A DNA stretch of 64,000 bases, taken from the IMG/VR virus record IMGVR_UViG_3300021185_001145, positions 1-64,000 of that record. One strand, written 5' to 3'. Positions within the stretch are counted from its first letter, which is position 1, and every line of letters begins with the position of its first letter. The stretch comes from a virus. The notes under the pieces were generated by a model, which saw nothing but the letters and a program-made list of their open reading frames with translations, was not told the origin of the DNA and searched no databases. The position numbers and the translations under genes were made by a program. Shown here one piece after another: positions 1 to 64,000 of this stretch.

Positions 1-847
1 CAGGACCAGCAATACCATCTGCGGTTAGACCGTTTGCGGCTTGCCATGCTTTCAAGGCACGTTCTGTACCTGGACCAAAATCACCATCAGCACCGACACC
101 CAATGCTTCTTGCATCAGTTTCACACCGTCACCTTTAGCGCCTTTGCGTAGTACGCCGATATCATCTAGGATGTCCTGAATGTCATCATCGTCTGCCGCC
201 AAGTCTTCTGCGTCCATACCTAACACTTTCAATGCATTAGTATAACGCTTCTTGCGGTCGTCTAGTCCAATCGAACCGCCGTTAATTTTCTTTGTCATGC
301 GTTTAACGTCATCACCATCTGCAATATCGTTTAGATTGTTTGCATCCCAAAACCAACATGCACTTTCAATAGCACCTGCTGGAGTTGCAACATATTCTGC
401 CGCTTCTTCTGCACTCATACCTACAGACTTACCGAACCGTGTATAGTTATCACGACCAGTAAGTTGCTTCAGACCACGACCACGAAAACGCCAACCATCA
501 CCTTCTTGTGTGTTGCCCATTTTGTATTTACGATATGTATCATTGTAAACACGGTTCGCAATCATTTCTGGATTTCGTGCATATTCATCTGCATCTGCTT
601 TTGGCGCACTGCCAAAATAACGTCCAAAGACTGAACGCAATGCTTTTGAGGAATAGTTTAGATTTTCTTCTAGGCGTTTGAAGCCTGCACTTTCATGGGC
701 GCACTGACTAAGAAAGTGTGCTACCCTGCGCTCTGTTGTAATCCCATACTTGGGTAACAGTTCGCATAACGCATCATACCAGTTGTCTGGGTTGTCAGAG
801 ATAATTTCTCCAAGATGCTCTTTTGTAAAATCGAATTCAAAACTCAT
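1..847 (-). CDS. Endolysin: GH19 (chitinase/lysozyme-like) domain plus C-terminal peptidoglycan-binding domain; truncated at the window edge
   Basis: Not in the ORF track; translated by hand from ATG at 847: MSFEFDFTKEHL...FLSQCAHESAGFKRLEENLNYS...FRGRGLKQLTGRDNY...SACWFW...TKKINGG (GH19 motifs), then LRKGAKGDGVKLMQEALGVGADGDFGPGTERALKAWQAANGLTADGIAGP (PG_binding_1-like). Confidence 0.9.
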   Translation of the reverse strand, partial: MSFEFDFTKEHLGEIISDNPDNWYDALCELLPKYGITTERRVAHFLSQCAHESAGFKRLEENLNYSSKALRSVFGRYFGSAPKADADEYARNPEMIANRVYNDTYRKYKMGNTQEGDGWRFRGRGLKQLTGRDNYTRFGKSVGMSAEEAAEYVATPAGAIESACWFWDANNLNDIADGDDVKRMTKKINGGSIGLDDRKKRYTNALKVLGMDAEDLAADDDDIQDILDDIGVLRKGAKGDGVKLMQEALGVGADGDFGPGTERALKAWQAANGLTADGIAGP

Positions 848-875
848 TTGGTCTTGCCCTTTTTGCTAAAGTGAA

Positions 876-901
876 GAAAGGGCAGTAACAACCACCCTTT
901 C
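876..901 (-). terminator. Hairpin or intrinsic terminator after hsp20
   Basis: Minus strand GAAAGGGTGGT-TGTT-ACTGCCCTTTC followed by TTCACTTT, ~10 nt after the hsp20 stop. Confidence 0.6.
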
Positions 902-911
902 TATTATCATG

Positions 912-1328
912 TTAATTCAAAGAAATCTTTTTAGGCTTCTGCTCCTCTGGAACAAATTCCTCAAGCAGAATACAAAGCATGCCGTCAGTAAGTTCTGCAC
1001 TTTTGACTTCTACATTGTCTGCGATTTTGAATTTATGATTGAACCCTCGTTTAGCAATTCCACGATGAATCCACTGAACCTTGTCAACATCATCTTCAAG
1101 AGGATTACCTGGTTGACCAGATACCTCAAGAGTGTTCTTAACAAGTTCAACGTCAATATCAGATTTACTAAAGCCTGCGACAGCCATTTCAATTAAGTAT
1201 TGATTGCCTGTTCGACTAACGTTATAGGGTGGGTATGTTACTTTTTTGGTTCCTTGCTGAATTCGTGTAATGTCATCAAACAGGGTTCCGATACCGTCCG
1301 CAAAGAACGGGTCTAATAGTCTTGTCAT
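912..1328 (-). CDS. hsp20: Small heat-shock protein (Hsp20/IbpA family)
   Basis: YPPYNV...YLIEMAVAGF...HRGIAKRGF...AELTDGMLCI...PEEQKPKKI, typical of IbpA-like proteins; GGAG SD upstream. Confidence 0.95.
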   Translation of the reverse strand: MTRLLDPFFADGIGTLFDDITRIQQGTKKVTYPPYNVSRTGNQYLIEMAVAGFSKSDIDVELVKNTLEVSGQPGNPLEDDVDKVQWIHRGIAKRGFNHKFKIADNVEVKSAELTDGMLCILLEEFVPEEQKPKKISLN

Positions 1329-1389
1329 TTTTTTCTCCTTTTAATAAAAAGCAAGATTGTTAATTGTGTACCCTTACGGCGTACAACTT

Positions 1390-1397
1390 TATTTATA
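1390..1397 (-). promoter_or_regulatory. T4-type late promoter upstream of hsp20
   Basis: TATAAATA overlapping the dUTPase stop codon. Confidence 0.7.
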
Positions 1398-1911
1398 CAC
1401 CAGTTGACCCAAAACCACCATCTCGGTCAGTTTTTTGTGCTGGTGCATTTTGCAAAGGCATGATTGCAAAGTTTGGTTGATACAACAGTTCTGCTTGGCA
1501 GACACGTTCACCATTTTCAATACTCACCTGTACATCAGAGATATTTGTAATCATGGCAAACACTGGGTCAACGTAATCTTCATCAATTACACCTTCAGCA
1601 TTCGCAAGGACAAGTCCTCGCTTCAGCGATAAACCAGACCGTGCATGTAAGCGTACACTACACTGATTTGGAATATCGAAGATTAGTCCTGTCGGTACTA
1701 GATATCTAGCACCAGGAAAGATTGTCAGTTTTCCGTTCTCAGGAAACACTGACATTTTAATATTGGTTGCAGTATGGCATTTGACTTCTGTATCGGCAGG
1801 AATATAAGCATGTAAATCGAAACATGCACTGCCCGATGTTGCAACTACGGGGTCTAAAACATCATCATTCATTTTATAGTAGCCAAGCGGCTGTGGCACA
1901 GTCAATTGCAT
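1393..1911 (-). CDS. dut: Trimeric dUTPase
   Basis: Motifs ACFDL, RSGL, GVIDEDY, GERVCQ and C-terminal RDGGFGSTG. Confidence 0.95.
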   Translation of the reverse strand: MQLTVPQPLGYYKMNDDVLDPVVATSGSACFDLHAYIPADTEVKCHTATNIKMSVFPENGKLTIFPGARYLVPTGLIFDIPNQCSVRLHARSGLSLKRGLVLANAEGVIDEDYVDPVFAMITNISDVQVSIENGERVCQAELLYQPNFAIMPLQNAPAQKTDRDGGFGSTGV

Positions 1912-1914
1912 AAT

Positions 1915-2319
1915 TTAAGATACCTTCTTTTTTCCAATATTATATTTTGCGACTAGTTCCCATTCGTTTCTGTCTTTATGGGGAAGAATTTTTATTTGTG
2001 ATAGGGGTGCAATAGGTTCTGCAATTTTCTCATCTTCAACAACAGAAATCAATTTCCATTCGACAAGAAGGTTTACAATCGTATTGCGTCTTGCAATATC
2101 GCCTTCTGCAAAATTACTAGGCTTGCCATCTAGTCCAAACAATTCTTTGAAGTGTACGATATAGTATCGACCCTTCTTATGTAAGATATGACAAGACTGA
2201 TATAGTTTCTTGTCTTTCCTAGATGCAACACCAATCCTTGTTAGCGTTTCTCGCACTTTGAGAAAGTCATCTTCTTTCTCCAACTTCACCTCAATTAGGT
2301 CTTCAACTGCTACGTTCAT
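1915..2319 (-). CDS. regA: RegA translational repressor
   Basis: DDFLKVRETLTRIGVA...LYQSCHILHKKGRYYIVHFKELF; located after gp62. Confidence 0.97.
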   Translation of the reverse strand: MNVAVEDLIEVKLEKEDDFLKVRETLTRIGVASRKDKKLYQSCHILHKKGRYYIVHFKELFGLDGKPSNFAEGDIARRNTIVNLLVEWKLISVVEDEKIAEPIAPLSQIKILPHKDRNEWELVAKYNIGKKKVS

Positions 2320-2711
2320 TTCATCAATCCACCTTTACTTAATTTATTCTTAATTTCATTAATATGTTCATTAGTTAGAATTTTCGCCGCTTCTTCAGCC
2401 TTTGCACGACTATAACCGTAGAACTCCTGTATCATAGACAACTCATCGTTTTTCTCTGGTTTAATCCATTTAGAAAAACGTTTACGCTTTCTAATAGTAT
2501 TTAGCAGGAATTCATATTGTAGAATTTTATCTGCACCAGAACGAAAGTTCATCTCATTCGCCATACCGATAGTATCTTCAAAGTAAGACAGTGAACGATT
2601 AGTCAGAAATGGTTCATAACCTTTTTCTGCAAGTTCATCATTCTCTGTATTTCTCATCATATTGGTCTTTGTGACATTGATACTATTCACATAATCAAAC
2701 GGACTACTCAT
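2316..2711 (-). CDS. gp62: Clamp loader small subunit
   Basis: PFDYVNSIN...YEPFLTNRSLS...RKRKRFSKW; synteny gp45-gp44-gp62-regA. Confidence 0.92.
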   Translation of the reverse strand: MSSPFDYVNSINVTKTNMMRNTENDELAEKGYEPFLTNRSLSYFEDTIGMANEMNFRSGADKILQYEFLLNTIRKRKRFSKWIKPEKNDELSMIQEFYGYSRAKAEEAAKILTNEHINEIKNKLSKGGLMK

Positions 2712-2722
2712 TATATATGCTC

Positions 2723-3661
2723 CTAGTTAAACTCACATTCAACCATGATTTCGGTTAGACATGCTACAAGATTAATTTCTTGGTCAGAAACAAAAGCAGA
2801 TTTGTATTGATAATCTGCAAGGGTTACGACCAACTGTGGGATTGAACGTGATGCAACATGCGTTGATGCACCATCATACAGTTTACGAAACAATTGGGCA
2901 GGGTCATTGTCAAGGTTCAATGCTACCCATTTGCGGACCTCTTTGAAGTTTTTAGATTTCAAATCACGCACAAGGTCTTTGAAGTTTGCATCACTCGATA
3001 CCTGCAAGATACCTTCGTCAATAGTACCACTTGCACCATAACGCTGTAATTCATTTAGAATACGGCGATTGTCTGGGAAGTGTCGATTGATTAGTTCAGC
3101 AACAACCTTTTCGTTTGCTTGCACCTCTTCTGTTTGAAGAACATTCAAAACACGCTTGAAGAATTGACCTGCTAGTTTAGGTTTCTCTGCATTACCGATT
3201 TTAAAATCAATAACAGAACACCGACTATGCAAGGGTGCAATGATACGGTTCTTGAAGTTGCAGGTGAGAATGAAAGAACAGTTCTTTGAGAACTCTTCAA
3301 TAAACCCACGCAATGCAGGTTGAGTAGACTGTGGATTGAGATAGTCTGCCTCATCAAGAATTACGACTTTACGATTACCGCCAAGCGAGACAGTAGAAGC
3401 AAAGTTTTTGATATCGTTGCGGAGTGTATCAATACCACCATTCATAGAACCGTTGATAACGATATAATCCGCACCGATTTGTTCACACAAAGCACGGGCA
3501 ACTGTAGTCTTACCTGTACCTTGTGTGCCTGACAATAGAAGGTTTGGTAACTCTTCATTGTCAACAAACTCCTGAAAAGTCTTCTTCAGACCAGCAGGAA
3601 GAATAGTATCTTCAATTTTATTTGGGCGATACTTTTCAACCCAAAGAAATTCATCACGCAT
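2723..3661 (-). CDS. gp44: Clamp loader AAA+ subunit
   Basis: LWVEKYRP, Walker A GTQGTGKTT, Walker B ILDEAD, SRC motif. Confidence 0.97.
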   Translation of the reverse strand: MRDEFLWVEKYRPNKIEDTILPAGLKKTFQEFVDNEELPNLLLSGTQGTGKTTVARALCEQIGADYIVINGSMNGGIDTLRNDIKNFASTVSLGGNRKVVILDEADYLNPQSTQPALRGFIEEFSKNCSFILTCNFKNRIIAPLHSRCSVIDFKIGNAEKPKLAGQFFKRVLNVLQTEEVQANEKVVAELINRHFPDNRRILNELQRYGASGTIDEGILQVSSDANFKDLVRDLKSKNFKEVRKWVALNLDNDPAQLFRKLYDGASTHVASRSIPQLVVTLADYQYKSAFVSDQEINLVACLTEIMVECEFN

Positions 3662-3690
3662 ATTTCACCTCATAATATAGATAATTTAAT

Positions 3691-4356
3691 TTAAGCAACG
3701 TAGGTTGAAGCAGATTCCGTAGTGATAAAGTAAGTGACTTTACTACCAGTCCATCGGCTGATACCCTTTGAGGTGATTTCAACTTGATAGTCACCAGAAA
3801 TCATTTTCAGATTTTCTGTTCGGAATATCATGTTGAAAGTACCAGTTGCCTCAGCATCAACCTCAACATCAAACGTATTCGAAGTAGAGTTTTTACTGTC
3901 ATAGGCTGTCAATGTAATGTTACCACCATTACCGACAACAGCAACTTCTGGCGCTTGCAGAATAGATGCCGCTCTTAGAACCTCAGCAATTTGTGCTTGA
4001 GATACTTTGAAAGAAATTTCTGCACTCTCTAATAGAGGTGAAAGGTCTTTATCTGGAGGTGTGACAATCATTGTTTTGTCGGTGTAATAGTATGTTGATT
4101 TGTTCTTACCTGAAGAAACAACAACAGAGTTTTCACCAAACTCAAAATCTGGGTTTTCAAACAACGAGATTGTTGCAATAAATTGGTTCAAGTCATAAAT
4201 TGCAAATGGAGTATCAAAGGATTCTGAGACATTTGCTTCTGCCAGAATATTCTTTTGACTGCTCACAGTTCGTAGCGTATCACCATCAACGGCAATGCCA
4301 GTATTGATAGTAGAAAAGTTCTTCAATACGCTCAAGGTATCATTACTAATTTTCAT
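3691..4356 (-). CDS. gp45: Sliding clamp
   Basis: MKISNDTLSVLKNFSTIN...FAIYDLNQF...ENLKMISGDY; synteny. Confidence 0.95.
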   Translation of the reverse strand: MKISNDTLSVLKNFSTINTGIAVDGDTLRTVSSQKNILAEANVSESFDTPFAIYDLNQFIATISLFENPDFEFGENSVVVSSGKNKSTYYYTDKTMIVTPPDKDLSPLLESAEISFKVSQAQIAEVLRAASILQAPEVAVVGNGGNITLTAYDSKNSTSNTFDVEVDAEATGTFNMIFRTENLKMISGDYQVEITSKGISRWTGSKVTYFITTESASTYVA

Positions 4357-4787
4357 TCGGTTTCTCCATTTAATATATTATCAGCATTTGCTAGTGTCAT
4401 ATGTATCCACTTAGCACATTCTTTTGCGGTCATTGCATGTTCATCAACAGCAGGCATTCTATCATCTTGACCAATACCTCTAATCACAGATGCACTAAGC
4501 ATCATTGCAGAGGACATAATCAAGGCAACATGGGGTAGACCACTACCACCTTCGCCGTCATCGTAATTACGACCACGTTCGAAATCTTCAATATGTCTTT
4601 TCAGACTGTCAATCATTTGCTGGTAGGGCAGACCCTTTTCCCAGTTTCGATTATCGTATTTGTTTGCACCATATTCAAGTGCCGCGGCACCAGCCGCTAA
4701 CGCCTCTAAAGGCAACTGTCGAAAGTAAGGAACACCAATCGCTTCTCGCATTGCGCCAGTCTCTGATGTTTTCCAATTTTTTGTCAT
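4353..4787 (-). CDS. dATP/dGTP diphosphohydrolase-like protein (DUF5664 family)
   Basis: ETGAMRE...ALEYGANKYDNRNWEKGLPY...DSLKRHI...D..SGLPHVA matches the GAxKYxxxNWxKG...SxxRH...SGLPH pattern of this family. Confidence 0.75.
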   Translation of the reverse strand: MTKNWKTSETGAMREAIGVPYFRQLPLEALAAGAAALEYGANKYDNRNWEKGLPYQQMIDSLKRHIEDFERGRNYDDGEGGSGLPHVALIMSSAMMLSASVIRGIGQDDRMPAVDEHAMTAKECAKWIHMTLANADNILNGETE

Positions 4788-4811
4788 CTCATCTCCTTAA
4801 ATAATATAGCC

Positions 4812-4840
4812 ATAATAACAGGTAAAGGGAGGAATGTCAA
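4812..4840 (-). promoter_or_regulatory. Sigma70-type early promoter for the diphosphohydrolase-gp45-44-62-regA operon
   Basis: TTGACA-17 nt-TATTAT with extended TGn; the -35 lies inside an imperfect inverted repeat (~4825-4856). Confidence 0.8.
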
Positions 4841-4871
4841 GTGACAAACCCCCCTTGCGCCGCCCTCCGAA

Positions 4872-6047
4872 TTAGAATGGTGCATAATCGTCTTTTGTTT
4901 CAGGCGCAGTCTCGCCTTCTTCGGTTGTTGAAACAATCGCCTCAGCATCTACTTTGGTGTAGAGGTCTAGGAATGAAGTTTTGGTTTCTTCATCAAAGCG
5001 GTTCACACAAAGTTCAATTGCTTTCATCTTCTCACCGAAGATAGCGTAGGCTTGGGCAATGTGAACCAGACGGCGAGTGGCGATAATCTCATCAACACCA
5101 CCTTCGTAAAATGTTTTACGAATGATATCTGCCCAGTCAACCAACTTGCCGATGAACCCGTCATCTTCAATCTTCAGAGACTTGAACACTTTGCCGAGAA
5201 TTTTTTTCTCAACTGAGGTGCTTGCATACTCTTGCTCAACAGTAATTGGGAAACGCTCAAGGAACGCTTCATCAAGGATTTGAGCGGCGATGAAACGACC
5301 GTCATCAGAACCTTTACCTTTAGTGTTAGCAGTGGCAACAACGTTGAAACCAGGTGCTGGTTCAACAATCTCACCAGTCTTTTTGTTGATGTAAGGCTTG
5401 CCTTCCATGATTGCTTGAATTGCAAGCAACTTGTTAGAACCACGGTCAATCTCATCAAGAACAAGAACAGCACCACGGCGCATCGCATTCAGAACAGGAC
5501 CTTCACGATAGACAACGTTACCGTTGACTAGTGTATTGCCACCAATCAAATCATCTTCATCAGTCTCAATTGAAACAGACACTTTAATCATCTCACGGTT
5601 TGAAGCCGCACAAGCCTGTTCGACCATGAACGTTTTACCGTTACCAGATAGACCAGTCACCATGACAGGATAGAACATTTTAGAAACAAGAATGTTTTTC
5701 AAATCATTGAAGAACCCGAAAGGCACATAAAGCGCATCTTTGGCAGGGACAAAATTTTCTGAAATAGTCTGGGTCATAGTCACAGGTTTCATCGGGATGA
5801 CTTGAGCAACAGCCATAGCAGGTGCTTCAACAGCAGGCGCTACAGTCTGAGCGGTGATAGCATCAGCGGTAGGCAGACGATACTGACCACGACCAATACG
5901 AAATTCAGGTTTAGTAAAAATAAAGCGTGGGCGCTTGGCACCCATCTCTTCGGCGAGGTCGCAAATTTCTTGCTTGGTCACAACAGGACCAAACTTTGCA
6001 ACAGCGGCTTCAACGAAGGAATTCTGTTCAGTTGTCATTTTCATCAT
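4872..6047 (-). CDS. cobS: MoxR-type AAA+ ATPase (annotated 'CobS' in T4-like phages)
   Basis: Walker A GLSGNGKT, TDEDDLIGG, Walker B VLVLDEID, ATANTKGKG, LDEAFLERF, IATRRLV. Confidence 0.88.
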   Translation of the reverse strand: MMKMTTEQNSFVEAAVAKFGPVVTKQEICDLAEEMGAKRPRFIFTKPEFRIGRGQYRLPTADAITAQTVAPAVEAPAMAVAQVIPMKPVTMTQTISENFVPAKDALYVPFGFFNDLKNILVSKMFYPVMVTGLSGNGKTFMVEQACAASNREMIKVSVSIETDEDDLIGGNTLVNGNVVYREGPVLNAMRRGAVLVLDEIDRGSNKLLAIQAIMEGKPYINKKTGEIVEPAPGFNVVATANTKGKGSDDGRFIAAQILDEAFLERFPITVEQEYASTSVEKKILGKVFKSLKIEDDGFIGKLVDWADIIRKTFYEGGVDEIIATRRLVHIAQAYAIFGEKMKAIELCVNRFDEETKTSFLDLYTKVDAEAIVSTTEEGETAPETKDDYAPF

Positions 6048-6109
6048 AATATAGCCTCATTAGAGTTTTCACAAATCGGGGAGAACACTTTCGCCCCATC
6101 AACATATAC

Positions 6110-6138
6110 ATTATAGGTGGTTTTGCCTAGAATGTCAA
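6110..6138 (-). promoter_or_regulatory. Consensus sigma70 early promoter for cobS
   Basis: Perfect TTGACA-17-TATAAT. Confidence 0.9.
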
Positions 6139-6186
6139 GGATTATTTTGGTTTATTTTGGTTTATTTCGTGGTTTTTTTGGTTTAT
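6139..6186 (-). repeat. ~10-bp phased A-tract repeats (CCAAAATAAA-like), probable UP element
   Basis: AAATAAACCAAAATAAACCAAAATAATCC directly upstream of TTGACA; the same motif occurs at 8608-8625, 8696-8728 and 53956-53977. Confidence 0.75.
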
Positions 6187-6309
6187 GTGAGAAGTGACTA
6201 TATCAAGCATCATTTTTGTCGCTTCGATTTGGTCTCGATTGCCATTTCTCACAGCCATCATATAGTTTTCTTGCGCCATTTTGATATCATTATCAGTAAC
6301 ATCAATCAC
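6142..6309 (-). CDS. Small hypothetical protein (55 aa), not in the ORF track
   Basis: GTG start overlaps the cobT TGA stop (GTGA) with GGAG upstream; MIDVTDNDIKMAQENYMMAVRNGNRDQIEATKMMLDIVTSHINQKNHEINQNKPK*. Confidence 0.55.
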   Translation of the reverse strand: MIDVTDNDIKMAQENYMMAVRNGNRDQIEATKMMLDIVTSHINQKNHEINQNKPK

Positions 6310-8546
6310 GCCGCAATCTCCATCAGACGGTTTAGCAATACACGGTTTGCTGTTTTGCTCTTAGAGTTTTTCATAAACGCTGTTTTCAATCGTGCTTTTG
6401 AAGCACCAGCATCAACATCTAACCCAGTGTCAGTGGTTGTCATATCATCACCACCAGGGATTAAGAAGTATGACTGGTAGCCAGCATTGTTCACTTCAAG
6501 GAACTTTTTAGAACGAATGCTTTTCACAACGTCTTGGTCGTAAATGCCGTAACGTGCCGCTTGACCACGAATTTCACGAGGACGATTGTCCATGATGAAG
6601 AACCCGATAGTGTTGACACTGTGGCGGTCGCCAATCATTTCGATTAGTGTATTAGTAACTGAGCGATTTTTCACAGTGTATTGTTGCTTGGTCACAGTAT
6701 CTTGGATGACAGTTGTTTTGCGGTAGCCACCGACATAAACACCAGTTTCACGTTTTTCAGTATCACCATCATACTGAACAACTGCATTACATGCGTGGCT
6801 TTCACCGTCAGTCAGGACAACCAAGTTCGCAACTTGAACACGGGTGCGCTCACGGAACTTTTTGATAACATCAGGCATCAGGGTCAATGCATCATCAAGC
6901 GGAGTGCCGCCCAATTGCAAGGCTTGTGGAATATCAAAACGATAGTAACGACCGTTTGCGAGACATTCACGCATTGCCAACATACCCTTACATGCATCAT
7001 TGAATTCTGTCAATTTCATTTCACTGTTGAACAGTGTCATTAAAGACACCTGACGGTCAGAAGGAATTAAAGTACCCACTGGCTGAGACAGCAAATAATC
7101 TTTTTTGATTTTCTGTTTGGCACGGATTTCAAGGCGCTTCATCTCATTACCATCACGATAATAAGTATCCGCAGAGTAGTGGTCAGAGAAAGCATAAACT
7201 TCAAAAGGGATTTTTACTTTCTTGCAGAACATTACAAGGTTCAACAACTGGTCGATAGTCGCCGCCATGTTGCCAGCCATAGAACCAGACCAATCAAGTA
7301 ACATACTGAAACCGTGGTTCTTACCGCCAGTGACAGTAGTAACACGCTTAAACAGGTCATCATTATACTTGTATGAATAGATTTTTGACATATCAAGTTG
7401 ACCAGTTTTAGCAGTTGACGCCCGCTTGAATTCATCAGCCTTTTTCTTCAGTTCGAATTCTTTAACCATGTAGTTCACAACCTTCTGGTTGCTTTTACGC
7501 CACTCAGTCCATTTCGCATCAACTTCAGCCTCAACAGCGGCAGAGGTAAACATTTGTTTGTACTGAGAATTGATTTCACTGAAAGGCACGATAAAATCAT
7601 CAGACTTGAGAGTACCAAGAGTAAGATATTCAAACTCTTGACCACCCTGCTTCATCAGAGTACCTTCATTAGAGCGGAACGCCGCATCAGTCTGGCTTTC
7701 GATTAATTCTTCAGGAGACGAAGGCGTATCATCAATTTCTTCATCATCATAATCGTCATAATCATCATCCTCATAGTCACCAGAACCAGAAGTATCAGTA
7801 TCGTCATCGTCACCATCTTCATCAGAAGCAGTGCCTTTGCCACTTTCGAATTGCTCACCTTCTTCATCATTATCATCAGAACCGTCGGTGTCAGTACCTT
7901 CATTGTCTTGGTCATCATCATCAGAATTGTCACCAGAAGCGCCAGAAAGCAATTCTTCTACTTTCTCTTCCATCTCTTGTTCAGCCTGTTCAATTTGCTG
8001 ACCATAGAGGTCTTGAGAAATCTGCATAACATCTTCAAATGTCTCAGCGGCTTCAATCTTCTGAACCCACTCTGCTTCTTCACCTTCGAACTTGAGGTTC
8101 ACAAGAGTACCTAGTTTGAAGTGAAGATTAAGACGGTCAATGAACGCCATTTCAGTAATGTCTTTACCAGCAATACCGAAGAAATCACGCTCAAGTAATT
8201 CAGCGTAACCTTCACGATATGCCTTTGTAAGACCTGGGTATTTTGCTTTGATTTTCTTCTCAATCCGAGCGTCTTCTACAATGTTCACAAAACCTTTGAA
8301 GGCTGGACCACCAGTAGAGACTGCATCATGCCAACCCGCTTCTGGTGTCCAGAGAGCGTGACCGACTTCATGGCTTGTCATCAAATCATAGAGATTGACA
8401 CTCAAACCATCTTTAAGATTGGGAAGGGTGAGAACACGGTTCTTTACGTCAAAAGATGCAGTCGGCACGTTTTGATGCTGAACAGTTAAGTTCTCTGTCG
8501 CCATCAGTTTGGCGAGTTGGGACTTTGTATTTGCTATCTTATTCAT
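6306..8546 (-). CDS. Metallopeptidase-like (HExxH) plus acidic linker plus VWA-domain protein ('CobT'-like partner of the AAA+)
   Basis: HEVGHALWT and NIVEDARIE; Asp/Glu-rich linker; MIDAS LLDWSGSM, GGTPL, LTDGES. Start moved to ATG 8546 because the track start at 8567 sits almost on the predicted +1. Confidence 0.85.
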   Translation of the reverse strand: MNKIANTKSQLAKLMATENLTVQHQNVPTASFDVKNRVLTLPNLKDGLSVNLYDLMTSHEVGHALWTPEAGWHDAVSTGGPAFKGFVNIVEDARIEKKIKAKYPGLTKAYREGYAELLERDFFGIAGKDITEMAFIDRLNLHFKLGTLVNLKFEGEEAEWVQKIEAAETFEDVMQISQDLYGQQIEQAEQEMEEKVEELLSGASGDNSDDDDQDNEGTDTDGSDDNDEEGEQFESGKGTASDEDGDDDDTDTSGSGDYEDDDYDDYDDEEIDDTPSSPEELIESQTDAAFRSNEGTLMKQGGQEFEYLTLGTLKSDDFIVPFSEINSQYKQMFTSAAVEAEVDAKWTEWRKSNQKVVNYMVKEFELKKKADEFKRASTAKTGQLDMSKIYSYKYNDDLFKRVTTVTGGKNHGFSMLLDWSGSMAGNMAATIDQLLNLVMFCKKVKIPFEVYAFSDHYSADTYYRDGNEMKRLEIRAKQKIKKDYLLSQPVGTLIPSDRQVSLMTLFNSEMKLTEFNDACKGMLAMRECLANGRYYRFDIPQALQLGGTPLDDALTLMPDVIKKFRERTRVQVANLVVLTDGESHACNAVVQYDGDTEKRETGVYVGGYRKTTVIQDTVTKQQYTVKNRSVTNTLIEMIGDRHSVNTIGFFIMDNRPREIRGQAARYGIYDQDVVKSIRSKKFLEVNNAGYQSYFLIPGGDDMTTTDTGLDVDAGASKARLKTAFMKNSKSKTANRVLLNRLMEIAA

Positions 8547-8578
8547 AATGTATCTCGCTTTTCTCACTCTATATATGC

Positions 8579-8607
8579 ATTCTACACGGTAGAAGCAGAG
8601 AAGTCAA
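8579..8607 (-). promoter_or_regulatory. Sigma70-type early promoter (proximal) for the VWA gene
   Basis: TTGACT-17-TAGAAT preceded by AAATAACCAAAATAATCC. Confidence 0.8.
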
Positions 8608-8666
8608 GGATTATTTTGGTTATTTCGCAATTAATTTGGAAGCACCAAAACCCCATCAACACTACT

Positions 8667-8695
8667 AATATAGTGCATAATGGGGTCAATGTCAA
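8667..8695 (-). promoter_or_regulatory. Sigma70-type early promoter (distal, tandem) for the VWA gene
   Basis: TTGACA-17-TATATT preceded by CCAAAATAATCCAAAATAAACCAAATTAACCC. Confidence 0.8.
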
Positions 8696-8727
8696 GGGTT
8701 AATTTGGTTTATTTTGGATTATTTTGG

Positions 8728-9408
8728 TTATTTTATAGCAATCGCACCCACAAACAGATGATTTTGCCAAAATGTCTGAACACTGCTAAAACCAGCATAT
8801 TCAAGCATTTCATTCAATTCAGACCATGTATTTGGCTTTAACATGTTGCGTAACGTCTGTTCTTTGTTCATAATATCTTCTGCGTTGAAACTCTCACGCT
8901 TATGGTCATAGAACATGAATGTCAGTATATCTTGCACTTTAGGAGAGCAAGAATATGTCTTCTCTGCAAAGATAAACGCACCACCCGGATTGAGTGCTTC
9001 ATATACGTTATTCAACACTTCTTGTCTATCTTTGCGTGGCATGAACTGTAGTGTAAAGATTGAAGTGACTAAAGACGCATTGTGCATATGAACATCACGC
9101 ACATCTTCGAAACGCAATTCTAGGTCGTCAACTTCATGCTTACGCATTCTCTCATCCATCGCTTCTTTGAAGCCATCTGCCATTTCAAAACCGACATAAT
9201 GAGCATGTGGCGCAAATGTATTTTGCTCAATCATTGCACCTAGTGTCTTGCCTGTAGAACAACCCAAATCATATACGTTTGTATCGTCCTCAACAAAATA
9301 TTTTGACATCTTAACAATGTCATCGTGTAGTACAGAATACCCACGAATTGATTGGTCTATGTGATTATCGAAACCCTCTTCACGGTGTGCAAAAGTAAAA
9401 TCAGCCAT
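8728..9408 (-). CDS. cmoA: CmoA-like carboxy-S-adenosylmethionine synthase (class I SAM fold)
   Basis: FTF...FDNHIDQSIRGY...NVYDLGCSTG...DVRDV...NASLVTSIFTLQF...LNPGGAFIFAEK is colinear with E. coli CmoA as recalled (WTFD...FPDMIQRSVPGY...QVYDLGCSLG...NASMVVLNFTLQF...LNPGGALVLSEK). Confidence 0.85.
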   Translation of the reverse strand: MADFTFAHREEGFDNHIDQSIRGYSVLHDDIVKMSKYFVEDDTNVYDLGCSTGKTLGAMIEQNTFAPHAHYVGFEMADGFKEAMDERMRKHEVDDLELRFEDVRDVHMHNASLVTSIFTLQFMPRKDRQEVLNNVYEALNPGGAFIFAEKTYSCSPKVQDILTFMFYDHKRESFNAEDIMNKEQTLRNMLKPNTWSELNEMLEYAGFSSVQTFWQNHLFVGAIAIK

Positions 9409-10540
9409 TATTGTATCCCTTCAAAACGTTTTCATAAATGCTAGTTGCAACTGCTTTATACATCAATGGAGCAACTGCACGACCAAGACGCTCTACCTGA
9501 GCATCAAATTCACCTGTCAAAATAAAGTCTTCTGGGAAACCCATCAGACGTTTACACTCTTTAATAGTCAACTTACGATTTGCTTCTGGGTGAAATACAC
9601 CAGACATTCCTCGCTTCTGACCTTGCTGAGTTAGTGTTGGAGATGGCATATCTGGACAAGGGCGTATCATGTTGAAACAACTTGCCTTTGGATTCCATTC
9701 TCTAAACTGTGGGTCACTCGGTTTTGTATGTTTCTTTGGGTTGAACGGAAGAGGTGTGATAAACTTCTTCTGATATGAACCCTCAACAAAATCAAGTAAC
9801 ATCTGAACTTCTTCTTCATCATTCTCAATATCTGCTAGTGCTTCACGCATTGAAATATGCTTGTCGATTGTAGGGGCAGGAAAGATGTTATGCAAGTTTA
9901 AAAAAGACAAACCAACTTTATCTGCTACATCTTCACGCACACAAATAAAGATTGTACGTTCTCTTGCTTGAGGTACGCCATAGTTTGCACCATTCAAAAC
10001 TTCGTATGTAACATTGTAACCAATTGCCTCAAACGCATTGATAAACGCATTCAGTTTACTTTTTGCTTCACCAAATGTGATACCCTTGACGTTCTCTGCA
10101 ACAATTACTTTCGGTTGAATACCTTCTGCAATACGAATGAATTCATAGAACAAATCTTCGATTGCAACTTGCTTCTTTCCGTCAGAGTAACTTTTCTCTT
10201 TACCCCAACCTTTTTCTCGCTTACCAGCAACGGAGAAAGCAGAACAAGGGGGAGACCCATCAAGTATGTCGAGTTCGCCCTTTTGTACTCCTGCCATGCT
10301 AAGGAAGTCTTCTGCGCTGTATTTCTTAATGTCATCAACTAGAACTTTCGTATCGGGAAAGTTTGCAGTGTATGTTTCAACAGCGGCTTCTACAAACTCA
10401 TTAATCAGTAATATGTCTGAACCTGCTAGACGATACCCCAATGAAGAACCGCCACCACCAGCAAAACAACTGATAGTAGTGAACTTCTTTTGAGATGAAA
10501 GTGCTTTCACATCATCAACATTATATTTTTCATATCTCAT
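9401..10540 (-). CDS. DNA cytosine-C5 methyltransferase-family enzyme, predicted carboxymethyltransferase
   Basis: Motif I FAGGGG, IV GSPPCSAFS, VI ENVKG, VIII QARER, IX RKLTIKECKRLMGFP, X GRAV (canonical GN[A/S]V). Overlaps the cmoA start by 8 nt. Confidence 0.92.
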   Translation of the reverse strand: MRYEKYNVDDVKALSSQKKFTTISCFAGGGGSSLGYRLAGSDILLINEFVEAAVETYTANFPDTKVLVDDIKKYSAEDFLSMAGVQKGELDILDGSPPCSAFSVAGKREKGWGKEKSYSDGKKQVAIEDLFYEFIRIAEGIQPKVIVAENVKGITFGEAKSKLNAFINAFEAIGYNVTYEVLNGANYGVPQARERTIFICVREDVADKVGLSFLNLHNIFPAPTIDKHISMREALADIENDEEEVQMLLDFVEGSYQKKFITPLPFNPKKHTKPSDPQFREWNPKASCFNMIRPCPDMPSPTLTQQGQKRGMSGVFHPEANRKLTIKECKRLMGFPEDFILTGEFDAQVERLGRAVAPLMYKAVATSIYENVLKGYNNG

Positions 10541-10572
10541 ATTTTATACACTTTTCTACGGTTATTTAAAGT

Positions 10573-10601
10573 ATAGTAACACACTTTTCTGCGGTTGTCA
10601 A
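10573..10601 (-). promoter_or_regulatory. Sigma70-type promoter for the MTase-cmoA pair
   Basis: TTGACA-17-TACTAT with extended TGn; the -35 overlaps the upstream gene's TGA. Confidence 0.8.
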
Positions 10602-11410
10602 GCAAAAAGTGAAGGAGTTGCAGAATAATTTACATAGTCTCTAACCAAGTCCATGGTTCTACCCCTATTGCGATAGTTCAATTCTTTGTCTTCAAGCAAC
10701 TGTTCGAAATACTCAGGAATACCAGCAACCAACTGTAGATTAGCATGTTTACGCTTTTTGGGTAGTTTTTCGAATTCTTCATATGCTTCGATAATTGGTG
10801 CTTTCTGATATGGCTTGTTAAAGAAATCGTGGTCGTACCGCATCATCCACTCTTTCACACTTTCACGCACATAAGGTGCGACTAAGTTCGCTTCTATCTC
10901 TTCACACAACTGTTCTTGCTGTAGAATGCCAGCAGGATTCTCTGCACCAAAGTAATCATTGCGAAACTTATCAAACAACTCTTTCGTATGCTTGAAGTGA
11001 ATGTTTGCACGTTTTGATACACCATACCAACCATCTGCGGCAACACCAGACAATACATGCTTCTCTTTAATATGAGGATAAACATAAAGAAACGGGAATG
11101 TACATTCTACATGTGTCTTCTTCTTACAGTCATAGTAACGCATCAGACGCAAGAAATCATCTTTCACATTATTGACTGGTACATCAATCTCATGGTGATT
11201 CCAACCATATATCTCAGCCGCTTCTTTCGCCGCTAAACTATCGACTGTTTCTTGACCATTCACATACATCGTATATGTGTGTACGTTTTTTCCTAAACGC
11301 ATTGCAGAAAATGCACAAGTCAAACTATCGACACCACCAGACATTAAAACAGCAACGTCTTTTCCAGGTGCTTCATCTTCTACTATTTTTGTTATTAAAT
11401 CATCAATCAT
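10598..11410 (-). CDS. Asparagine-synthetase-like PP-loop ATP-dependent amide ligase lacking the glutaminase domain
   Basis: VAVLMSGGVDS (PP-loop) and VLSGVAADGWYG (cf. AsnB VLSGEGADELFGGY); only 270 aa, with no N-terminal Ntn domain. Confidence 0.82.
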   Translation of the reverse strand: MIDDLITKIVEDEAPGKDVAVLMSGGVDSLTCAFSAMRLGKNVHTYTMYVNGQETVDSLAAKEAAEIYGWNHHEIDVPVNNVKDDFLRLMRYYDCKKKTHVECTFPFLYVYPHIKEKHVLSGVAADGWYGVSKRANIHFKHTKELFDKFRNDYFGAENPAGILQQEQLCEEIEANLVAPYVRESVKEWMMRYDHDFFNKPYQKAPIIEAYEEFEKLPKKRKHANLQLVAGIPEYFEQLLEDKELNYRNRGRTMDLVRDYVNYSATPSLFA

Positions 11411-11814
11411 TTTATTTTACTTACTTGTACGCCACTACGCAATAAGAACTGAATGCCCTCATCTGTCTTGTAGTGGTCTCTATAATATACAGTATCAATA
11501 CCTGCTTGATATATCAACTTAGCACAGTCAATGCATGGTGATGCTGTGCAGAATAAAATTGCGTCATCTGCGCTATCGTTTCCTCTTGCAATCTTTGTAA
11601 TTGCATTTGCTTCTGCATGTAGCACTTCTTTTTTTGTGTTACCATCTTCATCTTCACATACATTAGACCAACCAGCAGGCATACCGTTGTATCCAATAGA
11701 AATAATTCTATCGTCTTTCACAACAACACAACCCACTTTAAGACGTTCCGCAGAAGATAACTGTGCGTACACTTCTGCGGCGTCCATATGCGCTTTAATG
11801 AATTTGCTCTTCAC
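11407..11814 (-). CDS. cd: dCMP deaminase
   Basis: KVGCVVVK..RIISIGYNG, HAEANAI, PCIDC zinc motifs. Probable start is GTG at 11814 (GAGG upstream) rather than 11841. Confidence 0.93.
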   Translation of the reverse strand: MKSKFIKAHMDAAEVYAQLSSAERLKVGCVVVKDDRIISIGYNGMPAGWSNVCEDEDGNTKKEVLHAEANAITKIARGNDSADDAILFCTASPCIDCAKLIYQAGIDTVYYRDHYKTDEGIQFLLRSGVQVSKIK

Positions 11815-12196
11815 TATCTGCGCCCTCTTCTGCATCTTCAATCTGCATTTGCTCTAATGCCTCTGCTGGCATTTCTTCATACAACTCTTGGTTCTTATGC
11901 CAGACGTTGAATACGCTTTGAACATCTTCTTCACGGTGCGTTGTGGAATCAGCAAGTTCATCGTATACTTTTTTCTCATACTCACCGAACTTTGGGTTCA
12001 TCCACATGTGAATATCTTCGCCAGTTGCCATATCAGTTACTTCAACGAATACGACTTCTTGTGTCTCTAAAACGAACACTGCGGTCATTGCGTCATCGAA
12101 CTGAAGAACCCAGGAATCACCAAAGTCTTCAAATAAGAATGGTCCGCCTTCGACAATGCGTAGACCTGTTGCTTCAATTAGTTGTTGAAAATTCAT
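11795..12196 (-). CDS. Hypothetical acidic protein
   Basis: 133-aa ORF in frame with the operon, GGAG SD; no motif recognised. Confidence 0.75.
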   Translation of the reverse strand: MNFQQLIEATGLRIVEGGPFLFEDFGDSWVLQFDDAMTAVFVLETQEVVFVEVTDMATGEDIHMWMNPKFGEYEKKVYDELADSTTHREEDVQSVFNVWHKNQELYEEMPAEALEQMQIEDAEEGADSEEQIH

Positions 12197-12207
12197 AATA
12201 TCTCTCC

Positions 12208-12891
12208 TTAAATAAGTCTATGAATAGCGTACTGTTTACCAAGACGCTTGTTTCGTTTTTTCATTGCCATGTGTTTCTGTAAAGGTGAAACGAACTTCCA
12301 GAAAGGTTTACCTCTACTGAGTGCATAATTCTGAATGTAGTATCTACTCCATTCGTGTTGTACTCTTTCTCTATGCTCCTGATTAGAAACATCATAATAG
12401 ATAATGTCTGCAAATACTGGACGCTCAATATTCAAATACAACGCAGGATAACTTGCAGAAATCTCTCTACCTTTATGACCCTCATCAGATAACGCTTTAA
12501 TTTTAGAATTGATGAATGTCTCATACTCTGGTTCATCATCTGCACGTTGTTCAACAGGTTTTGGGTTTACAATGATAAAGAAATCATAATTGACACCCAC
12601 TTGTGATGCATGAATTGATGGACCGCTTCTGTTCTTTGACATTCTGAACAATACTTCAGCGAGTAAAGATGCTTCCATAACAAAAACAAAACCATCTTCC
12701 ATTTTCAATACAGGTGGTTTATCAAAAGGGTAATGAGCGCATGTTGTAAATGGCTTCATATTCTTTTTATCCAAATCAGTCTTAAAAGAAAAATACTTCA
12801 TAAGTTTCTCTACGTCAGGAACTTGTTGAACACTCTTCATCATTTCAGCGACTTCTTTACGCTCTTCTTTTACTTGTTCTACTTCACTCAT
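12208..12891 (-). CDS. Peptide deformylase-fold protein with degenerate catalytic motifs
   Basis: GPSIHASQVG (cf. GxGxAAxQxG), FINSKI (cf. INPxI), EISASYP (cf. EGCLSxP), ERP, IQNYALSRG (cf. QHExDHLxG); coupled to gp46. Confidence 0.7.
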   Translation of the reverse strand: MSEVEQVKEERKEVAEMMKSVQQVPDVEKLMKYFSFKTDLDKKNMKPFTTCAHYPFDKPPVLKMEDGFVFVMEASLLAEVLFRMSKNRSGPSIHASQVGVNYDFFIIVNPKPVEQRADDEPEYETFINSKIKALSDEGHKGREISASYPALYLNIERPVFADIIYYDVSNQEHRERVQHEWSRYYIQNYALSRGKPFWKFVSPLQKHMAMKKRNKRLGKQYAIHRLI

Positions 12892-14600
12892 TTTGCAATC
12901 CTCGAATAATTTTTCACTTTCTCAAATTGAATGACACTGTGAAATTTGTCAAACAATTGGTCACCTTTGTGTGAGATAACAAACACATTAGTATCATTAC
13001 TTAGGGTGTCTAAAATCTTCATAAATTCTTCAGTACCACCCCCATCAAGCGAACTATCGAAAACTTCATCAAGTATCAGAAGGTTTGTATTTACTGAATT
13101 TTTCATCTTAGCAACTGAGCGCCATGTGAAAAGTAATGCTAAATCAATACGCATCTTTTCGCCCTCAGAGAAACTATCATAGGAAAAATCATCTCTATGG
13201 CGAGACTTGATAGTTTCATTAAATGCTTCATCAAGTTCAAACTGAACAAAGAAATCCATGCTAGATAGATACTTGTTGACCAGTTTGTTGATGATAGGTA
13301 GATACTGTCGAATAATCTTTGTCTTAATACCAGTATCTTTCAACAGTGTTGCCGCATGGTTTTGAACATACTGTTGGTCAATCAACTTCTCTTTTGCTGT
13401 AGAAAGTATCTGAATATTCTTCTTCAACTTATCAATCTGACCAGCATCATTCTCTTTAGTCTCTTCAGTCAGTAGTGTATTCAACTCTTTCTGCAATTTA
13501 GAAATGTATTTTTGAAGACCACTGATACTAGACTGTTCAACCGATATGTCTTGGTTAAGAGTAGAGATTTTACTTTGAACATCAGCAATAATAGAAAGAC
13601 GTTCTTCAGTCTCTTTCATCTTACTTTTTAGTTCAGGTAATGCACTTTCAACATTTGTAATGCGTTCTTGAAAATCGCTTACTTTTGACACTTTGAATTG
13701 TTCATCAATGTTTTGGTCACATGTTGGACAATGCTCATTCTCTTCATAGAATGAAATTTCTTCTTGGTGCTTCGTTACTGTTCTGTTAAGTTTTTTACGC
13801 ATTTCTGACAAGTCTCGCAACAATTTGTCTTGCTTTGCTTTGTCTGTGATTGTGTCTGACAATTCTCGGACTTCTTCATGTAGTACATCGACCTGCGCCT
13901 CATGGCTTGCGATTGCGCTACTTGATGCGGTAATTTCCTCATTAGACTGCTTCACCTTTTCTGCTTTGTCGGTTTCAAGGGTTTCAATGTAATCAGTCTG
14001 TAGACGTAACTTCTCTCTTGTTAAGTCTAGGTTATAATTACAATCAATCAAGTCCTGCTTTACTTTACCTGCACGACTTTTTAACAGTGAATTCATTACA
14101 CTGAAAATTTCAATATCAAGTAGGTTCTCAATAACTTCTCTTCGGTTTGATGCAGACAATTGCATGAATGGCGTAAACGATGCAGAACCAAGAATAATTA
14201 CTTGTGTGAACGACTTGTAGTTTAGTTTGAGAATAGTCTTCTCTAACATCTCTTGTTGGTCACGATTGTTTGCATTTTCATCAACAGGAATACCGTTGAC
14301 TTCAATCTCAAAGATATTCTTTTTGATACCTCTACGAACAAGATATTCTTTGCGACCAATACTAAATTCTGCTTCAACCAAAGCACCATTACCATTGATA
14401 CTATTAATCAACTGACCCTTACTAATCTTACGAAAGGGTTTACCAAACAGAGCAAAAGTCAACGCATCTAAAATGGTCGACTTACCAGCACCGTTGTTGC
14501 CAACGATAAGTGTATTGGGTGAGCGGTCAAACTGAACTTCTGTAAAGGCGTTGCCAGTTGACAGAAAGTTCTTCCAGCGGATACTTTTAAACTTAATCAT
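12888..14600 (-). CDS. gp46: Recombination nuclease ATPase subunit (Rad50/SbcC-like)
   Basis: GNNGAGKST, zinc hook CPTC, signature FSEGEK, LILDEVFDSSLD, SH switch. Confidence 0.97.
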   Translation of the reverse strand: MIKFKSIRWKNFLSTGNAFTEVQFDRSPNTLIVGNNGAGKSTILDALTFALFGKPFRKISKGQLINSINGNGALVEAEFSIGRKEYLVRRGIKKNIFEIEVNGIPVDENANNRDQQEMLEKTILKLNYKSFTQVIILGSASFTPFMQLSASNRREVIENLLDIEIFSVMNSLLKSRAGKVKQDLIDCNYNLDLTREKLRLQTDYIETLETDKAEKVKQSNEEITASSSAIASHEAQVDVLHEEVRELSDTITDKAKQDKLLRDLSEMRKKLNRTVTKHQEEISFYEENEHCPTCDQNIDEQFKVSKVSDFQERITNVESALPELKSKMKETEERLSIIADVQSKISTLNQDISVEQSSISGLQKYISKLQKELNTLLTEETKENDAGQIDKLKKNIQILSTAKEKLIDQQYVQNHAATLLKDTGIKTKIIRQYLPIINKLVNKYLSSMDFFVQFELDEAFNETIKSRHRDDFSYDSFSEGEKMRIDLALLFTWRSVAKMKNSVNTNLLILDEVFDSSLDGGGTEEFMKILDTLSNDTNVFVISHKGDQLFDKFHSVIQFEKVKNYSRIAK

Positions 14601-15673
14601 ATTTTATCAATACTCATTGCCTCTTGATACAAATTACGCATCAAAGAATTTAACTTTCCTTTGTCAGCATCAATTTCAAGACCATCAATATACTTACCTA
14701 AGATAGTCATTGTATCTTCTGCTTCATTCACCATGTCATCGTCTTCTAACTCATCCATGTTCATATGGTCTTCGACAATCGACATTTGTGCAGGATTGCA
14801 CTGATATAACTGGTCGACAAACATATCAAACCAGTATGGGTTGTTCTTCGATTGAACTACCACTTTCAATTGTTTACCAGTATACTCTAAAATTTTGTCT
14901 TTGTCAAGTTCTAATTCGGTAAATTCTTCGACTGAACTATCGTTGTAGAAGACTTTGTGGAACATGCGGTACGGATTTCTGATAAATTCGAGGTTGCGAG
15001 TATCAGTATCAAACACATGGAAGCCACGATAATCATTGTAGTCTGACCAAGTGAGTTCGTATGGATTGCCCAAATAATGTATGCGCCCATCATCACTTTT
15101 ATGATGATAGTGACCTGTAAATACTGTGTCATAACGATTGAACAGAGATTTATCCATTCCGTGGTCATTCTCAAAACCTTTCATCATAGCAAACCCAGAC
15201 AACTCTAGGTGACCCATGAGAATATCTGCTTTTGCTGTTTCAATAAAATCAATGCTGTCTGTATAATTACCAGAGCAAATCCAAGGTAGCATAGCGATGG
15301 GCGTACCATCAAACTCTACAATCTGTGCTTCAGGATATGTGATGATATTGCTATAATCACTCAGCAACAAATCAGGCGAATTGATTTCGTTTGTGTTTTT
15401 ATAATAGGTGTCGTGGTTACCAATCAGAGTATGTACTTGTACATTACGTTCTGCTAGTGGGTCAAACCACATCTTCTTTGCACGTTCAAGTGTTGCAAAG
15501 TTTACATATTTACGTCTATCGAATGTATCACCGAGGTCAATGATTGTATCAATATTATTTTCATCAATAAACGGAATAACGATGTTAGAATAAAACTCTT
15601 CGTAATAATCTAAAAATGCTACACTATCATTCCTAGCACCAAAGTGCTGGTCTGTAATCAGTAGTAGTTTCAT
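14597..15673 (-). CDS. gp47: Recombination nuclease subunit (Mre11/SbcD-like)
   Basis: TDQHFG, LGDTFD, GNHD, GHLE, GHYH metallophosphoesterase motifs. Confidence 0.97.
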   Translation of the reverse strand: MKLLLITDQHFGARNDSVAFLDYYEEFYSNIVIPFIDENNIDTIIDLGDTFDRRKYVNFATLERAKKMWFDPLAERNVQVHTLIGNHDTYYKNTNEINSPDLLLSDYSNIITYPEAQIVEFDGTPIAMLPWICSGNYTDSIDFIETAKADILMGHLELSGFAMMKGFENDHGMDKSLFNRYDTVFTGHYHHKSDDGRIHYLGNPYELTWSDYNDYRGFHVFDTDTRNLEFIRNPYRMFHKVFYNDSSVEEFTELELDKDKILEYTGKQLKVVVQSKNNPYWFDMFVDQLYQCNPAQMSIVEDHMNMDELEDDDMVNEAEDTMTILGKYIDGLEIDADKGKLNSLMRNLYQEAMSIDKI

Positions 15674-16269
15674 TATTCTTCACCTTTGTCTTCACCATTA
15701 ATCAATCTCTCTGCTTCTTGCTCTTCAAGCAGTTTTTCAATACCACGCTTCTTACGCTTTTCATTCTTCTTGCGCTTAGTTTCTTCGTAGTCGCCAATGA
15801 AAGATTCCATATGACCATTAGAAATATAGTGAATTTCATCTAAGTCATCACTATGTTCACTCAACTCAGCAAGTTCACCAAAGATGCTTGCTTTTTCAGT
15901 TGCTTTGTACTTGATATATGTCTGTCTTTTTTCTTTTTGAATACGTCTAATGTATGCATAGTAAATGATTTGCGTAAAATATGCAAACGGATTATTAGAT
16001 TTTTCTGGATTAAAATTGTCTATGTACGCCAGTGCGTTCTCAATTCCATCACTAATCATATCGTCTTTATATGTGTAATTCATAAAGTTTGGTCTATACG
16101 ATAGTCTTTGAGCGATAAGAAGAAAACACGAACCGATGTATTCTGTAACTCTAGGTCTTGGGTCACCACATGCTTCTGCTTCAAGAACCTTGTTGCGATA
16201 CTCAGTAAGCGCCTCAAGAAACTTCTTGTTGTCAACGTAGTGATTACTACTACTTTTCTTTTTTGTCAT
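15673..16269 (-). CDS. gp55: Late-transcription sigma factor
   Basis: NHYVDNKKFL...LSYRPNFMNYTYKDDMISDGIEN...NPFAYFTQI. Confidence 0.97.
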   Translation of the reverse strand: MTKKKSSSNHYVDNKKFLEALTEYRNKVLEAEACGDPRPRVTEYIGSCFLLIAQRLSYRPNFMNYTYKDDMISDGIENALAYIDNFNPEKSNNPFAYFTQIIYYAYIRRIQKEKRQTYIKYKATEKASIFGELAELSEHSDDLDEIHYISNGHMESFIGDYEETKRKKNEKRKKRGIEKLLEEQEAERLINGEDKGEE

Positions 16270-16345
16270 TAATTAAATACCTCATTTATTTGTCCTGTAT
16301 CAAGTGTCATTCACTTGCTCTTGGAAACAACTTTAACTGTGTACC

Positions 16346-16374
16346 ATCATACTACATGTTGATACAAATGTCAA
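16346..16374 (-). promoter_or_regulatory. Sigma70-type promoter for gp55-47-46
   Basis: TTGACA-17-TATGAT with A-rich upstream sequence. Confidence 0.8.
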
Positions 16375-16420
16375 GGGAATAATAGGATTAATTTATTTGG
16401 GAGGAAATACCAGGAAGTGC

Positions 16421-16449
16421 TTGACAAATCTCAGGAACCCTGTTATTAT
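16421..16449 (+). promoter_or_regulatory. Orphan antisense sigma70-type promoter
   Basis: TTGACA-17-TATTAT with extended TGn, followed by ACAGATGT; no plus-strand gene downstream. Confidence 0.7.
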
Positions 16450-16496
16450 ACAGATGTTGTCAATGATATGCATAGAAGTATTTAATGCTTAGTTGC

Positions 16497-16931
16497 TTAA
16501 TGAAATGTTTTATCTTTCATCTCTGCTAATGCTTCTAACTCTTCCAGCATTTCTAGTTCTTCGTCAGAGGGTCCGGACATCTCGTCTAACTTCTCACTTG
16601 AAGATTTGAAGTCAATCTCATCATCAGCATTCGACCACTTCTTCTGTACATTTATATAGTAGTCTTTAAATGACTGCATTGGGTTCACAACAGTAATCAG
16701 TGTGTCATAGTATATAGGGATATACTCATCAGCGGTAAATGGAATCCACGGAGTGACGCTCATCAATGAAGTCTCTGCGCTACGCCCAGTAATAACATTC
16801 ACTGCAAACACGTTCTTCCCAAACACAACAGAGTTACCGTTTGCGTCTTCTCCTTCAAACATGTCACAGATAACATCTTCCATGCTTACAAGTTTGAGTA
16901 TTTTAATACCGTGTGCTTTTGTAATTTTCAT
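16497..16931 (-). CDS. Conserved hypothetical protein (possibly Sm-like) between uvsW and gp55
   Basis: IKILKLVSMEDVIC...TPWIPF; occupies the usual position in marine T4-like phages; 4-nt overlap with uvsW. Confidence 0.75.
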   Translation of the reverse strand: MKITKAHGIKILKLVSMEDVICDMFEGEDANGNSVVFGKNVFAVNVITGRSAETSLMSVTPWIPFTADEYIPIYYDTLITVVNPMQSFKDYYINVQKKWSNADDEIDFKSSSEKLDEMSGPSDEELEMLEELEALAEMKDKTFH

Positions 16932-18379
16932 ATGTCTATTTTATACATCTTTACTTTGAATTTTTCTTCGTTGTATATTTTCATACGTTCTAAGAAATGT
17001 TCTAGTGTGAAGTTCCTTTTACTTTTCCATTTTAAATCGTCAACAATATCATATAAAGTTGCCGCCGTTTTGGTGTCACTCTTTCTCAAACCTCTGCCAA
17101 TAGACTGTAGATTTCGTACTCTCGACTTCGATGGTGAAGCGAAAATAATGTTGTGAAGATTTCGAATGTTCACACCAGTAGAGAATGTTCCATAACTTGC
17201 AATGATAATTGCGTTCTCTGACTGTTCTGTAATTCTTCTAATCTCTTCACGGTCTGTCGAATCCGTACCTCCATGTACAAAGAATACTTTTCTTTCTTCT
17301 CCTACACGACTATTTATATCATCAAAAAGAACCCTGCCGTGCTTCTCAACATATTGGAATAGTAATAGTGTATTACCTTCTTGGCTGATTGTCAAGTTTC
17401 TTATGAACCTATTTCTCTTCTCATGTCTAACGATAAAGTCCATTTCTTGCTGATATGTCATTTTAACAGCATCTTTACGTTCTTGGTCGCTGTAACTGAG
17501 TGCAAGACTTTTGATTTGAAACTCTGCTAGTTGCTTATTATCTATAAGTTCTTTTGTAGTGGTAACTTTCTTCACAGGACCAAACAGACCTTCAAGAACA
17601 AGTTTGTGTGTCAATGTGCCGTCTAGTGTACCAGTCAGACCAAATCTATACTTCGTATCAGTCATCTTTTCTAAGATACTAGTCAGAGATTTTGCTTTGA
17701 ACAAGTGTGCTTCGTCCCCAATAATTAGGTCGAATTGGTCAAAGTAGTCTTTACGCATCTTATAGATTGATTGCCATGTAGAAACGATAACCTGCTTATC
17801 AGATACTTTATCAAGCCCAGCCATAACTTTATGACAATGATTATCTGCATCCCAACCATAGTCACCAAAGTCTGATACAAGTTGGTGTACGAGTGAAGTT
17901 GTAGGTACAATGATTAGTGTCTTTTCGCTATACCAGCGAACAAGCATGTAGATAATTAATGACTTACCTGATGCTGTGGGTGATAGCAATAAACATCTGC
18001 GATTGCGTACTGCATGAATAAATGCTTTGAACTGATAGTCTCTTGGACTAAATGGTAGAGATAGTTCATCAGAAAATTCTTTTGCTTCAATTGCAGAAAA
18101 CTCATCTGCCGCTTCAACAGAACTATCATATTCAATCTCATAGTCTCTACTCTCTGCAAATTTATGTAGATATGGTAGTAGACCGAGATAAAGTCTTTTC
18201 GTCATCACATTGTATAGACGTATCTTTCCATCCCACATTTTATTGCGAAATGAAGGCATGAACTGGTGACCAGGCACAAGAAATGTAAAGTAGTCTTGTA
18301 CTTCGTATGCTGTACCAGCATCACATGTTACTTTAATGTGAACTTCGTCTATCTTGGAGACGAAAAGTTTTTCTGACAT
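16928..18379 (-). CDS. uvsW: UvsW SF2 helicase
   Basis: PRDYQ, SPTASGKS, GDEAH, GLTGT, QSIGRGLR. Confidence 0.96.
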   Translation of the reverse strand: MSEKLFVSKIDEVHIKVTCDAGTAYEVQDYFTFLVPGHQFMPSFRNKMWDGKIRLYNVMTKRLYLGLLPYLHKFAESRDYEIEYDSSVEAADEFSAIEAKEFSDELSLPFSPRDYQFKAFIHAVRNRRCLLLSPTASGKSLIIYMLVRWYSEKTLIIVPTTSLVHQLVSDFGDYGWDADNHCHKVMAGLDKVSDKQVIVSTWQSIYKMRKDYFDQFDLIIGDEAHLFKAKSLTSILEKMTDTKYRFGLTGTLDGTLTHKLVLEGLFGPVKKVTTTKELIDNKQLAEFQIKSLALSYSDQERKDAVKMTYQQEMDFIVRHEKRNRFIRNLTISQEGNTLLLFQYVEKHGRVLFDDINSRVGEERKVFFVHGGTDSTDREEIRRITEQSENAIIIASYGTFSTGVNIRNLHNIIFASPSKSRVRNLQSIGRGLRKSDTKTAATLYDIVDDLKWKSKRNFTLEHFLERMKIYNEEKFKVKMYKIDI

Positions 18380-18817
18380 TTAGATAGCACCGTTGGTAAA
18401 TTTTCGCCAGTCGATTGCGGATTTGATGAGAAATCCTCGGTCACGCAACGATTTGATGATTGCGTCACAGAAGTCTACTTTCTCTTTTTGGTGTGCGATT
18501 TTTAGAGTGCGTTCAATCACCTGTCTGTCGCTATCAACATGTCTAGGGATATCTGCACGAAGGACCTTTTTGGGAAAAGGTTCCCAACCATGCTCTCGCA
18601 AGTCTTCTTCTGCTAACTCGCCTGCATAGTATTCGTATTTGATTTGTTGATAGATTTTTAGGTCTGCTTCTAGTTTGCGTAGTAGAAGTTTTTCTGTCGT
18701 ATAGACTTTATAATATTTTTGATGAAGTCTAGGTATTTTAAGTGCCTCTTCATCAAGCATGTCATCTACAAAATTCACATCTTCTTTCCAAAGATTTTGT
18801 ATATCTTCAAGTTTCAT
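18380..18817 (-). CDS. uvsY: UvsY recombination mediator
   Basis: LDEEALKIPRLHQKY...YYAG...RGFLIKSAIDWRKFTNG. Confidence 0.93.
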   Translation of the reverse strand: MKLEDIQNLWKEDVNFVDDMLDEEALKIPRLHQKYYKVYTTEKLLLRKLEADLKIYQQIKYEYYAGELAEEDLREHGWEPFPKKVLRADIPRHVDSDRQVIERTLKIAHQKEKVDFCDAIIKSLRDRGFLIKSAIDWRKFTNGAI

Positions 18818-18867
18818 TCAATCACCTCAATGTTGTAATCATTATCTACAAGTATATATGCTTGTAA

Positions 18868-19356
18868 TTATAGTCTGTTTATCTCATATGCTCTAAATCT
18901 AAATGATGCTGAACCAAGAACGGTGTCTGCACTTCCTGCGTTTGAAAACTGTAAATCGCCATTCGATACTGGAAAGATATCAATGAATGTGATTTCAAGA
19001 ATTGGGTTACCAGAGTTTGACAGTATAAACAATGTTGCGTCTTTGTATACTTCGCCCTCTTTAAACTGAGTAAAGGATTCTGGGAATGCTAGTTGCGTCA
19101 TCCAGTCATGTATCTCTTGCCAGTTCTTTAGTTCTTCATCTACAATAAATTCTACTGACAATTCACCGTAAGTTATCTTGTCGCCAGGAACTGGTCTGTC
19201 GATAAGAGGGTTTGGTTGTACTGCTTCGCCAATTGTCATTGACGGAATATTACAATCAGTAACAAAGAAAGGGAAGACGCCAAGACCTTGAATTTCGAAT
19301 TTGAAATTATTAATCTTTGCCTCATTCATGTTACTCGGCTGATTTTGGACGCTCAT
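18868..19356 (-). CDS. gp3: Tail tube terminator / tail completion protein
   Basis: PGDKITYGELSVEFIVDEELKNWQEIHDW...DATLFILS; tube-fold protein in the gp3 position. Confidence 0.85.
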   Translation of the reverse strand: MSVQNQPSNMNEAKINNFKFEIQGLGVFPFFVTDCNIPSMTIGEAVQPNPLIDRPVPGDKITYGELSVEFIVDEELKNWQEIHDWMTQLAFPESFTQFKEGEVYKDATLFILSNSGNPILEITFIDIFPVSNGDLQFSNAGSADTVLGSASFRFRAYEINRL

Positions 19357-19571
19357 TTTTCTAGTTTCCTATTCATGTTTTCTCTAATATCAACAACCTG
19401 CTCGGTTTCGATAATGTCGATTATAGTATTTGTGAGACTGATTTCCTTCTGTACCCACCACATTTTCTGCTTTAGTTTATCTAGTTCTTTTTGGTAAAAC
19501 TCTAGTTCTTGTTCTTTTCTGAGTTTACTATCAATCAAGTCTTGTATTAATATAATCTTTCCAAAAGACAT
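19353..19571 (-). CDS. Small hypothetical coiled-coil protein
   Basis: 72-aa ORF behind a late promoter; 4-nt overlap with gp3. Confidence 0.7.
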   Translation of the reverse strand: MSFGKIILIQDLIDSKLRKEQELEFYQKELDKLKQKMWWVQKEISLTNTIIDIIETEQVVDIRENMNRKLEK

Positions 19572-19605
19572 TCGACACCTGCATTGTTGCTACTGTTTCC
19601 ACTAC

Positions 19606-19613
19606 TATTTATA
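19606..19613 (-). promoter_or_regulatory. Late promoter
   Basis: TATAAATA immediately after the gp23 terminator. Confidence 0.8.
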
Positions 19614-19618
19614 CAAAC

Positions 19619-19647
19619 AAAAAAAGGGAGCCCCGAAGGACTCCCTT
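19619..19647 (-). terminator. Rho-independent terminator after gp23
   Basis: AAGGGAGTCC-TTCG-GGGCTCCCTT plus T-run; cUUCGg tetraloop typical of T4-like phages. Confidence 0.92.
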
Positions 19648-19684
19648 AAAGTTGGGTAGGTTAACCCTACTCTTGTAGTATCAA

Positions 19685-20938
19685 TTACAGAATGTTTGCA
19701 ACTGAGAAACCACGGTAGTAAGTGTTGACACGCTGTGTCAATGCACCTGCACCAGCAGTTGTACCTTGAGCGAATGGGTTCGCAACCATGCCGTAGCGTG
19801 TTTTGAAACCAATCTTAGGCTGGAAGGTGTTCTCACCAACCGCACGAACCATTTGCAACGGCACGTATGGGCAGTAGAAGATACCAGCGTCATATGCGCT
19901 GTCGCCTTTATAACCTACGACACAGAAATCGCCAGTTGCATATGGGTCAACATATACTTTTGTGCGACCGTTAAGTACACCAGCAAATGTGTTGCCAGTT
20001 GTGTCTACTTGCAGGTTAGTGTTCAGTGCAGGGTTGTAATCCATGATACCTGCGGCTGCCAAAGCAGATGCAACATCAGAAGATACGATGATAAAGTTAC
20101 CTTTACCTCTGCGTGTTTCACGGGCGATTACGTTTGCTTCACGCTCGATTTGGAACATCAGACCTTTGTAACGCTCAATAGACCAGCGACCATCAGCATC
20201 AGCGGCAACGTCAAACGCACCAGCAGTTGCACCAGGCTTGGCTGAACGATAGATAGTACGCATTACTTCGCGGTTGATTTCAGCAAGAATTTCGCCAGAC
20301 AAGATGTTGGCAAGTTCTGTTTCAGCGTCAAGACCGTGTACTGCTTTCAGGTCCTGTGCAAGTTCAACAGTGTATTCTGCTTTCAACGCACGGGTTTTGG
20401 CTTCAACAGAAATCTTCTCTACTGAGAATTGCATTTCGTTGAAAGTTCCGCCACCAGAAGAACCGAGTGCTTCAGCCGCGGCTGTAGTCATACCAGTACC
20501 TGTAGTGTAACCGTTTGTATCTGGGTCAGCATCCATTGGACCTACAGTGTTAGCATGTGTGCCAGCACCAGAGAAGTCTGTGTCTGCTTCGTTGTAGAAT
20601 GCTTCTGCGCCAGCGCCGTCTTTGGCACGCATTGCAAAGATAAGACCAGTAGGTGCAGTCATTGGCTGTACACCTGCAACGTCATATGCAATCAACTGAG
20701 GCATAGAACGTCTTACCAATGAAATCAATACTGGGTCAAAGTTTTGTACGTTGCCAGTAGCGTTCAATGGAGCGGCTTCAAACAGACCCATTTGCTCATT
20801 TTGCTCACGGATTGCTTTTTCTTGGTTTTCAAGAAGTACGGCTGTTACCGCTTTCTTGTATGGGTCCTGGATGGCAGGCGCATCGGCATGCTCCAGAATT
20901 GGTTCCCATTTTTTCTGGGATTCTTCAGAAAGATACAT
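19685..20938 (-). CDS. gp23: Major capsid protein
   Basis: KWEPIL...AVLLENQ, FDPVLISLVRR, VQPMTAPTGLIFAMR, ELAQDLKAVHGLDAE, YCPYVPL, FQPKIGFKTRYG. Confidence 0.99.
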   Translation of the reverse strand: MYLSEESQKKWEPILEHADAPAIQDPYKKAVTAVLLENQEKAIREQNEQMGLFEAAPLNATGNVQNFDPVLISLVRRSMPQLIAYDVAGVQPMTAPTGLIFAMRAKDGAGAEAFYNEADTDFSGAGTHANTVGPMDADPDTNGYTTGTGMTTAAAEALGSSGGGTFNEMQFSVEKISVEAKTRALKAEYTVELAQDLKAVHGLDAETELANILSGEILAEINREVMRTIYRSAKPGATAGAFDVAADADGRWSIERYKGLMFQIEREANVIARETRRGKGNFIIVSSDVASALAAAGIMDYNPALNTNLQVDTTGNTFAGVLNGRTKVYVDPYATGDFCVVGYKGDSAYDAGIFYCPYVPLQMVRAVGENTFQPKIGFKTRYGMVANPFAQGTTAGAGALTQRVNTYYRGFSVANIL

Positions 20939-21011
20939 ATCTTTTCTCCTTAAAGTTATAGTTTAGTCAAACTGTTAATATAAACATTCAAAAATAACAT
21001 ATTCATATTAG

Positions 21012-21019
21012 TATTTATA
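21012..21019 (-). promoter_or_regulatory. Late promoter for gp23
   Basis: TATAAATA in the gp22-gp23 spacer. Confidence 0.85.
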
Positions 21020-21024
21020 TGACA

Positions 21025-22131
21025 TTACTTTTTCATGCTTGAAAGTGTTCTAGCGTAAACACTCATGCTCTCGGATAGTGATTCCGCTTGCGGAGCATCC
21101 ACACTGTCTTCTTTTTCTGCGCCAGTTGCCCTTACTTTAGGGAAATATGATTCCTTGATAGTTTCTAACTTCTCACGGTACTGGTCAATAGTCTCAAACT
21201 CTACGCCTTCAGCCAGAGCCTTCACTTTGTCTGCTTGTGTGTCGGTCAAACCAACAACTGCTTCTGTAAGTGCATTTTCTGCCTTGATTGCATCAAGTTC
21301 TTTCTTCATAGCAACGTTTTTCTCAAACTCTTCATTGAGTTTTGCTTCCAAGTCATCAGATTTAGTTGCGAGTTCGTCAACTAGGTCTGCTTTCTCTTCA
21401 GGAACGTCAATATAATTTTCTACGAAAAGATTTTTCAATCCATTCATAAATTCTTCAGCGATTTCTGTACGAATTCCACGCTCAATTGCAAGTGCGTTTT
21501 CTTTAACCCACTCTTCAACAACGTAATTCAGATAACCATCTACTTTTTCTGCAAGTTCGCCACGGGCTTCTTCCAGTTTAGCATCGTAATCCGCTTGAGC
21601 GGCTTCGTTGATGGCGTCAAGTTGTTCTGCAACTTTCGCTTTAACAGCGGCTTCGAAAATCGTTTGCGCTTTTTCTTTAAATTCTTCTGACAATTCAGCA
21701 TCAGAACCAGAAAGAAGTGCATCAACGTCTTCTGCAACGTCAACAGTAAGTTCTACTTCTTCCTTCATCTTCTTCTCTTTGTCTTTTGATGCGTAGAGTT
21801 TTTTACCTTCAGCGGCTTCTTCCTCTTCGTCATCATCATCATCGTCATCGTCACCATCTTCGTCATCGTCATCGTCTTCAGCGTCATCTTCTTCAGACTT
21901 AACGGACTTTTTGGCTTCGTCTAGTTCTTCAGTTGCATCTTCATCAGATACTTCTTCAGCAACTACTTCTTCTTCAGCAACCGCTTCTTCGGCAACTGTT
22001 TCTTCAGAAGTTTCAGCAACTACTTCTTCAGCCATATCTTCGGAATCCTGAACTGCTTCAAGGTCCTCTGAAATCGCTTCTTCAGTTTTTACTTCTTCTT
22101 CATTGATTTGCTCTGCAAATTTCTTTAGCAT
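21025..22131 (-). CDS. gp22: Prohead core scaffold protein
   Basis: Acidic N-terminus, LSEEFKEKAQTIFEAAV, YLNYVVEEW, LETIKESYF. Confidence 0.94.
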   Translation of the reverse strand: MLKKFAEQINEEEVKTEEAISEDLEAVQDSEDMAEEVVAETSEETVAEEAVAEEEVVAEEVSDEDATEELDEAKKSVKSEEDDAEDDDDDEDGDDDDDDDDEEEEAAEGKKLYASKDKEKKMKEEVELTVDVAEDVDALLSGSDAELSEEFKEKAQTIFEAAVKAKVAEQLDAINEAAQADYDAKLEEARGELAEKVDGYLNYVVEEWVKENALAIERGIRTEIAEEFMNGLKNLFVENYIDVPEEKADLVDELATKSDDLEAKLNEEFEKNVAMKKELDAIKAENALTEAVVGLTDTQADKVKALAEGVEFETIDQYREKLETIKESYFPKVRATGAEKEDSVDAPQAESLSESMSVYARTLSSMKK

Positions 22132-22168
22132 GAGATTAATCTCCTTTTATGAAAGTTATTATCATATC

Positions 22169-22176
22169 TATTTATA
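22169..22176 (-). promoter_or_regulatory. Late promoter for gp22
   Basis: TATAAATA. Confidence 0.85.
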
Positions 22177-22180
22177 AACA

Positions 22181-22825
22181 CTACAATTTTTGAATGAAGT
22201 CAGAGAATAACCTTATCTTCACTTCTTCAAGTTGAAATGATGAAGCACGTTTAATTTGCTTTTCATATTCCCCGATGGTGTTCTCTTTCAATACACCGTT
22301 ATCCCAAATCCACTCTTTGCCTTCCATGATACCGTCAACAAATGCGTCTGGTGCAGACGGGTCTGCAACGATATCTGCGGCGGTGGCAAGATAAAAATCT
22401 GATTGTACAACGTTAGTACCATTAGATTGTTTAAGTGAACCCATACCACGAGAAGATACTCCCAAACGGGCACCCTCTGCCATAAGGTTCTTCACGATTT
22501 TGCCCATTGGCGTATCTGTGATTTTCGCTTTACCCATGAAGTTGTCGCCGTCACGATAAAGTTCTTTAATCATATGAGATACACGGTCTAAATTGATAGT
22601 AGGACCATCTGGATGTCCTAGTTCACCGAATGCTCTGTTTTCAGTAATGTACGCATCAGTATAACGCTTCACTTCTTTTTCAAGAACGTCTGCTGGATAA
22701 ACACGCCCATTTCTATTCTTTTTGTTTGCCTGCATAAAGACGCCAGAAATATAAAACTGCTTTTCGCCTGCAATTTCTTCAGTGATATACTCTACGTCTT
22801 CAACTGTTTCTGTAATTAATTTCAT
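22181..22825 (-). CDS. gp21: Prohead protease
   Basis: NRNGRVYP, GELGHP, GVSSRGMGS, DIVADPSAPDA. Confidence 0.97.
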   Translation of the reverse strand: MKLITETVEDVEYITEEIAGEKQFYISGVFMQANKKNRNGRVYPADVLEKEVKRYTDAYITENRAFGELGHPDGPTINLDRVSHMIKELYRDGDNFMGKAKITDTPMGKIVKNLMAEGARLGVSSRGMGSLKQSNGTNVVQSDFYLATAADIVADPSAPDAFVDGIMEGKEWIWDNGVLKENTIGEYEKQIKRASSFQLEEVKIRLFSDFIQKL

Positions 22826-23244
22826 TTGTTGAAGCCCCTTGTTGTTCTTTTCCTGTTAGTCAATTTGCGCTTAATCGCCGCTCTGCTACCTTTTGCTTTT
22901 CTTTTACGAGCCGCTTTCTTTTGAGCAATTTTTCTATTGCGTCTTTCAGAAGCAGACATGCGTACAACGCTTTGACTTCCATCACCTTTAGTTCTATATT
23001 TACTGTCTGTGGCAACTACTTTACGTCTTTGCACAACACCACCACGAATTCGATTAACACGCTTTATTCTTGCTTCATCAACCTCTTCATCTTCATCATC
23101 AATCTCTTCAAGCATTTCGTTAGCAATTAACGTCTTAAATTCATTAAATAGTTCATCTACCTTACTATTTATAACGGATTCGAACACTTTATTTGTTTCA
23201 AGTGCATCGCCGTTTTCAATTGCGTTAATTAACTCTTTGCTCAT
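22822..23244 (-). CDS. gp68: Prohead core protein with a gp67-like N-terminus and a gp68-like basic C-terminus
   Basis: MSKELINAIENGD...KTLIANEML resembles T4 gp67; MSASERRNRKIAQKKAARKRK...RKRTTRG resembles the gp68 tail. ATG at 23244 overlaps the upstream TGA. Confidence 0.7.
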   Translation of the reverse strand: MSKELINAIENGDALETNKVFESVINSKVDELFNEFKTLIANEMLEEIDDEDEEVDEARIKRVNRIRGGVVQRRKVVATDSKYRTKGDGSQSVVRMSASERRNRKIAQKKAARKRKAKGSRAAIKRKLTNRKRTTRGFNK

Positions 23245-23621
23245 TTTACTGCGCCCCATGAGAATTCAACTGCTTTTGCAAAGTTTGCTTTACTTTTGCC
23301 TAGCATATCTGTGAACTTCGTTTTATTTTTATCATTAAGGGCATCAATAACTTTTAATATTACGTTTGCAGTTTGCATATCAACTTTAATAGACTTACCG
23401 TCTTTAAGTTTTACATCCATCGCCTGCTTCTTTTTTGAAATTGATTTAATCGTATCAATGGCATCTTCATCCATCATAAAGGTGTCTGCTTCTGAATCCA
23501 GTACATCCTCTACGTCAACGTTATCAATATCAAATTCAATATCTTTGTCCTGTAGACGGATGTGACCATCTTCAGATTCCGATATTTTTAATGACTGTTT
23601 CAACTCCTTAAAGGTTTTCAT
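23241..23621 (-). CDS. Putative prohead core / internal head protein
   Basis: N-terminus MKTFKELKQSLKISE resembles T4 capsid-targeting sequences (MKTYQEFIAE); lies between gp20 and gp21. Confidence 0.65.
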   Translation of the reverse strand: MKTFKELKQSLKISESEDGHIRLQDKDIEFDIDNVDVEDVLDSEADTFMMDEDAIDTIKSISKKKQAMDVKLKDGKSIKVDMQTANVILKVIDALNDKNKTKFTDMLGKSKANFAKAVEFSWGAVK

Positions 23622-23624
23622 TTT

Positions 23625-23792
23625 TTATTGTTCCTTTTCAGTTTCCACATTAAGCATAGATGATGCAATCTCTTTTTTCTTGGATTCGATTTTCTCATAT
23701 GCTTTTTTGGATAGCACCGAATTTACTGTATCTTGTAATGCCGATGCATCTGTCTGTTCTGCATTTTTAATAATGTCAATTGCTGTAGTCAT
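23625..23792 (-). CDS. Small gp67-like prohead core protein (55 aa), not in the ORF track
   Basis: MTTAIDIIKNAEQTDASALQDTVNSVLSKKAYEKIESKKKEIASSMLNVETEKEQ*, directly after the gp20 stop. Confidence 0.7.
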   Translation of the reverse strand: MTTAIDIIKNAEQTDASALQDTVNSVLSKKAYEKIESKKKEIASSMLNVETEKEQ

Positions 23793-25277
23793 TTAAAAGT
23801 CCCCATCATCTGTTTCAATTTCACCGCTGTCAATCTCTTTTTTGATTTGAGCGTCTAGTTGTTCAATATCTTCATCAGTATATTTCAATACGTCTTTCAT
23901 CACTTGTTGGCGAGAGAAATACTTCCCAACATATTGGTCATACTCTGAAACAAGAGCAAGTCTCTCACGCATAATCTCTTGGTTCTTAACTTCTGTAAAG
24001 TATGTATCTGCACGGAAATCATAGTAAATGCCATCTTTAACATTGTCCCACTCTTCTGGAGATATCACACCTTTCAGTATCAACTGCTTTCTTAGTAGGT
24101 CATCAAATAGATGTGTAAAACGAATTCTAATCTTTTTGATAAACTTATTAAATTTCAGTTCATCTCTTGTGACTTCATCGCCACCGCCAAATGATACTGT
24201 ATTCTCATTATCTAAACGAGATGATGGTACGTTCAATGACTTATAAAGTTTCTTCTGAAAATACTGAACATCATCCATTTCGCCGAGGTTTTGACCACCA
24301 GCAAGTGTATCTACTTCTGTACCCCTACCACCTTCACGGCGAGGCATCCAAAAATCTTCAAGCATTGACATGTGTTTTCTGTCACCGTCAATCTCGCCTG
24401 TAGAAGCATTATATACAATCTTATTCTTATAACGTGCCATAATGTCACGCAAATATGCTTCTGCTTTACCCTTAGGTAAGTTACCAACATCTACATAGAA
24501 AATGCGGCGCTCTGGCGCTCTTGATAGTCTGTAAATAACAACTGCATCTTCAACTGCACGGAGTTGATTTAATGGTTTGATTGCTTTGTGTAGATAAGAA
24601 TATACAGTCTTACCACTAGTATCAAGCAAACCAGAAGTTACATATGAGATAGAATCCTTAGAAATCTTTACTCCGTTACCTGCACCCTCTAAACCATTTT
24701 CATTGAATACGAAATACTCTTCATACTCTTTATATGTATCTACGTTAGTTTCTTCGTCCTTTTCCTTGATAGGTCTACGGACTTTCTTAATCTGTCTTGG
24801 GTCTATGTAACGTAATTCTTTCAAACCTGCTTGTGGTTCATTTACATCAATTACGTTATGATAGTGTAGACGACCATCAATATACCAACGCTTAAAAATG
24901 TCTGCGCCATTACTCCCAAAATCGAGAAGACGTAGAACATTCGAAAATTCTTCTGTAATGCGCTTTTTAACAGACGCACCATATTCTAAATTGTCAGTAA
25001 TTACCTCTACAGGTGCTTCAGTACCCTCTTGCACAACTGCTTCATTGACAATATCATCAATTGCAGTTTCACATTCAGGCGTACCTGCCATGTCACGATA
25101 ACGATTAATTAAATCAGTTTCGTTTTTAGAAGTACCTTCCAAATCAATATATTGACCGAAAACGCCACCTTCTGATACCTGAACAGCCCCATCGTCATTT
25201 GTCGGGGGGACAAACGATGGAGTATCCTGATTTGCATCAGAAGCACGGTTAATTTCGAATCCGAATAACTTTGCCAT
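23793..25277 (-). CDS. gp20: Portal protein
   Basis: WYIDGR, YLHKAIKPLNQLR, RAPERRIFYVDVGNLP, MLEDFWMPRREGGRGTE. Confidence 0.98.
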   Translation of the reverse strand: MAKLFGFEINRASDANQDTPSFVPPTNDDGAVQVSEGGVFGQYIDLEGTSKNETDLINRYRDMAGTPECETAIDDIVNEAVVQEGTEAPVEVITDNLEYGASVKKRITEEFSNVLRLLDFGSNGADIFKRWYIDGRLHYHNVIDVNEPQAGLKELRYIDPRQIKKVRRPIKEKDEETNVDTYKEYEEYFVFNENGLEGAGNGVKISKDSISYVTSGLLDTSGKTVYSYLHKAIKPLNQLRAVEDAVVIYRLSRAPERRIFYVDVGNLPKGKAEAYLRDIMARYKNKIVYNASTGEIDGDRKHMSMLEDFWMPRREGGRGTEVDTLAGGQNLGEMDDVQYFQKKLYKSLNVPSSRLDNENTVSFGGGDEVTRDELKFNKFIKKIRIRFTHLFDDLLRKQLILKGVISPEEWDNVKDGIYYDFRADTYFTEVKNQEIMRERLALVSEYDQYVGKYFSRQQVMKDVLKYTDEDIEQLDAQIKKEIDSGEIETDDGDF

Positions 25278-25307
25278 AAATAAAATTCCTATCTAATTGT
25301 TCAAAAT

Positions 25308-25340
25308 GAGGGAGCCTATAATATATTTATAGACCCCCTC
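25308..25340 (-). terminator. Hairpin after gp19 that contains the gp20 late promoter (TATAAATA, 25324-25331)
   Basis: GAGGGGGTCTATAA-ATATA-TTATAGGCTCCCTC followed by ATTTTG. Confidence 0.7.
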
Positions 25341-25347
25341 AGAACGA

Positions 25348-25869
25348 TTAGATGACCGCATTGCTTACATCAGTCCAGTAATCATACTGGAATGTGCATG
25401 TAAACTCTTCGATTGTGTCATTGGAATCCCAAGCAACATCAATTGGTGAGAGGTCTACTGGGAAGATACCAATAAATTGATACGTCTTCAGTACGTTTCC
25501 ACCTTTGCCGAACTGCTTGATAGAACCTTCTGACTTCTGAAGAAGTGGTGAGGGTGTACCAATGTTCGCAATATGCGAGTTGATTGAGGACATCCAACGC
25601 TCAAGACCGTTGCGTACTGCAAAGTCTTCATCGTTGATAATAGTTACAGTCCATTCAGCGAATGTTCTGTTACCTGCGATTTTCATTGTGCGACCGAAGT
25701 ATGGTACCTCGATAACACCTAGTGTGTCTCCTGGCAACTGAGATGCTTTTGCCATGAAAGTGAATTTATCAGAACCACCAAATGGGTTTGTAATCTCACA
25801 TTCAAACAGATTGCTTCTTGCGCCGCCACCGGTTAGTTCACTTCTGAACCCGTCAATTGTAAAAGCCAT
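25348..25869 (-). CDS. gp19: Tail tube protein
   Basis: GGARSNLFE, LPG..LG.IEVPYFGR..KIAGNRTFAEWTVTIINDEDF, IEEFTCTFQYDYW. Confidence 0.96.
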   Translation of the reverse strand: MAFTIDGFRSELTGGGARSNLFECEITNPFGGSDKFTFMAKASQLPGDTLGVIEVPYFGRTMKIAGNRTFAEWTVTIINDEDFAVRNGLERWMSSINSHIANIGTPSPLLQKSEGSIKQFGKGGNVLKTYQFIGIFPVDLSPIDVAWDSNDTIEEFTCTFQYDYWTDVSNAVI

Positions 25870-25894
25870 GTTTTTTTCTCCTAGTTATCTGTTA

Positions 25895-27766
25895 TTAAAA
25901 TTGACCTACAACTTCAGAGAAGTCTACGCCTGTTCTAACAGCAACAAAGTTCAACTGAATGAAGTTGATAGAGCGGGCTGGTTTGATGTAGATATCACCA
26001 ATAAACTCGTTTCTGTCAATTACTTCACCAGTGTTGTTGCTTTCGTCACATACAACTCGGAAGTCATAAATGCCACGGCGACCTTGTACGTCACGCAAGA
26101 ACGGTTCTACAAGATTGCGGAACTGTGAGCGGGTGAACTGGTCATTAAACTCAAACAATGAGTATTTAGCGGCAGTTGCGATTGCTTTTTCAAGCACGAT
26201 GAACAAACGTCTTACGTTAATTCTATCGAATGCACTTGGTTTAGCAAGTAGTGTCTTGTCACCAAACAAGATTGTACCTTCGCCCGGGAATGTAAGAATT
26301 GGGTTAACGCCATTCTTATAAAGTTCGTCACGGAAAGTTTTACTTGGAGACCATGCAGTTTTAACAACGTTCTTAATTTGACCGCGGTTAAATCCAGCAG
26401 GTGACCACCATGCATCTCTTTCGTCAGTAGAACGAACAACCAGACCAGCAACGTCACCGTTGAATGGTACCCAACGATATACATCGTTGTACTTGTCGTA
26501 CTGGTATTTCCAGTTACCATCTAGGAATGCATATGAAGATGAAGGCAGGCTGTCACGGAATTCAACAATATCTGTTGCTTCGCTACCAGCGTTGTTCACA
26601 CAATCTGCAAATTCAGGTGATAGGAATGCAACACAATCAAGTCGTGCTTCACAAACTGCAATCAGGTGAAGAGCGATTGTTTGGTTAGCGTCTGCACCAA
26701 GAATAAGTGATACGTCTACTTCTTCTGCGTTTGCGAACATGTCATAACCAGCGATGATTTGAGCATCAGTTGCGGCAGAACCATCAGCACCACCAGCAAG
26801 TGACCATGTAGATGGTACTGTAATTGGTGAAGAGTTATAGTCAACTGTATCTGCGGCGGCTGTATCCCAAGTGTTGGAACCCATTGCATGGTCTACCCAA
26901 CGAACCCAGTTAGAACGTCTTGCGATTACTTGCTTGTATGCGTTAGTAGAACCGTCTGCATTCAAAGCACCTGGTGCTTTAGAAACGAATGCGAACTTTT
27001 CAATAACTTCGCCTTTAGTTCCAGAAATTTCACCATCTTCGTCAATTACTGCGATGTGAATTTCATCATTAGATGCGCCACGCTTCTCTGCATATGGTGA
27101 TGTACCTGGGGCACCATCAAATGATGTTGCATATTCCCATTCTGCTACAACGTCACCAGCGGTGACATCAACAGAAAATGCTGAGTTAAGTGTTGCACCT
27201 GCGTCTGTTACTGCGGTTACGATTTTAGTTTCACCAGCAGAGATGACAAGAGAACCTACGGATAGGAATTCATCGGCATCTGTTAGAGTGAGTGCAGTAC
27301 CTACTGTGTCTACAGTCAGCGTTTGGCGGAATGCCGCGGCTGTTGCACAAACAGAAACTTTCAGTGAGTTACCAATCAGTCCGGCATGTTTTGCCACAAA
27401 ATACTGATTTGCTACAACGTTCTGACCGCCTTCGAAATTTTGTTCCCAGTCTTCATCATTTTGAATAAGAACACCAGTACCTGCTGTTCCTGCATTAAGT
27501 TGACCTGTCTGTTCGACACGGACAACCTGAAGGCTGTTACCGTATGCTAAAAAGTTAGCACCAGTATAAAAATGCACCGCTGTATCATTGGTAGGTTTAC
27601 CAAACATATTGGCAAGCGAATCCTCGTTTCCGAGCAACTTGCGTTCCATGATTGGACCCCAACCAAAATTGCCAGCAATACAACCACCAGTCGCCGCAAC
27701 GGCTGGTACTACGGTAGTTAAGTCAATTTCTGTGACATTAACACCTGGACTTAGTTGAAATGGCAT
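25895..27766 (-). CDS. gp18: Tail sheath protein
   Basis: LSPGVNVTEIDLT, WWSPAGFNRG, GDKT, SAFDRINVRRLF, KPARSINFIQLNFVA. Confidence 0.98.
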   Translation of the reverse strand: MPFQLSPGVNVTEIDLTTVVPAVAATGGCIAGNFGWGPIMERKLLGNEDSLANMFGKPTNDTAVHFYTGANFLAYGNSLQVVRVEQTGQLNAGTAGTGVLIQNDEDWEQNFEGGQNVVANQYFVAKHAGLIGNSLKVSVCATAAAFRQTLTVDTVGTALTLTDADEFLSVGSLVISAGETKIVTAVTDAGATLNSAFSVDVTAGDVVAEWEYATSFDGAPGTSPYAEKRGASNDEIHIAVIDEDGEISGTKGEVIEKFAFVSKAPGALNADGSTNAYKQVIARRSNWVRWVDHAMGSNTWDTAAADTVDYNSSPITVPSTWSLAGGADGSAATDAQIIAGYDMFANAEEVDVSLILGADANQTIALHLIAVCEARLDCVAFLSPEFADCVNNAGSEATDIVEFRDSLPSSSYAFLDGNWKYQYDKYNDVYRWVPFNGDVAGLVVRSTDERDAWWSPAGFNRGQIKNVVKTAWSPSKTFRDELYKNGVNPILTFPGEGTILFGDKTLLAKPSAFDRINVRRLFIVLEKAIATAAKYSLFEFNDQFTRSQFRNLVEPFLRDVQGRRGIYDFRVVCDESNNTGEVIDRNEFIGDIYIKPARSINFIQLNFVAVRTGVDFSEVVGQF

Positions 27767-27841
27767 ATTTCATTCTCCTTTGTTTATAAATCAATTTGTT
27801 ATGAAGAATATGGGTTAATCAAATTCTTTGTTTAACATTAT

Positions 27842-27849
27842 TATTTAGT
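27842..27849 (-). promoter_or_regulatory. Variant late promoter for gp18
   Basis: ACTAAATA in the gp17-gp18 spacer; the same variant lies before gp13. Confidence 0.55.
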
Positions 27850-27867
27850 ATTCTTCAGTTTTATAGA

Positions 27868-29505
27868 TTACCAGTCATTTCCCCATTTAAGTGCTTTCTC
27901 AGTGGACCAAAGTGTACCACTTGTATCAACATATGTTGCCTCGGATGCACTTACACCATCATCAATAAATCCGAAAGGGGTTAATTCTTCATCAATCATT
28001 TCACGGTTAAATTCTTCTAGTTTTCGTCTGAAATCCATGTTAGTAAGTTCTCTGAAGTATTTCTGAGAAGTCATCCACGAAAACAAAACGAGACACATAA
28101 CTAAGTCATCATGTGCGCCGCTTTCTGCTTCATAAGATTGCGCTTTACTTACAAATGTATTTAATTCAGATATAATATCAAAATCATTCAAAATCAATTG
28201 GTCAGACACAATCAAATCTTTTAGGGTCTGACACCCAACACGTTTTACATATTTAGATGTTTTCACACCCATAGATATATTCTTACCGAATCCAGCACCA
28301 ATCTGTTGACCTGCTCGACCCATTTGGGCGACACTCATCAAATTTTCATACTCTAAGTCCGAATGTAGAATATCTGCTACTTGTTGACCTACATCATTAA
28401 TCTCAACAAGAACATATGCTTCGTTATATTTATTACCCGCTGTCTTTACAACTTGTGGATAAAGTAGGGGTGATATGTTCTTATTTCTATATTTTGCAAC
28501 TACTTTATATGGCATTACTGATATGTCGATAACAACAAATGCTGAGTAATCAGCACCAGTACCTCTTGATGTATCTACGATGATTGCATAAGAATGGTCT
28601 GTTATCGGTTCTTCAAATATCGAAGTGCCTTCTCTATTATATTTAGCCGTTTCGTATGTTAGAGTTCTGAGTTTAGAACCTGGAATAAGTGTGTTCGATG
28701 ACCCAATAAATTCACATTCAAATTCAACTCTGAATTGGTCTTCAGATGTGTTCGCAATCTGTTCATTCTTCCATTTTTCATCACGACCTGGGATATCTGA
28801 CCAATGAACATCAATTCTTTGATATGAGTTTCTACCCTTCTCACTGTCTGTCCACAATTTGTAGAACATATTTAGACCATTTGGGGTTGATGTAATCAGA
28901 ACCTTAGTAGTCTTACCAGATGAAATAGTAGGGTATACAGATGCAAAAAACTCATCTTGCAGATTTGCAGGAATAAATGCAAATTCGTCTAAGTAGATAA
29001 GATTGAATGAACCACCACGAACCGCAGAAGAAGATGTAGCAGAACTTAGAATTTTTGAACCATTCTCTAGTTCAATATTACCCTTATTCCATTCTACAAC
29101 GCCTTGTTGCATCCATTTCGGTAGTGCTTCATATGCTCTTTGAATACGAGACAGAATTTCTCTTGCTTGTGCTAGTTTATGTGCTAAGATAGCAATATTA
29201 TATTCTTCATTGAACAATACTGCATGTAATAGTAGTGCCGCAATCGTAGTAGTTTTACCAGACTGTCTAGGCATCTTACAAATAACAAATCTGTTACTCT
29301 GTACTTTATTAATAATATCTGTTTGGAATGAATATGGGACGAATGGTACAAATCCCTCATCAACGTTTACAATCTTGACATAGTGTTCAATAAAATATTC
29401 TGGGTCACCCGCACACTTTACCCACTCATCTACTTGGTCTTGCGTAAACTGAGTTGATATGTTTGCTCTTTTTAGATTTGGGTTACCGAGATAGTTTTCA
29501 CTCAC
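27868..29505 (-). CDS. gp17: Terminase large subunit
   Basis: YLGNPNLK, PRQSGKTT, YLDEFAF, TSTPNG, HDDLVM; one uninterrupted ORF. Confidence 0.98.
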   Translation of the reverse strand: MSENYLGNPNLKRANISTQFTQDQVDEWVKCAGDPEYFIEHYVKIVNVDEGFVPFVPYSFQTDIINKVQSNRFVICKMPRQSGKTTTIAALLLHAVLFNEEYNIAILAHKLAQAREILSRIQRAYEALPKWMQQGVVEWNKGNIELENGSKILSSATSSSAVRGGSFNLIYLDEFAFIPANLQDEFFASVYPTISSGKTTKVLITSTPNGLNMFYKLWTDSEKGRNSYQRIDVHWSDIPGRDEKWKNEQIANTSEDQFRVEFECEFIGSSNTLIPGSKLRTLTYETAKYNREGTSIFEEPITDHSYAIIVDTSRGTGADYSAFVVIDISVMPYKVVAKYRNKNISPLLYPQVVKTAGNKYNEAYVLVEINDVGQQVADILHSDLEYENLMSVAQMGRAGQQIGAGFGKNISMGVKTSKYVKRVGCQTLKDLIVSDQLILNDFDIISELNTFVSKAQSYEAESGAHDDLVMCLVLFSWMTSQKYFRELTNMDFRRKLEEFNREMIDEELTPFGFIDDGVSASEATYVDTSGTLWSTEKALKWGNDW

Positions 29506-29938
29506 TGTCTTCTACCCTTGCACCTTTTGCGAGTTGTAAAAGTTGTTTCTGTAACTCTTTTGTACTACCAACGAATACTGTATTGTTCTGTACTGCTTTT
29601 GCTGGTCCAGCGTATTCTTCTTTGTCCAATTCTTTCTTTTGCTTATGAACATCAAGTAGTTCTTTGTTTGCATCAACCATAGTTTTGATTAGCGTAGATG
29701 CAACTTCATATGCACGAGGTTGTTCACTCTCTTTTGCAAGTTGCAAGATACCGTCAACTGCGTCTTCACCTTTTTCGATAAGTTTCGCAATATTAGATTT
29801 TGCCTTTACAAAATCTTCATCAGCATCTACATTAGAACTAGGAATAATTGAAGGTGCTAAGATTTCTTGCTCTGCTTCAATAATTTCTGAGTTAATGTTT
29901 AGTGCATCTTCTAGTTTTTCTTCTACTGTTTTTCTCAT
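29498..29938 (-). CDS. gp16: Terminase small subunit
   Basis: PRAYEV...NNTVFVGSTKELQK; synteny. Confidence 0.92.
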   Translation of the reverse strand: MRKTVEEKLEDALNINSEIIEAEQEILAPSIIPSSNVDADEDFVKAKSNIAKLIEKGEDAVDGILQLAKESEQPRAYEVASTLIKTMVDANKELLDVHKQKKELDKEEYAGPAKAVQNNTVFVGSTKELQKQLLQLAKGARVEDSE

Positions 29939-29956
29939 TCTGTAATCACCTTATTA

Positions 29957-30721
29957 TTACGGAGCCTCGCCAGCGGCGGTACTCTCAGTAAATCCAAAGT
30001 CGCCTGTAGTCAAACCATTTGCGTCATCTGCGGTTGAAGTCGTTGTTGCACCTTCAAACTGACCATCGTTAAACTGATTTTCGCCTATTGTGCTTACAAC
30101 GGCAGATGTGACAAGTTGACCTTCACGGACTGCGCCGTAGATATTACTCTTCATTGTAAAAGATAAAGACCATATCAATGAACGTCTTGTTTCAAAATCA
30201 CCATCATAAACATCTTCTTGTTGTAAACTGTTTAGAATGATTGGAATGTCTCTTGTTATTTCCAACTCAGGAAACTCTTTAATTGTTACATTAAAATGTG
30301 GTGTGAAGTATGGCAAAATCTGTTCAAGTATCTGCGTACCATCTTCAGCATTTTTAGTCATTATGGATAGAGTAAAATCGAAAGTATATGGTACAGGAGC
30401 AAAAGTGTATTTCACACCTTCACCTTCTTTTTGATTTGAAAGTCTTTGACTTGAACTAATCTTTCTCTCTGCATCATATGTCATAGTATCCATTTCGAAT
30501 GCCATGCGTGGGAGAGTGATAGCAGTTTCTTGGTCAAATTGTCCAGCATCAAGTCTTGCTAAAAACTTCTGTTTAGGTCCATATGAAATAGGTACTTTTC
30601 TTCTTTCAATTTCTGCACCTGCACTATCAAATCTTCTAACATAAATGTCATTGAAAAGATTACCGAAAACGATAACCATTTTTCTAATAGATGCATGATA
30701 AAATGTATGCCCTAATGCCAT
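29957..30721 (-). CDS. gp15: Tail sheath stabilizer / completion protein
   Basis: FYHASIRK...FGNLFNDI...VPISYGPKQKFLARL...LPRMAFE...QILEQILPYF. Confidence 0.95.
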   Translation of the reverse strand: MALGHTFYHASIRKMVIVFGNLFNDIYVRRFDSAGAEIERRKVPISYGPKQKFLARLDAGQFDQETAITLPRMAFEMDTMTYDAERKISSSQRLSNQKEGEGVKYTFAPVPYTFDFTLSIMTKNAEDGTQILEQILPYFTPHFNVTIKEFPELEITRDIPIILNSLQQEDVYDGDFETRRSLIWSLSFTMKSNIYGAVREGQLVTSAVVSTIGENQFNDGQFEGATTTSTADDANGLTTGDFGFTESTAAGEAP

Positions 30722-30724
30722 AAT

Positions 30725-31585
30725 TTAATACTCCTCACTGAATGGGTTGTCTTCTGTAAAGTCGATAATGCTATCTGCGTCTGCTTTGAATGCATCGTTA
30801 TCTGCACTAGTTTCAGGCATTACCATCGTTTCTTTAACACCAAGAACATAAGACGCACCAGAAGTATCGCCATTTACTGTTCCACCTGTATTAAAGTTAC
30901 CATTAATTGTTTTGATTGTGAGAATTTTAGATGCTGGGTTCCAATCAGAAACTATTGCTTTTGCAGTAAAGTCTGCTAATGTAGCACCCTGATATATTTC
31001 TTCATTGACAGTATAATCTCCAGTACCATCACCTAGTGTTAGTTGAATTGTATACTGTAGTGCAGTGACTTCATCATCAATCTCTGCGACACCAGTATCA
31101 ATCTTCTCACCATTGTATTCGAACAGTTCTGTAGATAGTCTGTAAATATATGTTTTACCAATCTGATAATACACTTCTTCATCTTCAACGAATTTGATTT
31201 CAAGTAGATTATCTGTGAGTGGGAAATATAGTAAATCGCCTTCTCTGGGTCTTGTGAAAGACATACCAGCGGCAGTTGCATCTTCTTCAAAACGAGAGTT
31301 TGCAACAACAAAATTCTGTGTATCTCTAATCTCTACGCCAAATTTAGACAAAAGGTCGCCGTCACCAGCAAAACCATCTACACCCTGTACATACATTTCA
31401 ATAGTAAACTCATCTTCAAATGAAGAGTTTCTTACTTCATTAAAGATATCATCTACATGTGTATATTGTCGGGGAATGTACCTAATGTCTTGACCATAGA
31501 TTTGTATGGCTTCAACTACTAGGTCATTAGTTAGAGATTGTTCTTCTGTGTTTGTGTAGAAATTAAAATACTGGTTCGTTGCCAT
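30725..31585 (-). CDS. gp14: Neck protein
   Basis: LVVEAIQIYG.DIRYIPR, RPREGDLLYFP, C-terminal DFTEDNPFSE. Confidence 0.94.
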   Translation of the reverse strand: MATNQYFNFYTNTEEQSLTNDLVVEAIQIYGQDIRYIPRQYTHVDDIFNEVRNSSFEDEFTIEMYVQGVDGFAGDGDLLSKFGVEIRDTQNFVVANSRFEEDATAAGMSFTRPREGDLLYFPLTDNLLEIKFVEDEEVYYQIGKTYIYRLSTELFEYNGEKIDTGVAEIDDEVTALQYTIQLTLGDGTGDYTVNEEIYQGATLADFTAKAIVSDWNPASKILTIKTINGNFNTGGTVNGDTSGASYVLGVKETMVMPETSADNDAFKADADSIIDFTEDNPFSEEY

Positions 31586-31597
31586 TGTTGACTATCC

Positions 31598-32341
31598 TCA
31601 CCCTGTATAGAAATCAACAGGCAACTCATGTGTTAAACTCATCTGTTCTTCAAGTTCTGCAATTTCTTGCTTTGCTTCTTCCAAAATAGCACGCCCATTC
31701 ATTGTGACGCCGCCTGGAAGTGCAATACCCTCATACTTAGATACGTTCATACCCCATTGCTCTTTGATTTGTGCAGTTGCATATTCTCTTAAAAATCTAT
31801 CGCCCCAAATTTGTGAGAATGTAGATGGGTCAATTATCTTATAGCATTCTACGATAACATAGTCATCCACAGAAAGATTGTCAGACCAGTCCATATCAAT
31901 ATGTACACGGTCAGTATGTCTTTCATGTCTGATTGGGTTCACACCATTAAAGAGGTCATCTAACATTGTTAGATGTGAACGCATTGTTACATATTCTGAA
32001 GCAGAGGCAGATGTAAAGTCAAAAACATCATTCAAATGCATTTGATAGCGAACATCAAACATGCTTGAAGATGAAGTTGCATTATCAACGCTCAAGACAC
32101 GCAAAACCGAGGTCACACTATCGTCTACTGTGATGTATTCGTTGTCAATGTCTGTCTGAGTTATTTGGTGTTTGACATAAGTACGAGTAATAGCGTCAGA
32201 ATGATAATCTTGAAAATATTCAATCGCATCATCTATTCTATCTTCTACTTGGTCAGGTGATACGTTAATTTGAATAACACCCTTGCCCAATTTTCTTAGG
32301 CAATATTCTTTAAACTCTGTTCTGCTGGTCGGTGTTGCCAT
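31598..32341 (-). CDS. gp13: Neck protein
   Basis: PTSRTEFKEYCLRKLG...QVEDRIDDA...QWGMN..KY.G..LPGGVTMNG. Confidence 0.95.
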   Translation of the reverse strand: MATPTSRTEFKEYCLRKLGKGVIQINVSPDQVEDRIDDAIEYFQDYHSDAITRTYVKHQITQTDIDNEYITVDDSVTSVLRVLSVDNATSSSSMFDVRYQMHLNDVFDFTSASASEYVTMRSHLTMLDDLFNGVNPIRHERHTDRVHIDMDWSDNLSVDDYVIVECYKIIDPSTFSQIWGDRFLREYATAQIKEQWGMNVSKYEGIALPGGVTMNGRAILEEAKQEIAELEEQMSLTHELPVDFYTG

Positions 32342-32379
32342 TAGTTTCTATACCCTCTGAAATGCTGTTCTTATAATAC

Positions 32380-32387
32380 TATTTAGT
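32380..32387 (-). promoter_or_regulatory. Variant late promoter for gp13
   Basis: ACTAAATA ~40 nt upstream of the gp13 start. Confidence 0.55.
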
Positions 32388-32414
32388 TCACGGAGAACCA
32401 CCAGCAACAAGTTT

Positions 32415-32436
32415 GTGTGGGGGTTGCCCCCCACAC
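32415..32436. terminator. Strong GC hairpin between the giant fibre gene and gp13
   Basis: GTGTGGGGG-TTGC-CCCCCACAC, a perfect 9-bp stem; the T-rich tail (TGTTTTGCTTTTT) is on the plus strand. Confidence 0.65.
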
Positions 32437-32450
32437 TGTTTTGCTTTTTC

Positions 32451-35400
32451 TTAGGCTTGACTTTCAGACCAAGATATCTTACCAGTCACGAAGAATGGGT
32501 TAGTACCCGAAATGTCAGATGTTGACTGTGGCTGAACTGCGATAGTCAGCAAGTCAGGACCGTTCGGGAAGATACCGTCACCACCTAGAATTGAGTTACC
32601 AAGTTCAAGCAACTCGCCGAGGTCAATATCAAGTGAACCTGCAGAACCTTTTACTGCGTAAATGGTTGTTCCGCCAGTTAGTGTATCACCGTGGTCGTGG
32701 TCAATAATCTGTGACAACGATGGTGATTCCGCACCTTGGAAATCTGCTTTCGATGGAATCGAGTTCAGAATTAAGAAGATTTCAACGTCTTTCGAAGTAG
32801 TGATACCCGCTTGACGCAATCTCAACTGCATTCTGTTAATGATTTCACGCTCACCAACTGCACCAGTCAAAGCAGAATCCACAGAAGGTGAAAGTCTCAG
32901 TGACACTAGTGGGATTGGTCTGTCAAGTTCAATTGCTGTAACTTCACCATTGACCAATGTCGCCGCACTTGCAATGTTTGCAGTACCTGGTTCTGTGTTT
33001 GTCGCAGGATACGATGTAAACACTTTAGAAGTTGCACCGTCAAGTTTAACTTGTGTTACATATGTACCTTCAGGTAACAAAGACGAACCACTAACTGTAA
33101 TCTGAGAACCGACAACTGTTGCAGTAGCGTTTGCTTCTGTACATGGGATTGCATATACGAACACACGGGAACCATTCAGCGTAATAACATCGAATGTTGA
33201 TTCCGCATTGGATGGGAATGTTCTGCTTGCGCCGTTAGTAAATGCGAACGGTTTAGAGTTACGAGAGAACAAGTACGCTTTATCGTCATCAAATCTACCA
33301 TCCATGATGATTGAAGTACCGAAGTGGAACAGTGTAGGCGCAGTAGTTGCGGCTGGACCGTTTTCAATCTCATAGCGCCCTGGAAGGTTACCAGAACGGA
33401 AGTAGGATTCGCCAAGTCTGTTATTGTGTACAAACTCATGCATGTAGCGGATATGTCCTTCACGGTCTTTGAAACCGAAGCGAACTTTACCAGCACCGTA
33501 CCAAGAGTAGTCAGCATAACACATATGCAACTTGGTTGTATCAAGTTTAAATCCTGATGGACCTTGACCATTAGCAGTATCAATATTCCACTCACTCTGT
33601 GGTGCTTTACGGTTTTCAGTCTTAGTGACTTTAATACCCTTAGAAGTAATACCACGATAAGCAGGCTGTACGACCATTCTCAAGTCAGAAGATACTTCAA
33701 CAATCTTATAAGACTGTCCACGAATTACAACTCTATCACCAGCAACCACTTGCGTAGTAAACGATGTGTCGTTACCAGTAATCACCTGAGAGTTTCTTGT
33801 TGCAGTAACAGAACCCGCCAACTGGAGAGTAGATGAACGTACAACAGCGGAGAGTGTATTACCATCATATTCGAAGAAGAATCCGTTTTGGTCATCAAAC
33901 ATACCTGCACGAACAAAACTATCTTGCCAGCCGTTTCTTACATATGTTGGGAACCCAGATGCTTTTGCTTCATCAGGAACTTCAGCCATTACATATTGGA
34001 ACTGGAATGGAGTTGGTATTGCACTTACTGTGAATACACCATTATATGGGTTATTCGACAATGGTCCAACTGTAGCACCAGCAATCGTAACGGAATCACC
34101 AACTGCTAAGTTATGCTGTTCTTGTGTGTTCACAGTAGCAGTTGTAGTGCTTGACTTAATCAACGACCTCAAGATACGAGGTGGGTTGAAGTTGATTGCA
34201 AGCGAGTTCTGAATACCTTTACCTGACTGGTATCTGAAGTATTTACGAGATTGACGAACAATCTTACTATCAGGAGAAGTACCTGCCGTAATATCTACAC
34301 CACCATCAAATGATTTATGCAAAGAATATCCATCAGGACGTAGCATAATCTGAGTAGTGAAGTAGTATGCAGAAGGTGTTGCTTGGTCTTCAGTTGGTGC
34401 ATCAAACACACGAAGTTTTTCATCTGTCTGAATATCACGAACAGTCAAAGTATAAACATAGTCAGGACCAGTTACATAGATTTCATCGAAACGCTTGAAC
34501 GTTGTCAAGAAGTTTGTACCAGAACCTGTAATTTCAACATTTCCGTCTTCAAATGTTATCAGACCAGAACCAGAAATTGCTTTAACAAGTGAACGTGCCT
34601 TAAGTGTGTGTACACCTGTTTGAGCGCCCAGACCAGTTTCAATGTTATTAAGTGCAGAATCCGAAGAAACAGCAAGTTTAATTTTGTCTGCCGCAGTAAC
34701 AATAACGTTAAATACGTTGTCTGTTTCATCGGTCAACATTGAAGTATTACCTGTACCTGGGTCGTATGTTACAACTTCACCAGTAATCAGGTTGTGTGGG
34801 GCGTCAAATGTAATTTCACCTGTAAGACCATCAATGTCTGTGGATTCAAATGTATATGCTCTCAATGGAATCTTAAAGTCTGTTGCAAGAACAAACTCAT
34901 TTGGATTTGGAGTTTCTTCAATGATTGCAAATACGCCATCATAAGCACCTCTAAGAGAATCCACCAAGAATTCTTGTTCACCAACAACTCCTGTGTCATT
35001 AAGTATAACTGAACCAGTAGCACCTGTGACAATAAAGCGGATTTCCCACCAGTTTGTCATACTGCCAACTCTACGGTTAATACGAGATGTTGGGTCAAAC
35101 TCTACGTTCACACCAAGATTACCACCATTATCTACTAAGATAGCAGAAACATCTTTTGTTGTCCACTGAATATCGCTTCTGAATGTGGTTGTATCTGCAC
35201 CACCAGAGCGACCGATAAAGTATTCAGTATTATCGCCAGTAAACTTAATCTTAACATATTCACGACTTTCGTTAAAGTCACCACGATACTCTACACCAAT
35301 GATTGAAGCGCCTGTTGGAGTAATTCCTAGAGGAGTTTCAATGTTGATAAATTCAGTAACAGTCGAGTTATTTGAACGACCAACTGCGGCTGTTGTTGCT

Positions 35401-38400
35401 TGTGCAGTTGTATCAACAACTTGAGAAAGTGACAAACGGGAATCGTTTACACGGTTCAAGTTATATGCAGTGTTATTTGTCAATCCACCAATTACTGTAG
35501 ATACTACATGACTTTCAAATTTAATGTAATTCGTATCAGTTCCTGGAGTAGAAGGGTCACCACTTCCAACACCTACTTCACCAGTCACGGCAGGTTCATC
35601 AAATGCTATATATGCATTATGACTTGCCAGAGTGAATGAGTAAGTTGTAGTAGTTGCGGCATGTGATGTGCCTGTTATACCACTATATGAATTCCATGCT
35701 TGTGCGGCGGCATCCCATTCCCAAACACTTGGTCTATCTGTATTTCCGATAGAACCAACATCACTCAATGTTACTTCATAATCTTGAGCGACAAATGATT
35801 TAACTGTTGGGTTTTGTTCGTTCTCGCCAATATAGTCACCATTAACGATGAATGCTCCACCTTCTGCATCACCTACAAGAGTTGTAGTATATGTTTGCGT
35901 TGCTGGTTCATTCTGACCTGATGCATAATATTTTGCTTCTGATTGTGCAATAATTTTGTGGTTGTTCACATAGAATGTATTGTACAAGTCATTTTCTGTA
36001 ATGAAGCCGACTGTAAATTGGTCAGGATACCCAACGATATCATCTGTATTTGGTGCAATGTCCAATGTAATTCTAAACAAGTCTGGTGAAACAACAGCAA
36101 TTGTAGCATCGAATGTTTCATCTGCAATTGTCTGTACAGAACCTGAACTATCAGCAAATTTGAAACGTTGCCCAGCCGCATAGTCTGTTGCATCAACTGT
36201 GATGGTTGCAGACTGACCACTAGTAATTCCGTGGTCTGGTTGGTAAATAGTGTTTTTATCTGAACTTAGGTCAGCGACAAACATGTAATAAACATCTGAG
36301 TTATCTCCAGCAGACCCAGTGTATATAGAGTTGTTTGTAAAGTATGCAAACTCCTCAGAGGCTGTACCAAAATCAAAGTTTATTCTAAATGTACCGTCAC
36401 CGAAAACTGTTTGAGGTGAAGTAGTAGAAGACGCCGATGTTGCGTTTCTTAGTACGTTTGCTCTTGTTGGTTTAATTGTACCAAATCTACTATTCTGCAA
36501 GTCCGCTCTTGAAGAGAAGATATCTTTAGTGAGGTCTCCACCACCACTAGCAACACCATCAGCCTTACCTTGGAATGCGAGAACCCTAGAAGGATTTACA
36601 CCACCAAGACCGTACCCACTTGGGTCAAGTGCAAGGTCAGCACCAGAATGTTCATAACTCTGTGCTTTGAACAATGCTTTTTGTGCTTCAGTAAGTTCCA
36701 TACGAATGTGGAAACGAATTGTACCTGAAGAGATAAGGGTCGAACTTTCGTTCAAGTCATATCTGAAATTTCCTCGACCACCGTAAGTGGAACTTGTTGA
36801 TGAAACAGCCGAAGTGATATCAAAACTGTTATTAAGTTCAGTAGACGATTCCGAATCGACACCATCGCCCTCTGGGTTGTTTGGACCTGTACCAAAAGTG
36901 ATAGTACCGTTACCGTTCGGGTTATACAATGTGATGGTGCTGAGTTCGTTTGAAGCCTCAAAGTCACCATCTGCTTCACCCATATAGTCAAGGAAAAGTT
37001 TTGCGCCGCCTGCGATGAGACCATCAAGATAACCTGTGTAGCCACCAAATGCGTTAGCAACGCTAAGTCTGTGTTGGTTTTCACCATTACCTTGACCACG
37101 AAGACGAACGGCTGTCACTACATATCGGTTAGCAGTAACCGCACTTGTTGGGGCTGAGTTAGTATCATCACCTGTTGGTGGTGCTGTGTCGTTGACATAA
37201 TATGCCGAAGACTGTGGGGAGTTATACTCAGTATAAATTTGGTCATGGCGAGGCCATACTCTCCATGCTTTATATACTAGTCCAAGACGACCCGCACCAA
37301 CTGAGTTTGTGATTGTAGAAAGTGAAACTACACTACCAAGGCTGTAATTGCTATGTAACTTGATTGTATCTGCATCAATTACTTCAACAAAGTATACAGT
37401 ACCATCTACTAATCCACCATCAGAGGCTTCAAAGAATGGTGAGTTGAAGAGCAAGCAAGATTTATTTGGTAGGTCGTGACCAGGCCATGATACAGTATTG
37501 TTCACGGCATCAAATGAATTTGTTTGTAGATACAAACTATAAGTCGATTGATGGTCCCATGTAACAACTTTATTTTGTCTTACGTTACCACGCCCAGTAT
37601 CTTCTGCCGATGTAACTGCGATATTCGTAATGAAGTTTGCATCAGTATCTAAGAATGGACGACCATCTGGAGCGGTCGCTGTTGGGTTTGCGATAGTAAG
37701 AGACTTAGGACCAATTGTGTTACGAAGATATACTTTTGTACCAATTGCGAAACCGTGAGTTTCTTTTGTAACAACATCAATCTTGGAAGGTGCGCCACCA
37801 TCTGTCTGTGCGCCATCAATGACGGAAACTGGGAGAGGGCTTCCTTCAAAAAATTTGGCTGGCACGATTGTAGTGTAACCACCTGAGATATCACCAGTTG
37901 TAGATGCAGGAACGTCAAGTTCGAAGAAGAATGTGTTCTGCCCATCAACACCAGAAATAGTGAAGAAGCCTTCTGCTTGATAATCGTCAAGACCTTGAAC
38001 AGATACGGGTAGACCTAATTCCAAGTTATGATTAATGCTAGTTGTAACTTTAACCTGCTTAGAACCAGCAACTGCGTCAACAGAAAGAATACCATCAATT
38101 GGTTTGTCACCAGAAGAAGAGTATACTGTTGGAATGTTGTTTACTGATTGAAGTGTTTCCCACTTAGTTGACTGTAGACCATATTCAAAGTCAGTATCAA
38201 TCAAGTTACCTGGGTTAGATACACGAATTTTACCAACAGCATCAAGCAAATCTTCAGCAACAGTCATAACTTCGGAATCTTTGTTTACAAAGACCTGAAT
38301 ATTATCACCGCCACCGATATCGTCATCACCTGCGGTATCGTAATCTAAGTTGATTGTTGTTAATTCGGTTGCTTCACTAAAAGACCAAGTGCCTTTATAG

Positions 38401-38549
38401 TTCTGCGAATTGAATTGGTATAGTGTTTTCGCCGCGGTTGTATCAGTAATGAGAAGAACTTTCTCTTTACCGTGATGCCCTTTGAATGACACTGTACCGG
38501 CTGTTTTGTCAAAGGTGACATATGCCGATGGAATTAAATGTCTTGCCAT
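32451..38549 (-). CDS. Very large virion structural protein (2032 aa), probable fibre/appendage
   Basis: Located in the late structural block; repeated H[G/N][L/F]xxG(D/E)xV beta modules; C-terminal lectin-like region (RQSRKYFRYQSGKG...GMFDDQNGFFFE...DYSWYGAG). Confidence 0.75.
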   Translation of the reverse strand: MARHLIPSAYVTFDKTAGTVSFKGHHGKEKVLLITDTTAAKTLYQFNSQNYKGTWSFSEATELTTINLDYDTAGDDDIGGGDNIQVFVNKDSEVMTVAEDLLDAVGKIRVSNPGNLIDTDFEYGLQSTKWETLQSVNNIPTVYSSSGDKPIDGILSVDAVAGSKQVKVTTSINHNLELGLPVSVQGLDDYQAEGFFTISGVDGQNTFFFELDVPASTTGDISGGYTTIVPAKFFEGSPLPVSVIDGAQTDGGAPSKIDVVTKETHGFAIGTKVYLRNTIGPKSLTIANPTATAPDGRPFLDTDANFITNIAVTSAEDTGRGNVRQNKVVTWDHQSTYSLYLQTNSFDAVNNTVSWPGHDLPNKSCLLFNSPFFEASDGGLVDGTVYFVEVIDADTIKLHSNYSLGSVVSLSTITNSVGAGRLGLVYKAWRVWPRHDQIYTEYNSPQSSAYYVNDTAPPTGDDTNSAPTSAVTANRYVVTAVRLRGQGNGENQHRLSVANAFGGYTGYLDGLIAGGAKLFLDYMGEADGDFEASNELSTITLYNPNGNGTITFGTGPNNPEGDGVDSESSTELNNSFDITSAVSSTSSTYGGRGNFRYDLNESSTLISSGTIRFHIRMELTEAQKALFKAQSYEHSGADLALDPSGYGLGGVNPSRVLAFQGKADGVASGGGDLTKDIFSSRADLQNSRFGTIKPTRANVLRNATSASSTTSPQTVFGDGTFRINFDFGTASEEFAYFTNNSIYTGSAGDNSDVYYMFVADLSSDKNTIYQPDHGITSGQSATITVDATDYAAGQRFKFADSSGSVQTIADETFDATIAVVSPDLFRITLDIAPNTDDIVGYPDQFTVGFITENDLYNTFYVNNHKIIAQSEAKYYASGQNEPATQTYTTTLVGDAEGGAFIVNGDYIGENEQNPTVKSFVAQDYEVTLSDVGSIGNTDRPSVWEWDAAAQAWNSYSGITGTSHAATTTTYSFTLASHNAYIAFDEPAVTGEVGVGSGDPSTPGTDTNYIKFESHVVSTVIGGLTNNTAYNLNRVNDSRLSLSQVVDTTAQATTAAVGRSNNSTVTEFINIETPLGITPTGASIIGVEYRGDFNESREYVKIKFTGDNTEYFIGRSGGADTTTFRSDIQWTTKDVSAILVDNGGNLGVNVEFDPTSRINRRVGSMTNWWEIRFIVTGATGSVILNDTGVVGEQEFLVDSLRGAYDGVFAIIEETPNPNEFVLATDFKIPLRAYTFESTDIDGLTGEITFDAPHNLITGEVVTYDPGTGNTSMLTDETDNVFNVIVTAADKIKLAVSSDSALNNIETGLGAQTGVHTLKARSLVKAISGSGLITFEDGNVEITGSGTNFLTTFKRFDEIYVTGPDYVYTLTVRDIQTDEKLRVFDAPTEDQATPSAYYFTTQIMLRPDGYSLHKSFDGGVDITAGTSPDSKIVRQSRKYFRYQSGKGIQNSLAINFNPPRILRSLIKSSTTTATVNTQEQHNLAVGDSVTIAGATVGPLSNNPYNGVFTVSAIPTPFQFQYVMAEVPDEAKASGFPTYVRNGWQDSFVRAGMFDDQNGFFFEYDGNTLSAVVRSSTLQLAGSVTATRNSQVITGNDTSFTTQVVAGDRVVIRGQSYKIVEVSSDLRMVVQPAYRGITSKGIKVTKTENRKAPQSEWNIDTANGQGPSGFKLDTTKLHMCYADYSWYGAGKVRFGFKDREGHIRYMHEFVHNNRLGESYFRSGNLPGRYEIENGPAATTAPTLFHFGTSIIMDGRFDDDKAYLFSRNSKPFAFTNGASRTFPSNAESTFDVITLNGSRVFVYAIPCTEANATATVVGSQITVSGSSLLPEGTYVTQVKLDGATSKVFTSYPATNTEPGTANIASAATLVNGEVTAIELDRPIPLVSLRLSPSVDSALTGAVGEREIINRMQLRLRQAGITTSKDVEIFLILNSIPSKADFQGAESPSLSQIIDHDHGDTLTGGTTIYAVKGSAGSLDIDLGELLELGNSILGGDGIFPNGPDLLTIAVQPQSTSDISGTNPFFVTGKISWSESQA

Positions 38550-38595
38550 TTTTTGTGTTCTCCCAAAATTTACATTAAGATTTGATTATCAAATA

Positions 38596-38603
38596 TATTT
38601 ATA
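38596..38603 (-). promoter_or_regulatory. Late promoter
   Basis: TATAAATA upstream of the 2032-aa gene. Confidence 0.8.
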
Positions 38604-38611
38604 CGACAAAC

Positions 38612-38854
38612 TTATCCGCCAAATCCGATATGATATGCCGTGATATAGTCTCTAATATCTTCATCCTGAATTCTCAATGTACCTCGAATGTTGATATCTG
38701 TTGCCAGTTTACTGGATTGTACTGCCGCATCGGCAATACGCTGTGTTGTGATTGCTTGGTCTGCATCAAGCACATTAACTACATTAATTAAGTCATTTGT
38801 TCTAGTCACCCACTGGGTAATAGAATTTGAATTGTTTAAAGTTGCGATTGTCAT
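38612..38854 (-). CDS. Small virion protein with a fibre-type N-terminal motif
   Basis: SITQWVTRTNDLI resembles the 'TFxQWRxKTN' N-termini of fibre proteins; has its own late promoter. Confidence 0.6.
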   Translation of the reverse strand: MTIATLNNSNSITQWVTRTNDLINVVNVLDADQAITTQRIADAAVQSSKLATDINIRGTLRIQDEDIRDYITAYHIGFGG

Positions 38855-38871
38855 TGGTTTCCCCTATGCTA

Positions 38872-39132
38872 TCATTTATTTATAAGTTGAGTGAGTAAAG
38901 ATTTGATATCTTTTAAATCATTTTCTAAACTATTTAGTCGTTTCGTGTTTGCCGCTTGCTCTTCTTTCAATCTTTTCTTTTCTAAGTAACTATCAATTTC
39001 TTCATCACTTAGAGTAGGTATAATTGCTTTTGAGTATGGGTCACGAATAAGATTAGGTTTATCGTGTATCCCCAAGTAAACATCGTCTACTTGGGGTTTG
39101 ATTTCAGTTTCAATCAAATTTTTATCTGGCAT
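38872..39132 (-). CDS. Conserved small hypothetical protein following the large baseplate-associated protein
   Basis: NLIRDPYSKAII plus a C-terminal coiled coil LENDLKDIKSLL. Confidence 0.75.
   Translation of the reverse strand: MPDKNLIETEIKPQVDDVYLGIHDKPNLIRDPYSKAIIPTLSDEEIDSYLEKKRLKEEQAANTKRLNSLENDLKDIKSLLTQLINK
38877..38884 (-). promoter_or_regulatory. Late promoter
   Basis: TATAAATA at the end of the 86-aa ORF. Confidence 0.65.
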
Positions 39133-39134
39133 TA

Positions 39135-42100
39135 TTAAGTGCTACCTGTTAATATTCTCAAATCTTGTGCATAAGGTACTCTTGATTTACTGTCAGTAAA
39201 CAAACATACTTTTACTGCAAATGTTACAAAGTTCCCAAATTCAACACCATCTTTGTTCGTGTACGTTACTGTACCGCCTGCAGGCTTCCATTCGTAGTCA
39301 AAAGTATCACCTTCATACTCTGAGAATGTCTGCTTTTGTTGCAAGTCCATGCGTACATATGGTGTATCGTCAAATTCACTAGCATCACCAGAAGAAAGAA
39401 TTTTATAGTAAACTTCAATCTCTGAACCACGAGGACGATAAGAACGCATTCTAACAGAAATGTTATCAGATGCAACTCTATCTTCAGGAATTGTTACTTG
39501 TTTTGTAACGTATCTTGCCTGTGCATTTCCGTCAAGTGCGCTTGTCTCACCTAAAATCACAAAGACTGGTGCAACTTCACCTGAACCTGCGGCGACTGTT
39601 AGTGTTGGTGTTTCATAGTAACCCGTACCTTCATTTGTAACACGAATTCCAATAAAGTCACCACTATTATATAGTCCTTCAAATTCAGTACCATCTGAGA
39701 TGACACCTTCTGCGATAAAGCCACTACCAATACCTGTAAGTGTTATACCACCATTTGCTGTTGTGGGTGGATTAGCAGGGTCATAACCTGTACCAACACT
39801 CTGAAGTACAATTTCTTCAGAACTAATCTGACCATCATTAATCAATTGGTCGATTAGCAATGCTCTTGCAGGTTCGATATCAATTGCTGGAGAAACGTCT
39901 ACGCTTGAACTAGTCATATTGTACTTGAAGTAGAATGTACCTGCTTCAGGACCTGCGCCCATTTCTCTATTTGCAAATACGTTCTCATCAGGAATATATT
40001 CAGTCCACCCAGTATCAATTGCTTGCTCTGGTTCAAGTGCTTCATTTTCAGCATTTACTAAAGATGTACCTTTATAGTAGAATTTAATATCTGTAGCATC
40101 ACTTGGGTCAATTGTCTCAACAACTGATTTGAATACTTGCCACGGATACATATCTTCACTTTCGTACTGACCAAGAACGGCTTCACCAACAACACTAGTA
40201 TCAAAGTTCGCTTTGTAAAGTCTGAACATCAAATCTTGTGTTTGTTCTGCGGTCCATGTAGAAGCGTTTTGTGACTTGAACAATGAACCAGCATATGGCT
40301 GTTCTGTAATTCTATTCGAAGAACCCAGAATTTCTGCACCCATTTCAGTGATATATGTCTCATAATTGTTAGAGTTTGACAAGAGAACAACCGCATATTC
40401 GCCAGGCTCCAAGTAAACGGGAGATGGAAATGCTACTTCTGTTGGTGATGCAAGAACACTTTCATTATCGAATGGGTTCTCTGGCAGAACAACATCAGCA
40501 GGCGGAATATCGACTTTACCAAATGGAACAATCAATGCGCTGTCTGGGTAACCGTTGTTTGTCGGTCTAATCTGTACAGATACAGGAATTTGCTCATCTT
40601 TACTTCTGAAGAACAAGTCAATCTTTGTGATGTAAACACCATTCGGGTGCTTCTGTGCATCAACCAAGATTGTTTCTGCAACTGGGTCATACCAACCAAC
40701 AACTCTGCTTGAACGGCGGCGAGATACAATTCTACTTGTTGCCGAACGAACAGTTCTTGTTTGTGTAACAGTCTCACGAATAAGTGCAGGTACACGGGTT
40801 GTAACTGTAGTATTCTGCATAATTTTCTTTTGACCTGTTGCACGATAAGTTGCATCAGCCGAAGTTGTACAGTCCCTTGGGTCTGCTTTATTCGGGTCGT
40901 CAAGTATGCGGAAGACACGTTCACCAGTCTTAAATCTCAAGCCAGTCTCACCTTCATTAGGTAAGTTGAATATGCCTGATAGAGTACCAGAACCATCTGT
41001 CTTCAATGCGTCACCGTCTTGCGCTGTAGTCAATCCAGACAAACGAGCGGTTGGCGGTCTACGGGTAACTGTAGCACCAGTAGCATCTTGTACACTAGTA
41101 ACTGTACCTACAATTTCCAAAGTCCTAGAGTTATCTGCAATGATTTGGTCAATCTCTGCTTGTGTACCTGGGTTCTGTTCTGTAATAATATCGTCAACTG
41201 TACGCTTAATATCATAAGTTGCTTCAAACTGAAACTTAATCTCATAGAAGTTACGCATTGGTCCAGGACCATAGTTCACACGACCAGTTGGGTTAATCCA
41301 AACACGAAGATATTGGTTGCCCCTTCTGCTATAGATACCTGCTTGTACGTTACGTCCATTCGGATATGTTGCAGTCCAGTTAGTATCTGTTTGGAATACA
41401 GAACCTGCACGAACACCTGAGAAACGACCTGCTAAGAAGCGGTTCGTACTAAAGCGCCACCACCAGCGGCGTCTCCACCAACGTCTGAACCAACGTCTGC
41501 GGGTATTCGCAAATCTGACAACAATATACTCTGAAGACGCATTCAAGTCACCACGGACCTGAATACCAGTAACTTTCAGAGTTTTTGCACGAATTTTATT
41601 TCCGTTTACATCATTACCTAAAATACTTGTAATATTGTATGTTTTAATAATACGTCTTCTATGTCTACGACCAACAGCAGGTGACCATTTACCAGAAACG
41701 GTTGCTTGTTGAATAACAGTACGCTTAACGATACGAGTAGAGAATGTATCTTCTGCGGTTAGTCCTTCAGCAACAAGTCTGCCTGTTGAACCGTCATGTC
41801 CAGCAACAATATTACCTCGACCCAAAATCGTTGTTGGGTCGTCAACATCATACACAAGAACTTCTTCTTTTTGCAAAAAGCGTTTTTCTTGTGCAGTTGC
41901 ATCGTTAGGATAAGTCAACTGTGTACCGACAATATCAAGTGTGTTTGCTGGTTTACAATATGCCGCAACCGCTTTGTTATCGAACCATGGGTATACAGTT
42001 GTATTTGGCTTCATGCCTGATACATTAAAGAATACTTCTTTTGCTCTCATCCATGGGATGATAGTCAAGTCTACAACTTTGTTACCTAATGAACGTCTAA

Positions 42101-45100
42101 CTGTTCTCATACCCCAACGTGTACGAATACCTGTACGAGTTTGTCTACGAGTTGTTACAGTAGTTGCTCTTGTGATGCGGTCTGTTCTACGAATAACTGC
42201 ACGTCCTCTAACAGAACGAGATGCCGCAGACCTGAAAGATGGGTCACGCCATGTAGAACTTCTTACGCTACTTCTTGTGTTTGTAGTACGACCAGTCCAT
42301 GTTGTCTGCCAGTTGTTCCACTGAACACCACCACCGAAGCGTCTACGAAATCTTGTTCTGCGATTAAGTCTACCCAGAATACCTCTAAACGCATCATTCT
42401 CACCTGCAATGTTTACATTGACAGTCGGACGCTGTTCAGTGTCAATCCAGTTGTCAGTATGCGGAGAAAGTTCCATCGTACCAACAAAGTTTGCAATGTT
42501 GTATGGGTTGACGTTAATTGCTTTAGAACACAGAGGAATTTCAACAAAAATTTCTGGTGTATATGGTAGTGTAATAAGTTCGCCAGTCAGCATAACATCG
42601 TTACTATCATCTTCATCATACTCCATTGCAACATTTTCTGTTTCGAATGGAGGACGAAGTTCACCTTCTTCAAAGTCAATTGAACAATCGTGGTCTGGGT
42701 TTGATACGTCACCAACTTGGTGTCCGTTGAAACCATCTACAAGCATACCCGTTTTAAGACCTACAGTACCGTCTGGGTTCTGAATTGTCAATGCGTCTGC
42801 TTCACCTTCAAGTGAATTCAATGCAGACATATATTCAAGGTCATTTAGACGTACTTCAATATCTGCAATATCCCTAGAGGTATAGTTTTTCTGAGGAATA
42901 TATTCATAAAGAACATCATCAGGTTGGAATGTATATGCAGGAACATCCAACAAGAACAACGTCAATGCTGTTTCGGGTTCTGGTGGATACTCTGGGCGCA
43001 ATGAAGATACACCCTTAACTAGTTTAAATTCTTGGTCGGCAGTCAGAATAAGTCTGTCTCTACGGTCAAGATAGTATGAGAAGTCAACTTCAACTGTGCT
43101 TGTTGGTAGGGGAAGAACAACACCCTCAAGGTCTGTGAATGATGTAACATTAGATAATGCCGCATCAATGGTGTCATTAGAAACAATAGCATCTTGTCTT
43201 CTACCGCGGAAATCTAGTACGTTTCTCAATTCATACAACTGACCAGTAGTTGCAGAAGAGAACTGTGGAATATTTTCATATGAAACATCTGAGTATGAGT
43301 TTACTGTAAACATACCAGACGCACCCGATGTAATGTGCTGGAAGTATCTAAACTGTACAACCAACTGACCAACAGGAAGCGTTGAACCAGTAATAAATTT
43401 CAGTGAACCATAATCATAGAAGTTATCTTTTTGCCCATTATTCAATTCAAAAAGAGATGCTTGGTTAGTAAATTCTATGTCGCCATCAGCATTTACTAGA
43501 TTTCCGTTTACATCAATAGTAAAGTCTGTTAATGTAATACCCGAATTCGCATCGCCAGAATCCCAAATACCGACAACATCAAAAATGTCTGAAGTAAAGA
43601 GACTTAATATGGGGTTCGTTGATAAAGCAGGTGCTTCATATGTGTAAGTGTTTGTTGCGAGAGTTTTCGCTTTCTCTGCGCCATTGTTTAAGTTTAGTGT
43701 TGTTAGAATATTAAATGTAGTACCCGCAGAAGGAGCCACTGCACCAGAAACACCATCTGTTGCAGGGAATGATACACGCAATGTATCTGCGGCGTCATCT
43801 GGACGACCCAAATCAATAGAAAGTTCTACGCCAGATGTTGGACCCAAATCTACGATATCGCCTGGTCCATATGAGAACCCATTGCTGTCTGTAAAACTGC
43901 CAGAAGCAAGTGTCATTGTATAGAACAATTGTGCTACTGTACCAGAGATACTACCTGCACTTGGGTAGAATAAGTTATTACTATCTGAAGAAACGATAGG
44001 TGCGGAATCTAATCCACCGCTACCTGCGTTTGGAATAGTAATATTATTGTATTGTACTTGATATGAATAGTCAATATCATTTGTGCCGCCTTCGCTTGCA
44101 AGAAGTCCACCAGACTTAATTGAGCGAATATTTTCATAAGGCAGTTCAAAGATTAGAGAGTTAATACCTGCTTCAAATAGAATTGTAGTATTGTTCGCTT
44201 CTTCACTCACTTTACCATCAATAGCAATTCTTGCGCTTGCATCGAAGTCATATGCACCAGATGTTAATGTTGCAACTGCTAGACTTTCTAGGTTATCAAA
44301 CGTATCTCTGATAATTGAAATTTCATACAAATATGTTCTGTTTTTAATGTCTACTTGATTGCCGCTACCAAAATCTGTAATGTCTTTTTCTGAGAAGCGA
44401 ACCATGCGTACTTTTGCAGTACCAATCTTTGCATAGTTTTCATATACCCACTGAGGAATAGTATTATTAGTAAATGCCTCTCCAGAATTACTTGAAGTTG
44501 AGTAATATTGTGTTGCACCGTCAGGAGAATATATTTGTACATCTCTTCCTGATTGCCCAACAAAATTTCCGTCCCAATCACCTAGAGTTGCAAGACTATA
44601 ATCGTTATTGACATTTGTAGTACCAGTCAAACGAAACCATGTAACGTCTCCTGTAGTATCAGTTACAATTTCTGCAATGACACCCCATTTGTTGCCAGCC
44701 GCGCCATTAAAGCGAAGTGTGTTACCAACTGCAACTTCACTTATTCCTGCACTCGTACCTGCGACAGTGATTGTTAGATGTGATGTAGTGATTGATACCC
44801 AAGCACCGTAATCATAACCCAATTGATATTGAGCATTCAACAAGTCTACTTGTTCTTGGTTATCAACATCGAACATATTGAAGTGTCTATTTGTAATAAC
44901 ATAGTTACCAAATTCAACACCGATGTTGTTACTTTCTGCAACATCAAATTCTCTTGCTTTATCAAGTTCTGCAAGAGTTTGAATTGGTGTTTCGAATGAA
45001 CGACCACCAACGTATGCACGCCCTGGACCAATATCCAGAGTGAGTTTATCTTCATATGATTGAACATTTTCAACTACATCAAGTGAGAATGGGTCAACAA

Positions 45101-46076
45101 CAAAGTTACCATGAATGTCATATACTGTTTTTGCCATCTCATCGCCGATTGCAGAATATACTGGTACCTTGACATGTTTATCAACACCACCTGCATTCAA
45201 ACGAGCAATTTCAATAAAGTCAATATCAGAAACGCCGTCAATAACTTCTTGATTAGTTAAAGTAATACTCGGAATATATGTGTTTTTACGGACTAAGTTA
45301 AGGTCCATACGATATCTGTGACCACCAGGTGCGGTATAGTTGTAAGAACCTTCCGCTGGGTCAAGTAGTGAGTTATCATCATCTTCATCGACAATTGTAT
45401 GCGTAATATCCATGCCAACACGACATGTTGCTGGATGATTGCCATCATACTGAGAAGATATCACAAGAGTTTGTGCAGGGTTATGTACAAACAAACCGTT
45501 AATGTAGAATACACCTTCATCAACTGAGATTGTTGTTGCTTCACCTTCACGTCCACCTGCGACAACACCAGTGTCAACAGATGAAGATATTTCCGCAATT
45601 GCAGTTTGGGACTCATCGGTCTCCAAGTAAATTAACTCGGAGCCGAGAGTACCAGTACCCGATACTAGGGTACAAAACAACAACGGAGGGGTAGTATCCG
45701 ATGAGGCACGATAGTCAATAACAAACCATCTAGTTTCTTCAAAAGAGGGAATCGGCGTGGTGGCGTTATCCCTAGTTTTAATAAACTTACCCTTTAAGTT
45801 AGCGAGACTTGCTGTTGAAACGTCAACATTATCCAATTGCTCATTAAGAACAATGTATTTTGCGCCGTTGTTAATAGAGGACTGTGCCCCGTACACGATA
45901 CTACCTTCACGGTAAATACCCGTACCAAACTCACCCATCTGATTTTGAATGATGGTCTGAAGTTGGGTCAGTTCCCTTGCTTGAACGGCATAACCAGGAC
46001 GAAAGAGAATTCTTAGAAAATCCTTCTCTTTGTCATAGTCATCATAATATGGATTAATGTTAAAATTAATTGGCAT
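39135..46076 (-). CDS. Very large virion structural protein (2313 aa), DUF4815/VrlC-like
   Basis: NFNINPYYDDY...LFRPGYAVQARELTQLQ, APGGHR, GLKTGMLVDGF, NVNPY, DPVAET, GSLFKSQNASTW...QDLMF; follows gp8 as in marine T4-like phages. Confidence 0.85.
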   Translation of the reverse strand: MPINFNINPYYDDYDKEKDFLRILFRPGYAVQARELTQLQTIIQNQMGEFGTGIYREGSIVYGAQSSINNGAKYIVLNEQLDNVDVSTASLANLKGKFIKTRDNATTPIPSFEETRWFVIDYRASSDTTPPLLFCTLVSGTGTLGSELIYLETDESQTAIAEISSSVDTGVVAGGREGEATTISVDEGVFYINGLFVHNPAQTLVISSQYDGNHPATCRVGMDITHTIVDEDDDNSLLDPAEGSYNYTAPGGHRYRMDLNLVRKNTYIPSITLTNQEVIDGVSDIDFIEIARLNAGGVDKHVKVPVYSAIGDEMAKTVYDIHGNFVVDPFSLDVVENVQSYEDKLTLDIGPGRAYVGGRSFETPIQTLAELDKAREFDVAESNNIGVEFGNYVITNRHFNMFDVDNQEQVDLLNAQYQLGYDYGAWVSITTSHLTITVAGTSAGISEVAVGNTLRFNGAAGNKWGVIAEIVTDTTGDVTWFRLTGTTNVNNDYSLATLGDWDGNFVGQSGRDVQIYSPDGATQYYSTSSNSGEAFTNNTIPQWVYENYAKIGTAKVRMVRFSEKDITDFGSGNQVDIKNRTYLYEISIIRDTFDNLESLAVATLTSGAYDFDASARIAIDGKVSEEANNTTILFEAGINSLIFELPYENIRSIKSGGLLASEGGTNDIDYSYQVQYNNITIPNAGSGGLDSAPIVSSDSNNLFYPSAGSISGTVAQLFYTMTLASGSFTDSNGFSYGPGDIVDLGPTSGVELSIDLGRPDDAADTLRVSFPATDGVSGAVAPSAGTTFNILTTLNLNNGAEKAKTLATNTYTYEAPALSTNPILSLFTSDIFDVVGIWDSGDANSGITLTDFTIDVNGNLVNADGDIEFTNQASLFELNNGQKDNFYDYGSLKFITGSTLPVGQLVVQFRYFQHITSGASGMFTVNSYSDVSYENIPQFSSATTGQLYELRNVLDFRGRRQDAIVSNDTIDAALSNVTSFTDLEGVVLPLPTSTVEVDFSYYLDRRDRLILTADQEFKLVKGVSSLRPEYPPEPETALTLFLLDVPAYTFQPDDVLYEYIPQKNYTSRDIADIEVRLNDLEYMSALNSLEGEADALTIQNPDGTVGLKTGMLVDGFNGHQVGDVSNPDHDCSIDFEEGELRPPFETENVAMEYDEDDSNDVMLTGELITLPYTPEIFVEIPLCSKAINVNPYNIANFVGTMELSPHTDNWIDTEQRPTVNVNIAGENDAFRGILGRLNRRTRFRRRFGGGVQWNNWQTTWTGRTTNTRSSVRSSTWRDPSFRSAASRSVRGRAVIRRTDRITRATTVTTRRQTRTGIRTRWGMRTVRRSLGNKVVDLTIIPWMRAKEVFFNVSGMKPNTTVYPWFDNKAVAAYCKPANTLDIVGTQLTYPNDATAQEKRFLQKEEVLVYDVDDPTTILGRGNIVAGHDGSTGRLVAEGLTAEDTFSTRIVKRTVIQQATVSGKWSPAVGRRHRRRIIKTYNITSILGNDVNGNKIRAKTLKVTGIQVRGDLNASSEYIVVRFANTRRRWFRRWWRRRWWWRFSTNRFLAGRFSGVRAGSVFQTDTNWTATYPNGRNVQAGIYSRRGNQYLRVWINPTGRVNYGPGPMRNFYEIKFQFEATYDIKRTVDDIITEQNPGTQAEIDQIIADNSRTLEIVGTVTSVQDATGATVTRRPPTARLSGLTTAQDGDALKTDGSGTLSGIFNLPNEGETGLRFKTGERVFRILDDPNKADPRDCTTSADATYRATGQKKIMQNTTVTTRVPALIRETVTQTRTVRSATSRIVSRRRSSRVVGWYDPVAETILVDAQKHPNGVYITKIDLFFRSKDEQIPVSVQIRPTNNGYPDSALIVPFGKVDIPPADVVLPENPFDNESVLASPTEVAFPSPVYLEPGEYAVVLLSNSNNYETYITEMGAEILGSSNRITEQPYAGSLFKSQNASTWTAEQTQDLMFRLYKANFDTSVVGEAVLGQYESEDMYPWQVFKSVVETIDPSDATDIKFYYKGTSLVNAENEALEPEQAIDTGWTEYIPDENVFANREMGAGPEAGTFYFKYNMTSSSVDVSPAIDIEPARALLIDQLINDGQISSEEIVLQSVGTGYDPANPPTTANGGITLTGIGSGFIAEGVISDGTEFEGLYNSGDFIGIRVTNEGTGYYETPTLTVAAGSGEVAPVFVILGETSALDGNAQARYVTKQVTIPEDRVASDNISVRMRSYRPRGSEIEVYYKILSSGDASEFDDTPYVRMDLQQKQTFSEYEGDTFDYEWKPAGGTVTYTNKDGVEFGNFVTFAVKVCLFTDSKSRVPYAQDLRILTGST

Positions 46077-46131
46077 AATTGGTGTCTCGCTATCCTAAAT
46101 TCATCGGTTATAATTAAGTCTTATTCACAAC

Positions 46132-46139
46132 TATTTATT
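46132..46139 (-). promoter_or_regulatory. Variant late promoter
   Basis: AATAAATA between gp8 and the 2313-aa gene. Confidence 0.5.
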
Positions 46140-46148
46140 ACCGTCGAT

Positions 46149-47447
46149 TTAGAATTCAACGATAAGTTTGATATCTTCAATTTGGTCAGCGGCACGGGTA
46201 ATCGGGCGTCTGTACTCAACATAAAGAATATCACCAGTGTAACGATTAAGGTCACCACCATCAACACCACCAGTGTCAATTGCGGCTGTTGCAGTTGAAC
46301 TGCCACCTGTAATAGTTTCACCAACAGCGAATGTACCCACAACATTAATCAACGAAACGATAGCGTTTGCTGTGTCATATGCAAGAACCTTAGCAGTTGC
46401 ACCAGATGTTCCGCCAGTAATGACTTCATCTTCTACAAAGTTGCCAGATACACCAGTTAGTGTAAGGTTCCAGTCTTGTGCGTATGTGCTGTTTGTAGCA
46501 ACTGCATCATCTGCCGACTGAGTTGGGTCACGAAGAATACCGATTTTACGATAGTCGTTGTTAGTTGGGAAGTTCCCGCCTTCACCATATTCCAAACGAG
46601 AGTTCAGCATCACATAGAAGCCGCCAAGTTCGTGAATTGGGTCGAATGCATGTCCGCCTTTTGGTGCAATAATAGCACGGGCAGTTGCGCCTGAACCAGT
46701 ACCATCTGAGATAGCGATATCTGCAAATGAGTATGCTGAACCGCGGTTCTGAACAGTGATTTTGGTGATAACACCATTATCAACAGTAGCAGTAGCAGTT
46801 GCGCTTGCACCATCACCACTGATAGTCACAGTTGGCGTTGCTGAGTAGTTTGTACCACCAGCAGTTACAAGAATAACGTCAAGTGCGCCGTCTGTGGCTG
46901 AACCTGAAGTTGCTGTATCTGCACGAACTGGTACCCACTCAGGAGTAACGAACTTGAGTGTTTCCGCCGCAGTGATTGTGTACATGTATTGCCACTTGTA
47001 CTCATCAGCAGTTGAGAATGGGTCAGCCGCAGTACCAGTAGGTTCAACAGTTGATGCACCACCACCATTGTTGAACAAGCACTTATAAACGTCAAACGAA
47101 GAGTTTACAACGTAAAATTCGTTTGAGAAAAGTGTCGAATCCTCATGGTCATACTGCGAATAAACAGAACCTGAGGTCCAGTCATAGCGTGGGATAACGT
47201 GAGCGACTTCACCAGATTGTACACGCTTGGCTGAAATCATGTCACGCCAATGGTCAAATTCAGTTTGGTCGAATGAATCCACAGGAGTTGGTGGTGTTAC
47301 ATCATCACCTGTTTCCCCTGCGCCTGTTCCCCATGGGTCTACACGCCCAATGAAGAGATACATATTTGTCGCGGCTGCCTCTGAAAAAGCCTCCACGAAT
47401 TGTTCCGAATTGTGTAAACGGAACTTGCTAGTTACGATTGCTGGCAT
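46149..47447 (-). CDS. gp8: Baseplate wedge subunit
   Basis: MPAIVTSKFR, PRYDWTSG, VYKCLFN, YKWQYMYTI, GDILYVEYRRPITRAADQIEDIKLIVEF. Confidence 0.94.
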   Translation of the reverse strand: MPAIVTSKFRLHNSEQFVEAFSEAAATNMYLFIGRVDPWGTGAGETGDDVTPPTPVDSFDQTEFDHWRDMISAKRVQSGEVAHVIPRYDWTSGSVYSQYDHEDSTLFSNEFYVVNSSFDVYKCLFNNGGGASTVEPTGTAADPFSTADEYKWQYMYTITAAETLKFVTPEWVPVRADTATSGSATDGALDVILVTAGGTNYSATPTVTISGDGASATATATVDNGVITKITVQNRGSAYSFADIAISDGTGSGATARAIIAPKGGHAFDPIHELGGFYVMLNSRLEYGEGGNFPTNNDYRKIGILRDPTQSADDAVATNSTYAQDWNLTLTGVSGNFVEDEVITGGTSGATAKVLAYDTANAIVSLINVVGTFAVGETITGGSSTATAAIDTGGVDGGDLNRYTGDILYVEYRRPITRAADQIEDIKLIVEF

Positions 47448-47510
47448 TTGTTATTACCTCCGAAGTGTTTAAATTACCTAAATATTATAATGATTTTCTA
47501 CCATCATACA

Positions 47511-47572
47511 TATTTATAATCAATGTTATCGTTGTTGTCCATAATAAATCTTTCTAAGACATAATATTTATA
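47511..47572 (-). promoter_or_regulatory. Two tandem late promoters for gp8
   Basis: TATAAATA at 47565-47572 and at 47511-47518. Confidence 0.8.
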
Positions 47573-47581
47573 AGACACGCT

Positions 47582-50500
47582 TTAGGGCAGTGTACCTATA
47601 ATATTATCGCTAGAATCCCTAATGTACCCTATCAAATTAGTGGATACTAGTTGAGAATTTGCAATGCTTCTAATTTGAGTGTTGTCTGGGTCTAAACCCT
47701 CAATAGTCTCATCTTCAATCTTATATATGAATCCGTTGAACAGGTTCATATTCTTATTAAACTGTTGTGTTTCATCCCTACCGACAACTTTAGTTTCAAT
47801 TTCTTCTGCAAATCCTAACTTACGGTGCAGTGTAGTTTCAACTGTCAAATCAGCATTTCTGAATATTAAACGCTTGATATGTTGTCCAGCATCCTGAACA
47901 GCAACATTCAGTTCTGCTTCTAATACTAGTTTCTCTATAGGTATATTTCTATATATAAAGTCTCTAGGAAGAACTTGTAAGAATGTTGGGTCGAGACTTC
48001 TAATAGTTTCGCTAGAAATATCGTCAATAATCAAGTCACCGTATTCATGCAGTTCTTTAAAGCCACTGAGAATTGTAATCTCTTGTAACCCTGGTTCTGC
48101 AACTTGCATTTCAACTGAAACAGATTGCGGTGAAGTGAGAAGATAGTTATGAGTTGTCCAATGTCTGTGAATTTCACGTTGCATTGCGACAGACAAATCA
48201 AGAACTTTAGAAATAGTCGGTCTTCTAAATGTAGAAGTCGAAACTTCTCTATTCAAGTTTAGACTTATTTCTTCTTCAAAATGTGATACTGGAACTGGGC
48301 TTTGAACATCAATGTCCAATTCAGTAGTACGTTCTATTGTTCTGAATGTTTCTACTTCTGCATTTGCATTCAGAGTTATATCTAATACTTGGGTTGTGTA
48401 CTTATCTACAAGTTGACTATCAATTCTAACATGAAGTGAAAGGTCTTTCGCCCAATCTTTGATATCTGTAAAGATGGCATCGACATCACTAATTGACTGA
48501 TTACCATCTAGGTCACGCAATTCACCAACACCAACCAAGACTACATTCTTGAATTGACTTGACCAAGTAACTTCTGGAAGTGACTTTTCAAGAATAGTTG
48601 GGATTTTGATTTGTAGTTCTGGTAAACGCTGTGCTTGACCAAATTCTTTTTTGATAACTGTTTTTCTAAACAGCGTATCACTCTTCAATTGAGTATTTAA
48701 TTCATCAGTATTTAATATTGTTATTGCTTTAGATACTTCAACAGTATTCTCAACAATAATATTTTCAATATCAGACCTAGTTGGGAATTCTAGTACAGGA
48801 ATTGGAGTTACATCCAAGTCTCTGAATTCCATTCTGATTTCAGGAATACGAAGTGCGAAGTTCTTCAGATTTGTTGGGTTAGTAACGAAACGCCCATCAC
48901 CAGAATTCGAACTACCAACAACAGATGGCGGTTGATATATCTCACCAGTTTTGTTGCCTAGTCCACCGTAAGTAACAGTTTCAGTGAAGTCAGTTTTAAA
49001 CAACATGATTGTTTTCTTATACTTCGGAATCTGAAGTCCACCAAGTCTTTCAGAGACAACCAAATCATTTGGGTCAGAAGTAAAGTTATTATACAAACCT
49101 GCTCTCAGGTTGTTAGTGATAAACACCTCACCAAAGAGTTCCATACCAGATGGGTGAACAAGTTTCTTGATTGTGTCACGATAGTTCTCAATAGACAAAC
49201 CAGTTCTAAGAACGTAAGAGAATGTTTGGTAGTATTTGTTATCTTGTAGATATTTCGCTTCAGACAAATGACCGTCATCGTTACGGAATATGCCTGGGTG
49301 TCGTGCAATCGAACCAGTTCCCAATGTCACACTAGCATCACCATTACCTAAAGACGATAAATCTATAGATGGATTTGCATAATACAAAGCACCAAAGTTC
49401 TGATTAAGAAGTTTTACTTCTTTAATTCTACCGATGTTACTGCCGTCAGATGTGATGGTAGCACCTGTACCTGTAGCAGACTGAATTGTTGCAACTGGTA
49501 CGCTTCTGTAACCAGAACCAAAGTTTGCCATTTTGAGTTCTTTAATAGAACCATCAGCAAGGAAATTAGAAGTGAAAGATACGCTCATCTCCGCAGTTTC
49601 ACCCTGTCCAGCATCGTATGTCGCACCAGTAATAGATGCAGTGAATTCAATGCGAATGAATTTATCACCATCAATTACATCTGTACCTAGTGTGTAGTTA
49701 CTGATGAGTGCTTGGTTTGTTACTGCGATATCTGCATCACCAACAGGTGCCGCTTGAACTGTCGCTAAGTCATCTCCAACCCAAACATTGAAGTAGTCGA
49801 ATAATACTGTACCGTTGTAATCATTGGCGCTAATATTGTTTAGCAGTCCAGTAGCAGTCCAGACACCTGGACCTTCTACTTTAAATATATACGATTTTGC
49901 AAATGTTGTAGTATCACCATTTAAGACATCTGCAACTTCAAAATTCAGAATAGGTGCGCCACTTACACCTCGCCCAGTATAATCTGTACTACCAGCGGCA
50001 TATTCCATACCATCTTCAGATACTTTCGAAACAAATGCAGATGCACCTGAACCGCCGATTGCGGCTGTGGATTCAAATACAACTGGGTCATTTACCTGAT
50101 AGTTGATACCTTTATTTACAAGGTTCAAGCCTTGAATATTACCAGGGAAGATAGATGAGATTTGTGCTGAAGCACCTACACCACTATCACCAACTGCCGT
50201 GTCGATATCTAAAAGTGTGCCTGCGCTATAACCTGTACCCTTTGACGTAACTTCAATAGTTGTAACCATTGGTACAATTCTAAAGTAGTATGGATTATTT
50301 GATGTATCTTTGTAATAAACAAATTCTCTATCATCTACGTCATCAGATGTTGATGAAAGAAAGTCACCCAATCCTGTTACGTTTGATAGATACGCTTCTG
50401 TAATTAGAGTATCGCCCAAGAAGAACTGAATGATACGTTCAACTTTTGCAGTCGCCCATGTTCTAGTTTCTTGTAAGTTAGTTTCAGGATTTGTATAGAT

Positions 50501-51289
50501 ATAATCCTGATAGATTGTTTGACCTGTTAAAGCGAAAACGTCATGGTTGTCATCGTTTAAGAAACGTATAGATGTGACTGTTTCCCACTTACCATCAGAT
50601 GCACGAAGAATATCATTTTTAGGATAATAGAATTCGACATTCTCATTGAACAGAATGTTGAATAGAAATTGATAAGATTTCTCTGTACCTTTAGATGCAT
50701 AGAATGAACGAATGTTCTTGATAAGAAACTTCTTATCAATTTCAATATCTTTTGGAATCTGTTTTAAGAATTCTGTTTCAAGTTGCTGTAAGTATAAATC
50801 AATACTTGTATCTACATCTGCGTTTGATGTAACGTTTTGAAGATTATAATCAACTTGACCTGGAGATGCTAACCACTCATAGTATGCCTCAAGAAAACGT
50901 TGAAACATAGGATATTCGGCAGAAACAAACCCGGGTAGTTGGTCACCAAGAGCATGTTTAATCGAAGTATCAATGTGCTTTACATTTGTAAGCGACCCAC
51001 CCATAGTGAGGTGATTGCCACACTGATAGAACAGTTTTGGCACAGGACCCATCGGAAGAACAATCTGAACAAGACCCTGAGATGTACCATTACCAGTAAC
51101 TTGAAAATCATAAGCGGAGCCATCACCCAAAACTCTATCAGTTTTGATGTAGAATGGATGACCAGGAGCCTGTACATTAAAAATGTAAGTAGTATTACTT
51201 TGCAAATCTAATGGTGGATTTGCAACTCCGTTTATTAGATAACCGCCATTATTCGGGGCAGCCGTGACTGTGTAAGTATATGTCTTCAT
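47582..51289 (-). CDS. gp7: Baseplate wedge initiator with N- and C-terminal extensions
   Basis: QLPGFV..EYP.F..FLEAYYEWL, IKNIRSFYASKGTEKSYQFLF, LQDNKYYQTFSY, KKLVHPSG; lies between gp6 and gp8. Confidence 0.88.
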   Translation of the reverse strand: MKTYTYTVTAAPNNGGYLINGVANPPLDLQSNTTYIFNVQAPGHPFYIKTDRVLGDGSAYDFQVTGNGTSQGLVQIVLPMGPVPKLFYQCGNHLTMGGSLTNVKHIDTSIKHALGDQLPGFVSAEYPMFQRFLEAYYEWLASPGQVDYNLQNVTSNADVDTSIDLYLQQLETEFLKQIPKDIEIDKKFLIKNIRSFYASKGTEKSYQFLFNILFNENVEFYYPKNDILRASDGKWETVTSIRFLNDDNHDVFALTGQTIYQDYIYTNPETNLQETRTWATAKVERIIQFFLGDTLITEAYLSNVTGLGDFLSSTSDDVDDREFVYYKDTSNNPYYFRIVPMVTTIEVTSKGTGYSAGTLLDIDTAVGDSGVGASAQISSIFPGNIQGLNLVNKGINYQVNDPVVFESTAAIGGSGASAFVSKVSEDGMEYAAGSTDYTGRGVSGAPILNFEVADVLNGDTTTFAKSYIFKVEGPGVWTATGLLNNISANDYNGTVLFDYFNVWVGDDLATVQAAPVGDADIAVTNQALISNYTLGTDVIDGDKFIRIEFTASITGATYDAGQGETAEMSVSFTSNFLADGSIKELKMANFGSGYRSVPVATIQSATGTGATITSDGSNIGRIKEVKLLNQNFGALYYANPSIDLSSLGNGDASVTLGTGSIARHPGIFRNDDGHLSEAKYLQDNKYYQTFSYVLRTGLSIENYRDTIKKLVHPSGMELFGEVFITNNLRAGLYNNFTSDPNDLVVSERLGGLQIPKYKKTIMLFKTDFTETVTYGGLGNKTGEIYQPPSVVGSSNSGDGRFVTNPTNLKNFALRIPEIRMEFRDLDVTPIPVLEFPTRSDIENIIVENTVEVSKAITILNTDELNTQLKSDTLFRKTVIKKEFGQAQRLPELQIKIPTILEKSLPEVTWSSQFKNVVLVGVGELRDLDGNQSISDVDAIFTDIKDWAKDLSLHVRIDSQLVDKYTTQVLDITLNANAEVETFRTIERTTELDIDVQSPVPVSHFEEEISLNLNREVSTSTFRRPTISKVLDLSVAMQREIHRHWTTHNYLLTSPQSVSVEMQVAEPGLQEITILSGFKELHEYGDLIIDDISSETIRSLDPTFLQVLPRDFIYRNIPIEKLVLEAELNVAVQDAGQHIKRLIFRNADLTVETTLHRKLGFAEEIETKVVGRDETQQFNKNMNLFNGFIYKIEDETIEGLDPDNTQIRSIANSQLVSTNLIGYIRDSSDNIIGTLP

Positions 51290-51292
51290 GGA

Positions 51293-53203
51293 TTAATACC
51301 CAGAACTGCTAGAACTACTGGAACTGCTTGATGTTGTTCCTGAGTAGGAAACACCTGTATTAATTGTTTCACCAACTGCGAGGTTTGTTGCACCAACATA
51401 TCTTGTCTGAGCATCAACCGCAGTTACGAGAATATCACCTTCAAGTATCTCCAAAATCTGATTTCTTACTGAGAATATGTCTTGATTTCTTGGATGAATT
51501 TCAACTACAAGTTCTTCATCTGCCGCACCCTCGGGTGTGAATGTTGCGCTGAATACGCCTGTGTCATAATTCACAAGACCTTTGTTTGTATCCACTAATC
51601 GTCTTTCACCAATAATATCTCTGTAAATGTTAATGGTACCAGCCCCATCATCAGAAAGATAGCAGTTAGGTTCGCCGAAATATGTAAACCCAGAAGTCTT
51701 AATCGAACCAAAGTGACCGACATGCGGATAAAATATTGCGTTTGAAAAAGATGCACTTACTGATTTAGATTTATTTGGAGTAAGAGGAATCTTTGTCGCA
51801 AGTTTAATTGATAGAGAAGAGTTTTCAATTGAAGGCGTAGAGGAATCAATTGTTCTCAAAAACTTAGAGTATTTAAAATATGAATTAAATTGCTCTAAGT
51901 CAATACGAGAAAAGTCAAGAATGCTTGCTTTGATTGCGCTTTCAATCAGCGTAGCAGATGCCGCACCAATTTCTCTATTGAAATATGCTTGAACTGAAGG
52001 TTTGATAAAGATATAAGATGGGTCTACAATCTCAGGAGTAATAGACACAACATTATTTACTTTAAGAATACTATCTTTAATTTGCTCTTTTGCAACTTCA
52101 TTAATTGTAAATCCTGATTTAGGTTTCAGAGCAATAAATACTTTACCGTAAACAGGTGGGTCGTTAGTTTCTCCACCCCAAGAAGATACTGCTTGAACAT
52201 CAGCATAGTTTTGTAGAATGCTTGTTTGGTAATCAGTAGCAGTTACAACACGACTTTGTGCATTAAAGTTTAGAGGCGCAAGATATCGGATACTTTCAAT
52301 GTCTTCTCTATCAGCACCACCAGAAGATTTAGTATTGCCTGCATCAAGAATAACAGTTTGCTCATAACCATTAATTGGTGATGTGAATGCGAATCCTGAA
52401 GCGTTGTTTGCATCAGCACCAGATGTTGAAATATACTCAATAATAACAACATTGTCATGGGCAAGGCTTTTGCCGACAGTACCGTTACCGAAATAGACTT
52501 CATACTTACCATTCTCTACTTCTTGTAAAAAGAAGACGGCTGAAGTTGTACCTAGACCTGTAATAGAAGTTGTCTTACTGAATTGAGTTGTTTCTAGGTT
52601 AGTTGAAGACCTCTGAACTTTAACATTCAGTGTAGATGTGTCTGCGTTTGGATTTTCTAAAACAAATCTTTGTGAAGGATTGTTTTTATCGTAAGTAAAT
52701 CTCTGTTCAATCTTAGTACCTTCATACAAATATATATTTCTTGTTTTGAAGATATTATAGTCACCTTCTGTACGATTGAAGATTGCATTTTCAGATTCCA
52801 AAGTATTGAAATAATATGCAGTCTTATCAATAGTAGTTTTGTATTTTGTGTATTTGGGTACAACAACACTTGTCGGAATCGGTGAGACTGAAGTAGGTAC
52901 TTTAACTTCAATGCTTACAAGAACCTTAGAACTTGCTTCTGAGCGTGGAGTATAACCCAACATCTTTGCTCTTGAAACAACATTATCTCTTTGCTTTGCT
53001 GTATCTAAGAACATTTCGTTTGATATCATGTTCATGTAGAACGCATTATAGTGCGTATTGTACGCAAGCAAATCCAATAAGACCGCCATGGAAGAACCCT
53101 CAAAATCAAAATCTTTAAATTCAGTTTGATTTTGTAAAAACCCTTTAAGGTTTGCCTTAATGGAATCAAAGTCTAGTTCATTGACTTTTAGATTTTCTGC
53201 CAT
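51293..53203 (-). CDS. gp6: Baseplate wedge subunit
   Basis: LDFDSIKANL...DFDFEGS...LLDLLAYNTHYNA...QSRVVTATDY...YGKVFIALKP. Confidence 0.96.
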   Translation of the reverse strand: MAENLKVNELDFDSIKANLKGFLQNQTEFKDFDFEGSSMAVLLDLLAYNTHYNAFYMNMISNEMFLDTAKQRDNVVSRAKMLGYTPRSEASSKVLVSIEVKVPTSVSPIPTSVVVPKYTKYKTTIDKTAYYFNTLESENAIFNRTEGDYNIFKTRNIYLYEGTKIEQRFTYDKNNPSQRFVLENPNADTSTLNVKVQRSSTNLETTQFSKTTSITGLGTTSAVFFLQEVENGKYEVYFGNGTVGKSLAHDNVVIIEYISTSGADANNASGFAFTSPINGYEQTVILDAGNTKSSGGADREDIESIRYLAPLNFNAQSRVVTATDYQTSILQNYADVQAVSSWGGETNDPPVYGKVFIALKPKSGFTINEVAKEQIKDSILKVNNVVSITPEIVDPSYIFIKPSVQAYFNREIGAASATLIESAIKASILDFSRIDLEQFNSYFKYSKFLRTIDSSTPSIENSSLSIKLATKIPLTPNKSKSVSASFSNAIFYPHVGHFGSIKTSGFTYFGEPNCYLSDDGAGTINIYRDIIGERRLVDTNKGLVNYDTGVFSATFTPEGAADEELVVEIHPRNQDIFSVRNQILEILEGDILVTAVDAQTRYVGATNLAVGETINTGVSYSGTTSSSSSSSSSSGY

Positions 53204-53204
53204 T

Positions 53205-53606
53205 TTATCTTACTCTCTCTAAAAATGTTTCTACCGTATTGACTGAGGCAACGTTTTCGATATAGAAGTCGATACGAACTTTGAACCCATTCTCATCTGG
53301 GTATCCTTCTACATTAACACCTTCCAGTGTTATTCTACTTTCAAAGTTCTGCAATACTTCAACGATTGCAAGTTTCAGCATATCTTCAGTGAATTCACCG
53401 AATGGTTCAAACAAAGATGCTCTAATGTTACCACCAATCTCAGGATGAAAAGGTCTTTCATAGTGAGAGGTCATAAGAAGATTAATCATAGAACGCTTGA
53501 TTGCTTCAATGTCTTTCACTCGACCCAAGTCGCCAGTGACCGGGTGCGCCATGAAATTCATGTCGAAGTCCGAGTATGTTGCGTTAGGTGAACTTAATCT
53601 TGCCAT
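53205..53606 (-). CDS. gp25: Baseplate wedge subunit
   Basis: YSDFD..F.AHPVTGD...AIKRSMINL..T..YERPFHPEIG...FESRI. Confidence 0.95.
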   Translation of the reverse strand: MARLSSPNATYSDFDMNFMAHPVTGDLGRVKDIEAIKRSMINLLMTSHYERPFHPEIGGNIRASLFEPFGEFTEDMLKLAIVEVLQNFESRITLEGVNVEGYPDENGFKVRIDFYIENVASVNTVETFLERVR

Positions 53607-53633
53607 TTCTTTTCCCTAATAAATTCTTACTAT

Positions 53634-53641
53634 TATTTATA
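53634..53641 (-). promoter_or_regulatory. Late promoter for gp25-6-7
   Basis: TATAAATA. Confidence 0.8.
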
Positions 53642-53651
53642 CAACGGACGT

Positions 53652-53948
53652 TCACCCGCCTATGCTAACTGTACCAGCCCCACCAGTAATCGACCCATCA
53701 TCACAAGGGTCACCTACTCTTGCCGCCGCTAGTCCCACAATCTTAACTGTACCACTTCCAGCATGAATTGGTGCTGTATGGTCTGCACAGACAGGAGGAA
53801 CAGCATGAGAAACAGTTAAATCTGTTGCACGACATGCAAGCGCACCCTCAATGGTGACAGTACCTTGTGACGGAGTATCAAGCACAGTTGTCCCATCACA
53901 TAGGTGTCCTGTATCTACTGCGTCTCCTTCTCTTGCCGATGCTGGCAT
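53652..53948 (-). CDS. PAAR spike-tip protein (gp5.4-like)
   Basis: PASAREGD, ACRATD, AAARVGD repeats with His/Cys metal ligands; follows gp5. Confidence 0.9.
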   Translation of the reverse strand: MPASAREGDAVDTGHLCDGTTVLDTPSQGTVTIEGALACRATDLTVSHAVPPVCADHTAPIHAGSGTVKIVGLAAARVGDPCDDGSITGGAGTVSIGG

Positions 53949-53977
53949 AACTTCTCCAAATTAATCCAAATTAACCC

Positions 53978-54006
53978 TTGACAGATTTAAAATAGTGTGT
54001 TACTAT
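53978..54006 (+). promoter_or_regulatory. Orphan antisense sigma70-type early promoter facing gene 5
   Basis: CCAAATTAATCCAAATTAACCC-TTGACA-17-TACTAT-ACAGATGT. Confidence 0.75.
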
Positions 54007-54030
54007 ACAGATGTAGCCTTAAATGTATTA

Positions 54031-55047
54031 TTAGTTTATGTCTACTGTTGCACCTTTAAGCACCATTGCGCCTGCGGACTCTAACGTCATATTCCCATCA
54101 CATTTTTGAGTGATATTCCCAGTTGCTTTTAAATCTACATTACCTGTGACGTTGATTTTTACATCGCCACCTGTGACAGTGACATCAATACCACCACCAC
54201 CATCGACATAGAGAATGACGCCTGCGCCACCACTTGTCTGAACATTCAGACCTTGCCCGATAGATAATATTTGACCGCCTGTGATGGATTCGTTTAAATT
54301 CCCCGTAATAAATTCATTCTTATTATTAACAACCTTGACGTTCATATCACCGCCAGGGTTCATTTCCATACCTGTGCCTGTTCTATGTCTTACATCAACA
54401 CGTTCTGCACCTGGGCTGTCATCAATCTCTACTGAGTGACCAGATTCCGAAACTTGTGCTTGATTGTATGGATATACTGCGGCATATGAAGAAGCAGGTT
54501 CATCAAACGTACCTCCAGCACCATCAGGAATACCAGTCTTTGCATCTGCTTCTGCGTTTGCAATACCCGCTGGTTTTGTGCCAGTCGCCGCACCTGGGGT
54601 TCCAGCACCTACAGTATTTACTGCATCTTCAGGTGTTTGTGTATTACCAATTCCAGCAGGTCCTGGTTCGTTTGCAACTGCGGGTGAAGGTCTATCAGCA
54701 AGTGGGTTTGGTCCATCGTCACCTAAATCGTCTGCGTAACCACCGCCACCTTTTGTTGGCGTAATGCCTGTGACAGTTGGTTGCTGTGCCATCGGACCAT
54801 CATTGAAATAACCTACAACCCAATCACCAATTCTTGGTGGCGTAATTGTAGGTGTCGGAGATGGTGGATATACAACAGTAGACCACGGCAATGCTTCAGT
54901 CGGCAACTGTTCTACATCATCTGTATGAAATCCTAACGCACGAATACGAACACGACCTAGATTTTCTGGGTCATTTCTGTCTACAACTCTAGCACGGAAT
55001 TGTACTAGTGGTCCGCCGTTACCCTGATTTGACTTTTCTATTGGCAT
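54031..55047 (-). CDS. gp5: Baseplate central spike (OB-fold plus short beta-helix, no lysozyme domain)
   Basis: VVDRNDPENLGRVRIR..G.H...LPW, G.WVVGYF.DG..AQQP, YPYNQ...SESGH..EIDDSPGAER...HRTGT. Confidence 0.92.
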   Translation of the reverse strand: MPIEKSNQGNGGPLVQFRARVVDRNDPENLGRVRIRALGFHTDDVEQLPTEALPWSTVVYPPSPTPTITPPRIGDWVVGYFNDGPMAQQPTVTGITPTKGGGGYADDLGDDGPNPLADRPSPAVANEPGPAGIGNTQTPEDAVNTVGAGTPGAATGTKPAGIANAEADAKTGIPDGAGGTFDEPASSYAAVYPYNQAQVSESGHSVEIDDSPGAERVDVRHRTGTGMEMNPGGDMNVKVVNNKNEFITGNLNESITGGQILSIGQGLNVQTSGGAGVILYVDGGGGIDVTVTGGDVKINVTGNVDLKATGNITQKCDGNMTLESAGAMVLKGATVDIN

Positions 55048-55165
55048 CTTTCACCTCACTTATATCTTTCAAATGGTCGAATTCACCGACTTCACCTCGT
55101 TGAAACATCTCTTCCATGCTTGACGAAGGTTCGTTTTTCAACTTTTCTTTATTTTCTTTTTTCAT
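55019..55165 (-). CDS. Possible small hypothetical protein (48 aa)
   Basis: ATG overlaps the kinase TAA (TAATG); MKKENKEKLKNEPSSSMEEMFQRGEVGEFDHLKDISEVKDANRKVKSG*; overlaps the gp5 start. Confidence 0.35.
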   Translation of the reverse strand: MKKENKEKLKNEPSSSMEEMFQRGEVGEFDHLKDISEVKDANRKVKSG

Positions 55166-56010
55166 TATTTACCAAAGAGTTCTTTTGTTTCTTTTGTTTT
55201 TGGGATGTTATTTTTAATCCAGTCAAATATTTGCTTCTGTACTTCTTTACGTTTAATAGGTCGTTTACCTTCTTTTTTAACTGTCAAGTAGGTAAAGTCT
55301 TTAATTACTTTCTCACCCTTACTATTTGGTTTATCAAAGAATATAGTATTTTCTCTGTTATTCAGAATGACTGCAACTTTACCATTGATACCTTTTGGGA
55401 TTGAACCAGATACAATCTGATACATTGTTTTTGCGGCACCCTCATGCGTCTTCAGCAAAATGTCTTCTGGTACAACACGGGCACGATTTGAGTTATTTGT
55501 AACAGCAACACGATAGTTTGTAAGCACCCAAACGATATGTACATTCTTAGGGTCATAACCAACTTCTTGTAGTTTTGGCATAACTTCAGTAATATCACCA
55601 ATCTCTTTAAGAGTGATATCGAAAATTATATTTGGTAGTCTGTCTTCCGATACATCAGCGAGAAGACCATCTAATGTTTTATCTTTGATGCCTGCATCTT
55701 TTACTGCCATATGAAGTTTGAATACGTCTTTAGGATTACGCAAATTCAAGTCTGCAAGTTCTGGGAACTTACCTTTTGTTTGGTTTAACTTTAGAAATGC
55801 TTTTTTCCACTCATCAACATCACGAATTTTAAAGTCATTACCTTGAAGAAAGTTTGAGATAGCAAACCCCTTACCTGAACCAGCGCCGCCAGCAAGAAAA
55901 ACAATCTGTCCATATTTTTTGCCGCCGTTAAATAGTATTTGCTTTTCTTGCAGGTCTTGAACTTCACTTTCCGTATCGTTCTGCAACCACTCGTTAAGTG
56001 ATAGTCTCAT
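55165..56010 (-). CDS. P-loop kinase (zeta-toxin/AAA_33-like)
   Basis: VFLAGGAGSGKG, IRDVD, IIFDIT, lid motif NSNRARVVPEDIL. Confidence 0.7.
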   Translation of the reverse strand: MRLSLNEWLQNDTESEVQDLQEKQILFNGGKKYGQIVFLAGGAGSGKGFAISNFLQGNDFKIRDVDEWKKAFLKLNQTKGKFPELADLNLRNPKDVFKLHMAVKDAGIKDKTLDGLLADVSEDRLPNIIFDITLKEIGDITEVMPKLQEVGYDPKNVHIVWVLTNYRVAVTNNSNRARVVPEDILLKTHEGAAKTMYQIVSGSIPKGINGKVAVILNNRENTIFFDKPNSKGEKVIKDFTYLTVKKEGKRPIKRKEVQKQIFDWIKNNIPKTKETKELFGK

Positions 56011-56024
56011 TGCTTTCTCCTAAA

Positions 56025-57284
56025 TTATGCTTCTGTTTTAACTTCTTCAAATGAACTGTCTTTAGCAACTTGTACAATTTGTCTGTAAGTTCCTCGGGTA
56101 AATGCGTGATTGATTGCAGTAATCATAGCGTTATTACTTAACTGCCTATCCATTGTTTCACCCTCTGTTTCTTTTGCTCCTGGGGAAGGTAGACGTAAAT
56201 CAACAACATCACCAATTTTTCTATTAGTAACACCAGGTAGTTTCAAGTCAATTTTAGTTGAACCGAACAATGCTCTTTGAGCAAGTGCCGCTGGTGCAAA
56301 TTCTTCAATCCCACTTGCAAACTCTTCTGCCGCATCAGTCAACAGAACACGAATGTTTGAAGAAGGTTCCATTATGTTATTTATCGCTTCTGCTCCGACA
56401 GTCATATTGGGTTCAAGTGATTTGAAACTCTCAAATATATCTGCTAGTTTTGTTTCAGTGATAGTAACTGCACCCGTAACTGGGTCAAATACTTGCATGG
56501 TGTTTGCTAATGCACCATTTAACATCTGTTGAAGATTGTTATTCTGTGATAATATTCTAAACTCTTCAATACCTTGCATTGCATTCAGTGTGTTTGCTTG
56601 AACGTTTTGTGGGTTTCTATGTAAGATTTCTCTTTGGTCTGAATCCCTAATCGGTTCAATATCTTCAATCATAGACTGTATGCTTCTAAAATGAAACCCT
56701 CTCAAATCTTCCCAAAATCTGTAATCTGAACCTGTCGGGTGTGCGGCAGATTGTGCAGTCTTTGACATTTCTAGCAATATTCTTGCTGGTGGAAAGTTTG
56801 GGAATGACATTCTTCTTGGCATAAGAGTAGGTTCTATATCAAACTCTTTGTCAATCGCAAGATTATCATCATACATCTTCTGTGCCATATCAGAAATAAG
56901 TTCACCATTAAAACCAAAACTAGCAGAAGTTTTCGTATTCTTTATCATCTCATGCGAACAGAAATGACAAACAAGCAACTGCATCTCATTGGCATCACTT
57001 CTGTTTGATACTTTGTAGATATAGAAAGACTGTTCGATTGTGTCTCCACCAGGAGTTTCGAATACAACTTCTAAATGTTCTTCACCAGAAATTGGTAGTT
57101 TTGAAGCAAGACCTACACCATCCATAAGTGCTAATGTGCCAGTCAAAAAAGGTTTGTACATATCTTCATAAATATGCAACTCTGTCATTATTTGGTGTAT
57201 TTTTACTGGCGTACCTGTTCCATGTTGAGGAATGATATCGAGCGTTATTGGCGTATAGTCAGTTGTATTTGTAATTTGCGACAT
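56025..57284 (-). CDS. Baseplate hub protein (gp27-like)
   Basis: IYEDMYKPFLTG...LPISGEE...YRFWEDLRGFHFRSI...PG....IGDVVDL...ITAINH; position between gp53 and gp5. Confidence 0.75.
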   Translation of the reverse strand: MSQITNTTDYTPITLDIIPQHGTGTPVKIHQIMTELHIYEDMYKPFLTGTLALMDGVGLASKLPISGEEHLEVVFETPGGDTIEQSFYIYKVSNRSDANEMQLLVCHFCSHEMIKNTKTSASFGFNGELISDMAQKMYDDNLAIDKEFDIEPTLMPRRMSFPNFPPARILLEMSKTAQSAAHPTGSDYRFWEDLRGFHFRSIQSMIEDIEPIRDSDQREILHRNPQNVQANTLNAMQGIEEFRILSQNNNLQQMLNGALANTMQVFDPVTGAVTITETKLADIFESFKSLEPNMTVGAEAINNIMEPSSNIRVLLTDAAEEFASGIEEFAPAALAQRALFGSTKIDLKLPGVTNRKIGDVVDLRLPSPGAKETEGETMDRQLSNNAMITAINHAFTRGTYRQIVQVAKDSSFEEVKTEA

Positions 57285-57290
57285 GATGTA

Positions 57291-58067
57291 TTAACTCGTT
57301 TTTTTCAAAATAGAAGTCATTTCTGTTACGATGCTTGGTACGAATTCGGGTTTAATTAAACGAACTGCTCTTTTACTTAAATTCAACTCTTGCTCATAAA
57401 CAAGATTAGAGACTTCTCTTCTTTCATCTACAGGAACATCTGTGAACTGAGCATAATCTAATTTGTCGCCCGTAGTAGTATTTTCGTAATGATGAATTGC
57501 TCTTTCTGTTGAGGTTCTATATTGACCAAACTGCAAATTGCCTGTTAGTGTCTCATTATCTCTAATGATTATAGTTTCAGCCTGTCCACCTTTTTCAAAC
57601 TTCCCTTTAGTTTCTTCTATGATAATTCTACCCACAGAAGGATTCCATTCTACAACAACACCCTCTGAGGTATCATTAAATATCTTAGAGCCTGTTGCAA
57701 TATCACCACTGAACGAGTTTGTGTTCATAGTTATGCCTGGGTATTTTGCTTTCATAAAATTAACGAATGTGTTATAGTTCATACCAAACCCAAATCGACC
57801 ATCTTCTTGTAGATTTGTCATTAACACAATCCAGTGAAGACTAATATCGTCATAGTATTTGTGGGCAATCATTTCGGGTGTATCGCCATCTTGCATATCA
57901 TAAGTGTAAAACAGTCTTGCATTATCACGGACGACCTGTGCTATTTCTGCACGAACCATAATGTTTCGTACATTCTCTTCAACATCCTGTACAGTATATT
58001 TTGTTTCAGGATACTTTCTAAAAAGAAGACTTCTTTTTCTTGGTGCGAATTGATTAGTTTCAGCCAT
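57291..58067 (-). CDS. gp53: Baseplate wedge subunit (LysM-like)
   Basis: YDMQDGDTPEMIAHKYY....HWIVLMTN, IHHYE, YEQELN..KR.V.LIKP. Confidence 0.92.
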   Translation of the reverse strand: MAETNQFAPRKRSLLFRKYPETKYTVQDVEENVRNIMVRAEIAQVVRDNARLFYTYDMQDGDTPEMIAHKYYDDISLHWIVLMTNLQEDGRFGFGMNYNTFVNFMKAKYPGITMNTNSFSGDIATGSKIFNDTSEGVVVEWNPSVGRIIIEETKGKFEKGGQAETIIIRDNETLTGNLQFGQYRTSTERAIHHYENTTTGDKLDYAQFTDVPVDERREVSNLVYEQELNLSKRAVRLIKPEFVPSIVTEMTSILKKTS

Positions 58068-58072
58068 GTCGA

Positions 58073-58888
58073 TTACATTCCCGCAATTGTTTCTTTAGTA
58101 AGATACTTTGTTTCTTTGAACTGCAACGTCAAGTCAACTTCTACAGGTTCACCATCAGCATGATATGCGGCGACACCAGAACCAGAATAGTTTATACTCA
58201 TATCAACAAGAACTGCATCAACATACCCATTGTATAAATCACCACTACTTACATTGATAGAGAACTTTGAAGGTGGTGTAAAGTATGATGTTTCGCCTGC
58301 GTTTTTGAATGCTGGGTGCATATGATATTTAAACATTTGAATAGCACCTGCAAGCACAGCCATTTCTGATTTATTTTTAGGGAAGAATTTGAAATCAAAT
58401 GAGAAGTTTCTAAAACCGATACCTCTAAACATAACCTCCATATGATTGTTTACTGCTTGGTTATTTGCTTTGTTATATGCATCTTGAGTTCCTGTCAATC
58501 CTGTAAAGGATTCTGCACCAGCAAGAGCATTTTGCATTGCACTAGAACCTGCTTCTTTGAGTGCGCCACCAATAGCGGCTGTGTTTACAGTACCAGCGTC
58601 CATCAAAGGCTTTAAGATATTAGAAATCTGACTTTCTTCATAGTTCGCAGAGTATTGAGTTTGCATAGTTTGAGGCATATATAGTCGAACAGACCCTGAG
58701 GAAAATGCCATCAGATTTGTCGAAACTGGAGTGTTTGGTGCAAACGCTTGACCCATCTCATTCAAAGCAGTGAATGTGATTGAAGGTCCTTCTCCATCTG
58801 GTGGAAACTGAGCGTTACTCGTTCCAAACATACTTTTACCCAACAAAGCGAGTGGGTTTGGTATATTAAATGACAGTGATAATCCCAT
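58073..58888 (-). CDS. gp48: Baseplate tail-tube cap
   Basis: LYMP, NNHMEVMFRGIGFRNFSFDFKFFPKNKSE, LTLQFKE. Confidence 0.88.
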   Translation of the reverse strand: MGLSLSFNIPNPLALLGKSMFGTSNAQFPPDGEGPSITFTALNEMGQAFAPNTPVSTNLMAFSSGSVRLYMPQTMQTQYSANYEESQISNILKPLMDAGTVNTAAIGGALKEAGSSAMQNALAGAESFTGLTGTQDAYNKANNQAVNNHMEVMFRGIGFRNFSFDFKFFPKNKSEMAVLAGAIQMFKYHMHPAFKNAGETSYFTPPSKFSINVSSGDLYNGYVDAVLVDMSINYSGSGVAAYHADGEPVEVDLTLQFKETKYLTKETIAGM

Positions 58889-58907
58889 TGGGTTCCCTCT
58901 TTTATTT

Positions 58908-58934
58908 TATAAATACTTTACTACATTATTTATA
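58908..58934. promoter_or_regulatory. Pair of oppositely oriented late promoters at the strand switch
   Basis: TATAAATA on + at 58908-58915 (for gp4) and on - at 58927-58934 (for gp48). Confidence 0.85.
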
Positions 58935-58946
58935 AGGACTACATGA

Positions 58947-59399
58947 ATGGCATACAAAGGTAAGTACAAACCCCAAAACCCAGAGAAGTACAAAGGCGAC
59001 CCTACTAAGATTATATATCGTTCTTTGTGGGAACGAAAGTTTATGGTGTATTGCGATACAAATGTAAACATATTGCAGTGGGCAAGTGAAGAAGTAATCA
59101 TACCGTACCGTGACCCAACATCAGGCAAGAATAGAAGATACTTTCCCGATTTTTGGGTAAAGATGAAGACTAAAGACGATACTATTGAGTGTAGTCTAAT
59201 CGAAGTCAAACCAAAGAAACAACTTAAAGCACCTGACCAATCTAAGAAGTATAACACACCTACTGGGCGTTTGTCAACCAAATATGTGCGTGAAGTAAAG
59301 ACTTATGCCGTGAATATGGCAAAGTTTGATGCGGCAAAAGAGTTTTGTGCCGATAGAAAGTGGTCTTGGAAAATTCTTACTGAAGAACATTTAACTTAG
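58947..59399 (+). CDS. gp4: Head completion nuclease
   Basis: YKGKYKPQNPEKYKGD...YRSLWE...WASEE..IPY...RYFPDF...IEVKP. Confidence 0.95.
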   Translation: MAYKGKYKPQNPEKYKGDPTKIIYRSLWERKFMVYCDTNVNILQWASEEVIIPYRDPTSGKNRRYFPDFWVKMKTKDDTIECSLIEVKPKKQLKAPDQSKKYNTPTGRLSTKYVREVKTYAVNMAKFDAAKEFCADRKWSWKILTEEHLT

Positions 59400-59402
59400 T
59401 GT

Positions 59403-59410
59403 TATAAATA
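59403..59410 (+). promoter_or_regulatory. Late promoter for gp2
   Basis: TATAAATA. Confidence 0.8.
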
Positions 59411-59441
59411 GTCATATAGGTTTAACTGAGAGATTGTATAC

Positions 59442-60032
59442 ATGGCGGCAGTAGTATTTGACGATATTCTCTTGCAAGGTGTTAGGGCTGGACAGATACC
59501 AGCGAAGACAAGAAAAGCAAGAACTTGGTATCGTATGAAAGCAAAAGAGTTGGGTACGAAAACTACTCAAACATCATTAGTTTCTGACAGTGAGAGATTG
59601 AGAGGTCGAATACTGCCTGGGACTATGGTGTTCTACGTCTATGATGCAAAGGGTAAAAAGACACTCCCATATTACGATAGATTTCCATTGACCATTGTAG
59701 TTGAAAATACTACAGATGGTTTTTTGGGATTGAACTTACATTATCTGCCTTATCAAGCGAGAGCAAAATTGATGGATGCTTTATACACTCTTTCAAACAA
59801 TAAAAAATATGATGATACTACACGATTGAAATTGACTTATCAAACTCTAAAAGGTGCGGCGAAGTTAGCGGCATTTAAACCCTGTCTCAAAAGATATTTG
59901 AGTGGGCAAGTTAGAAGTAAATATGTTTATATCAACCCATCAGAATGGGACATTGCTTTATTTCTGCCAGTTGAAAACTTCAAGGGTGCAGGGAAAAGAA
60001 AAGTCTGGACTGATAGTGCATCAAAATATTAA
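59442..60032 (+). CDS. gp2: DNA end protector protein
   Basis: YDAKGK.TLPYYDRFPL...GLNLHYLP...KPCLKRYL...W..A.FLP. Confidence 0.95.
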   Translation: MAAVVFDDILLQGVRAGQIPAKTRKARTWYRMKAKELGTKTTQTSLVSDSERLRGRILPGTMVFYVYDAKGKKTLPYYDRFPLTIVVENTTDGFLGLNLHYLPYQARAKLMDALYTLSNNKKYDDTTRLKLTYQTLKGAAKLAAFKPCLKRYLSGQVRSKYVYINPSEWDIALFLPVENFKGAGKRKVWTDSASKY

Positions 60033-60041
60033 GGACTGAAA

Positions 60042-60683
60042 ATGGACATCTCAAGTTTCGCCGCAAAATTATCATCTAGTGGACTACAAAAGTCTTCACA
60101 TTATCAGGTAGAATTTTTTCCACCAGGTGCTGTTGGTTCTGTTCCTTACGGTAACGCTACTGCACATTGTTATGTAAAAGATGTTTCTCTTCCAGGTAGA
60201 AATATCTCTACTTCAGAAATAAAATATGGTGGACTACCCACAACGAAACAAGCATATAACTCTATTCCAAATGATTGTACAATCACATTTATGGCTGATG
60301 GTGATATGCAAATCTGGAGACATTTTCAAGCATGGCAGAGAGCAATTCACGACCCACAGACTGGCGCTGTTGGGTACCCTGATGATTATAAGGGTGTCGT
60401 AAAGATTAAAACATTTTCTGTAGATGGTACTACTACACACGAACAATCACTACAAGATGCATTCCCTGAGAATTTAAGCGATATTCAATTGACGTATGGC
60501 GCAGAAGAACTTGCAACATTTTCAGTGACATTTTCATATACAAGAATTGAAGAAGGTTCGGGTATTGGTGGAGTTGGTGGTGCTACACCAGCACTTGCCG
60601 CAATCGGTGGACTTATACAGGCGATTGCGAATCCATCTATCTCGTTTAGTGTTGGTCCGTTCAACGGAAGAATTGGTTTTTAA
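60042..60683 (+). CDS. Baseplate tail-tube initiator (gp54-like, tube fold)
   Basis: VSLPGRNIST, F.AW...I, YPDDY, DAFP, F.V.F.Y tube-family pattern; position after gp2. Confidence 0.75.
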   Translation: MDISSFAAKLSSSGLQKSSHYQVEFFPPGAVGSVPYGNATAHCYVKDVSLPGRNISTSEIKYGGLPTTKQAYNSIPNDCTITFMADGDMQIWRHFQAWQRAIHDPQTGAVGYPDDYKGVVKIKTFSVDGTTTHEQSLQDAFPENLSDIQLTYGAEELATFSVTFSYTRIEEGSGIGGVGGATPALAAIGGLIQAIANPSISFSVGPFNGRIGF

Positions 60684-60737
60684 TTTAATACATATATAAT
60701 AATGATTATATAATTTTTTATAAAATGGAGAATATAC

Positions 60738-61475
60738 ATGGCGTTACCTAAAATTGACTTGCCCCTTTACACTACAGAAATTCCGTCTACTGGAAGACAA
60801 ATTAACTTTAGACCGTTTCTAGTTAAAGAAGAAAAGATTTTATTGATGGCTTTAGAGAGTGGCAAAGAAGAAGAAATTCACGGCGCAACTCTACAGATTA
60901 TTAGAAACTGTACTGCTGGCAATGACCCAGAACTTGATGTTGAAGGCATGGCAAATTTTGATGTTGAATGGATGTTTCTTCAAATTCGCAGAAGAAGTAT
61001 TGGTGATACAAGCACGTTAAGATTTAAACATAAGAATGGTATCAATAATAAAGGTGTGCCATGTGATAATACTATGAAAGTCGATGTTGACTTGAGTGAA
61101 GTTGAAGTGCATGGTGACATTAAACCACCAATTATTCATCTGACTGAAACTGTAGGTATGAAGATGAGATACCCGACTGTGCTTGAAGCGATGAGTATTG
61201 CAAAGGATGCGAGTGGTGGTGTCGATAAGATTTTGAAAGTTGTTGCGTCTTGTATTGAAATAATCTTTGATGGTGACGAAATGTTCCCTGCAAAGAACAG
61301 TACAGAACAAGAGATTAATGAATTTCTGGAAGGTTTGAATACAGAACAGTTTCAGAAGGTGAACGCATTCTTTGATAATATGCCTAGATTGCATAAGAAG
61401 ATACGTCATCAATGTAAAAAGTGTGATGAGATGATTGAACATAATGTGGAGGGTTTGTCGAGTTTTTTCGTATAA
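60738..61475 (+). CDS. gp26: Baseplate hub assembly protein
   Basis: MALPKI..P.Y...IPSTG..I.FRPFLVKEEKILLMA...FFDNMP.L...C..C...EGLSSFF. Confidence 0.93.
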   Translation: MALPKIDLPLYTTEIPSTGRQINFRPFLVKEEKILLMALESGKEEEIHGATLQIIRNCTAGNDPELDVEGMANFDVEWMFLQIRRRSIGDTSTLRFKHKNGINNKGVPCDNTMKVDVDLSEVEVHGDIKPPIIHLTETVGMKMRYPTVLEAMSIAKDASGGVDKILKVVASCIEIIFDGDEMFPAKNSTEQEINEFLEGLNTEQFQKVNAFFDNMPRLHKKIRHQCKKCDEMIEHNVEGLSSFFV

Positions 61476-61666
61476 TGCTGGACCATAATAAGTTGAAAAA
61501 CTTATATGAAACAAATTTCGCTATGGTTCAGCATCACAAATACTCACTCACAGAAATCGAGAATATGATGCCGTGGGAGAGAGAAGTGTATGTTGGTATG
61601 TTAATTAATCATGTTCAGGAGCAAAACGAAAAAATTAAAGAACGAACTGCAAAAAGAAAAAGTTAA
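61475..61666 (+). CDS. gp51: Baseplate hub assembly catalyst
   Basis: YETNFAMVQHHKYSLTEIENMMPWEREVY. Confidence 0.9.
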   Translation: MLDHNKLKNLYETNFAMVQHHKYSLTEIENMMPWEREVYVGMLINHVQEQNEKIKERTAKRKS

Positions 61667-61688
61667 TGTCTATAAAAGAGAGCAATAA

Positions 61689-64000
61689 ATGGCAACGTTA
61701 AAAGACACAATTGATTCCATGAAGGATTCAAATTTTCAGAAATTTGCTTCTGACCAAGAGAAGCGAACCCGTGAAATTATGAATTCTATCGACCAGTATC
61801 AGAAAAATGTGTCTGGCGAAAGTAAAGCATATGCGGATGCTATTGCTGGCGCTGTTCAAAAATCTCAAGACCTGAGTGCATCACAACTTAAAGATGGTGT
61901 AAGAGGTCTAAAAGATATCGAAAATGTAATTAAAGCACAAACAGATATCTCAAAAGCAGACAGAGCAAATCTACTCAAAGCCACTGATATTGCGAAGATG
62001 CAGATGGAAGCAAAATCGCAAAGTGGCATTCTATCAAAAATGAAAGAAACAATTTCAAACAACGCAATTGATATCTCATCTGTTGCGGCAGGTCTGAGTG
62101 GGAACAGTCCTGCGATTATGTTTGCGACAAAGTATGTGTTAGACAAACGTAAGCAGTTAAAAGAAGAAAAAGCGGCACGCAAAAAAGCGATGGCTGAAGA
62201 ATCCTTAGAAAGACTTGAAAGTATTCAAGCCGCAAAGCAAAGCAATTCTAACGCAAAAGAAGAAGCAAAAATTTTAAAAGCAACTGGTGGTGGCGCTGTT
62301 TCAGGCGGACCAGCATCAGGTTCTAGTTCAGAACTTATTGTGTGGAATGAAATACAAGCAGAAGAACTAGAAAAAATTCGTATCGGAATCAATGCATTTC
62401 TCAATAATGAAATGATAGGAAGTCGAAATGAAGAAGAGAATAGAAGAGAAGGTAATCGCCAAACTGAAAAACTGATAGATGCTGTAGAAGGTATCGGAGT
62501 TGGTGGCGCTGTCGCAGGCGCAGGTGGTGAAGGTGGCAAAAGCGGTATTATGTCGATGCTCAGTGGTGCGCTTTCAACTATGGCTGGTGTACTGGGTGCT
62601 GGTGGTCTAAAGGGTTTATTTGGTAAACTCACAGGTCTGTTCGCAAAAGCAGGACCATTAGCGTCAACGATTGGTAGACTTGCAACTGCCGCGGCACCTA
62701 TTGCATCTGTTGCTGTTGGTGGCGCAATGATTGCTAAAGATGTTTATGACATGGCATCAGCCGCACTTGATAATGATATTACTACTGAGATTGAAGGTAA
62801 AGATATGGGTGGCGTCATCGGTGGCGCATTGCTCGGAACAGTCGGTATGTTTGTCGCTGGTCCTCTTGGTGCAGGTCTTGGTATGGCACTTGGTAATATG
62901 GTCGGTGGCTTTGTCGGAGATATTGTAGCACCAAACTACAATGAAGTATTATCAGAATCCCAAACAAAAATACAAGCATCAAAAGATGCGCTTTCTGCAT
63001 CATTAACAACTATCACAGACTTGTATAACAGTGGTGCTATAACAGAAGCAGAATATAACGAACAAAAAGCAGTCATTGAATCCCAACAAGCAATGAACGC
63101 TAAACATGAGCAAATGGCGGCTGATACTGCCGCACTACAAACAACAATGATGGCGAAGGGTCAAGCATATAATGACTTGAATGCATCTATTCAAGCGATG
63201 GAAGACCAAGGTCTTGTTGTCAGTCAGTCAATGTATGACACACTTGATGCACTTGAAACAGAATATGATACTGCTAAAGATGCATTTGACACAGCCTCCG
63301 CAGAACTTTCATCAACTGTAGACCCATCTTGGTATGACAATATTAAAACAGGATTGTTTGATTCCTGGAATATGCTAAGTGGTGCCGCCGCATCTGGTTT
63401 TGAAACAATGAAGTCTGGGTTTGAAAGTGCAAGAGGTTGGTTTGCTGAAAAGATTACTGCGCTTGATGAAGCATTTGGTATTTCAGAAGGTGTTCAAAAC
63501 GCAGTTGCGTATGTAGAAGAAAAAGCCGCCGCGCTTGCAACTACTGTCGGTGTCGCAGTTGCAGAGACAGCCGCCGCAGTAGATGAAGCAGTTGAAGACA
63601 GTCTTGCACAGTTGAACCTTGATGATGAATATCGTGCATTGAAAACTGGTACTGCCGCCGCTGTTGCAGGTGCTAAAGAAGCAATAGGCGAAGCCGCAGA
63701 ATATGCAGAAGAAATGGCACAAGAACTTGTTGACGGTGTTGACCTCAGTGATGGTGTTCAGTTAGAAGACGTTGGTGCGCTTGCAGGAAATCTTGCCGAA
63801 GTTGGTGCAGAAGTTGCTGGCGATGCCGCTGAAGCAATAAGCGATGCAACAAATGCCGCTATTGACGCAGTTGGTCTTAGAGATGAAGTTGAAGCAGTAC
63901 AAGAACTTGCAAGTGATGCTGTTGATGGTGCTGTTGCTCTTGTTGAAAAAGGCAAAGAAGAAGTTTCTGAAGCAGTTGCCGCTGGTGTCGCCGCAATGGG
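61689..64000 (+). CDS. Tape-measure-like protein (gp29 position); truncated at the window end
   Basis: Not in the ORF track; open frame from ATG 61689 (MATLKDTIDSMKDSNFQKF...); Ala/Gly-rich helical sequence with hydrophobic GGVIGGALLG...GPLGAGLG segments; follows gp26-gp51. Confidence 0.75.
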   Translation, partial: MATLKDTIDSMKDSNFQKFASDQEKRTREIMNSIDQYQKNVSGESKAYADAIAGAVQKSQDLSASQLKDGVRGLKDIENVIKAQTDISKADRANLLKATDIAKMQMEAKSQSGILSKMKETISNNAIDISSVAAGLSGNSPAIMFATKYVLDKRKQLKEEKAARKKAMAEESLERLESIQAAKQSNSNAKEEAKILKATGGGAVSGGPASGSSSELIVWNEIQAEELEKIRIGINAFLNNEMIGSRNEEENRREGNRQTEKLIDAVEGIGVGGAVAGAGGEGGKSGIMSMLSGALSTMAGVLGAGGLKGLFGKLTGLFAKAGPLASTIGRLATAAAPIASVAVGGAMIAKDVYDMASAALDNDITTEIEGKDMGGVIGGALLGTVGMFVAGPLGAGLGMALGNMVGGFVGDIVAPNYNEVLSESQTKIQASKDALSASLTTITDLYNSGAITEAEYNEQKAVIESQQAMNAKHEQMAADTAALQTTMMAKGQAYNDLNASIQAMEDQGLVVSQSMYDTLDALETEYDTAKDAFDTASAELSSTVDPSWYDNIKTGLFDSWNMLSGAAASGFETMKSGFESARGWFAEKITALDEAFGISEGVQNAVAYVEEKAAALATTVGVAVAETAAAVDEAVEDSLAQLNLDDEYRALKTGTAAAVAGAKEAIGEAAEYAEEMAQELVDGVDLSDGVQLEDVGALAGNLAEVGAEVAGDAAEAISDATNAAIDAVGLRDEVEAVQELASDAVDGAVALVEKGKEEVSEAVAAGVAAM

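Follow-up and report, generated by a model that had tools for sequence, protein, structure and literature searches.

Here, we present an analysis of a three-gene cassette in a 64,000-nt stretch (the window) of the IMG/VR virus record IMGVR_UViG_3300021185_001145, which comprises 83,590 bp in full and is estimated to be 46% complete. We conclude, with a probability of about 0.8, that these genes form a module for DNA hypermodification (CmoY-CmoX-CmoA) in an uncultured marine phage of the T4-like type, with activities predicted by analogy with those of Synechococcus phage S-B43. In that phage, SpCmoA, SpCmoX, and SpCmoY make carboxy-SAM (Cx-SAM), 5-carboxymethylcytosine (5cxmC), and then its glycine amide 5gcxmC (Yang et al., Nat Commun 2025;17:281, PMC12783734; SpCmoX structure, PDB 8YF3). 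Within our analysis, the assignment rests on homology, retention of the defining residues, the fold, and conserved gene linkage; what the enzymes catalyze, which amine is used, and whether the base counters restriction are all predictions carried over from the S-B43 experiments. A preliminary description of this DNA had pointed to a report of a similar architecture in a cyanophage, and that report is indeed the one on S-B43 (PMC12783734). The cassette is a further example of a published system and is not novel, because PMC12783734 already lists 5,615 candidate CmoX sequences, drawn from databases including IMG/VR v4, where this contig originates.

According to the proposed pathway, CmoA would convert SAM and host prephenate to Cx-SAM. 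CmoX would then flip the target cytosine out of the double-stranded phage DNA, Cys99 would attack C6, and the carboxymethyl group of Cx-SAM, with its carboxylate held by Arg354, would be moved to C5 to give 5cxmC. Finally, the ligase would adenylate the carboxylate of 5cxmC using ATP and join it to an amine, for which glycine or a different small alpha-amino acid is the most likely candidate, and the resulting amide-bearing base (5gcxmC in S-B43) would block restriction enzymes. The preliminary description had proposed such an anti-restriction route from Cx-SAM via 5cxmC to ligase-dependent amidation; this proposal is supported by the demonstration of the pathway in S-B43 (PMC12783734), of which the enzymes have orthologues here that are 49-54% identical and carry the defining residues. 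The ligase step of that proposal can be refined in that the closest characterized ligase has been reported to yield the glycine amide 5gcxmC rather than a simple carboxamide (PMC12783734).

Organization of the cassette

Based on the ORF listing, the cassette consists of three co-oriented minus-strand ORFs (Table 1), as laid out in the preliminary description, including the overlap of CmoA with the stop codon of the methyltransferase gene. The stop codon of cmoX (9401-9403) and the start codon of cmoA (9406-9408) generate an overlap of 8 nt, while the ligase gene and cmoX are separated by a gap of 57 nt. The cassette is flanked by gp46, gp47, and a dCMP deaminase gene on one side and by CobT on the other. 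The promoter-like sequence at the junction of the ligase gene and cmoX is to be read as a consensus match only, because the total of such matches in the region is no higher than in shuffled sequences (15 vs 14.5). A terminator scan found no terminators around the cassette, and the 64-kb window contains no tRNA genes.

Table 1. Features of the cassette; positions are those of the window, and functional names are predictions
Feature	Position	Strand	Length or sequence	Basis
CmoY-type ATP-dependent amide ligase	10598..11410	-	270 aa	PF00733, SpCmoY homology, fold
PP-loop, ligase residues 24-29	11324..11341	-	SGGVDS	Translation; coordinates computed from ORF start 11410
CmoX-type DNA cytosine C5-carboxymethyltransferase	9401..10540	-	379 aa	PF00145, 8YF3, SpCmoX homology
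SPPC motif (S96-P97-P98-C99) with catalytic Cys	10244..10255	-	SPPC	SpCmoX alignment; coordinates computed from ORF start 10540
Arg354 codon, motif X	9479..9481	-	LGRAV	Equivalent to SpCmoX R350 by alignment
Phage CmoA-type carboxy-SAM synthase	8728..9408	-	226 aa	TIGR00740, phrog_4752, SpCmoA, PDB matches
Sigma-70-like promoter match, TG-extended (tentative), at ligase/CmoX junction	10573..10601	-	TTGACA-17-TACTAT	10/12 hexamer positions

Homology and defining residues of the three proteins

HMM and structure searches, which the preliminary description had suggested, place the three proteins as relatives of CmoY, CmoX, and CmoA. CmoX matches PF00145 (E 4e-59) and is 53% identical to SpCmoX (E 2e-131). 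Its best sequence match among solved structures is SpCmoX itself (8YF3; E 1.1e-111), followed by M.HaeIII (E 8.5e-26). S96-C99 aligns with S95-C98 of SpCmoX, giving the SPPC motif, and F26, E48, F49, and D70 align with the Cx-SAM contact residues F25, E47, F48, and D69. Importantly, the Arg of LGRAV (R354) occupies the position of R350 in the VGRMV sequence of SpCmoX, and this Arg is retained in 26/26 full-length IMG/VR homologues as well as in S-B43 and S-CRM01. R350 binds the carboxylate of Cx-SAM and replaces the motif-X Asn of HhaI; wild-type SpCmoX takes Cx-SAM only, while the R350N mutant takes neither cofactor (PMC12783734). By analogy with SpCmoX, we predict that CmoX of the window uses Cx-SAM rather than SAM to form 5cxmC in double-stranded DNA. 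CmoX is also associated with CmoA at the genomic level, by the 8-nt overlap here and by linkage in related loci.

The Pfam matches of the CmoA homologue are to generic SAM-methyltransferase families only. Its closest NCBIfam family is TIGR00740 (CmoA; E 8.7e-36), in which its 123.8 bits fall under the equivalog cut-off of 193.3 bits, a threshold that was set for bacterial CmoA and bears only on membership of the bacterial equivalog. In addition, the protein matches phrog_4752 (E 4.7e-64) and, over its full length, PDB 1IM8 (E 5e-29) and 4GEK, which is E. coli CmoA (E 4.5e-27). Full-length homology extends to the active SpCmoA, with 54% identity over 228 aa. In a HMMER alignment to E. coli CmoA, the position of Arg199, which we take to be the carboxylate-binding residue, is occupied by a Glu, and an Arg follows four residues later. 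SpCmoA, which is experimentally active, has the same pattern, and the Glu is therefore no argument against CmoA activity. Cx-SAM synthesis from SAM and prephenate has been shown for both SpCmoA and EcCmoA (PMC12783734), and the homologue in the window is, by analogy, a predicted Cx-SAM synthase.

In the ligase, PF00733 (Asn_synthase; E 3e-15) covers residues 18-140 only. The protein is too short, at 270 aa, to contain a glutaminase domain and consists of a synthetase domain with the PP-loop, of which S24, G26, D28, and S29 are invariant across 16 aligned homologues. The alignment with SpCmoY (49% identity over 263 aa, 260 bits, E 8e-92) identifies the two proteins as orthologues within the same cluster. 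Because a sequence search of solved structures gave only a weak match to the PP-loop of QueC (E 0.0012), a fold search was needed to place the ligase: the structure model (pLDDT 80.4) can be overlaid on the synthetase domains of three enzymes, namely beta-lactam synthetase, E. coli AsnB, and human ASNS (1MC1, 1CT9, and 6GQ3) with TMq values of 0.65-0.73, at 13-17% sequence identity in the structural alignments.

Linkage and occurrence in related phages

The co-occurrence check on gene neighborhoods, also suggested earlier, showed that the cassette genes are linked in related IMG/VR loci. Using the ligase as query, we found 30 such loci; cmoX lies directly downstream of the ligase gene in 27 of the 28 loci with downstream DNA, and cmoA comes next after cmoX in 21 of the 26 informative loci. 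The position of the block between gp46 and CobT is kept down to 53% ligase identity. Five contigs (L011, L023, L024, L026, and L027) were searched for a cmoA gene elsewhere, and none was found (0/5); because all five are fragments (7-33% complete), absence of CmoA from these phages is not established. Contigs from two independent seawater assemblies (runs X3 and X5) bridge CobT, CmoA, and CmoX, and only the X3 contig reaches the ligase gene. Seawater metagenomes from at least 13 studies, dated 2017 to 2025, contain this lineage. A metatranscriptome run (X17) yielded short contigs for cmoA and cmoX but not for the ligase gene; these contigs carry no information on level or strand, and DNA carry-over is possible.

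Searching the phage collection by megablast gave no match to the cassette, and we conclude that no cultured phage in it is close at the DNA level. A ParB_N protein, which is found on many CmoX contigs (PMC12783734), was not detected in the 83.6-kb record (46% complete), and neither was psbA.

Alternative interpretations

The three genes could be functionally unrelated, with a conventional 5-methylcytosine methyltransferase, a CmoA serving to increase cmo5U formation in host tRNA, and a separate PP-loop enzyme. The names in the source databases agree with this view (tRNA (cmo5U34)-methyltransferase, DNA (cytosine-5)-methyltransferase 1, and asparagine synthetase B), and each of the three Pfam families commonly occurs by itself. 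However, the Asn of motif X is replaced by Arg, a residue with which SpCmoX accepts Cx-SAM only (PMC12783734); cmoB (TIGR00452), already noted as missing from the window in the preliminary description, was not found in the full 83,590-bp record; the three-gene linkage persists to 41% ligase identity; and the cmoX and cmoA genes overlap. We consider it very improbable that the genes are unrelated, and a plain 5-methylcytosine methylase combined with a tRNA-directed CmoA is rejected because of the motif-X Arg, the missing cmoB, and the conserved linkage. The record contains a single C5 methyltransferase gene, and we found in it no gene of the thymidylate-synthase/dCMP-hydroxymethylase family that would pre-empt C5. 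Gene absences carry little weight because the record is only 46% complete.

If the CmoY-CmoX-CmoA assignment is accepted, the nature of the final mark has still to be weighed at two steps. The pathway may be the same up to 5cxmC, with the ligase coupling another amine (ammonia, another amino acid, or a polyamine), such that the end base would not be 5gcxmC. Several clusters of ligases differ in their active-site residues and use amines yet to be identified (PMC12783734), the ligase of the window is only 49% identical to SpCmoY, and six of the 66 clade-invariant positions (A20, A124, H141, T142, L145, and K218) differ from SpCmoY. We regard another amine as unlikely: the remaining 60 invariant residues, 22 charged ones included, are identical in SpCmoY; the ligase has no glutaminase domain to supply ammonia; and its 260-bit pairwise score with SpCmoY is far above the threshold of ∼30% identity that still unites the largest ligase cluster, for which binding of glycine or an alpha-amino acid is predicted (PMC12783734). 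The 60 shared residues thus favor glycine or a similar amino acid as the predicted amine. At the other step, CmoX may target a motif that is longer than, or otherwise unlike, the GC dinucleotide recognized by SpCmoX (PMC12783734), for instance one covering GCGC, with a subset of sites protected by modification and the rest by site avoidance. The recognition region of CmoX (residues 206-320) is only 37% identical to that of SpCmoX (38/103 positions) compared with 64% for the catalytic N-terminal part, and it contains two insertions of 5 and 6 residues, the latter of which immediately follows the conserved SPTLT element; because of this divergence, the GC motif of SpCmoX is not transferable to this enzyme. 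Moreover, GATC (0 observed/229 expected), AGCT (0/126), GGCC (2/56), CCGG (8/58), and CGCG (12/93) are depleted in the 64-kb window while GCGC is largely spared (94/118). AGCT, GGCC, and GCWGC, each of which contains GC, are nearly absent from the genome, which is not expected if every GC were fully protected by modification. Yet partial modification, estimated at 75% of the GC sites in S-B43 (PMC12783734), also leaves selection for avoidance; avoidance mainly mirrors the restriction enzymes of the host, and GCGC may simply not be targeted. K-mer avoidance is therefore suggestive at most for the target motif, and the sequence alone gives no specificity. On balance, a motif other than GC is a possibility to be taken seriously, albeit not the one that we favor. 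Overall, it is possible, though less likely than not, that this marine lineage writes a mark unlike that of S-B43, by a CmoX with a longer motif that possibly covers the spared GCGC or by a ligase with an amino acid other than glycine. In either case, the outcome would be a site-selective variant that operates alongside near-total avoidance of GATC, AGCT, GGCC, CCGG, and CGCG, or an undescribed hypermodified cytosine.

Comparison with known systems

The cassette itself adds little that is new. It places the published CmoA-CmoX-CmoY pathway, as a prediction, also in an abundant uncultured marine T4-like lineage, with a different gene order and a fixed site between gp46 and CobT. The three proteins need re-annotation because public sources label them as a tRNA methyltransferase, DNMT1, and asparagine synthetase B. 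The diverged recognition domain could be used to ask how CmoX specificity varies, and the cassette to ask why a phage pairs a bulky cytosine modification with extreme avoidance of restriction sites.

The closest known system is that of S-B43. Both T4-like phages have all three enzymes (54% identity for CmoA, 53% for CmoX, and 49% for the ligase), encoded by adjacent, co-oriented genes without cmoB; in both, CmoX has SPPC, the R350-equivalent Arg, and the Cx-SAM contact residues, and the ligase lacks a glutaminase domain and is of nearly the same length (270 aa here, 271 aa for SpCmoY). By contrast, the genes are arranged Y-X-A in the window but A-Y-X in S-B43, where they lie beside primase-helicase and pyrophosphatase genes and not, as here, between CobT and the gp46/gp47/dCMP deaminase group; the recognition domain has diverged and carries its two insertions; and the phage studied here is uncultured and marine, without psbA in the 83.6 kb. 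The two-gene cassette of the S-CRM01 type similarly has adjacent CmoA and CmoX (57% and 49% identical to those of the window, respectively), with SPPC and the Arg. Unlike in the window, no ligase is present in the 13 kb of S-CRM01 that were examined, and the end product of that phage would therefore be 5cxmC itself. The engineered M.MpeI N374K illustrates the same principle in that a basic residue in place of the motif-X Asn lets a C5 methyltransferase make 5cxmC from Cx-SAM; however, this mutant was made in the laboratory, carries Lys, is specific for CG, and has no dedicated CmoA or ligase (cited in PMC12783734 as its reference 21).

With the bacterial CmoA/CmoB pathway for tRNA cmo5U, the cassette shares a CmoA that matches TIGR00740 and, at full length, 4GEK and 1IM8, and it differs in the score below the equivalog cut-off, the lack of CmoB, and the proposed acceptor, which would be a DNA cytosine and not a tRNA uridine. 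Finally, the ligase resembles asparagine synthetase B, beta-lactam synthetase, and carbapenam synthetase in the fold of the synthetase domain, the PP-loop, and the predicted adenylate-forming chemistry. In contrast to these enzymes, to which it is 13-17% identical, it lacks the N-terminal glutaminase domain, and the carboxylate substrate of its S-B43 orthologue is a DNA base.

Results

By its sequence, the cassette is a further example of the published CmoA-CmoX-CmoY system. As shown by Yang et al. (Nat Commun 2025, PMC12783734), CmoA of Synechococcus phage S-B43 (SpCmoA) makes carboxy-SAM (Cx-SAM); CmoX (SpCmoX), a C5-MTase homologue that uses Cx-SAM as its only cofactor, forms 5-carboxymethylcytosine at GC motifs; and CmoY (SpCmoY), an asparagine-synthetase homologue, ligates glycine to this base in an ATP-dependent manner, the glycine amide being present in native S-B43 phage DNA. 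This is the report that the preliminary description had suspected to exist, and the match to S-B43 agrees with its deduction of carboxymethylation and amidation from the raw sequence. Yang et al. already compiled candidate sequences from IMG/VR v4, UniProtKB and MGnify (5,615 CmoX, 4,257 CmoA and 2,251 ligases; PMC12783734), and the window contig is probably among them.

The ORF listing confirmed three co-oriented genes, as first described, with an 8-nt overlap between the CmoX and CmoA genes and a gap of 57 nt between the ligase and CmoX genes. Pfam also upheld the claimed lack of a glutaminase domain in the ligase, in which the PF00733 (Asn_synthase) match covers residues 18-140, and cmoB, stated to be missing from the window, was not found in the whole 83,590-bp record either. 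In Pfam, the 226-aa protein matches generic SAM-methyltransferase families; its top NCBIfam family is CmoA (E 8.7e-36), with a score of 123.8 bits, below the 193.3-bit equivalog cut-off. The PHROGs matches of the cassette proteins are phrog_4752, phrog_116 and phrog_26038. The neighbouring dCMP deaminase gene, present at the same position in close relatives (loci L005-L010 and L030) and not in more distant loci, is probably ordinary T4-type nucleotide metabolism and not part of the cassette.

Positions of features in the window and in compared loci
Feature	Sequence	Positions	Strand	Basis
CmoA homologue, 226 aa	window	8728-9408	-	ORF, TIGR00740
CmoA residues 182-187	window	8836-8875	-	alignment
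Transferase, CmoX-type, 379 aa	window	9401-10540	-	ORF, PF00145
Ligase, CmoY-type, 270 aa	window	10598-11410	-	ORF, PF00733
dCMP deaminase	window	11407-11841	-	PF00383; 4-nt overlap with ligase start
Peptide-deformylase-like protein	window	12208-12891	-	PF01327, E 5.9e-11
Metatranscriptome contigs (run X17)	window	9093-10472		
Deformylase relative	L023	5345-5893		
CmoX to CobT region	L023-L027	about 6000-8400		
Ligase homologue and following genes	L011	1-4000		
CmoX relative	Melnitz (L003, MZ577097.1)	4010-5227		

Compared directly with their S-B43 counterparts, the window CmoA is 54% identical, the ligase 49% and CmoX 53%. The best solved structure for the window transferase is that of SpCmoX (8YF3, E 1.1e-111), followed by M.HaeIII (8.5e-26). 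CmoX candidates are defined by an SPPC motif and Arg350, which touches the Cx-SAM carboxylate in 8YF3 (PMC12783734). In the alignment, SpCmoX S95-C98 (SPPC) and R350 correspond to S96-C99 and R354 of window CmoX, and F25, E47, F48 and D69 correspond to F26, E48, F49 and D70; SPPC and the Arg are kept in all 26 full-length IMG/VR CmoX homologues. Residues 1-205 are identical to SpCmoX at 130/204 positions and the recognition region (206-320) at 38/103, the latter with two insertions, one of 5 residues and one of 6, the longer lying directly after the conserved SPTLT element. Because the recognition region has diverged and contains these insertions, the GC specificity of SpCmoX should not be assumed for window CmoX. 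The CmoX proteins of L012-L029 (407-417 aa) carry an insertion of ~27 residues that separates the GW following motif IV from a conserved YSD element; both SpCmoX and window CmoX lack it. The closest non-cyanophage relative (43% identity), from Methylophilales phage Melnitz, retains SPPC but carries Leu in place of the R350-equivalent Arg (RIGLMVA); its end is overlapped by a 328-aa hypothetical gene, and CmoA is absent from the 10 kb examined around it.

Aligned with E. coli CmoA, the phage CmoA has Glu at the position of the carboxylate-binding Arg199, and Arg four residues on. The motif is K-E-x-x-L-R in phage CmoAs versus K-R-S-M-L-E in E. coli. Because K182, E183, L186 and R187 do not vary among the 24 phage CmoAs that were aligned, the experimentally active SpCmoA among them, the alignment argues that the charge swap is compatible with activity and is a feature of the phage clade rather than a defect.

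In structural comparison, the fold predicted for the ligase (mean pLDDT 80.4) aligned at TMq 0.65-0.73 with the synthetase domains of beta-lactam synthetase, AsnB, human ASNS and carbapenam synthetase. SpCmoY is identical at 60 of the 66 columns invariant in 16 aligned ligase homologues, including 22 charged residues, and the ligase-SpCmoY pairwise score of 260 bits lies far over the cohesion threshold of the largest ligase cluster in PMC12783734. Together, these observations favor glycine as the amine that the window ligase would use.

With the ligase as query, IMG/VR yielded 30 loci (41-100% identity), in which neighbors were placed by scripted tblastn. Two loci (L010 and L030) end inside the ligase and were excluded; CmoX lies directly downstream in 27 of the remaining 28, the exception being L011. 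Of the 26 loci with DNA reaching beyond CmoX, 21 have CmoA next; this count leaves out L031, which is cut inside CmoX. The order gp46 ... ligase-CmoX-CmoA ... CobT is kept down to 53% ligase identity. In L023-L027, a lineage of ~30% GC with the ligase and an Arg-bearing CmoX, a small ORF (70 aa) and then CobT stand where CmoA would be. CmoA was not found elsewhere on any of five contigs (L023, L024, L026, L027 and L011; all 7-33% complete). The L023-L027 phages may obtain their Cx-SAM through the CmoA of the host. The L011 contig begins inside its ligase homologue (69% identical), so CmoX could be upstream; downstream of the ligase come a 184-aa ORF of unknown function, a 177-aa NPPW-motif protein that may be an amino-methyltransferase, a glycosyltransferase-like ORF, and genes resembling gp45 and gp44.

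The IMG/VR record that contains the window is linear, 83.6 kb long and 46% complete (CheckV). Its T4-like genes encode relatives of gp46 and gp47, a sigma factor resembling gp55, and CobS- and CobT-like proteins; the gp46 shares only about 50% identity with that of the nearest cultured phages, namely Stenotrophomonas phage DLP_6, Melnitz, and Prochlorococcus and Synechococcus phages. psbA was not found in this partial record. The deformylase-like protein has EISAS and QNYAL versus the canonical-looking EGCL and HEYDH of the L023 relative and, from these motifs, may be a catalytically dead PDF. Between 79 and 91% of the sampled words of the cassette occur in 14 DNA runs with a marine, seawater or viral metagenome label and in one further run labelled metagenome only; the runs come from no fewer than 13 studies, dated 2017-2025. 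Contigs of two of these runs bridge CobT-CmoA-CmoX with 6-10 differences, and that of run X3 continues into the ligase. In a seawater metatranscriptome (X17), contigs of 151-294 nt cover parts of CmoA and CmoX but no part of the ligase; DNA carry-over is possible. The exact cassette proteins were found in metagenome sources only, named tRNA (cmo5U34)-methyltransferase, DNA (cytosine-5)-methyltransferase 1 and asparagine synthetase B.

Counts of short palindromes in the 64-kb window against a second-order Markov expectation
Site	Observed	Expected
GATC	0	229
AGCT	0	126
GGCC	2	56
CCGG	8	58
CGCG	12	93
GCGC	94	118
TGCA	422	491

Discussion

The preliminary description had separately claimed palindrome avoidance, and the Markov counts bear this out: short palindromes are avoided almost completely in the window, but GCGC and TGCA are kept, and GCWGC occurs only three times. 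L005-L010 and L030 have the same pattern, and other CmoX-bearing clades avoid different sites (e.g., TGCA in L012 and L015; AGCT in L028 and L029). All of AGCT, GGCC and GCWGC contain GC, and a phage in which every GC was fully modified would gain nothing by purging them. Their avoidance could have any of three explanations: modification may be partial, as in S-B43, in which an estimated 75% of GC sites are modified (PMC12783734); it may fail to block host enzymes at the avoided sites; or the window CmoX motif may be narrower than GC.

S-CRM01 has a CmoA-CmoX pair, with the ligase not found within the 13 kb examined. S-B43 has the order CmoA-ligase-CmoX in a different neighborhood. The window cassette has all the sequence-level features that define the published CmoA-CmoX-CmoY system; it differs from the S-B43 system in the order of its genes, their place in the genome, the recognition domain of CmoX and the phage lineage that carries it.

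Follow-up and report, generated by a model that had tools for sequence, protein, structure and literature searches.

We asked whether an arginine in motif X of a phage protein with the fold of DNA cytosine methyltransferases marks an enzyme that draws on carboxy-SAM (Cx-SAM) in place of SAM. The protein is encoded at 9401-10540 on the minus strand of the window, the 64,000-nt stretch of DNA analysed here, which belongs to an 83.6-kb virus record (IMGVR_UViG_3300021185_001145). A first-pass annotation of the bare sequence had proposed that motif X reads GRAV where GN(A/S)V is expected, that the arginine is a natural Cx-SAM specificity switch, and that the gene sits beside cmoA in a cassette for Cx-SAM use. 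The deduction was correct, and the mechanism, including the parallel with the engineered M.MpeI N374K that the SpCmoX paper draws explicitly, had already been published (PMC12783734): the natural formation of 5-carboxymethylcytosine by CmoX with phage-made carboxy-SAM, followed by amidation by CmoY, was established in December 2025. A change of cofactor can be deduced from one residue by a reader of raw sequence.

The characterised enzyme is SpCmoX of Synechococcus phage S-B43, a Cx-SAM-dependent DNA cytosine C5-carboxymethyltransferase (PDB 8YF3; Yang et al., Nat Commun 2025, PMC12783734). Crystallography and assays showed that Cx-SAM is the sole cofactor accepted and that Arg350 contacts the carboxymethyl group. 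SpCmoX targets GC sites, and its partner SpCmoY is a glycine ligase that acts on 5-carboxymethylcytosine, with glycine as the amine (PMC12783734). The same study drew a census of 5,615 CmoX candidates from IMG/VR v4, defined by an SPPC motif IV and an arginine at the position of R350.

The 379-aa translation of 9401-10540 (C-terminal part ...DAQVERLGRAVAPLMYKAV...) matches PF00145 (E 4.2e-59) over positions 1-323 of the 324-position profile and scores 181 bits with TIGR00675, above the cut-off of 100.65. Motifs I, IV, VI, VIII, IX and X are discernible against the family consensus, and databases name the product 'DNA (cytosine-5)-methyltransferase 1'. Its closest solved structure, as found by phmmer, is SpCmoX itself (8yf3_A, full-length, E 1.1e-111), with which it shares 198 of 377 residues (53%, E 2e-131). 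The two proteins have in common the fold, the length (379 versus 372 aa), an SPPC-S motif IV, the motif-X arginine and the Cx-SAM contacts. SpCmoX F25, E47, F48, D69, S95-C98 and R350 correspond to F26, E48, F49, D70, S96-C99 and R354 here, so that every contact named in the paper is kept, including those to the adenine and ribose of the cofactor (F26, E48, F49, D70). Both features that define the published census are found in the product, as S96-P97-P98-C99 and R354; SPPC alone is non-discriminating, because relatives with Asn, Met or Leu in motif X carry it too. Both phages are T4-like and both have cmoA, cmoX and cmoY, but the genes are ordered differently (Y-X-A in this virus, A-Y-X in S-B43), and motif X is GRAV in the one protein and GRMV in SpCmoX. 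By analogy with its 53%-identical homologue, the product is predicted to be a Cx-SAM-dependent cytosine C5-carboxymethyltransferase.

Motif X (G353-R354-A355-V356) occupies 9473-9484 on the minus strand, with codons at 9484-9482 (G353), 9481-9479 (R354), 9478-9476 (A355) and 9475-9473 (V356). The plus-strand letters a-c-g at 9479-9481 give CGT, an arginine codon, on the coding strand, and residue 354 was returned as R by script; the placement of GRAV and of its arginine codon in the first-pass annotation agrees exactly with the translation. R354 aligns with R350 of SpCmoX within an ungapped stretch. In phmmer alignments the segment 'lgravap' stands opposite 'iGNAVpv' of M.HaeIII (1dct, E 8.5e-26) and opposite 'iGNAVPP' of a DNMT1 chain. 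A weak match to M.HhaI (E ~0.9) pairs residues 21-63 of the query fragment with HhaI 270-312, and since the two segments are equal in length, an ungapped match would place R354 opposite N304. These alignments, the one to M.HhaI weakly, bear out the proposal that the arginine takes the place of the motif-X asparagine. The phmmer alignment to M.MpeI (4dkj) spans residues 89-226 alone, and the equivalence of R354 with N374 is therefore taken from the papers. Motif X thus has Gly-Arg, not the Gly-Asn of canonical enzymes of the HhaI/HaeIII/Dcm type. Other seawater contigs that cover 9473-9484, whether labelled as DNA or, with a question mark, as RNA, carry identical letters (X1 record 1, X15 record 6). 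Homologues number 27,925 in all. Of the 146 nearest 50%-cluster representatives in which this motif is covered, 105 have the arginine, and its presence there and in 8yf3 (R350) shows at the sequence level that it is not a chance oddity. Lysine occurs in 2 of the 146 (P0176, P0263); a search of viral, metagenome and genome collections, which gave relatives at 26-58%, found no Lys-type (GK) locus.

The genes on either side resemble the published partners. The cmoA homologue (8728-9408, minus strand, 226 aa), a predicted Cx-SAM synthase, lies downstream of cmoX and is translationally coupled to it, its start overlapping the cmoX stop by 8 nt (9401-9408); the adjacency to cmoA that had been noted is an overlap. 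Its product is identical to SpCmoA, a Cx-SAM synthase with a kcat of 2.33 per s (PMC12783734), at 122 of 228 positions (54%, E 5e-87). Among the NCBIfam models TIGR00740 CmoA fits it best (E 8.7e-36); the 123.8 bits lie below the equivalog cut-off of 193.3, as do the 102.4 for NF011995 below 285, both models being tuned to cellular CmoA. Upstream, at 10598-11410 on the minus strand, the cmoY homologue encodes a 270-aa ATP-dependent amide ligase of the asparagine-synthase type that is predicted to amidate 5-carboxymethylcytosine. It is identical to SpCmoY at 130 of 263 positions (49%, E 8e-92) and matches PF00733 over residues 18-140 only (E 3e-15); a profile search found no GATase (glutaminase) domain in it. 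CmoB, the tRNA ho5U carboxymethyltransferase, also uses CmoA-made Cx-SAM, and there, too, recognition of the carboxymethyl group is proposed to fall to an arginine (PMC12783734), but CmoB belongs to an unrelated methyltransferase family (PF08003) and acts on tRNA. No match to PF08003 was found within the 83.6-kb record, a weak negative because the record is ~46% complete.

The first-pass annotation had suggested looking for co-occurrence of Gly-Arg motif-X enzymes with cmoA, and this was borne out across relatives. From a survey of 68 distinct loci we compared 32 with arginine and 26 with another residue: a CmoA homologue is present at 29 of the 32 and at none of the 26, where the search covered ~6 kb of flank except in two whole genomes. 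The contigs that carry the three Arg-type loci without CmoA measure 4151, 4167 and 2543 nt. In complete cultured phages, a CmoA-like gene is found in all five of the Arg type (S-B43, S-CRM01, Mcat8 weakly, TurkishDelight and Erwinia pEa_SNUABM_28) and in neither of the two of the non-Arg type (Melnitz-3 and FPSV-S2). The tree requires five changes of the Arg state, just two of which are forced by well-supported branches. Phylogenetically independent pairs accordingly number two on well-supported branches and up to five when all branches are counted; none runs in the opposite direction, with p 0.5 in the sign test. Since independent pairs are so few, we claim no significance for co-evolution of the arginine with cmoA. 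A single Arg-type clade was rejected by the AU test (p-AU 0.013), for a group that was defined after the tree had been seen and on a quick LG+G4 tree with long branches. The survey is a small-scale, independent re-test of the link between the arginine and cmoA, with a clean outcome.

The best explanation, which we hold with a probability of about 0.9, is that 9401-10540 encodes a CmoX orthologue whose cofactor pocket would accept carboxy-SAM and which would work with its cmoA and cmoY partners towards a hypermodified cytosine. The product retains the whole catalytic apparatus of C5-methyltransferases, but its cofactor pocket appears suited to carboxy-SAM. The cmoA product would make Cx-SAM from SAM and prephenate. 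Cys99 would attack C6 of a flipped-out cytosine, the C5 carbanion would accept the group from the cofactor, and Arg354 would bind the carboxylate of the carboxymethyl group, while Ser100, a glutamine in methyltransferases, probably makes space for that group. The upstream ligase would most likely turn 5-carboxymethylcytosine into an amide, as its characterised homologue does with glycine as the amine, and the outcome would be phage DNA with a restriction-resistant, hypermodified cytosine. The proposal that a basic motif-X residue and a cmoA neighbour point to a Cx-SAM cassette gains support from the Cx-SAM-only activity of the 53%-identical SpCmoX. The term specificity switch is an overstatement. 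The arginine is needed for activity, but SpCmoX R350N is inactive with SAM and with Cx-SAM alike (PMC12783734); reversion of this residue alone does not restore methyl transfer, and 'switch' is therefore too simple.

A second difference lies in motif IV (S96-P97-P98-C99-S100; 10241-10255, minus strand), confirmed by script, in which Cys99 is the catalytic cysteine (SpCmoX C98, HhaI C81). Ser100 occupies the position of the canonical glutamine (HhaI Q82), and 'sppcsafs' stands opposite 'GPPCQSWS' of HaeIII in the phmmer alignment; the motif has Pro-Cys-Ser where canonical enzymes have Pro-Cys-Gln. The residue is Ser, Ala, Lys, Cys, Thr or Val in 104 Arg-type representatives and glutamine in none of them, whereas glutamine follows the catalytic cysteine in 21 of 29 Asn-type representatives. 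In M.HhaI, Gln82 and Asn304 both adjoin the transferable group, and Q82A lowers methylation ~16-fold (PMC3526304). These are exactly the two positions that differ here (Ser100, Arg354), and they were opened up in the M.HhaI variants Q82A / N304A to admit extended cofactors (Lukinavicius et al., NAR 2012, PMC3526304). There, alanine opens space for synthetic propargylic cofactors, whereas here a small and a charged residue would serve a natural carboxylated cofactor. From the co-variation and the HhaI engineering data, Ser100 probably makes the room that the carboxymethyl group needs.

Tentatively, and with more doubt than conviction, we suggest that cofactor choice in this branch of phage C5 transferases may be a two-residue code and not a property of the arginine alone. 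The residue after the catalytic cysteine (glutamine in methyl transfer, serine or alanine in carboxymethyl transfer) would act together with that in motif X (asparagine in the former, arginine in the latter). SpCmoX R350N would then be dead because the motif-IV glutamine is missing as well, and the loss of this glutamine may account for the inactivity of the published Arg-to-Asn mutant. If the code is real, the present enzyme, with Ser100 and Arg354, would regain methyl transfer only as S100Q/R354N, and lineages would have gone back and forth between carboxymethylation with a coupled cmoA and methylation with SAM, through changes at both positions and an exchange of the partner gene. The loss of the motif-IV glutamine in every Arg-type enzyme sampled could also help in designing better carboxymethyltransferases for those sequencing methods in which engineered Lys variants are already employed.

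The phage TET-associated GpC C5-methyltransferases, such as the Melnitz-3 methylase, belong to the same phage C5-MTase branch (Burke et al., PNAS 2021, PMC8256090), and a GpC preference has been reported both for them (PMC8256090) and for SpCmoX (PMC12783734). The Melnitz enzyme is 43% identical to the cmoX product and nests within a well-supported group (97*) that is otherwise of the Arg type, but it has Leu at motif X, Pro after the catalytic cysteine and a Tet_JBP dioxygenase as the next gene. No cmoA was found anywhere in the Melnitz genome, which together with the Tet_JBP neighbour argues for a methyl-then-oxidise route and not a carboxymethyl route. Under the two-residue code it would represent one such change inside the Arg-type group. 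When the other fetched loci were searched by tblastn with the Melnitz Tet_JBP sequence, none was matched, which, for a single-sequence search, is weak.

Could the product instead be an ordinary SAM-dependent 5mC methyltransferase, in which the motif-X change from Asn to Arg is neutral and cmoA has some other task, such as tRNA modification or SAM depletion? That it passes the generic C5-methyltransferase models (PF00145, TIGR00675) and bears a methyltransferase name in databases would fit such an enzyme. So would the behaviour of M.MpeI N374K and M.MedI N377K, CpG-specific bacterial enzymes in which, according to PMC12015181, an engineered lysine at the motif-X asparagine enables the use of Cx-SAM, as had been noted for M.MpeI, while SAM methylation is retained. 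With M.MedI N377K still methylating with SAM in that account, a basic motif-X residue does not by itself exclude SAM. These variants are like the present protein in that a basic side chain at this position pairs with the Cx-SAM carboxylate (PMC12015181; PMC12783734), but they carry Lys where the cmoX product carries Arg. Wild-type SpCmoX, which has the same arginine and the same serine after the catalytic cysteine, accepts Cx-SAM only (PMC12783734), the arginine tracks cmoA across the loci compared, and the motif-IV glutamine that matters for methyl transfer by M.HhaI (PMC3526304) is absent; the failure to find CmoB in the incomplete record also speaks, weakly, against a tRNA role. We regard an ordinary methyltransferase as very improbable. 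Still less credible is a decayed or non-catalytic homologue that is kept for DNA binding or has no function: the loss of both the canonical motif-X Asn and the motif-IV Gln would suit it, with no specific support otherwise, but the reading frame is intact with its motifs discernible, neither the catalytic cysteine nor any of the named cofactor contacts is lost, near-identical copies recur in marine runs of several studies, and full length is kept in a 32-member 90% cluster and in hundreds of relatives at 70-99%.

A carboxymethyltransferase that differs from SpCmoX in its target motif, in the amine used by CmoY or in both has better prospects, though we still think it unlikely. The N-terminal core is 64% identical to SpCmoX and the putative target-recognition (variable) region 34% (32 of 94 residues), and because of this low value a GC target specificity should not be assumed. 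The CmoY homologue is 49% identical to SpCmoY, the SpCmoX authors list the specificity of further CmoX enzymes and the amine used by each of the remaining ligase clusters as still to be determined (PMC12783734), and related TET-coupled phage C5-MTases range over GpC, GpC[C/T] and other motifs (PMC8256090). On the other side, a GpC preference is prevalent among related phage C5-MT clades (PMC8256090). The GC dinucleotide has an observed/expected ratio of 1.03 within the 64-kb window, which is uninformative on avoidance of GC sites. Our preferred reading remains that of a CmoX orthologue within a carboxymethylation cassette.

A megablast search of 8700-11900 against 50,697 phage records found no near-identical cultured phage, and the virus is known from metagenomes only. 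Its nearest cultured relatives by gp46, at 48-51%, are a Stenotrophomonas phage, the OM43 phage Melnitz and cyanophages, which does not imply a cyanobacterial host. In two libraries labelled as metatranscriptomic (X17 and X18), assembled contigs align at 95-100% with portions of cmoX and cmoA and leave 9473-9484 uncovered; these matches are not evidence of transcription, because the contigs are assembled and DNA carry-over is possible, and the uncovered portions do not speak for absence either. Near-identical copies of cmoX were seen in 14 marine runs, drawn from 13 studies, and the locus places the full three-gene set in an abundant, uncultured lineage of marine T4-like phages.

The cmoX homologue of the window, a minus-strand ORF at 9401-10540, encodes a 379-aa protein that matches the C-5 cytosine DNA methylase profile along its full length (PF00145, E 4.2e-59, covering 1-323 of the 324 profile positions) and scores 181 bits against the NCBIfam model TIGR00675, above its cut-off of 100.65. 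The C-terminal part of the protein is DAQVERLGRAVAPLMYKAV. Translation and inspection of the plus-strand letters confirmed the GRAV motif that the first-pass annotation had reported at 9473-9484, exact in both coordinates and letters: counted from the start codon at 10540, 9484-9473 encodes G353-R354-A355-V356, and R354 is encoded by CGT at 9481-9479, the complement of plus-strand a-c-g at 9479-9481. The same annotation had placed this Arg at the motif-X Asn, and three alignments, none dependent on another's target, agree. In a phmmer search, 'kmiGNAVpv' of M.HaeIII (1dct) lay opposite 'erlgravap' of the window protein (whole-protein E 8.5e-26), and with its last 80 residues as query, 'hrqiGNAVPP' of DNMT1 chains lay opposite 'verlgravap' (E 1.3e-07). 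A weak match (E about 0.9) paired residues 270-312 of M.HhaI with residues 21-63 of the C-terminal fragment; as these ranges are of equal length, fragment residue 55 (R354) falls on HhaI 304 if the match is ungapped. The best solved relative, 8yf3 (E 1.1e-111), carries Arg in the same column, within 'tervGRmvpplm'.

This structure is that of SpCmoX, from Synechococcus phage S-B43 (Yang et al., Nat Commun 2025, PMC12783734), an enzyme that moves a carboxymethyl group from carboxy-SAM (Cx-SAM) onto cytosine C5 within GC sites. The Cx-SAM is made by the phage's own CmoA (kcat 2.33 per s). Glycine is attached by CmoY, which is homologous to asparagine synthetase, and the product, 5-glycylcarboxymethylcytosine, is the base found in S-B43 virion DNA (PMC12783734). 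Wild-type SpCmoX accepts Cx-SAM as its only cofactor, and the R350N variant accepts neither cofactor (PMC12783734). In its Discussion, that paper likens this Arg to the engineered M.MpeI N374K, which it 'strikingly mirrors'. The premise that Asn-to-Lys at motif X gives Cx-SAM use is borne out in PMC12015181, where M.MpeI N374K and M.MedI N377K gained carboxymethyl transfer, ascribed to a salt bridge from Lys to the cofactor carboxylate, and retained SAM methylation.

All three S-B43 genes (GenBank MN018232) have counterparts in the window by BLASTP. SpCmoX is 53% identical to the window CmoX (198/377, E 2e-131), with R350 opposite R354; SpCmoA is 54% identical to the product of 8728-9408 (122/228, E 5e-87) and SpCmoY 49% identical to that of 10598-11410 (130/263, E 8e-92). 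Furthermore, every SpCmoX residue named in PMC12783734 is kept in the alignment (F25, E47, F48, D69, S95-P96-P97-C98 and R350, corresponding to F26, E48, F49, D70, S96-P97-P98-C99 and R354). The homology of all three proteins and the retention of these residues show that the window holds an orthologous cmoY-cmoX-cmoA cassette, although its gene order is Y-X-A, in contrast to A-Y-X in S-B43; the cmoX stop and the cmoA start overlap by 8 nt. The reading of the motif-X Arg as a mark of Cx-SAM use is thus supported by the 53% identity, the R354/R350 correspondence and the orthologous CmoA and CmoY, and the window proteins are best described as uncharacterised orthologues of the CmoX system, with predicted Cx-SAM-dependent cytosine carboxymethylation. 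The mechanism itself is already in print (PMC12783734), and the additions made here are only a small independent linkage test, co-variation at motif IV and the contrast with phage Melnitz.

The N-terminal core of the window CmoX is 64% identical to SpCmoX (131/205) and the putative target-reading region between motifs VIII and IX 34% (32/94). Given the latter value, that the window enzyme recognises GC sites as SpCmoX does would be a guess; glycine is a candidate amine of the window CmoY. The window CmoA falls below curated CmoA cut-offs, although its identity to a phage CmoA of measured activity is 54%. Its segment at 8836-8875 (minus strand) reads N-K-E-Q-T-L-R-N-M-L, and the same pattern in SpCmoA (D-K-E-K-E-L-R-D-M-L) shows it to be typical of the phage clade rather than a defect.

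A HMMER scan of 1.84 billion cluster representatives returned 27,925 homologues of the window CmoX at E up to 0.001, and motif X was covered in 146 of the best 150. Among these 146, the motif-X residue was Arg in 105, Asn in 29, Leu in 5, Lys in 2, Met in 2, and Tyr, Gln and Asp in 1 each, indicating that the Arg type is a large and diverse subfamily, not a singleton. The two natural Lys representatives, P0176 and P0263, carry the same residue as the engineered carboxymethyltransferases.

After 354, the column that best discriminated the 105 Arg-type from the 29 Asn-type sequences was 100, the residue following the catalytic Cys (Jensen-Shannon 0.94). Gln was found there in 21/29 Asn-type sequences and in 0/104 Arg-type sequences, which had Ala (54), Ser (40), Lys (4), Cys (3), Thr (2) or Val (1). 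The window has Ser100, equivalent to Ser99 of SpCmoX; the position corresponds to Gln82 of M.HhaI, and phmmer placed 'PPCQ' of HaeIII opposite 'ppcs' of the window. In Lukinavicius et al. (PMC3526304), Gln82, Tyr254 and Asn304 of M.HhaI are modelled together beside the transferable group, Q82A lowers methylation about 16-fold, and equivalents of Q82A and N304A admit bulkier cofactors in three enzymes. Natural CmoX enzymes would then pair Arg in place of the motif-X Asn with a small residue in place of the Gln, and the missing motif-IV Gln could explain why R350N alone did not make SpCmoX a methyltransferase. The main text of PMC12783734 does not mention Gln82/Ser99, and its Fig. 8e logo might show the position. 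The role suggested for position 100 comes from co-variation among related sequences, which is not proof.

Linkage between the motif-X Arg and cmoA was examined in 41 viral contigs found with the window protein, 7 cultured-phage regions and 22 loci found with a Lys-type query. All were searched by tblastn with the window CmoX, CmoA and CmoY, and two duplicate contigs were dropped, leaving 68 loci. Arg stood at position 354 in 32 of these, another residue in 26 (15 Asn, 9 Met, 1 Leu, 1 unclear), and the position was uncovered in 10. A CmoA homologue was detected by tblastn in 29/32 Arg-type loci versus 0/26 non-Arg loci in this test, which the first-pass annotation had proposed, although the independent events are few. 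The three Arg-type loci without cmoA are on contigs of 4151, 4167 and 2543 nt. Erwinia phage pEa_SNUABM_28, with cmoA 17 kb from the MTase, was counted among the 29 through a whole-genome search only; no CmoA was found in the whole genomes of two non-Arg phages, Melnitz-3 and Flavobacterium FPSV-S2. The published census counts 4,257 CmoA on the contigs of its 5,615 SPPC+Arg candidates (PMC12783734).

Columns 100 and 354 were left out of a quick maximum-likelihood tree of 57 rows. It required 5 changes of the Arg state, 2 of them forced by well-supported branches, and that state was far more clustered than shuffled labels (0/500 shuffles as low). The tree yielded only 2 to 5 independent pairs, in which cmoA was never opposite in direction (sign test p 0.5). 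The direction of the linkage is clean and the events are few. An AU test rejected a single Arg-type clade (p-AU 0.013), for a group defined after the tree was seen and on a quick LG+G4 tree with long branches.

The methylase of Methylophilales phage Melnitz-3 (L044:4010-6194, MZ577098.1) is 43% identical to the window CmoX and lies on a long branch inside a well-supported group (97*) whose other 15 rows are all Arg-type. Its catalytic Cys is followed by Pro, its motif-X residue is Leu, and its stop is overlapped by a gene for a Tet_JBP dioxygenase (PF12851, E 3.6e-11). The substrate of phage TETs is 5mC that their partner C5-MTases place at GpC (PMC8256090). Melnitz-3 resembles a methyl/TET lineage embedded in carboxymethyl ones, and loss of the Arg where the partner needs a methyl group fits the motif-X position reading out cofactor choice. 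The GC preference of SpCmoX is consistent with inheritance from this phage C5-MTase branch.

Other layouts were also seen. In pEa_SNUABM_28 (L046:5001-7043, MZ443783.1), and likewise in about 40 related jumbo-phage records, a single 709-aa ORF encodes the Arg-type MTase homologue. The match falls in two pieces, and the roughly 356 extra residues that separate them sit exactly at the catalytic Cys (SPPC | C-K-G); the insert looks like an intein. The C5-MTase homologues of viral contigs L029-L034, L038 and L039 and of Flavobacterium phage FPSV-S2 (L048) form a clade that combines an SPPC-S motif IV with Met at motif X (G-M-S-V-P-P), and neither a nearby cmoA nor a detectable TET was found in these loci. 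In Streptomyces phage TurkishDelight (L047:3326-8354, NC_073473.1), an Arg-type MTase (GRAV) is accompanied by two ParB-like genes, by a ligase in which glutamine-amidotransferase and Asn-synthase domains are fused, and by a CmoA-like gene that is distant (24% identity). This layout differs from the window cassette and fits the second ligase class of PMC12783734, for which ammonia is the predicted amine.

The IMG/VR virus record that contains the window is 83,590 bases long, has a completeness rating of about 46% and includes only one PF00145 gene. No close cultured phage was found at the DNA level; the gp46-like protein is 48-51% identical to those of a Stenotrophomonas phage, OM43 phage Melnitz and cyanomyoviruses, which makes the source a T4-like phage. 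Copies nearly identical to 8700-11500 occur in 14 runs, drawn from 13 studies that carry the labels marine, seawater or viral metagenome, and one of them may be the source sample itself. Covering contigs of two other seawater runs, X1 and X15, had no other letters at 9473-9484; the closest mismatch, 9497 C>T in X15, falls by calculation on the third base of the Gln348 codon and is silent. Public names for the three proteins are generic ('DNA (cytosine-5)-methyltransferase 1' for CmoX, 'tRNA (cmo5U34)-methyltransferase' for CmoA and 'asparagine synthetase B' for CmoY).

On the same minus strand, a dCMP deaminase gene at 11407-11841 (PF00383, E 6e-23) overlaps the start of cmoY by 4 nt at its own end and is thus coupled to the modification cassette. 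A 227-aa protein at 12208-12891 (minus strand) shows no match beyond a weak one to peptide deformylase (PF01327, E 5.9e-11, over residues 77-205). At 4872-8567, also on the minus strand, a 391-aa AAA_5 ATPase precedes a protein of 753 aa that has a long run rich in Asp/Glu and lacks any confident Pfam domain, a pair that may resemble the CobS/CobT-like pairs of marine phages.
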